IMG/VR virus record: IMGVR_UViG_3300020410_000062
Location: 1-24,040 of that record
Strand: one strand, 5' to 3'
DNA length: 24,040 nucleotides
Source: a virus
Lineage: Duplodnaviria; Caudoviricetes
Position numbers and translations under genes: made by a program. Position 1 is the first letter of the stretch; the number at the start of each line of letters is the position of its first letter. Below are positions 1 to 24,040 of this stretch, in pieces. The notes beneath the pieces were generated by a model. It had not been told where the DNA came from. It did no database searches and saw only the letters and a program-made list of their open reading frames with translations.

Positions 1-78
1 AAGGAAACTGGTAGGCTTTCTGAGGTTGAGTATTCTGATGTTGAATTTGAAAATTCGGATGAGATGGCTTTTGAATGA
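1..78 (+). CDS. 3' end of T7 gp4-like primase/helicase (partial)
   Basis: Frame 1 reads KETGRLSEVEYSDVEFENSDEMAFE*. This resembles the KETG-x-L motif and acidic tail at the T7 gp4 C-terminus. Its TGA (76-78) overlaps the polymerase ATG (ATGA). Confidence 0.7.
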   Translation, partial: KETGRLSEVEYSDVEFENSDEMAFE

Positions 79-1829
79 AACTTTTATTTGACATTGAAAC
101 AGATGGTCTAGATGCTTCTGTAATATGGTGTCTAGTAATTCAAGATGTTGATACAAATCAAGTATGGGAGTATTCACCAAATGAAATAGAAGATGGTGTT
201 AAGCTGCTATCCAAGGCAGAAGTGTTGGCAGGTCATAATATAATTGGCTTTGACATTCCTGTCTTGGAGAAACTTACATCATTTAAACTAGGTTCTCAGA
301 GAATTATAGATACTCTTGTTCTTTCGAGATTGTTCAATCCTGTAAGGGAAGGTGGTCATAGTCTAGGTATGTGGGGTCAACGTCTTGGCCTAGCTAAGAT
401 AGAGTTTGATCAGTTTGAACGGTACTCTAAAGAGATGATGGAGTATTGTAAGCGGGATGTAGATTTAAATGTTAAGGTGTACCATGCTCTCAGAAAGGAG
501 AGTGCTGGGTTTGATCCTAAGTCTATTGAAATTGAGAATGAATCTGCACGCATCCTGAAAGATCAGGAAGCTTACGGGTTTTACTTCGATGAGTTTAAAG
601 CAGAGATGTTACTGGCGTTGATGCGTGAGAAGATGTCGGCAACTCAGCAAGAGGTTGAGAAAGTCTTTAAACCTAAGATTGATGAGAGGTATATTTATCG
701 TAAAGATAATAAATCAGGTAGCTTAGCTAAGACTGGTAGCTGGGATAATCCTAAAGGTAAAGGTGTTAGACTAACTCCTGATGAGTACGAGAAGTTTGTA
801 CAGATGCCGGGACTATTCAGCTTAACCAGAAAGACTATGGTTCCTTTTAATATAGCATCACGTAAACAGGTAGGTGAATATCTACAGGAGTTTGGTTGGA
901 AGCCTAAGCAGTTTACGGAGAACGGTAGACCTGTAGTAAATGAAAAGACCCTCTCTCAAATTGAGAACATTCCTCAAGCAGATCTGATTAAAGACTTCTT
1001 GATGTATCAAAAACGTGAAGCTCAGATTAAATCTTGGCTGAAGGTTCTTGGTGATGATAATCGTGTACATGGTTTTGTTGTACCTAACGGAACCATTACA
1101 GGACGGATGACCCATAGAGACCCTAACATGGCACAGGTTCCTAATCTGGCTTCACCTTATGGTAAGGAGTGTAGAGAGTGTTGGACAGTACCTACCGGAT
1201 ATAAGTTGGTAGGTATTGATGCCAGTCAGCTTGAACTTAGAATGCTTGCTCATTACATGAACGATGAGGAGTACACAAATGAAATTATTAACGGAGACAT
1301 ACACACCGCTAATCAAAAACTTGCAGGACTTGAATCAAGAAATCAGGCTAAGACTTTCATCTATGCCCTCCTATACGGAGCAGGAGATGAGAAGCTTGGG
1401 ACCGTGGTTGGAGGAAGTGCAAAAGATGGTGCGGGACTTAGACAATCATTCTTCGATAATCTACCATCATTTAGGGATCTTAAGAGAAGAGTATCAACAG
1501 CGTCTGAAAAAGGATTCCTTAAAGGTTTAGATGGCCGTAAGATATTTGTCAGGTCTGAGCATTCAGCACTTAATACGCTTCTACAAGGTGCTGGAGCTAT
1601 AGTTATGAAGCAAGCTCTTTTACTCTTTGAGGAGAGTATCAGCAATTTAAAAGCCAGGATAGTAGCTAATGTTCACGATGAGTGGCAGGTAGAAGTACAT
1701 GAGGACTTTGCTGACTTGGTTGGTGAGCTAGGTGTTGAAGCAATTATAGATGCTGGAGAAGTTTTAGAACTTAAATGTCCACTAGATGGAGAGTATAATG
1801 TCGGAGACAATTGGGCTGAAACCCACTGA
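75..1829 (+). CDS. polA: Family A DNA polymerase, T7 gp5-like, with 3'-5' exonuclease domain
   Basis: ExoI DIETDGL, ExoII GHNIIGFD, ExoIII YCKRDV, TGRMTH..PNMAQVP, motif A DASQLELR, motif B RNQAKTFIYALLYG, motif C VHDE. No 5'-3' exonuclease domain. Confidence 0.97.
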   Translation: MKLLFDIETDGLDASVIWCLVIQDVDTNQVWEYSPNEIEDGVKLLSKAEVLAGHNIIGFDIPVLEKLTSFKLGSQRIIDTLVLSRLFNPVREGGHSLGMWGQRLGLAKIEFDQFERYSKEMMEYCKRDVDLNVKVYHALRKESAGFDPKSIEIENESARILKDQEAYGFYFDEFKAEMLLALMREKMSATQQEVEKVFKPKIDERYIYRKDNKSGSLAKTGSWDNPKGKGVRLTPDEYEKFVQMPGLFSLTRKTMVPFNIASRKQVGEYLQEFGWKPKQFTENGRPVVNEKTLSQIENIPQADLIKDFLMYQKREAQIKSWLKVLGDDNRVHGFVVPNGTITGRMTHRDPNMAQVPNLASPYGKECRECWTVPTGYKLVGIDASQLELRMLAHYMNDEEYTNEIINGDIHTANQKLAGLESRNQAKTFIYALLYGAGDEKLGTVVGGSAKDGAGLRQSFFDNLPSFRDLKRRVSTASEKGFLKGLDGRKIFVRSEHSALNTLLQGAGAIVMKQALLLFEESISNLKARIVANVHDEWQVEVHEDFADLVGELGVEAIIDAGEVLELKCPLDGEYNVGDNWAETH

Positions 1830-2160
1830 TGATGTATACTTAAAAAGTATATCCTGTGAGCCGGATGAGTATGGGGGATTCTATGCTACATTTGATGACG
1901 GTTTAGATATTCAGTATGAACCACGTAAAAAAATTTTTAATCCTAAGAAAAGAACACTTTGGATACATGCTGATCCAGATAAAGTAGATATTGCTTTCTT
2001 TCACAATAAGTTTGAACTCGGCTATAACACTGAAAATGAAACAGGAGTTTGGTTGTCTGTACATGATGAAGAACTTTATTATCATAAAGATGTTATTTCA
2101 GAAATAACTTCAGAATTAGAATATCCTTGGAAAAAAGAGTCAGATACAAATGGAATCTAA
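1798..2160 (+). CDS. Hypothetical acidic protein
   Basis: Open frame from 1786. ATG 1798 has GGAG (1788-1791) 6 nt upstream and is the preferred start. Overlaps the polymerase 3' end. No recognisable motif. Confidence 0.65.
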   Translation: MSETIGLKPTDDVYLKSISCEPDEYGGFYATFDDGLDIQYEPRKKIFNPKKRTLWIHADPDKVDIAFFHNKFELGYNTENETGVWLSVHDEELYYHKDVISEITSELEYPWKKESDTNGI

Positions 2161-2458
2161 AACAGAATATAGCTGGAAGTTTGACAGGATAAACTCTAAA
2201 GGAGAAACTATATTTAAACATTCTACTAATCAAACATTAGAAGATGTGTCTGAATATTTAGATTCTAATAATATTGAGTATGAAGTTAAGGCTGGCGCAC
2301 AAATGCTCTGGGTATATAGCAATAGCGGTAAAAAATATTCTTATTATTACACTACAGGTAGATGGTCTTCATATGGAATGCATTTCAAAAAACATTACCG
2401 TTCTAAAAACATAGAAGATTTTTGCTCTAGGTTTTTAAATAATAGGGAGGAAAAATGA
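2150..2458 (+). CDS. Hypothetical protein
   Basis: 102-aa ORF overlapping both neighbours, with an aromatic-rich segment (YSYYYTTGRW). Very AT-rich. Confidence 0.7.
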   Translation: MESKTEYSWKFDRINSKGETIFKHSTNQTLEDVSEYLDSNNIEYEVKAGAQMLWVYSNSGKKYSYYYTTGRWSSYGMHFKKHYRSKNIEDFCSRFLNNREEK

Positions 2459-2865
2459 AACTCGTAAACATTCAACCAGATGAATCCCCCAGCCTTTGTA
2501 AAGGTTTGGATAGAAAAACAAGGTATGAGCTTATTGAGAAGAATCCTCAGAGTAGAGATTATCGCTTAACTATGCTGAGACATGCTAAGGATAGGGCACG
2601 CCGTCGTAATATCTTTTTTGATCTTACATTAGACGATATTAAACTTGGTACGCATTGTCCTATTCTAAACATTAAGTTTGAAGTAGGTAGAGATAGTTGG
2701 AAGAACTCTCCCTCTCTTGATAGAATTGATAATAGTAGAGGATACGAATCAGATAATGTTATTGTTGTTTGTATGATGGCTAACTCTATTAAGAATCAAG
2801 CAACTCCAGAACAGATTAGAAAGGTTGCAGATTTTTATAGTGAACTAAAAAATAATGGATCTTAG
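2455..2865 (+). CDS. HNH-like (His-Me finger) endonuclease
   Basis: CPIL...SPSLDRIDNSRGY..DNV.VVC..AN..KN is the typical phage 'SLDRID' HNH variant. GGGAGG RBS upstream and ATGA overlap. Confidence 0.8.
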   Translation: MKLVNIQPDESPSLCKGLDRKTRYELIEKNPQSRDYRLTMLRHAKDRARRRNIFFDLTLDDIKLGTHCPILNIKFEVGRDSWKNSPSLDRIDNSRGYESDNVIVVCMMANSIKNQATPEQIRKVADFYSELKNNGS

Positions 2866-3697
2866 TACATTAATAGATGACATTTATTCTGCACTATCAC
2901 CACTAGAGATAGGTGAGGATCTAAATTTATCTGATGATGTCATAGAAGAGTTTGGGGAAAAGATCAAGGATGCTGTTAGGTCTTGGTCTTCTCCCCACAA
3001 ACAAACTTCTGGTCTTAGAATGAGTAACATAGGAAGGCCAGCTAGACAATTATGGTTTGAGTCTAGGAGTGAAGATAAGAAAACTTTCTCTGCTCCTACA
3101 CTTATTAAATTTCTATACGGGCACGTCTTAGAAGAACTTGTAGTACTTCTTGTAAAACTTTCTGGACACTCTATAACTGATCAGCAGAAAGAAGTTTCTG
3201 TAGATGGTATCATCGGACATATTGATTGTAAGATTGATGGAGAAGTAGTCGATATTAAAACTGCAAGTAACTTTGCCTTCAAAAAGTTCAGAGAAGGTAC
3301 GTTACAAAATGATGATCCTTTCGGATACATGGCACAGTTAGCTGGGTACGAGGCTGCTGAAGGAACTTCTGATGGTGGCTTCTTGGCTATAAACAAAGAG
3401 TCAGGAGAGCTTACTTTGTATAGGCCAGGACCATTTAGTAAACCTAATATAACTGCTAGAATTTCTAGCATAAAAGATTACTTAAAGGTTGATGAGCTTC
3501 CTCCTAGATGTTATCCTGACGTACCTGAAGGTAAGAGTGGTAACAGGCGTCTTGGAACCAGTTGTAGTTACTGTCCTTATAAGTATGACTGCTGGTCTGA
3601 TGCTAATCACGGTAACGGTCTTATTGCTTATAAGTATGCTTCAGGAATTAAATACTTTACAAGAATTGTTAAGGAACCCCAGGTGCCTAGACTTTGA
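2855..3697 (+). CDS. Cas4-like PD-(D/E)XK exonuclease
   Basis: GHVLEE, GHIDCKIDGEVVDIKTAS (D...DxK), QLAGY (QxxxY) and a C-terminal CSYCPYKYDC cysteine cluster. Confidence 0.88.
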   Translation: MDLSTLIDDIYSALSPLEIGEDLNLSDDVIEEFGEKIKDAVRSWSSPHKQTSGLRMSNIGRPARQLWFESRSEDKKTFSAPTLIKFLYGHVLEELVVLLVKLSGHSITDQQKEVSVDGIIGHIDCKIDGEVVDIKTASNFAFKKFREGTLQNDDPFGYMAQLAGYEAAEGTSDGGFLAINKESGELTLYRPGPFSKPNITARISSIKDYLKVDELPPRCYPDVPEGKSGNRRLGTSCSYCPYKYDCWSDANHGNGLIAYKYASGIKYFTRIVKEPQVPRL

Positions 3698-3966
3698 ACA
3701 ATAAGAAACTAAAAGAAATTAACAGACACTCTGAATTTCTTTTTAAAGAGTGGGTCAAGACTCTGTTACCTGAAGAAGAAGCTTTAAAGGTTGATGATGC
3801 TGACTATCGTGATCTTGTTCCTGAAGAATACCATGCTCTTGTAGAAGGAACTCTAAGACTTTCTCCTAATTCTCCTAGATGGATTAAAAAGAAATTAAAA
3901 TCTATTATTAAAAATAATCCTTCAGTGGATATAAAATCTTTTACGTTGGAAGATCTAAATGCCTGA
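3694..3966 (+). CDS. Hypothetical protein
   Basis: 90-aa ORF whose TTG start overlaps the upstream TGA (TTGA), indicating translational coupling. Confidence 0.7.
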   Translation: MNNKKLKEINRHSEFLFKEWVKTLLPEEEALKVDDADYRDLVPEEYHALVEGTLRLSPNSPRWIKKKLKSIIKNNPSVDIKSFTLEDLNA

Positions 3967-4117
3967 AGATGCTAGTTCAATGACAGTAGATCATTTTATA
4001 GTGATGCTTGCTAATAAGATAATGATTCTGAACACAGAACTAGATTATGATGATCTTATTATTCTTAAAGAATTTTTAGATAGGAGGCTGACATCGCTAC
4101 AAGAAAAACTACATTAA
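3959..4117 (+). CDS. Small hypothetical protein (52 aa; not in ORF track)
   Basis: MPEDASSMTVDHFIVMLANKIMILNTELDYDDLIILKEFLDRRLTSLQEKLH*. Fills the gap and overlaps the upstream gene by 8 nt. Confidence 0.65.
   Translation: MPEDASSMTVDHFIVMLANKIMILNTELDYDDLIILKEFLDRRLTSLQEKLH
4082..4087 (+). promoter_or_regulatory. Shine-Dalgarno sequence AGGAGG
   Basis: Perfect AGGAGG 5 nt before an ATC (4093) that is in frame with the endonuclease I-like ORF. Confidence 0.55.
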
Positions 4118-4593
4118 GAAAAGCTAGAAAGAAGCGTCCTAAAAGATTTAATACTACATATGATTCTATGTGGGAAGCTATTCTACATGAGTCAATACTA
4201 AAAGATTGGGATCATCACGTAAATAAAATATCGTATGTTATAGAGCATACCTACGAGCCAGACTTTGTTAGAAAGATTGGTAGGAAAACAATCTTACTTG
4301 AATCTAAAGGCAGATTCTGGGATCATGCTGAGTACACTAAATACATCTGGGTTAAGAAAAATCTTCCTAAGAATACTGAACTTGTGTTTTTGTTTGCTAA
4401 TCCTTCTGCACCTATGCCGGGATCTAAAGTTAGGAAAGATGGTACAAAGAGATCTCACGCTGAGTGGGCAGGAGCTAATGGTTTTAGGTGGTATAGTGAA
4501 GAATCTATGCCTACCAAGTGGATAGATTGCTCTGCCAGAGAGACAGAAGATTTCAAGAAACGTAATGATAAAATAAATTTGGAGATGGAATGA
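4093..4593 (+). CDS. T7 endonuclease I-like Holliday junction resolvase (first ATG at 4168; proposed ATC start at 4093)
   Basis: YDSMWE (analogous to T7 gp3 RSGLE), YEPDF, LESKGRF (PD...ExK), LVFLF, and ..WA..NGF.W. The frame is open from 4084. Confidence 0.85.
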   Translation: MATRKTTLRKARKKRPKRFNTTYDSMWEAILHESILKDWDHHVNKISYVIEHTYEPDFVRKIGRKTILLESKGRFWDHAEYTKYIWVKKNLPKNTELVFLFANPSAPMPGSKVRKDGTKRSHAEWAGANGFRWYSEESMPTKWIDCSARETEDFKKRNDKINLEME

Positions 4594-4895
4594 GCATTAA
4601 TAATATTAAACCTGGAGAATGGGATTCATTAAAAAACGATTACGGTAAAGCCCCCTTACATCATAATTATGATATGGTTAACAAGCCTCCCCACTATAAT
4701 AAGGGTGATATAGAATGTATTGACGGTATCAAAGCAATGCTTTCTAAAGAAGAGTATATTGGATACCTTCGCGGGAACTCTCTGAAGTACCGTTGGAGGT
4801 ATCCATATAAAAATGGCGTAGAGGATTTAAATAAGGCTGAGTGGTACGAAAAAAAGTTATTGGAGCTTTACAGTGAAGAAGAAATTAGATCGTAA
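4590..4895 (+). CDS. DUF3310 / T7 gp1.7-like putative nucleotide kinase
   Basis: DMVNKPPHY..GDIECID...GYLRGN.LKY.WRY..KNG.EDL.KA.WY signature. Confidence 0.88.
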   Translation: MSINNIKPGEWDSLKNDYGKAPLHHNYDMVNKPPHYNKGDIECIDGIKAMLSKEEYIGYLRGNSLKYRWRYPYKNGVEDLNKAEWYEKKLLELYSEEEIRS

Positions 4896-5031
4896 AGAGG
4901 AGCGCCGAGAACGATACAATCGTAAGCAGTTTAAGGGTAAACCTTTAAAAGCTCAGAAAAATTTTAAGCGTTTAAAGACTCAACAAATTCAAGAATTAGA
5001 GGCTCAAGAAGATATGAAGGATGCAGACTAA
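4873..5031 (+). CDS. Small basic hypothetical protein (52 aa; not in ORF track)
   Basis: GTG start with GGAG at 4862-4865. MKKKLDRKEERRERYNRKQFKGKPLKAQKNFKRLKTQQIQELEAQEDMKDAD*. Its TAA overlaps the RNR ATG (TAATG). Confidence 0.65.
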   Translation: MKKKLDRKEERRERYNRKQFKGKPLKAQKNFKRLKTQQIQELEAQEDMKDAD

Positions 5032-6905
5032 TGGATCAATACCAACACTATATCCATAAAAGCAGATACGCACGTTATTTAGATGACGAGAAGCGTCGAG
5101 AAACTTGGAAAGAAACTGTAGAAAGATATATTAATTTCTTTAAAGAAAGGAATCCTGATCAGTTTGAAATTGATTGGGATGATCTTTATGCTTCTATACA
5201 TAGTCACGATATTATGCCTTCTATGCGCTGCATGATGACGGCAGGGGATGCTCTTGATCGTGACAATGTAGCAGGATATAACTGTTCTTATCTTCCTATT
5301 GACAATCCTCGCTCCTTCGATGAGCTAATGTATATCCTCCTAAATGGTACAGGAGTCGGCTTTAGCGTAGAAAGAGACTACGTTACTCAGCTACCAGTAG
5401 TTGCTGATAGCTTTCATGTAACAGAATCAACTATTGTTGTGTCTGATAGTAAGATTGGATGGGCCTCTGCATTCAGAGAGCTTATTAGCCTTCTGTACGC
5501 TGGAAAAGTACCTAAGTGCGATTTAACTAGAGTACGTCCAGCAGGAGCCAGGCTAAAGACTTTTGGTGGTCGTGCCTCAGGACCAGAGCCTTTGGCAGAC
5601 TTGTTCAATTTCACAGTAGATCTATTTAAAGGCGCTGCTGGTAGGAAGCTTACGTCTCTTGAATGCCATGATCTTGTATGTAAGATAGCTGACATTGTTG
5701 TAGTAGGAGGAGTACGTAGGTCTGCTTTGATTAGCTTGAGCAATGTCACAGACAACCGTATGTCTAATGCTAAGAATGGTGAGTGGTATTTGACTAACGG
5801 TCAGCGAGCCTTGGCTAATAACAGTGCTGTTTATTCTGAAAAGCCAGACTTTGATACTTACGTAGGTGAGATGAAGCGTCTCTATGAAAGTAAATCAGGA
5901 GAGCGTGGTATCTTTAGCCGTGTGGCAGCTAAGAATGTGGCTGCTAGAAATGGTAGAAGAGATACGGATCACAAGTTTGGTACTAATCCTTGCTCTGAAA
6001 TCATTCTCAGGCCGTATCAGTTCTGCAATCTTTCAGAAGTTGTAGTAAGATCTACAGATACGAAGCAGACTCTAAGGGTTAAAGTGCAGCGTGCTACAGT
6101 TCTAGGAACTTTACAGGCTACCTTGACAGATTTTAGATACCTTCGTAACATCTGGAAGCGTAATACTGAAGAGGAGGCTTTGCTTGGGGTCTCTCTGACA
6201 GGTATTATGGATTGTCCTATTACCAACGGCAGTGCAGGAGAAGTAGCTACCGCTAGATTCTTATCTGAGTTGCGGGAGATTGCTGTAGAAACTAATAAAA
6301 TTATGGCTAAAGAACTTGGTATTAATCAATCTACTGCTGTAACTTGCGTTAAGCCGTCTGGTACTGTATCTCAGTTAACTGACAGTGCTTCTGGTATCCA
6401 TCCCAGGTTTAGTGACTACTATATCAGGACTGTACGTGCAGATAAGAAAGATCCTTTAGCTACAGCTATGATCTCTTTTGGATTTCCCCATGAAGAAGAC
6501 GTAATGAATAATTCTAACTGGGTATTCTCGTTTCCTCAGAAGTCTCCTGAAGGTTCTCTGACTGTAGATAGTCTTAGTTCTTTAGAACAGCTTAAACTCT
6601 GGAAGATCTATCAAGACAATTGGTGCGAGCATAAACCTTCAATGACATGTTACTATAATGATGATTCATTCTTTGCAGTATGTCAGTGGATATGGGAAAA
6701 CTTTGATAGCGTTAGCGGTATTAGCTTTCTTCCAGAGTCAGAGCATGTATATAAGCAGGCTCCCTATCAGAAGATAAGCCTTGAAGATTATAAAATACTA
6801 AATGATAAAATGCCCTTAGCTATGGACTGGGACTTAGAAGAAGATGATGACAATACAGAAGGTATGCAGACGCTTGCTTGTGTATCAGGAGTGTGTGAAC
6901 TATGA
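5031..6905 (+). CDS. nrdJ: Class II adenosylcobalamin-dependent ribonucleotide reductase (RTPR-like)
   Basis: PSMR, YNCSY, GTGVGFS, VVVGGVRRSALI, TNPCSEI, CNLSEV, VKPSGTVSQL and a C-terminal CVSGVC redox pair. No ATP cone and no beta-subunit gene adjacent. Confidence 0.92.
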   Translation: MDQYQHYIHKSRYARYLDDEKRRETWKETVERYINFFKERNPDQFEIDWDDLYASIHSHDIMPSMRCMMTAGDALDRDNVAGYNCSYLPIDNPRSFDELMYILLNGTGVGFSVERDYVTQLPVVADSFHVTESTIVVSDSKIGWASAFRELISLLYAGKVPKCDLTRVRPAGARLKTFGGRASGPEPLADLFNFTVDLFKGAAGRKLTSLECHDLVCKIADIVVVGGVRRSALISLSNVTDNRMSNAKNGEWYLTNGQRALANNSAVYSEKPDFDTYVGEMKRLYESKSGERGIFSRVAAKNVAARNGRRDTDHKFGTNPCSEIILRPYQFCNLSEVVVRSTDTKQTLRVKVQRATVLGTLQATLTDFRYLRNIWKRNTEEEALLGVSLTGIMDCPITNGSAGEVATARFLSELREIAVETNKIMAKELGINQSTAVTCVKPSGTVSQLTDSASGIHPRFSDYYIRTVRADKKDPLATAMISFGFPHEEDVMNNSNWVFSFPQKSPEGSLTVDSLSSLEQLKLWKIYQDNWCEHKPSMTCYYNDDSFFAVCQWIWENFDSVSGISFLPESEHVYKQAPYQKISLEDYKILNDKMPLAMDWDLEEDDDNTEGMQTLACVSGVCEL

Positions 6906-7039
6906 TTAAGAAAATTGTAGAATATGTTGAAAACATTTTCATGGATCTTTACATGGGATATGTTACAGAACATGAACAGTTAGCTTTGATTGGTTTATTT
7001 CTTTTTATTCTAGGTGTAATGGTATTTATTCTTGCTTAG
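6902..7039 (+). CDS. Small predicted membrane protein (45 aa; not in ORF track)
   Basis: MIKKIVEYVENIFMDLYMGYVTEHEQLALIGLFLFILGVMVFILA*. ATGA overlap with nrdJ, a C-terminal 19-residue hydrophobic run, and overlap with the thyX start. Confidence 0.65.
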   Translation: MIKKIVEYVENIFMDLYMGYVTEHEQLALIGLFLFILGVMVFILA

Positions 7040-7679
7040 AGTTAAACTAATAGATTTCATGGGCAGCGATAAAACCGTTGTTAATGCTGCTCGTGTTTCT
7101 TTTAATAAAGAAATTTCAAAGATGCGTAAATCTGATGAAGGTTTGATAACTTACTTGGCTGAACACAAACACTGGACTCCTTTCGGACATGCTCAACTAC
7201 AGTTCAGGATCTCAGCACCTGTGTTTATTGCTAGACAGTTAGGCAAGCATCAGGTAGGATTGGTTTGGAACGAAGTTAGTAGAAGATACGTAGACTCTGA
7301 TGTCTCTTTCTATACCCCTCCGGTATGGCGGAAGAGAGCAGAGAACAAGAAACAAGGCTCATCTGATGATATAATTGTATACGATGACATTCTTTTTTCT
7401 AGTTACACAAAGCTTTTAAAAGCTTCAGAACTGTTATATGATACACTCCTTGAGAAAGGAGGAGCGCCGGAACAAGCTAGAATGGTTCTGCCTCAGAGTA
7501 TGATGACAGAATGGATTTGGACAGGATCTCTTGCGGCTTTTGCCAGGATAGTAAAACTTAGAGATCACGATGATGCCCAGAAAGAGTGTCAGGAAATTGC
7601 TCAGCTTATTAGTAGTGAGATAGCTGAGACAGAAGATTTTAAAATATCTTGGAAAGTTTTAACTGAGGAGAATAACTGA
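7032..7679 (+). CDS. thyX: Flavin-dependent thymidylate synthase
   Basis: MGSDKTVVNAARVSF, HKHWTPF, ARQLGKHQ...WNEVSRRY, PEQARMVLP, AQKECQ. TTG start (in-frame stop at 7017-7019). Confidence 0.95.
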   Translation: MLRVKLIDFMGSDKTVVNAARVSFNKEISKMRKSDEGLITYLAEHKHWTPFGHAQLQFRISAPVFIARQLGKHQVGLVWNEVSRRYVDSDVSFYTPPVWRKRAENKKQGSSDDIIVYDDILFSSYTKLLKASELLYDTLLEKGGAPEQARMVLPQSMMTEWIWTGSLAAFARIVKLRDHDDAQKECQEIAQLISSEIAETEDFKISWKVLTEENN

Positions 7680-7882
7680 TGGACTACTTAGTAGCTCTTA
7701 AAATGACTTACGAAGCAGAGATAGCTACAGCTACTGCTAACTTAGAAAACTACCTATACAACTCTGTAGGTGTTGCAGAACATCCTGATATTATAAAATC
7801 TATGGATGCTATGATTGAAAAGATAGCTGCTGCAAAAGAAAAGATTCTAGTGGTAGAAGAAAAACTTGATGAACGAAGCTAA
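7679..7882 (+). CDS. Hypothetical helical-hairpin protein
   Basis: 67 aa, GAGGAG RBS, TGATG overlap. Two predicted helices joined by SVGVAEHPDI, a pattern I recognise from small marine phage proteins. Confidence 0.75.
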   Translation: MDYLVALKMTYEAEIATATANLENYLYNSVGVAEHPDIIKSMDAMIEKIAAAKEKILVVEEKLDERS

Positions 7883-8078
7883 TATTATATCTTTTAAAAT
7901 CTTTATAGATCCATCTGGAAACTTGATGAGTGAGTACTCAAAGTTTCCTAAAGAAGAAGTAGATAAGGTCTTCTACAAAGAAGATGTTGTATCTATAAAA
8001 AAGATTCTAAGAGAACTTGAGCCTAAGCTTGAGAACTTACACAAGTTTATAGAAGATGAATTAAACGCTCTTAGCTAA
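7869..8078 (+). CDS. Hypothetical protein, last gene of the + arm
   Basis: ATG at 7869 (TTG at 7866 also possible). Overlaps the upstream gene. Confidence 0.7.
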   Translation: MNEANIISFKIFIDPSGNLMSEYSKFPKEEVDKVFYKEDVVSIKKILRELEPKLENLHKFIEDELNALS

Positions 8079-8298
8079 CAGCTTGAATATTTAATTTCTG
8101 TTTCATTACTATCTTGTTGCTGGTTTCTAGAATAATTGCACTATGTTGTTGTATCAAAGATAAAATAGTTTTCTTCATGCTCTCATCTTCGTATTGTAAA
8201 GATTCTGAAAGAGTTGTTCCTAAATGAGACATAGCGTCTGAGTTGATTCTGAGTACTGTAGATTCTGGCGTTTCTATGAATTGTATCGTATCATCCAT
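8071..8298 (-). CDS. Hypothetical protein, last gene of the - arm
   Basis: 75 aa with GAGGG RBS upstream of the ATG. Confidence 0.7.
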   Translation of the reverse strand: MDDTIQFIETPESTVLRINSDAMSHLGTTLSESLQYEDESMKKTILSLIQQHSAIILETSNKIVMKQKLNIQAVS

Positions 8299-8307
8299 TA
8301 TATTCCC

Positions 8308-8511
8308 TCATACGTTTAAATCGACAGTTGATCTGTCAGAAGTGTAGTCTTGTAGTTTAACAGTTCCATCTTGAAATTCATAGAAGATAGTTCTAAAAAC
8401 TCTAGAAAGTCTGCGCTCTTCTCCCAGTCTTTTATTTTCAGTCACGTACTCTACCTGACTACTCTTAGACCAAGTAGAAACTGGTATGCTGCTGGAGACA
8501 GGCTCTATCAC
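8308..8511 (-). CDS. Small hypothetical protein
   Basis: GTG at 8511 forms a GTGA overlap with the upstream stop (GTG at 8514 also possible). Ser-rich N-terminus, ends STVDLNV. Confidence 0.65.
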   Translation of the reverse strand: MIEPVSSSIPVSTWSKSSQVEYVTENKRLGEERRLSRVFRTIFYEFQDGTVKLQDYTSDRSTVDLNV

Positions 8512-8804
8512 CACTTAGCCTTATCAGCCCAGTAGGCTGCGCTCATCTTGCCTTTGGCAATATTTTTAGCATGCCTAGCCTTAAAGCTTTTACGCTTCTT
8601 CTTCATCCTATCAGACTCACCCTTCTTAGGTTTACCTGCGGTCTTAGCACCCTGCTCTCCAAATCTTATAAGCTTGAGCTTGTGTCCTTCTTGAGCTAAA
8701 ACAACATGTGACTTCTTAGCGTGGTCAGGAGTTCTCTTAGGTTTGTTTACTCCCTTCAGTCTGTATTTCTTTAACATTCTTGCTTTACGATCTTCGTGAG
8801 CCAT
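8508..8804 (-). CDS. Highly basic putative nucleic-acid-binding protein
   Basis: Lys/Arg-rich. KLIRFG.QG...RKSFKARH...SAAYWA...W pattern recognised from a conserved small phage protein family. Confidence 0.75.
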   Translation of the reverse strand: MAHEDRKARMLKKYRLKGVNKPKRTPDHAKKSHVVLAQEGHKLKLIRFGEQGAKTAGKPKKGESDRMKKKRKSFKARHAKNIAKGKMSAAYWADKAKW

Positions 8805-9182
8805 TTATTTTCTTCTCCATATGCGTATACCATAGATTGCAGCAAATACTGCAAGGATGAGCCACTGATACCAGTCAGGGGTTTGACTCAATGCTCTAAA
8901 GCCATCTTCTACATAGGTAACAGTACCGGGAATAAAGCTTAGGATTAGAGGGATACTAAGAATTAATAAAACAAATTCATCCTTCCATCCTGAGTTCCTG
9001 ATTTGCTCAAGTTCCCAAGAGTTGTCCATCTGCTGGCCTTTCATAGCCATCTCTAATTTAGTTTTATGTCGAGCAGCTTCTATCTCAAGCTTCTTAACCT
9101 TCTCCTCATGTTTACGTTCACCACGAGCAGAAACAGCATCTACTACCTTCCCACCTAAACCACCTATTAGTTCTTTTAGCAT
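8805..9182 (-). CDS. Putative holin (GTA 3TM holin-like)
   Basis: N-terminal amphipathic segment and coiled coil, then GWKDEFVLLILSIPLILSFIP and PDWYQWLILAVFAAIYGIR hydrophobic helices, and a basic C-terminus. Near the endolysin. Confidence 0.7.
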   Translation of the reverse strand: MLKELIGGLGGKVVDAVSARGERKHEEKVKKLEIEAARHKTKLEMAMKGQQMDNSWELEQIRNSGWKDEFVLLILSIPLILSFIPGTVTYVEDGFRALSQTPDWYQWLILAVFAAIYGIRIWRRK

Positions 9183-9192
9183 CCCCTAGCCT

Positions 9193-9510
9193 CTATATGT
9201 AGTTAACCCAAGAAAAACTTTTTCTATTTTCTAAATAGTCTTTATCTTTTTCATTGGCGTAAGCTTCTTTTTCAAACGGAATAGACAAGTAAGCGTTTTC
9301 TCTTTTTACTAAGCCTTTTACCCAGAACAATACATATAGAACATAGAAAGGAACCACCCACAACTCCTGTTGTTGAGCTAAATGTATTTTTTCGTGAGTC
9401 ACCATGTCCGTATCATCTTTTAGTTCTGGAACTATAAAAGCGAAAGGCCATAAAGCTATTCCTTTTCTCCCGCCACTAAGGATTTTGGCAAATTTTGTAT
9501 AGATAACCAT
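9193..9510 (-). CDS. Small HExxH zincin-like protein
   Basis: GIALWPF..., HEKIH..QQ.E, hydrophobic helix, AY..IPFEKEAY. ATG 9510 follows an AGGA RBS and the upstream TAA, so it is preferred over 9543. Confidence 0.7.
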   Translation of the reverse strand: MVIYTKFAKILSGGRKGIALWPFAFIVPELKDDTDMVTHEKIHLAQQQELWVVPFYVLYVLFWVKGLVKRENAYLSIPFEKEAYANEKDKDYLENRKSFSWVNYI

Positions 9511-9511
9511 T

Positions 9512-9688
9512 TTATTCCTGCTCTTCCTCAATCTCTTTTTCAATAATTTTTATAATATCTTCAATGACAGCTATGTTAGTGTCTATCTGCTGTTTCTGAA
9601 GAAGATTATTTTTAAGCTCTGAGTTATAAACCTCTAACTCAGCTTCTTTACTTCTAGCGTGTCTGTAAGCATTTAAATTAATAATCAT
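9512..9688 (-). CDS. Small coiled-coil hypothetical protein
   Basis: ATG 9688 forms an ATGA overlap with the upstream gene. 58 aa with an acidic C-terminus. Confidence 0.65.
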   Translation of the reverse strand: MIINLNAYRHARSKEAELEVYNSELKNNLLQKQQIDTNIAVIEDIIKIIEKEIEEEQE

Positions 9689-10158
9689 TGTGACCAAAGG
9701 AAAAGAAACAATCCTGCCATACAGACTGCAAAAGCTATTAAACCCGCAGCAAAATAAGTTAAAACTTCTTTAATCATTTTATTTCTTTTTGCTTTAGCTC
9801 TCTTCAACTCAGCTATAGCCTTTTTATGTCTTTCTTTAGACTCCTCTACTCTTGTCATTATTTCAGTATACTGTGAGCCTTGACCACTCATTAATAAACT
9901 ATCTTTTAAAGCTCTGTTAAAGCTTTCGGCCTGACGCTTTGCAAGCTGTAGCTGCATAGATTGTTTCACATCCAGTATGCCTCCTTTGGCCGTCTCTACT
10001 TCTTGTATCCTCTGTTCTACATCTGAGTATTTACCTACTAGATTAGCCATATCAGAGGCATGACCGCCGGTTTCTTTTATGGTGGATAAAGCATCATTAA
10101 GAGATTTGAGAGTTGATATAACTGCTCCAATCGCTGCTGCTTCCCCGATGCCAAACAT
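9685..10158 (-). CDS. Coiled-coil protein with C-terminal transmembrane anchor
   Basis: C-terminal VLTYFAAGLIAFAVCMAGLFLFLW preceded by a basic helix. TAATG coupling to the endolysin. Confidence 0.75.
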   Translation of the reverse strand: MFGIGEAAAIGAVISTLKSLNDALSTIKETGGHASDMANLVGKYSDVEQRIQEVETAKGGILDVKQSMQLQLAKRQAESFNRALKDSLLMSGQGSQYTEIMTRVEESKERHKKAIAELKRAKAKRNKMIKEVLTYFAAGLIAFAVCMAGLFLFLWSQ

Positions 10159-10526
10159 TAGTAGCTCCAGACTCTAGGTCTGGGCCTTCCTGCTGCGTCT
10201 TCTAAAGTGTCAAGATGAATGAATCTGGAGGTTCCTGTCTGATTTACCCCAATGCCTGTGAAGTCCATCGCCAGAGACGCCTTCAGAAGCTCGTAGGCGT
10301 TAGTTCCACTACAGGTAATATCGAGGGCTTGCCCTGATGCATGTGCCCCTGGAGAGCTTTTACGGGCTTCTATGGGGTGGTCTGGGCAGCGGTAGGCAGA
10401 GCTTATAATAAATGGAAAGCCTACCTTCTCTCGTAGAGATTCAACACGCTGCATAAAGACTTGATTCATCCCGTCCTTGCCGCAATGTTGACAATGAAGC
10501 TCATCTACTGTAAAGTATTTATACAT
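10158..10526 (-). CDS. Peptidase M15 family endolysin
   Basis: YF..DELHC.HCG, ISSAYRCPDH, GAH..G.ALDI (H-x6-D) and FIHLD (third Zn ligand). Confidence 0.9.
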   Translation of the reverse strand: MYKYFTVDELHCQHCGKDGMNQVFMQRVESLREKVGFPFIISSAYRCPDHPIEARKSSPGAHASGQALDITCSGTNAYELLKASLAMDFTGIGVNQTGTSRFIHLDTLEDAAGRPRPRVWSY

Positions 10527-13500
10527 TTTGACTCCTTTTTAAAGCTTTTAAAACTTTACCACCTTCAACATAATTAACTGAATCAACATTTATATTTCTA
10601 GAATTAATTTCTATTACTTCATCAGTAGTTCGTCCTAAGATATTAGTTGCAACTCTTGCAATTGAGCTAAATCCTCCTTGAACAAATCCAAGTCTTCTCA
10701 GAGGGTCTTCTTCCGCAATACCTCCACCAAGAAATCCAAGTCTTCTTAAAGGATCTTCAACATCTACAAAAGCACCCCCAGCCTGTTGGTCATAAGGGAC
10801 ACCAGTCATTTTGTCTATACGTTCATCAGGCTCTTCAGCAGCTCTTTCAATATCTACTTCACCACCACCTTCATAATATAAACGTCCTATTTTTTTAGCA
10901 GTCGGTTCTCTTACTACTTCATCTTCAATAGGGTATCCTGCATAATCAAACACATCTAAAACTTCATCTCCAAAAGGAAGAGGTTTTAAAGCTTGCTTTG
11001 TAGCACCTTCAAAATCTCCTGTCCTAATGTTTCTAGATATAGAACCTTCAAAATCTCCTACAGGTGGAGCATAGCTTTTAAACATTTCAGTACCCCAACC
11101 TATAACAGGAACTAGGTTTTCTAACGGGTGCTGTCCACCATGACCAGAAGCAAGTCTAGCTATTTTATCTATCAACACATGGTTAAAATTACCACTGTGT
11201 TGAACACCTGCTCCAATGTTTTTCAAGGTTGCGTAAGCTTCTTTATATGAATCTTCATCTCTCTCTTCTAACCATTTTCCGCTAGGATCGTTTAAGAAAG
11301 ATTTAAAAGTAACAATTCCATCATATAAGGCTAAAGATCCTATCATTTTTACAAACAGTGCATCATCTCCGTCTTCCATACGACTAATAAGAGCATTTGT
11401 TTGTGATGTCTTTGCTTGTGCCCAGGATAAAAATTGAAATAAAGATTTTAAATAAGGATCGTTAGATTGAGACCATGCTCTACGATTAGAAAGCATAGGA
11501 AGAATAGCGTCTCTGTCTGCAGCCCTAGATCCTGCTAGATTTAAAATTCTTTTTCCGTCTACGTCCTGTAAAGCTTCATCAACATTTTTAAACTTTGTTA
11601 AAATATTAATACTCTCATCAGAAAGACCAGCAGCGTTTGCTTGGTTCTGTAGTGCTGTAGTTCTTTTTGTTGAAATTTTATTAGCTATTTCAAAAGCTCT
11701 TTCAATACCTGTGTTATAAGCATATCGCCTTGTAAAATTAGTAAAAGGAACTAGACCATTGTATTTAAAAAATGTCTGGTTCACATTAGTAGATAGCCTT
11801 TGCGCTGTAGAATTAGGGTTAGCAGTAGCTAGTCTGTATTGTCTTAACTCGTGAGAAGCCACATCTCTGTTAGAAAATCCTGTTACAGCGCCTATGTCCG
11901 TATCTTTATCTAAAGATCTTGCAAAACCTTTCATAGCGTTGTAGGCTCCGCTGTTCATAAAAGGCTGGGCAAGCTCTCCTAAACTGCTTATTACAACTTT
12001 AGGAAGATATGCAAGATTAGCTCCTGTTACCATAGTAGACATTACTGCATTAGACATTTGACTATTAGCAGCCCAACTAGATTTGTGAACAGTTCCAAAG
12101 TAAACTTCAACCATTTCATTTACGACATTCAAATGGTCGTCTCTCATTTTAACCAGTCTTAATCTTTCTTTTTCTGTTTTGGCTTTATTCATCCAGCCTC
12201 TAAAATCTGTTCTAATAGCATTTTTAAGAGATGTGATTCCTTCTCCATTAGCTCCAAATCTTCTAGCAAATTCTGCAATAGGTACAGTGCTACTAGTATA
12301 TTCTTTTAACAAGTGATCAATATCTGTCTGAAGAAATCCTTCATCCGCCAAAAGTTTTCTAGCTTCAAAAGATTTAAAAACTCTCTCTTTTTCAAAATGA
12401 GAAGTTAAAGGTCTCATTTTTTTATTGGCTATGTCAGAAAAAGCGGATAAAGGTGCTTTATCAGATCTTCCATAAGTAACCATGCTATCAAACCACTCGT
12501 CAATAACATTTAAATTTATTTTTCCAGGGTCTATTGTCTTTCCTACTGCTTCAGCATCTGCTATTTTTTCTAAAGTATAAGCTTCTCTATAAACTTCTCT
12601 GGCTTTTTCTGTAGTAGCCATTTTAAGTTTATCGTGCATTTGAGGTAAAACGTATTGAACTCTACCGTCTACAATATTAGGCTTCCAGTTCATACCTACT
12701 TTAGTAACTTCATCAGCAAGTTTATCTACTAAACTTTTACCAGCTTCTCCAAGTTTAACAACTTTATCTAATTCTGCATCGTCAAAAGAAAACTTAGATT
12801 TCAAGGTGTCTATATTTTCAAAACCTTCTTCAAGAAGAGTAGCAGCTTTTCTTATTTCTTCTGATCTTCCTCCACCTGCTACACCCAAATCTTCAATTAC
12901 CTTTAACCAAGAAAGATTAAGTTCTTGTTGTAGTAACTCAGATGCTTCTTCTACAGTATTTTTAGATGCTCCTTGCAAACCACTACCTACTTGCTGAAAT
13001 AAAGCTCTGCTTAAATCATGTACTCTTCCACCATAAGCTTGAGCTTTTGCAGCAGCACCGCCTGAGAAAAAAACATTGGCTTGCGCTCGTAAATTGTGAG
13101 ATAACACTTCTTTAATTGAGACTTCTGCAGCTTCTTTAACAGAAGGAACAAATTGACTCTCTACTATTTTTTTAGAAGCAAACCCACCAACAGCCCCTGC
13201 AACCATCCAAGGTACTGGATTAAAGTCTTCGTCACTATATAAACTATGAGCAGCACCCAAACCAAACCCAGCCATAGACCCCATTATAGGTCTATAAACG
13301 GCATGTCGTATAGTGTTTGCGTTTAAGTGTCCATTAACAGATAATTTACCAGCAATTCCAACAACATTATCTGAAATATCTTCAGCTTCATCTCTGATTA
13401 ACTTAGGAAGTTCTTGCCTTAAAAATTTAGTAGCTTCTTTTCTAGATTTTGTTAATCTTTTAAAATCATCATCTTTTAAAATTGTCTGTAGATCTTGAAG

Positions 13501-14370
13501 TTCTTTAAAAGCTCTGTCTTGATCTACAGTTAATGGACGAATAGAAAAGCTTTTTCTTAAATTTCTTTGTCTTCTGTGAAGCTCTACTATTTTTTTAGCT
13601 GCTGCTATTTTATATCCGTTACCAAAATTTCCAACTGTTTTTCCTATAGTGTCTGGAGCTTCATTATAAAAAGAAGATATAGAGCGTTCTAAAGCTTCTA
13701 GTTCAGTAGGTTCCAGGTCAGGAAGAGGATTATCTTTTACTTTAGAAGGTAAAGATTTTCCCTCAGTAGTCGTAATAGTTTTAAGAGGTTCATCTGACTT
13801 AGTTAGTTTTAAACTTTTAGGAAGGAATACAGCACCTCCTACCGCTCCCATACCTGCTGAAAGTCCTAATCCAAGAGGCTCTATTTCATTGCCTTTAGAA
13901 AGTTCTTTGATTGAATAGTCTCCAGCAGCTATGCTGCCCATTGTAGCTGCGCTTAAAAAGCGTCGAGCAGTGTTACTTAGCTGTGCCCCCTTTGCAGCAA
14001 CACCCGCACCTCCTGCAAGATACAAAGGCGCAGCAGTAGGATCAATCACATAAGATCCAATCTCACCTGCCAAAGCCCAGCCAGACTCTTTATCCGCTGC
14101 AGAAAGGTCACTATATTTTCTATCAAGCTCTCTAAGACGTTCTTTTTCTTTTTCTTTTAAAAGTTCTTCATCTCCTCCAGCAGCTATGTATCTAAAAGCA
14201 CTTGTACCTAGCCAGTCAGCTTTTCCGAATCCGTACTGAAGCTGTCTCATCTTAGAAGATTCATACTCTTCAGGAAGTTTTATTTGAGGCGTTTGATATT
14301 TCTTATCAGAAGATTGTTTAAGTAGTTCATCATAATATTTTTGTTCTTCTGGATTTAATATAATTGCCAT
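10519..14370 (-). CDS. Large putative internal virion/ejection protein (1283 aa)
   Basis: Long helical protein with several Gly/Ala-rich hydrophobic segments (LGLGLSAGMGAVGGAVFL, IMGSMAGFGLGAA, WMVAGAVGGFA). Last gene of the cassette before the lysis genes. AAGGA RBS. Function inferred from position and composition. Confidence 0.7.
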   Translation of the reverse strand: MAIILNPEEQKYYDELLKQSSDKKYQTPQIKLPEEYESSKMRQLQYGFGKADWLGTSAFRYIAAGGDEELLKEKEKERLRELDRKYSDLSAADKESGWALAGEIGSYVIDPTAAPLYLAGGAGVAAKGAQLSNTARRFLSAATMGSIAAGDYSIKELSKGNEIEPLGLGLSAGMGAVGGAVFLPKSLKLTKSDEPLKTITTTEGKSLPSKVKDNPLPDLEPTELEALERSISSFYNEAPDTIGKTVGNFGNGYKIAAAKKIVELHRRQRNLRKSFSIRPLTVDQDRAFKELQDLQTILKDDDFKRLTKSRKEATKFLRQELPKLIRDEAEDISDNVVGIAGKLSVNGHLNANTIRHAVYRPIMGSMAGFGLGAAHSLYSDEDFNPVPWMVAGAVGGFASKKIVESQFVPSVKEAAEVSIKEVLSHNLRAQANVFFSGGAAAKAQAYGGRVHDLSRALFQQVGSGLQGASKNTVEEASELLQQELNLSWLKVIEDLGVAGGGRSEEIRKAATLLEEGFENIDTLKSKFSFDDAELDKVVKLGEAGKSLVDKLADEVTKVGMNWKPNIVDGRVQYVLPQMHDKLKMATTEKAREVYREAYTLEKIADAEAVGKTIDPGKINLNVIDEWFDSMVTYGRSDKAPLSAFSDIANKKMRPLTSHFEKERVFKSFEARKLLADEGFLQTDIDHLLKEYTSSTVPIAEFARRFGANGEGITSLKNAIRTDFRGWMNKAKTEKERLRLVKMRDDHLNVVNEMVEVYFGTVHKSSWAANSQMSNAVMSTMVTGANLAYLPKVVISSLGELAQPFMNSGAYNAMKGFARSLDKDTDIGAVTGFSNRDVASHELRQYRLATANPNSTAQRLSTNVNQTFFKYNGLVPFTNFTRRYAYNTGIERAFEIANKISTKRTTALQNQANAAGLSDESINILTKFKNVDEALQDVDGKRILNLAGSRAADRDAILPMLSNRRAWSQSNDPYLKSLFQFLSWAQAKTSQTNALISRMEDGDDALFVKMIGSLALYDGIVTFKSFLNDPSGKWLEERDEDSYKEAYATLKNIGAGVQHSGNFNHVLIDKIARLASGHGGQHPLENLVPVIGWGTEMFKSYAPPVGDFEGSISRNIRTGDFEGATKQALKPLPFGDEVLDVFDYAGYPIEDEVVREPTAKKIGRLYYEGGGEVDIERAAEEPDERIDKMTGVPYDQQAGGAFVDVEDPLRRLGFLGGGIAEEDPLRRLGFVQGGFSSIARVATNILGRTTDEVIEINSRNINVDSVNYVEGGKVLKALKRSQNV
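10684..10758. repeat. Direct repeat, two 27-nt copies at a 48-nt period, encoding EDPLRRLGF twice
   Basis: 10684-10710 aaatccaagtcttctcagagggtcttc versus 10732-10758 aaatccaagtcttcttaaaggatcttc (24/27 identical, same peptide). Confidence 0.9.
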
Positions 14371-14383
14371 TATATTTCCTTAA

Positions 14384-17300
14384 TTAAAATATTCGTTGCG
14401 TGGCACTTTCTGAATTAAGCCTTCCAAAACTTTCAGGAGTTCTTGAGAGAAGACTTTGAGGAGAAGGTTCATAACCTACAGCTTTTAAATATCTGTCAAA
14501 AGTTCCTTTACCTGACTTAGTATTATAATATTTAAGATAATAATTTGCTCTTTGTCCTACACTATCGGGTATTTCCTCTGGTTTTGTTAAAAGATACAAT
14601 CTAGCAAAAAGAGCATTAACTCTGTCATCTTTTAAATCTTCGTACTTAATAGTATTCATATTCTTACCTATAGTATCTTTTAAAAACCCATTAATAACAC
14701 CTAAATGTTTTTTAAACTTTTTAAAAGAAGTTTTATCTCCAACAGCTCTATTCTTTATTTCATCAAAAGCTACTTCATCCATTTGAAATACACCTAAAGA
14801 TCCTCTTCCGGTATCTCCAGAATATATATCATATGTTCCTCTGTCTGTACCTTTATTACTTTCTACTGTAGCTATCTCATCTAAAAAAGTAACAAGATTT
14901 TCTTTTTGTTTATCATCAATAGGTATTAAATTAACCACCTCTCTTATTATATCATCTCCAGTTTCTACAAAAGAGTTAGCTGGGCCTTGAATCGGACCTA
15001 ACTCAGGTGAGCGTGAAGTAATCTGTTGTTCAGCCACAGGTCCAAAAGAATAATCGTCAGGATCAATATCTGCGGGTAGTGCTTTATCCCTTTCCAGAGG
15101 ACGCCTTAATTCAGGATCAAAAAGAGTTCCTGAAACTACAGATGGGGACTCTTCTTCAATAGACGGGGACTCTTCTTCAATTGAAAACTCTTCACCCATT
15201 ATAAATTCATAAGTTTTATTATTCTTAAATAAAACTTTATCACCAAAAGGTGAAACAACATCTGTATCAAGTCCCGGCAAATCTAACCTACTTAATTCTT
15301 TAGAAAGTTGTTTAAATACTGAATTATTTCTCATTTTTTGTGCGGGACTTTCCTCTTGATCTTCAGGAGGAGTAAAAAGATTTCTAGCTTTATGCTTTCT
15401 GGTAATTTTACTAGCTTCTGGATAGCTCATGCCTAATTTTTCTTCTAGATCTTTTATTACAAGTTGTCTAGATTGCATATCTGCTTTAATTATAGCCGCG
15501 TCTTCATCAGAAAACATTCCTAATACATTTTCTATATTATCCCAGTCTGCAGCAGCCCTACCTGCTACCTTATCTAATGTAAATCTAAAAGTTCCACTGT
15601 CATAAACAAGTGAAGAATCTTTAGAGGTCATAAGTGGAAGCTTAGGATTGGTAATTTCCCCACCAGCATCAAGAGTCTTCACATGACTAAGAGCAACTGC
15701 TTTAGATTGTCCATCTTTTACAGCCTTACTGATGGATTCATTAGTAAGAAATCTAGATGGTGGGTCTATGTCTAGATCTGTTTCTACTGTAATTATTCCT
15801 TCAGACACATCAGAAAAAGATTTTTCTAACTCTTCGCTGATTTGATACTCATTAAAATTAAACCCATTAGCTGCTCCGTACTGTGCTAAATCATCAGTAA
15901 GTAGAGTCAAGGCGCTTCTAGATTTTCCTACTTCAAATATCTGATAGTCCTCTAGAACATTTCCTAATCTTTGATTAACTTCAGCCCTAATTCTTGTAAC
16001 AATCTTGCCTCTTAAGTCTCCTTCCAGTTCTATTTTTTTGGCATCAGAAATAGAAATTCCCGGTTGTTGTTCTGCTTTTGAAATAAATACCTCAATGTGA
16101 CGGTCAAGTAAAGCTTGTTGCTTCCTAAGAGAACTTTCTGCAGAACTAGAAATTAAATCAGAACTAATTCTACTTACGTTATCTTCAGCAAGCTTTTTAA
16201 TAGCTTTACTAGTATAAAACCCATCTTGATCTCCAGAATTTATTTCTTTAACAAACTGATAAGAATTTTCTTCTGAGAAAAAAGGTAACAGTTTTTTAGC
16301 AAGCGGTAAATTTTCTTCTGAAATTACTGCAGAAAGACCTCCGGTTTTTATTTTGTTATAAGTTTCATAGTTCTTTATACTTCTAACTCTACTAGCAATC
16401 AATCCCTGACCATCTTTATTATTAATGTACTGACCAACAGAGGATTCAAAATTCTTGTAAGTAATTTTACCAGAGTCTATTCCTAATTTTAAAGCTCTTG
16501 TAGCTAGGGTGTCTAAATCCTTTGTTAATTCAGAATATGCTCCTTTTCCACCATCCATATAAATATTAAAATGCTCTTGTTGTGCTAGTTCTCGCTCTTC
16601 AAATGGCCTTCTCATTGCGTCCAGTCGCAGCCTTTCGGATTCGCTTTTTCTTAGGGCTACTTGACGTTGACGTTCTGATTCAGTAGCAGTCTCAACAATA
16701 TCTTCTAAACCTTGTTCTTTTAAATTATAATTTATTCCTCGCCGCGCCCTAGCAAGAGAGTCGTTATACTCTGTTCTATCTTGTAAAAAACTATAAAAAT
16801 TTGGTGCTGCCTCTGCTCTTGCTTTTGCTTTTAGATCAACTGGTTCATCAGAAAAAATACCCTTTACCTTTCGCAATAAAATTTGACCCGCATTCCCATG
16901 AAGTTTATTTTTTTCTAAAGCTTTTTCAATATCTTCAGAACTTCTAAATCTTCCTTTGCCAAAATCTTCAACAAATTTAATTGAATCGTCTACTAAAGTT
17001 ACACTATTTTCATCTATAGTACTTTGCATAGCTTCAAAAACAGAATTAATTTTTGCTCGTTGTTCTGGAGTGTAGCGTACAGCCGTTCTCCAATCGTTTC
17101 CGACAATTCTATTAAACTCATCATTAGAGCGTACTCGCTGAGTATGTCTAGCTGCGTCATAAATATTCATGCCGTTTTGAGCTGCTGTGTCATTCCAAGT
17201 ATCTATTGTTTTTTGAACTGCATCTACTTCTTTTTCTACGTTTCTTCTTTGCTGAATGATGCCGCCTCTTGCATTTTCTCTTTCTACAAAATCTTCATGC

Positions 17301-17485
17301 TTTTCTGCAAAAGGTTGTTTAATAAAATTTACTGCACCCTGAACTAAAGTTTCACCTATAGGCGAAAGAGCCATATACATTAATCTTTGTTTTAAATAAT
17401 CTTTTTCTCTTTCTTCACGTTCTTTTCTAACATTTCTATAATCTTGAGCGTATGCTTGCCCAATACCTTCTAAAAGATTAGCCAT
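14384..17485 (-). CDS. Putative internal virion protein with C-terminal lysozyme-like/lytic transglycosylase domain (1033 aa)
   Basis: C-terminal region has IATVES (candidate catalytic Glu), G.FQM, NALFARLYL and YY.KYYNT..GKGT, a lysozyme-fold pattern. GGAG RBS and TAATG coupling. Confidence 0.72.
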   Translation of the reverse strand: MANLLEGIGQAYAQDYRNVRKEREEREKDYLKQRLMYMALSPIGETLVQGAVNFIKQPFAEKHEDFVERENARGGIIQQRRNVEKEVDAVQKTIDTWNDTAAQNGMNIYDAARHTQRVRSNDEFNRIVGNDWRTAVRYTPEQRAKINSVFEAMQSTIDENSVTLVDDSIKFVEDFGKGRFRSSEDIEKALEKNKLHGNAGQILLRKVKGIFSDEPVDLKAKARAEAAPNFYSFLQDRTEYNDSLARARRGINYNLKEQGLEDIVETATESERQRQVALRKSESERLRLDAMRRPFEERELAQQEHFNIYMDGGKGAYSELTKDLDTLATRALKLGIDSGKITYKNFESSVGQYINNKDGQGLIASRVRSIKNYETYNKIKTGGLSAVISEENLPLAKKLLPFFSEENSYQFVKEINSGDQDGFYTSKAIKKLAEDNVSRISSDLISSSAESSLRKQQALLDRHIEVFISKAEQQPGISISDAKKIELEGDLRGKIVTRIRAEVNQRLGNVLEDYQIFEVGKSRSALTLLTDDLAQYGAANGFNFNEYQISEELEKSFSDVSEGIITVETDLDIDPPSRFLTNESISKAVKDGQSKAVALSHVKTLDAGGEITNPKLPLMTSKDSSLVYDSGTFRFTLDKVAGRAAADWDNIENVLGMFSDEDAAIIKADMQSRQLVIKDLEEKLGMSYPEASKITRKHKARNLFTPPEDQEESPAQKMRNNSVFKQLSKELSRLDLPGLDTDVVSPFGDKVLFKNNKTYEFIMGEEFSIEEESPSIEEESPSVVSGTLFDPELRRPLERDKALPADIDPDDYSFGPVAEQQITSRSPELGPIQGPANSFVETGDDIIREVVNLIPIDDKQKENLVTFLDEIATVESNKGTDRGTYDIYSGDTGRGSLGVFQMDEVAFDEIKNRAVGDKTSFKKFKKHLGVINGFLKDTIGKNMNTIKYEDLKDDRVNALFARLYLLTKPEEIPDSVGQRANYYLKYYNTKSGKGTFDRYLKAVGYEPSPQSLLSRTPESFGRLNSESATQRIF
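15140..15181. repeat. 21-bp tandem duplication (IEEESPS x2)
   Basis: agatggggactcttcttcaat / agacggggactcttcttcaat, 20/21 identical and in frame. Confidence 0.92.
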
Positions 17486-18003
17486 TATCTTGCTCCTAAT
17501 AATGATTCAGCACGCATTGGCTGATCGTCTTCTAACCGTTCTGTTACTCTGTCAGGAAATTCTTCTCCCGGCTCTGGTTCTTCTATAGTTCCTACAGCCT
17601 GTCCAAACATAGAAACATCTTCCTCGTCATCATCCTCATCATCTTGGATAACAAATTCAATCTGCGCTCTCTCTGCTAAAGCTGCTATCATGTAAGCTAA
17701 AGGCTCTGCTAAGATAAGCATCATGTCGGGATTAAAAAGACCTTCTTGAAATCCTTGGTAAAGAAAAGTCTTTACTAGATCCATGACTGCAACACCACTT
17801 TCTAAAGAGTCCATTAAAGGGTCATAGATTTCTTCAGATGTAAACAAATCAAAATAATATTCTAAGCCATCACTCTTAGTAACAATCTGAGGAGGACTTT
17901 CCCAAGGTCTAGGATCATCTGGACTAACCGTTAAAGATTCCCCCGGAATTGCTCCGTCTAGTGAAGTCCCTTCTTTAAAAAACATTTCATCTATTTCAGA
18001 CAT
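17485..18003 (-). CDS. Acidic putative virion-associated protein (172 aa)
   Basis: AIPGESLT..P..P.PWE.PP N-terminal motif, GLFNPDMMLILAEP helix and an acidic tail. TAATG-coupled on both sides. Confidence 0.75.
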   Translation of the reverse strand: MSEIDEMFFKEGTSLDGAIPGESLTVSPDDPRPWESPPQIVTKSDGLEYYFDLFTSEEIYDPLMDSLESGVAVMDLVKTFLYQGFQEGLFNPDMMLILAEPLAYMIAALAERAQIEFVIQDDEDDDEEDVSMFGQAVGTIEEPEPGEEFPDRVTERLEDDQPMRAESLLGAR

Positions 18004-19265
18004 TATGGTGTCAACCTTCTAGCTAGATTTTGTTCATATAGTCCGGGATTTAATACATGTTCCACAGGATTAAGAGGATACCCCGGAGAAGTGTCTAATA
18101 ATTTTCTTATCTCTAAAGCGTAGTTTTGTACTTGCGACTGTGGATTTAAAGACATAGCAGTTTGTTGAGCAACTAGTGGATTTGGTGAGTACATATTTCG
18201 TCCAGTCCAAGCTTGTTCATATTCTGGTTGATCTTGACCCATAGCACGTTGAAAACCCAGATTTACAGTTTGACCTACAACTGCTGTTTGCGCCTTATCC
18301 ATTATCCTGCTAGGACTAAGAAGACTTTTAAAAAATCCTTTGTCTTCAGTAGAACGGAAAAAATCTCCACTTTCATCTGCAATATCAAAAAGTTCTGGCT
18401 CAGAGTAAAGGGGGTCAGTACCTTCAAAACTTATATTTGCTTTTCCTGATTGAAAAGGTACTGCTTTATCATATTCTAATTTATGAGGAGTAAATTTATA
18501 CTCGCTTTTCGTTTTTACTGTTCTTGTGTCATATTCAACTGAACCAATATCATCTGGTTTGACAGAAGTCCACTCATCATCAACTTTGTATTGGTCTACT
18601 ACCTTAAATTTATCTTTTTTTATTGGATCAACATAACCACCTTTACCAGTATTAGGGTCGTAGGCCGCAGTAATTTTGTTACCGTCTTTCATTTCTATTA
18701 TTTCTCCCGCACTGTTTTTAACTCGCGGCATAGTACCATTAGCAATAGCTGTGTTTATATCTACCTTAGTAGCCTTAACACCTCTCCACTCAGCACCTGT
18801 GATACCCTGTTTAATTTTAGTCCAGTCTTTACTCATTCCTGATGTAAAAGTATGACCATCAAAAACATTACCACCTCCAAAAAAACGAGACATGCCGTTC
18901 ATGGCACTTTTTCCAAAGTTAGTTATTACTTTCGTAATACTTTCAAAAGGAGCTTTTACAAGGTTTACTGCTTGGATTCCTACACCCATAGTATGTCCCA
19001 AAGCTTTTGCAAACATGTTTGTACTTCCAGCTAAGTTTCCTGCTAACTGACTTAAAGAAGTAATCTTACTTAGTCCAAGCATACTTCCTAATCCATTAGC
19101 AAAAAGACTACCAATTCCTGGCAATATCATTGACATAGCTATCTGACCAAGCCATCCTATCTTGCCCATAAACTTACCAAATTTCTGGAAACCTTTTTTT
19201 ATACCTTTTCCGATTTTTTTAAAGGTCTTTTTTACACCTTTCCAAACTTTTGAAAAAAATCCCAT
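18003..19265 (-). CDS. Putative membrane-active pilot/ejection protein (420 aa)
   Basis: Cationic amphipathic N-terminus followed by Gly-rich hydrophobic helices. TAATG-coupled within the cassette. Confidence 0.65.
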   Translation of the reverse strand: MGFFSKVWKGVKKTFKKIGKGIKKGFQKFGKFMGKIGWLGQIAMSMILPGIGSLFANGLGSMLGLSKITSLSQLAGNLAGSTNMFAKALGHTMGVGIQAVNLVKAPFESITKVITNFGKSAMNGMSRFFGGGNVFDGHTFTSGMSKDWTKIKQGITGAEWRGVKATKVDINTAIANGTMPRVKNSAGEIIEMKDGNKITAAYDPNTGKGGYVDPIKKDKFKVVDQYKVDDEWTSVKPDDIGSVEYDTRTVKTKSEYKFTPHKLEYDKAVPFQSGKANISFEGTDPLYSEPELFDIADESGDFFRSTEDKGFFKSLLSPSRIMDKAQTAVVGQTVNLGFQRAMGQDQPEYEQAWTGRNMYSPNPLVAQQTAMSLNPQSQVQNYALEIRKLLDTSPGYPLNPVEHVLNPGLYEQNLARRLTP

Positions 19266-22200
19266 TATAGTGTTACTCCTGTTATCTCTTCCATTAACTT
19301 AAATAACTTAGTTCTTTTAAATTTAAACTCCACATTTGTCATAAAAGATTCACTTGCTAGTCCAGAATTAATTAATGCTACAATTCTTTCGTTCCTAGTT
19401 AATTCTCTTGTAAAGTCTCTATTTGACTGATCTCTTATTTCTTGCCACATCTGAGCCTGAGCAGCCGTACTCATTGCAAAAGAATTTTGAGCATTCTGAG
19501 CATTAACCGTATTTTGTGCTGCAGTATCTATTGTGTTGGCTTTTCTACGCCATTCAACATTAGATTGTTCAACTGCTTGAGCATTAGCAGCATTCCACTG
19601 TTCTCTTTGGAAATCTAATTTAGAGTTAAATTCTCTAGCAGCCGTTTCCATTTGAGCATTAAACTTACTAACATCTGTTTCGTTTTGTGCATTTATAGCT
19701 CTTGCTCTATTTTTTTCAGCAACATTAAACTGTTCCATAGCGTTTAGCTGAGTAACATTAAACTGTTGCATTTGTTGAGCCATATTAGCATTAAACTGAT
19801 TTACTTGATTTGCAGAAGTAGCATTGAACTGTCTTGAAGAATTTTCAGAAGCTTGATCAGATAGTATTCTTTGTTGACGAAGTTGCTGATCTAAAATAAT
19901 ACCTTGTTGAGCATTATTCAAATTAGCCATGTCCATCTGTAAGAAGTTTCTAGCATTTTGTATTGAAGCTTGAGTTTTTAAATCCGCAGCTTGCATATCC
20001 ATAGCCGCTAAAGATGCTGCATCTTGCATAATAGTTTGTTGTCTGTTATTTAAATCTGTAGCAGTCATAGTTTGTAAAAACTTACTATTGGCTAATTCAG
20101 TCTGCTGTTCAAAATTAAATTGTGTCATATCTAAATTAGCATTTACTTGAGCATTAAACATAGCTGCTGATTGTTCGTTACTTAAGTTAGCTAATCCCAT
20201 CTGTTGTGCAAGCTGTGCATTAACTTCCCCAGCCCTCATACGTTTCTCAAACATTTGTAACTGAGTTACGTTTTCAGCAGACATACTTTCAGAATCGGCT
20301 CTATTTTTAGAATCAAGATTTGCTAATTCTATTTTTTCTTGCATACTTAACTTAGCTAAATCTGCTCTCTGTTTTAACTCTTCGTTCATAGACATAACTT
20401 GAACATGAGTATTTAACTCTTGAAAACGAAATCTATTTTCTTCAGTAAAGTTTGCAGCATCAGTAGAAATTCTATCTTGAAGCTCAGCAAGTTCTATCTG
20501 TTGTTCGTTAGCTAAATTAGCAAGATCCATTTGCTGTGCAAACTGAGCATTAGTTTTCCTAAAATCTACTAACGTGTTTAAATTAGCAAGATCTGTCTGC
20601 TGCTCTGCTGTCATATTAGCTCTAGAAGTAGCGTTCTTTTCAGAAAGTTCTGAAAGCTCTACTTTTAATTTCGCATCGAGATTAACTTCTTCCATACGCT
20701 GATCAAGTTCAGCTTGTCTAACAGATCTTTGTATCTTAGCTGTTAATTCAGCAAGCTCAAATTGATTATCAGCAGTAAAGTTAGCTGAATCTGTAGCTAT
20801 TTTATCCTGTAGTTCTGCATACCTCATTTGCTGGTCATTGCTTAAATTAGCAAGTTCCATCTGTTGGGCTAACTGTACATTAGTCTTTTTAAAATCTACA
20901 AGAGTTTGAAAATTTGTAAGACGTTCTTGTTGTTCAGCAGTCATTCTATCTCTAGCTGCTAAATTTAAATTATTAAGGTCTATAGCTTCTATTTGTAATT
21001 CTGCACTAATATTAGCTTTTTCCATATCCTGCTCAAAATCAGCTTGACGCATAATTTTATTTATATCAGCATTATATTTAGCTAAACGGCCAGCAGACTC
21101 TGCATCCATGTCTTTAGCAGCTCTAAGACTTTCAGCTTTTAAGTTAGCTAAGTCCATCTGTGCATTTGCACTAAGTGTAGCAATAGCAGCCTGTTGTCTT
21201 TGACTAGATTCCTGAGAAGCCCTTTGTTGAGCAGCCTGGAAATTAGCCATTTCAGTTTGTTGAAGTTGTTCACCAGACAGTATTTTTGCCTGCTGATTAA
21301 ACTGTCCCTGCTGTACTTTAATCTGTTGAGCCATAGAAGCAGTTTGAGAAGCTGCAGTTTGTCTGTTAGCAAGATTCTGCATTCTTACTTGCATAGTATT
21401 CTGTGCAGAAGCTAAATTAGCCTGTTGTTCGTTGCTAAGATTTTGCTGTGCCCTTTGTTGTAGAGCTTGAGCGTTGCTCTGAGCCATTGGTAAAGCACTT
21501 TGAATAATTGCATTAAACAAAGCATCACGGCCTACAGAAGAAGCAGATAAGCCTCTACTAGCCATCATCTGTTCTACAGCAGCTACTGCCGGTCTTGCCC
21601 ATAAAGGCGTCTTACCTTCTTCCATACCAGCAAGAAGATTACTCATCTGTGTAGATACTAAAGCTTCTTCAGGAAGAGCCGCTACTGCTGCTATTACTTT
21701 AGGATCAGGATCAGTATCTAATTGAGCTGTTACTTTTGCAGGATCTTCTGAAATAGCTGCTGTAATTTCTTCAGGAAGGTCAGCTACAACTTCATTCATA
21801 ACTGCAGCACCGGCCATCCTTTCTCGGCCTTTAACAGCTTCCATTTGAGCAGCAGCAAAGGTAGGTATACCACCAATTTCTGCAGCAGTACCTACAGGAG
21901 GTTCACCTAATATTGCTTCTCGGCCTTCTAAATCTAAAGAAGGAGCCTCTCCTAGTTGTTTGGCTATTCTTTTAGCAGCTTCTTGAACCTGTTCTACCCT
22001 TGTAGCAGCTTTTTGAAATGCTGGGGTATCATCAATGTCAGTATTGCCACCCTGAGGTTGGTAATCAGCAGCGTAGTACTCGGCTGTAGCTTGATCAGTA
22101 ATCTGTGCAGCCGCATCTCCCATATCTTGAGCAATAGGAAGACCAGTCACAGGATCAATCCTAGTAGCAGCTTCACCTGTCTGTTCGGTTCTTGTTGCTA

Positions 22201-23539
22201 TCTGATTTTTATACTCAGGAAGATCTTCTAAAGCAACTCCACGCTCTTGAGCAAGATTAGTAAGTCTTGTAATAACTTCTGGAGATATGTCTCTACCAGT
22301 TCTGGTAGTTACAGTAGGCTCACTTATATCATCTGCAATCTCATAAGTTTCATCAGTAGTAACACCTTCAGCATATTCAGAAGTTATTTCAGGCTGTTTA
22401 TTGAGCCATTCTTCGTAAGCATCTCTTTGAGCGGGATTAGGCCACCACTGACCATCAGAAGATTGAGACATGACCGTAGGTGATATAACATTTTCACCCT
22501 TTTTAAATTCGGCACTTTTTAAAAATTTTTCTTTCTGTTCTTCAGGAGAAAGTTTTTTTCCTGGCCTTTCTACTGCAGTTGCTTTTGCAGCTTCTTCTTG
22601 TTCTGTGTCTCGTTGTGCAGCAGTAGTAGCAGTTACATCAGCAGAAGCGGCTGTAGGTTCTTTTGAAACAGTTCCAGTAGCACCAACAGTAGCAGCTAAA
22701 TCATCAGCTTTAGCAGCATCATAAGTTATAGCATCTACAGCTTTTGTAGTTTTAGGTGCTGATTTTGACCATTCTTCAAAAGATTTTTGTAAAGCTTCAT
22801 CAGCTCTGTCTTGATATTTTTCAAGTTGTTTTTTTAATTTAGCTTTATTTTTTGCATAATTAGCTAATCCAGATCTACCTAATCTTGATTTATTTTTATC
22901 ATAATCTTCTTTTAATTTTTTAAGTTTATCTTCGATACGTCCTACAGCTTCAGGTGTATGTTTTTCAACAGCTACTTGATACTCATCACTGGTTTTCCAA
23001 TTTTCTTGCATTTCTTCAGGAGTAAAAGGTCTACCTACACCTACAGCAGTTTCAGCTTTACCTTTTCTAGTTCTATAAGTAGAAGCTTTAGCATCTTCTG
23101 CACTAATATAATCAGAAGCTGCTATTTCTTCTATATCTTCTTTTTGAGTTATAGTAGAAGGATCTACACCAGTGTCTTTAACTAATTTAGAAGGATCTTG
23201 CCCAAATGTAGGGAAAGCTAAAGCTTCTCCTGTAGTTCTCTGCTGACCTAACTCTTTTGCAGCTTTAACTTCTGTTTCATCGTACAGAGGAGGAGCTTCT
23301 ATCGGAGGTTTTGTTCCACCATCCCCACCACCGTCATCCTGTCCTGATGGTTTTTTATTATGTACATGACCATTCGGGCCCACCCATATTATACCAGAAT
23401 CAGTTTCTATTGTTTCATGTGTACCGCCTTGATCAAAACCAACACGTCCACCAGACCTCAGATCTTGCCTGGGAATACCAGCACGCGCTCTAGATTTTTT
23501 AAAGCTTTTAGTATTTCTCCGAGATCTTTTCTTACTCAT
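19265..23539 (-). CDS. Large virion protein with acidic low-complexity N-half and Gln/Asn/Ala-rich hendecad-repeat C-half (1424 aa)
   Basis: AAGGA RBS and ATGA overlap. Basic N-terminus, an acidic Ala/Thr/Glu/Pro-rich region, then about 660 Pro-free residues in an 11-residue register. Confidence 0.8.
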   Translation of the reverse strand: MSKKRSRRNTKSFKKSRARAGIPRQDLRSGGRVGFDQGGTHETIETDSGIIWVGPNGHVHNKKPSGQDDGGGDGGTKPPIEAPPLYDETEVKAAKELGQQRTTGEALAFPTFGQDPSKLVKDTGVDPSTITQKEDIEEIAASDYISAEDAKASTYRTRKGKAETAVGVGRPFTPEEMQENWKTSDEYQVAVEKHTPEAVGRIEDKLKKLKEDYDKNKSRLGRSGLANYAKNKAKLKKQLEKYQDRADEALQKSFEEWSKSAPKTTKAVDAITYDAAKADDLAATVGATGTVSKEPTAASADVTATTAAQRDTEQEEAAKATAVERPGKKLSPEEQKEKFLKSAEFKKGENVISPTVMSQSSDGQWWPNPAQRDAYEEWLNKQPEITSEYAEGVTTDETYEIADDISEPTVTTRTGRDISPEVITRLTNLAQERGVALEDLPEYKNQIATRTEQTGEAATRIDPVTGLPIAQDMGDAAAQITDQATAEYYAADYQPQGGNTDIDDTPAFQKAATRVEQVQEAAKRIAKQLGEAPSLDLEGREAILGEPPVGTAAEIGGIPTFAAAQMEAVKGRERMAGAAVMNEVVADLPEEITAAISEDPAKVTAQLDTDPDPKVIAAVAALPEEALVSTQMSNLLAGMEEGKTPLWARPAVAAVEQMMASRGLSASSVGRDALFNAIIQSALPMAQSNAQALQQRAQQNLSNEQQANLASAQNTMQVRMQNLANRQTAASQTASMAQQIKVQQGQFNQQAKILSGEQLQQTEMANFQAAQQRASQESSQRQQAAIATLSANAQMDLANLKAESLRAAKDMDAESAGRLAKYNADINKIMRQADFEQDMEKANISAELQIEAIDLNNLNLAARDRMTAEQQERLTNFQTLVDFKKTNVQLAQQMELANLSNDQQMRYAELQDKIATDSANFTADNQFELAELTAKIQRSVRQAELDQRMEEVNLDAKLKVELSELSEKNATSRANMTAEQQTDLANLNTLVDFRKTNAQFAQQMDLANLANEQQIELAELQDRISTDAANFTEENRFRFQELNTHVQVMSMNEELKQRADLAKLSMQEKIELANLDSKNRADSESMSAENVTQLQMFEKRMRAGEVNAQLAQQMGLANLSNEQSAAMFNAQVNANLDMTQFNFEQQTELANSKFLQTMTATDLNNRQQTIMQDAASLAAMDMQAADLKTQASIQNARNFLQMDMANLNNAQQGIILDQQLRQQRILSDQASENSSRQFNATSANQVNQFNANMAQQMQQFNVTQLNAMEQFNVAEKNRARAINAQNETDVSKFNAQMETAAREFNSKLDFQREQWNAANAQAVEQSNVEWRRKANTIDTAAQNTVNAQNAQNSFAMSTAAQAQMWQEIRDQSNRDFTRELTRNERIVALINSGLASESFMTNVEFKFKRTKLFKLMEEITGVTL
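19481..21460 (-). repeat. About 60 tandem degenerate 11-aa (33-nt) repeats with a 110-aa (330-nt) super-repeat
   Basis: Manual parsing from residue 694 keeps register without indels. Equivalent QQ positions lie at 20201, 20531, 20861 and 21191, exactly 330 nt apart. Confidence 0.88.
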
Positions 23540-23766
23540 ATTAAATCCTTAAATAATGTAACTACTATAGCCCCTGAGGTAGTGAGGACCGTGCCAATAA
23601 GTAACCATGCCACGCGCTCCCAACGGGCTGCATGCGAGTCAGTCTGCTTTCTAAGCTCTCGTAACTCATGGGTTGCCTCCATCCATCTTTCACCACATTC
23701 TTTCTCGTGTTCTGCGATTTTCTGGAGAGCTTGCATAGCGAGTTCATTGGAAGATAATTCACTCAT
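23536..23766 (-). CDS. XhlA/hemolysin-like small membrane protein (possible holin-associated)
   Basis: HEKEC..R motif, a coiled coil and one C-terminal hydrophobic helix (VAWLLIGTVLTTSGAIVVTLF). Confidence 0.65.
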   Translation of the reverse strand: MSELSSNELAMQALQKIAEHEKECGERWMEATHELRELRKQTDSHAARWERVAWLLIGTVLTTSGAIVVTLFKDLI

Positions 23767-23767
23767 T

Positions 23768-24040
23768 TTACCAAGGTGTGCCAGATTTTACAGAGGGACT
23801 TACTTTTGCAGCTATTGATTCTTCTATGCGCTCTTCAATTTCAGCTTTATTTACTTTTGTATATAACCACTCTAAACACTTTGTTTCAGTCAAGTCGCTA
23901 TAAGCAATAAACCCCGCTGCGTCCGCTGCTATCTCGTCAAGAGCTACAGAACCATAATTGTCTGCAGTGTGTAACTCTCCATTAGCTTCTTTTGAGTCGA
24001 AGCATCGCCAATGTACATTTGTAACGATCTTGTCGGAATT
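23768..24040 (-). CDS. 3' part of a small putative tail-fibre-associated protein (partial; not in ORF track)
   Basis: NSDKIVTNVHWRCFD...YGSV...GFIAYSDLTETKCLEWL...KSGTPW*. I recognise the VHW / FIxYxDLTE / terminal PW pattern from small genes found near tail genes. Open to the window edge. Confidence 0.65.
   Translation of the reverse strand, partial: NSDKIVTNVHWRCFDSKEANGELHTADNYGSVALDEIAADAAGFIAYSDLTETKCLEWLYTKVNKAEIEERIEESIAAKVSPSVKSGTPW

Follow-up and report, generated by a model that had tools for sequence, protein, structure and literature searches.

A 60-hendecad rod and its co-scaling N-terminal tape: a candidate DNA conduit and probable internal virion protein of short-tailed phages

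Gene content of the locus

The window analysed here is a stretch of 24,040 nt of phage DNA that encodes a family A DNA polymerase and a conserved gene cassette of the kind found in HTVC103P/HMO-2011-type podophages; all features described below lie on the (-) strand. The cassette is placed 3' of the portal, coat, adaptor, nozzle and fibre genes and its products are largely helical, and a near-identical genome carries the portal and, as homologues of HMO-2011 gp45 and gp44, an adaptor and a nozzle. The first large gene of the cassette after the tail-fibre genes encodes a protein of 1424 aa (19265..23539), as defined by its open reading frame, homologues and synteny. No family match was obtained for this protein in PHROGs, Pfam or NCBIfam, its repetitive rod gave no PDB match in a sequence search, and the ESM Atlas returned only unnamed viral clusters.

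Four further genes complete the cassette. The product of the 420-aa gene (18003..19265), basic, glycine-rich and partly hydrophobic at its N-terminus, has homologues in 68 of 97 loci and also in HTVC103P and Slicky01, and is a candidate membrane-inserting partner. The 172-aa gene (17485..18003), with a central hydrophobic stretch, is the best conserved partner, being found in 89 of 97 loci and in all six cultured phages compared. The 1033-aa gene (14384..17485) has sequence homologues at no more than 2 of the 97 loci. The C-terminal domain of its product resembles lysozyme/SLT families (phrog_3108 at residues 844-1003; Atlas values of 0.84-0.88, under 0.9), a resemblance that we treat as a lead only. 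The last gene (10519..14370) encodes 1283 aa with GGxV motifs near the C-terminus and has homologues in 42 of 97 loci, including HTVC103P gp52 (E 1e-40); by size and position its product may be comparable to T7 gp16/IVP-D. In another phage, a gene annotated as 'cell wall hydrolase' adjoins the CRP-603 homologue of the 1424-aa protein. As a whole, the cassette occupies the place of podophage internal virion genes.

The hendecad rod

Residues 694-1353 (19481..21460) form the rod, delimited by autocorrelation, position profile and covariation. In agreement with the initial annotation, 60 hendecads follow one another in a single register and free of proline, the last proline being residue 684; glycines number six (<1%), and a straight helix of this size would measure about 92-98 nm by computation. 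The 11-residue periodicity is evident from the identity autocorrelation, which reaches 0.177, 0.207, 0.177, 0.203, 0.246 and 0.287 at lags 11, 22, 33, 44, 55 and 110, against 0.090 +/- 0.011 over 200 shuffles. The amide-rich composition reported earlier is likewise borne out, with Q/N at positions 1, 2 and 7 in 37/60, 31/60 and 37/60 hendecads and a small or hydrophobic position 8 (hydrophobic in 35/60, Ala in 16/60). Positions 2 and 9 are Q/N/R in 60 of 120 cases (50%), position 6 is small or hydrophobic in 60%, and Asn7 lies on the helix face opposite Gln2/Gln9. In the Fourier analysis, by contrast, the anticipated period of 3.67 was weak and the strongest hydrophobic peaks were at 2.2 and 2.75, which indicates two hydrophobic stripes (8/1/5 and 6/10/3) rather than one. 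Apolipoprotein and synuclein contain membrane-binding 11-mer helices, and a helix of this type was rejected because of the second stripe.

The rod also contains super-repeats of 55 and 110 residues, absent from the initial annotation. The 110-aa (2 x 55) super-repeat region extends over approximately hendecads 9-38 (20207..21196), where DNA identity at a lag of 330 nt is up to 0.71 over 150 nt; gains and losses of 10 hendecads among relatives fall in this region. The C-terminal ~70 aa (19265..19480) constitute a helical amphipathic end, with a moment of 1.08 compared with a rod median of 0.55 in the 1424-aa protein; in a scan of this end for transmembrane stretches, 0 of 460 homologue tails reached KD19 >= 1.6.

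Repeat number was compared in 463 scored unique homologues, which range from 14 to 88 hendecads, and in 462 of them the register was kept and the indels were whole hendecads. Close relatives stand 10-30 hendecads apart and length varies freely among sister phages. HTVC103P gp59, HMO-2011 gp25, MQM1_018, CHOED_013, phiM6_25 and Slicky01, all annotated as hypothetical proteins, are true homologues that have both anchors, the register and the cassette in common with the 1424-aa protein, but they carry 13-28 hendecads where it has 58 between the same anchors. With 14 or 28 hendecads in SAR11 phages and 14 or 20 in those of Roseobacter, rod length does not follow the genus of the host, and a simple host-envelope ruler finds no support; a literature search for SAR11 periplasm dimensions yielded no usable paper, and a similar search yielded no virion proteomics for this protein family. 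No host was assigned, because the four MAG contigs, spread over three phyla and four classes, probably represent mis-binned phage. Tail-fibre length was at most weakly related to hendecad count (rho 0.29, p 0.04; 50 loci, duplicates included).

The N-terminal half and its coupling to the rod

The protein begins with a basic, variable leader (~residues 1-113; 23201..23539), recognised by composition and motif count, which has 13 K/R among its first 40 aa and contains a GGxV motif. The GGxV motif is found within the first 80 aa in 55 of 113 homologues, versus 72 of 479 other ORFs, and the leader is possibly a packaging or processing signal. It is followed by a non-helical, A/T/E/D/P-rich tape (~residues 114-620; 21680..23200), defined by length coupling, covariation and coil in the AF2 model of a 21-hendecad homologue. 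Comparison with relatives revealed two insertions in the tape, one of 97 aa (residues 169-265; 22745..23035), lacking in most 58-hendecad relatives, and one of 58 aa (residues 329-386; 22382..22555), both of which are predicted to loop out. Between tape and rod lies a conserved small helical domain (~residues 621-693; 21461..21679) that stops just past Pro684, has many invariant columns and is helical in both AF2 models; it is predicted to be the turn of a hairpin.

Across 137 sequences, each residue added to the rod is accompanied by 0.518 residue in the tape (CI 0.509-0.527), a gain of about 55 aa per 110-aa rod module. Tape length lies within 6 aa of the class mode in 116 of 135 scored sequences, the other 19 all being longer, and the co-scaling is seen again and again, at no fewer than 21 class changes, in a 123-sequence tree; contrary to it, the tape anchor is static between the 27-28 and 37-38 classes. 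In three alignments, 25, 16 and 21 of the top-40 tape-rod covarying pairs fall on an antiparallel line, where block-null maxima were 19, 13 and 13 and 0 of 1000 replicates matched the observed counts. The other two of the five alignments (36-38 and 27-28 hendecads) stayed at chance, 6/40, even after filtering, rare-variant artefacts dominated the initial covariation of the 38, 48 and 58 classes, and a line fixed in advance was missed (4/40 vs 3.1 expected), the fitted line being 15-20 residues off. Among the 62 on-line contacts, 45 involve rod positions 3/7/11/10/4, three positions 2/9 and four position 6. The initial annotation looked for inward Q/N in a hollow barrel; with these contacts, Asn7 is probably on the outside and not in the lumen.

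The tape is thus predicted to run antiparallel along the rod exterior, at about one tape residue per two rod residues, which would bring tape Arg310 close to rod residue ~1165 and residue ~584 close to ~770, and the 2:1 co-growth together with the antiparallel covariation suggests that the protein is likely a giant hairpin of a helical rod and its own tape. New in this work is the N-terminal half, co-scaling with the rod and predicted to lie antiparallel to it at about 2:1; the rod coordinates proposed earlier hold, and the device would include this half beyond them.

Packing of the rod and alternative architectures

The helical nature of the rod, assumed previously, agrees with covariation peaks at i+3/i+4 (440 sequences, Meff 223) and with the AF2 helices. 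Coupling at i+2 is strongest between the stripes (10-1, 5.6; 1-3, 4.0; 8-10, 3.0; 6-8, 2.1; the rest 0.5-1.4), coupling at i+11 is weak (0.55), and residue sizes are anti-correlated at positions 6-8 (-0.46) and 10-8 (-0.39). Opposite helix flanks therefore covary, as would be expected of parallel helices arranged in a ring, and the flank-to-flank coupling with the size anti-correlation implies that each helix needs neighbours on both sides. Together with the residue pattern resembling that of phiX174 H, this favours a barrel of many chains whose lumen is rich in Gln. The hydrophobicity of positions 3 and 10 may serve tape binding alone, which weakens the argument from two seams.

Structure models were of low confidence. 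In the first AF2 model, from which most of the tape was missing, the rod was folded into 55-residue hairpins (pLDDT 75-87, pTM 0.30), with breaks at positions 6-9 in a rhythm of 2,3,2,3 hendecads that matches the 55/110 repeats. The second, of a 21-hendecad homologue with its tape, was weak (pTM 0.28) and gave helices of 107, 52 and 112 residues and a tape that was mostly coil with low pLDDT. With a weak model as query, Foldseek found nothing in the PDB at E <= 0.001; BFVD gave solely uncharacterised or unnamed entries at E <= 0.001, and VIA wide gave generic helical hairpins with Z <= 9.9.

It is conceivable, although we consider it unlikely, that the same hairpin builds a narrow coiled-coil fibre or needle of 2-4 chains without a lumen, serving as a plug, probe or guide for other ejection proteins. 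Positions 5, 8, 9 and 1 do form the a/d/e/h pattern that is the canonical hendecad core, the tape can account for the hydrophobic positions 3 and 10, and two cultured homologues (CRP-738 and CRP-235) carry at their C-terminal end the Peptidase_S74 domain, which typifies trimeric fibres. However, the coupling and size data above call for two-sided neighbours, position 6 is small or hydrophobic and yet rarely touched by the tape, the 1424-aa protein has no Peptidase_S74, none of the 463 other homologues has an S74-like motif, and the residue pattern is shared with H, which is a decamer.

A somewhat less probable alternative is a conduit whose helices are kinked at Asn7-Leu8-Ser/Thr9, a motif that resembles a helix cap, and are wound obliquely or folded back into a tube of few chains and 20-30 nm, an ordinary length for the periplasm, in which case the estimate of 100 nm would be wrong. 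The breaks in the first AF2 model and their rhythm speak for it, and the gaps of 10-30 hendecads between close relatives are hard to square with envelope width. Against it, long-range rod couplings gave no fold-back pattern in the C-terminal 187 columns tested, indels comprise whole hendecads, H has an N-L-S-x-Q-Q-like stretch inside its helical tube, the AF2 model with tape continues through most such motifs, although in a short homologue, and forms of 14-16 hendecads already reach 24-27 nm as straight helices.

More improbable still is a structural filament, such as a core spindle, a DNA spool or an assembly scaffold, that would never be ejected but stay within the capsid or the infected cell. 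No transmembrane stretch was found, ejection is proposed by analogy, and the free length variation among sister phages would suit such a filament, but a straight rod of 92-145 nm is too long for the 55-71 nm capsids that the literature gives for the cultured relatives, the LysM peptidoglycan-binding domain of one cultured homologue (CRP-235) and the lysozyme-like neighbour, itself a lead only, point to the cell wall, and the cassette has the position of podophage internal virion genes.

Finally, an ordinary long-tail tape measure (weak Foldseek matches to such proteins, E >= 2e-3, TM about 0.09) or a beta-solenoid whose rungs are 11 residues long (alternating strand faces would likewise be compatible with the period of 2.2 and the i+2 couplings) is largely refuted and very improbable, since the couplings are highest at i+3/i+4 and low at i+11, glycine is scarce, neither AF2 model has strands, 4.8-A rungs cannot be followed by a 2:1 extended tape, the cassette is of podophage type and follows the tail-fibre genes, and the near-identical genome has an HMO-2011-like adaptor and nozzle. 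The tape measure that the initial annotation set against its own proposal, with tail length tracking the gene, does not apply to these phages, whose relatives are described as short-tailed; the tail of MQM1 is reported to be 9.2 nm, as against a rod of 184 residues, or 26-27 nm.

Proposed function

On balance, we favour the view that the 1424-aa protein is an ejected DNA conduit, a variant of the podophage ejectosome tube. We hypothesize that it belongs to the internal virion (ejection) proteins of a short-tailed phage, and that each chain would form a giant hairpin, its alpha-helical 60-hendecad rod splinted on the outside by its own extended N-terminal tape. As the covariation suggests, the tape would run antiparallel over positions 3/7/11/10/4, parallel rods would pack side by side through stripes 8/1/5 and 6/10/3, and the Gln-rich positions 2 and 9 would then face inward. 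By analogy with known tubes, about 10-12 copies could form a hollow barrel that conducts DNA through the envelope of the host, and this joint reading of hairpin, barrel and DNA passage is one towards which we lean to the same degree. A tube of 92-98 nm exceeds the capsids of cultured relatives, so the monomers would be packaged unassembled or folded back, as analogy also suggests; they might leave through the nozzle, and the neighbouring 420- and 172-aa proteins might anchor the tube in the membrane.

A bolder version is offered only tentatively. Podophages of an abundant ocean group might eject a single-gene, two-layer telescoping tail, that is, a tape-strapped hendecad ring with a straight channel of 60-145 nm assembled outside the capsid. 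Its matched 110+55-residue modules, of 16 nm each, might perhaps serve to cross capsule, S-layer or swollen periplasm, and the channel might be longer than its own capsid and 3-5 times the solved podophage conduits in the source texts available.

The DNA-delivery genes of these phages have so far been 'hypothetical', and a candidate conduit with a testable architecture is named here. Since cultured members with 13-28 hendecads exist (14 in HTVC033P and CRP-738, 16 in MQM1, 20 in HMO-2011 and CRP-1, 28 in HTVC103P), tube length can be measured directly against repeat number. That rod and tape have repeatedly changed length together documents a structural constraint at the sequence level with unusual clarity. 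Should the long forms be straight, about 30 nm would not be the upper limit for podophage conduits, and a modular, self-splinted helical nanotube would be of interest to protein design.

Comparison with known systems

The initial annotation had likened the rod to the DNA-conducting barrel of phiX174 H. The helix, the H-like hendecads and the flank covariation sustain this comparison; homology to H and an Asn7-lined lumen are not supported. On the hendecad profile of the family, residues 151-183 of H obtain 16.0 bits in one register, a value that none of 5000 shuffles and 25 of 5000 column permutations reached, and that lies within the range of the 1424-aa protein's own 33-mers (median 20.8 bits, 10th-90th percentile 12.0-26.8). 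Nevertheless, no homology was detected: hhalign gave a probability of 0.3 with E 0.23, and neither Pfam nor the PDB returned a match. H comes from a tailless ssDNA microvirus and the present protein from a dsDNA tailed phage; H has three hendecads followed by 11 heptads, against 60 hendecads in the rod, and K/E/G where the rod family has Asn7. Both share an 11/3 hendecad helix with a Gln face between two packing stripes and Gln at the equivalents of positions 2 and 9, the inward-facing residues of H being assigned indirectly. According to the portion of the source available, H assembles as a decamer into a tube that measures 170 A in length and 22-25 A in width and has amides lining its lumen, and 18 of 23 residues at the equivalents of positions 2/9 are Q/N/R; that portion describes no tape for H (PMC7354561).

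With podophage ejection proteins the 1424-aa protein shares the genomic setting. No sequence or specific fold match was found to T7 gp14-16, P22 gp7/20/16, Sf6 gp12, the N4/DEV proteins or crAss001 gp45/gp46, with a weak model as query; such proteins diverge beyond recognition, as stated in the accessible text of PMC4819975, whose Table 2 lists no IVP-D for HMO-2011. In the available excerpts, gp72:gp73 of the schitovirus DEV forms a nonamer that spans about 300 A and encloses a lumen of 25-35 A (PMC11445570), and P22 gp20, Sf6 gp12 (PMC8954989) and crAss001 gp45/gp46 (PMC10172136) are helical ejection or cargo proteins for which trans-envelope tubes are formed or proposed. Hendecad arrays and a co-scaling tape are not mentioned in those excerpts, and the length predicted here is 3-5 times that of tubes of this type. 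The cassette resembles that of T7 in its small-to-large order after the tail genes and in a cell-wall hydrolase domain, which is a lead only here. In T7, gp15:gp16-N form an ejected helical periplasmic tunnel, a hexamer about 200 A tall, cemented by gp16 residues 157-228 as a 'molecular tape' (PMC8954989, in the part available). That tape comprises 72 residues of a second protein, whereas the tape described here, with ~350 residues, is part of the rod-bearing chain itself and lengthens together with the rod.

The hendecad rod and its homologues

The rod protein of the window is a 1424-aa ORF (23539..19265, minus strand; ORF call), in which sequence parsing places a hendecad rod at residues 694-1353 (21460..19481, minus strand). 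The initial annotation had described about 60 in-register, proline-free hendecads, and exactly 60 were found, the final proline being residue 684 and six glycines lying within the rod. Identity autocorrelation of the rod peaked at multiples of 11 (0.18 at lag 11, 0.25 at lag 55 and 0.29 at lag 110, with a shuffle background of 0.090 +/- 0.011), in agreement with the proposed 11-residue periodicity; the expected 3.67 component was weak, and the leading hydrophobic periods were 2.2 and 2.75. An 11/3 wheel shows two hydrophobic/small stripes, positions 8/1/5 (~356 degrees) and 6/10/3 (~165 degrees), with a Gln-rich face (9/2) between them and an Asn/charged face (7/11/4) on the other side.

Repeat number was then compared among homologues, as the initial annotation had suggested, by scoring the register as the distance from a conserved Pro (684) to a conserved Trp (1330). 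After removal of sequences lacking an anchor (24/246, 15/160 loci and 23/140 in three data sets), 463 unique sequences covering 14-88 hendecads retained both anchors. The distance was 8 mod 11 in 462 of them, and homologue P0308 (5 mod 11) is the only one out of register. The hendecad feature is genuine. Long forms fall into classes of 38, 48, 58 (the window protein), 68, 78 and 88 hendecads, that is, steps of 110 residues, and their indels map to hendecads ~19-32. Since the rod repeats most alike in DNA are 330 nt long, the step size may have been set by unequal recombination. Cultured phages carry 13 (phiM6), 15 (CHOED), 16 (MQM1 and Slicky01), 20 (HMO-2011) and 28 hendecads (HTVC103P), and the eight scorable of twelve further cultured records carry 14 (HTVC033P, CRP-738), 20 (four CRP phages) or 28 (HTVC104P, HTVC115P). 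The two-fold difference within SAR11 phages argues against the earlier idea of a ruler, at least in its simple host form. Four homologues of 2463-3371 aa (P0276, P0277, P0278 and P0100) have a very long N-terminal region before the conserved part, and HMO-2011 gp25 (L004:13044-15164) is the one homologue in 463 with an additional ~70-aa C-terminal segment.

A tape that scales with the rod

The N-terminal half of the rod protein, here called the tape, is rich in A/T/E/D/P, and its length rises with that of the rod (0.518 per rod residue; n=137 sequences, rho 0.89). A conserved tape anchor lies ~188, 250, 306, 362, 415 and 469 residues upstream of the Pro in the 38, 48, 58, 68, 78 and 88 classes, and the pairing of lengths recurs over at least 21 class changes in a tree of 123 sequences. 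The anchor distance could be scored in 135 of the 230 sequences in these classes: 116 differ from their class mode by at most 6 residues, and the other 19 all exceed it. The window protein belongs to these 19, with insertions of 97 and 58 aa (22745-23035 and 22382-22555 respectively, minus strand); both resemble short modules repeated several times in the close relatives P0002, P0003 and P0009, and are possibly mobile decorations on the tube exterior. Against co-scaling, the anchor stays fixed at 184-190 between the 27-28 and 37-38 classes, which may be explained by a helical-looking insert seen in shorter classes near the predicted turn, the small helical domain between tape and rod. The 110:55.5 ratio, with a helix at 1.4-1.5 A per residue, gives 2.8-3.0 A per tape residue, the geometry of an extended chain.

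Covariation points to an antiparallel tape on the outside of the rod. In five alignments, the top 40 tape-rod couplings were tested against antiparallel lines; 25 fell on one line in the 21-hendecad class (slope 1.7), 16 in the 47-88 classes (slope 2.1) and 21 in a pooled alignment that used the far end as its anchor (slope 1.9). Block-permuted nulls had maxima of 19, 13 and 13 and reached the observed counts in 0/1000, and parallel lines captured at most 11, 7 and 8. The two shallower alignments stayed at chance level (6/40), and the pooled test with the intercept fixed beforehand gave 4/40 (p 0.38), the peak lying 15-20 residues away. Of 62 on-line contacts, 45 involve positions 3/7/11/10/4 and only 3 involve positions 2/9, which suggests that Asn7 likely holds the tape rather than facing the lumen. 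Armadillo repeats hold an extended chain by backbone hydrogen bonds, and the attachment through Asn7 may perhaps be similar. A rod-plus-tape hairpin is, in our judgement, likely the fold of the window protein.

Packing and models of the rod

Within the rod (440 sequences, Meff 223, C-terminal 187 columns), mean coupling was highest at i+3 and i+4 (2.7 and 2.8) and low at i+11 (0.55), which argues for an alpha-helix and rules against a beta-solenoid; long-range pairs in these columns displayed no fold-back pattern. Coupling at i+2, which joins opposite helix faces, was strong for the stripe-joining pairs 10-1, 1-3, 8-10 and 6-8 (5.6 to 2.1; the rest 0.5-1.4), and side-chain volumes anti-correlate at positions 6-8 (-0.46) and 10-8 (-0.39), values uncontrolled for repeat ancestry. 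Together these suggest two-sided packing of parallel in-register helices, flank to opposite flank, as in a ring.

A trimer is favoured by the C-terminal Peptidase_S74 of the CRP-738 (L114:597-3011) and CRP-235 (L116:483-3017) homologues, the latter found by tblastn outside the anchor-scored set; an S74-like motif, or a transmembrane tail, was absent from all 463 scored homologues. In addition, an N-terminal LysM domain in the CRP-235 homologue points towards a location in the cell wall. AF2 folded residues 560-1424, most of the tape being left out, as all-helical (pLDDT and pTM both low, 62 and 0.30), with the repeat region in 55-residue hairpins broken chiefly at positions 4-9. These hairpins may be the genuine fold, a compact form adopted on packaging, or an artefact that arises from meeting an inter-chain signal between repeats. 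A 21-hendecad homologue modelled with its tape gave helices of 107, 52 and 112 residues (pLDDT 63, pTM 0.28) and a low-confidence tape that is mostly coil. Fold searches returned no specific match.

Genome context

The plus strand of the window encodes a family A DNA polymerase, whose closest relative is that of HTVC103P (49%), a B12-dependent reductase and ThyX, and the minus strand the structural arm. At 8071-8078, where GC skew changes sign, the replication arm converges with the structural/lysis arm. The rod protein matches 22 cultured-phage records (HTVC103P-type, HMO-2011-type, Slicky01, MQM1, phiM6 and CHOED). In six cultured phages the cassette starts with the rod gene, followed by a variable gene (missing in HMO-2011), a ~175-aa gene and two large genes; homologues of the 172-aa partner gene occur at 89 of 97 loci. 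Downstream lie a peptidase M15 endolysin (10158-10526, minus strand) and a small protease-like gene (9193-9543, minus strand). A GGxV motif occurs near the rod-protein N-terminus in 55/113 homologues versus 72/479 other N-termini (window 23440-23470, minus strand) and near the C-terminus of 66/136 ORFs >1100 aa (window 10519-10900, minus strand), and could be a signal for packaging or cleavage common to both. Four cassette loci (L022-L025) come from genome bins named Sphingobacteriales, Mycobacterium, Maricaulis and Acidiferrobacteraceae, and are probably phage contigs that were mis-binned.

One contig matches the window at 99.99% identity over 14,773 bp; it encodes portal, coat, adaptor and nozzle proteins homologous to the phiM6 portal and HMO-2011 gp47, gp45 and gp44, and ends inside the nozzle gene. 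In PMC4819975, gp44 appears as tubular tail B. HTVC103P is described as a podovirus in a group of phages whose capsids measure 55-69 nm (bioRxiv 2019.12.14.876532), and MQM1 has a capsid of 70.6 nm and a tail of 9.2 nm (PMC10410586). Given such short-tailed relatives and the nozzle-type genes, a long-tail tape measure is unlikely.

A candidate ejection conduit

We somewhat favour the view that the window protein is an ejected hollow conduit. By analogy with known conduits, chains would be packaged in the capsid and ejected through the nozzle, 10-12 of them would form a tube anchored by neighbouring cassette proteins, and DNA would pass through it. Twelve copies would occupy <3% of a 56-nm capsid interior (computed); a straight rod of 92-98 nm exceeds this interior and could not be pre-formed inside. 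Surplus tube length may simply be tolerated, as is reportedly the case for a lengthened H, the phiX174 DNA pilot protein. Helical ejection tubes are already known as a kind; the literature covered, largely open-access main texts, contained no account of the rod-protein family, its hendecad rod or a co-scaling tape. Pilot-protein tubes are sometimes invisible in situ, a caution drawn from one microvirus for which PMC11195240 reports no pronounced periplasmic tunnel.

The comparison with H made in the initial annotation stands as to pattern: H 151-183 scored 16.0 bits on the family hendecad profile, in a single register and inside the window protein's own range, a score equalled by 0/5000 shuffles and 25/5000 column permutations. 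It fails as to descent, since profile comparison found no homology (E 0.23); on this evidence the window protein may work like H but is not a member of the H family. H has three hendecads and assembles as a decamer into a tube that measures 170 A in length and 22-25 A in width, with N/Q/R at 18 of 23 inward positions (PMC7354561), whereas the window rod has 60 hendecads; its predicted lumen positions are 50% Q/N/R and hydrophobic in 3/120. The nearest precedent for the tape is the 72-residue 'molecular tape' of T7 gp16, which cements the gp15 tunnel (PMC8954989) but, unlike that of the window protein, belongs to a separate protein from the tunnel it holds.
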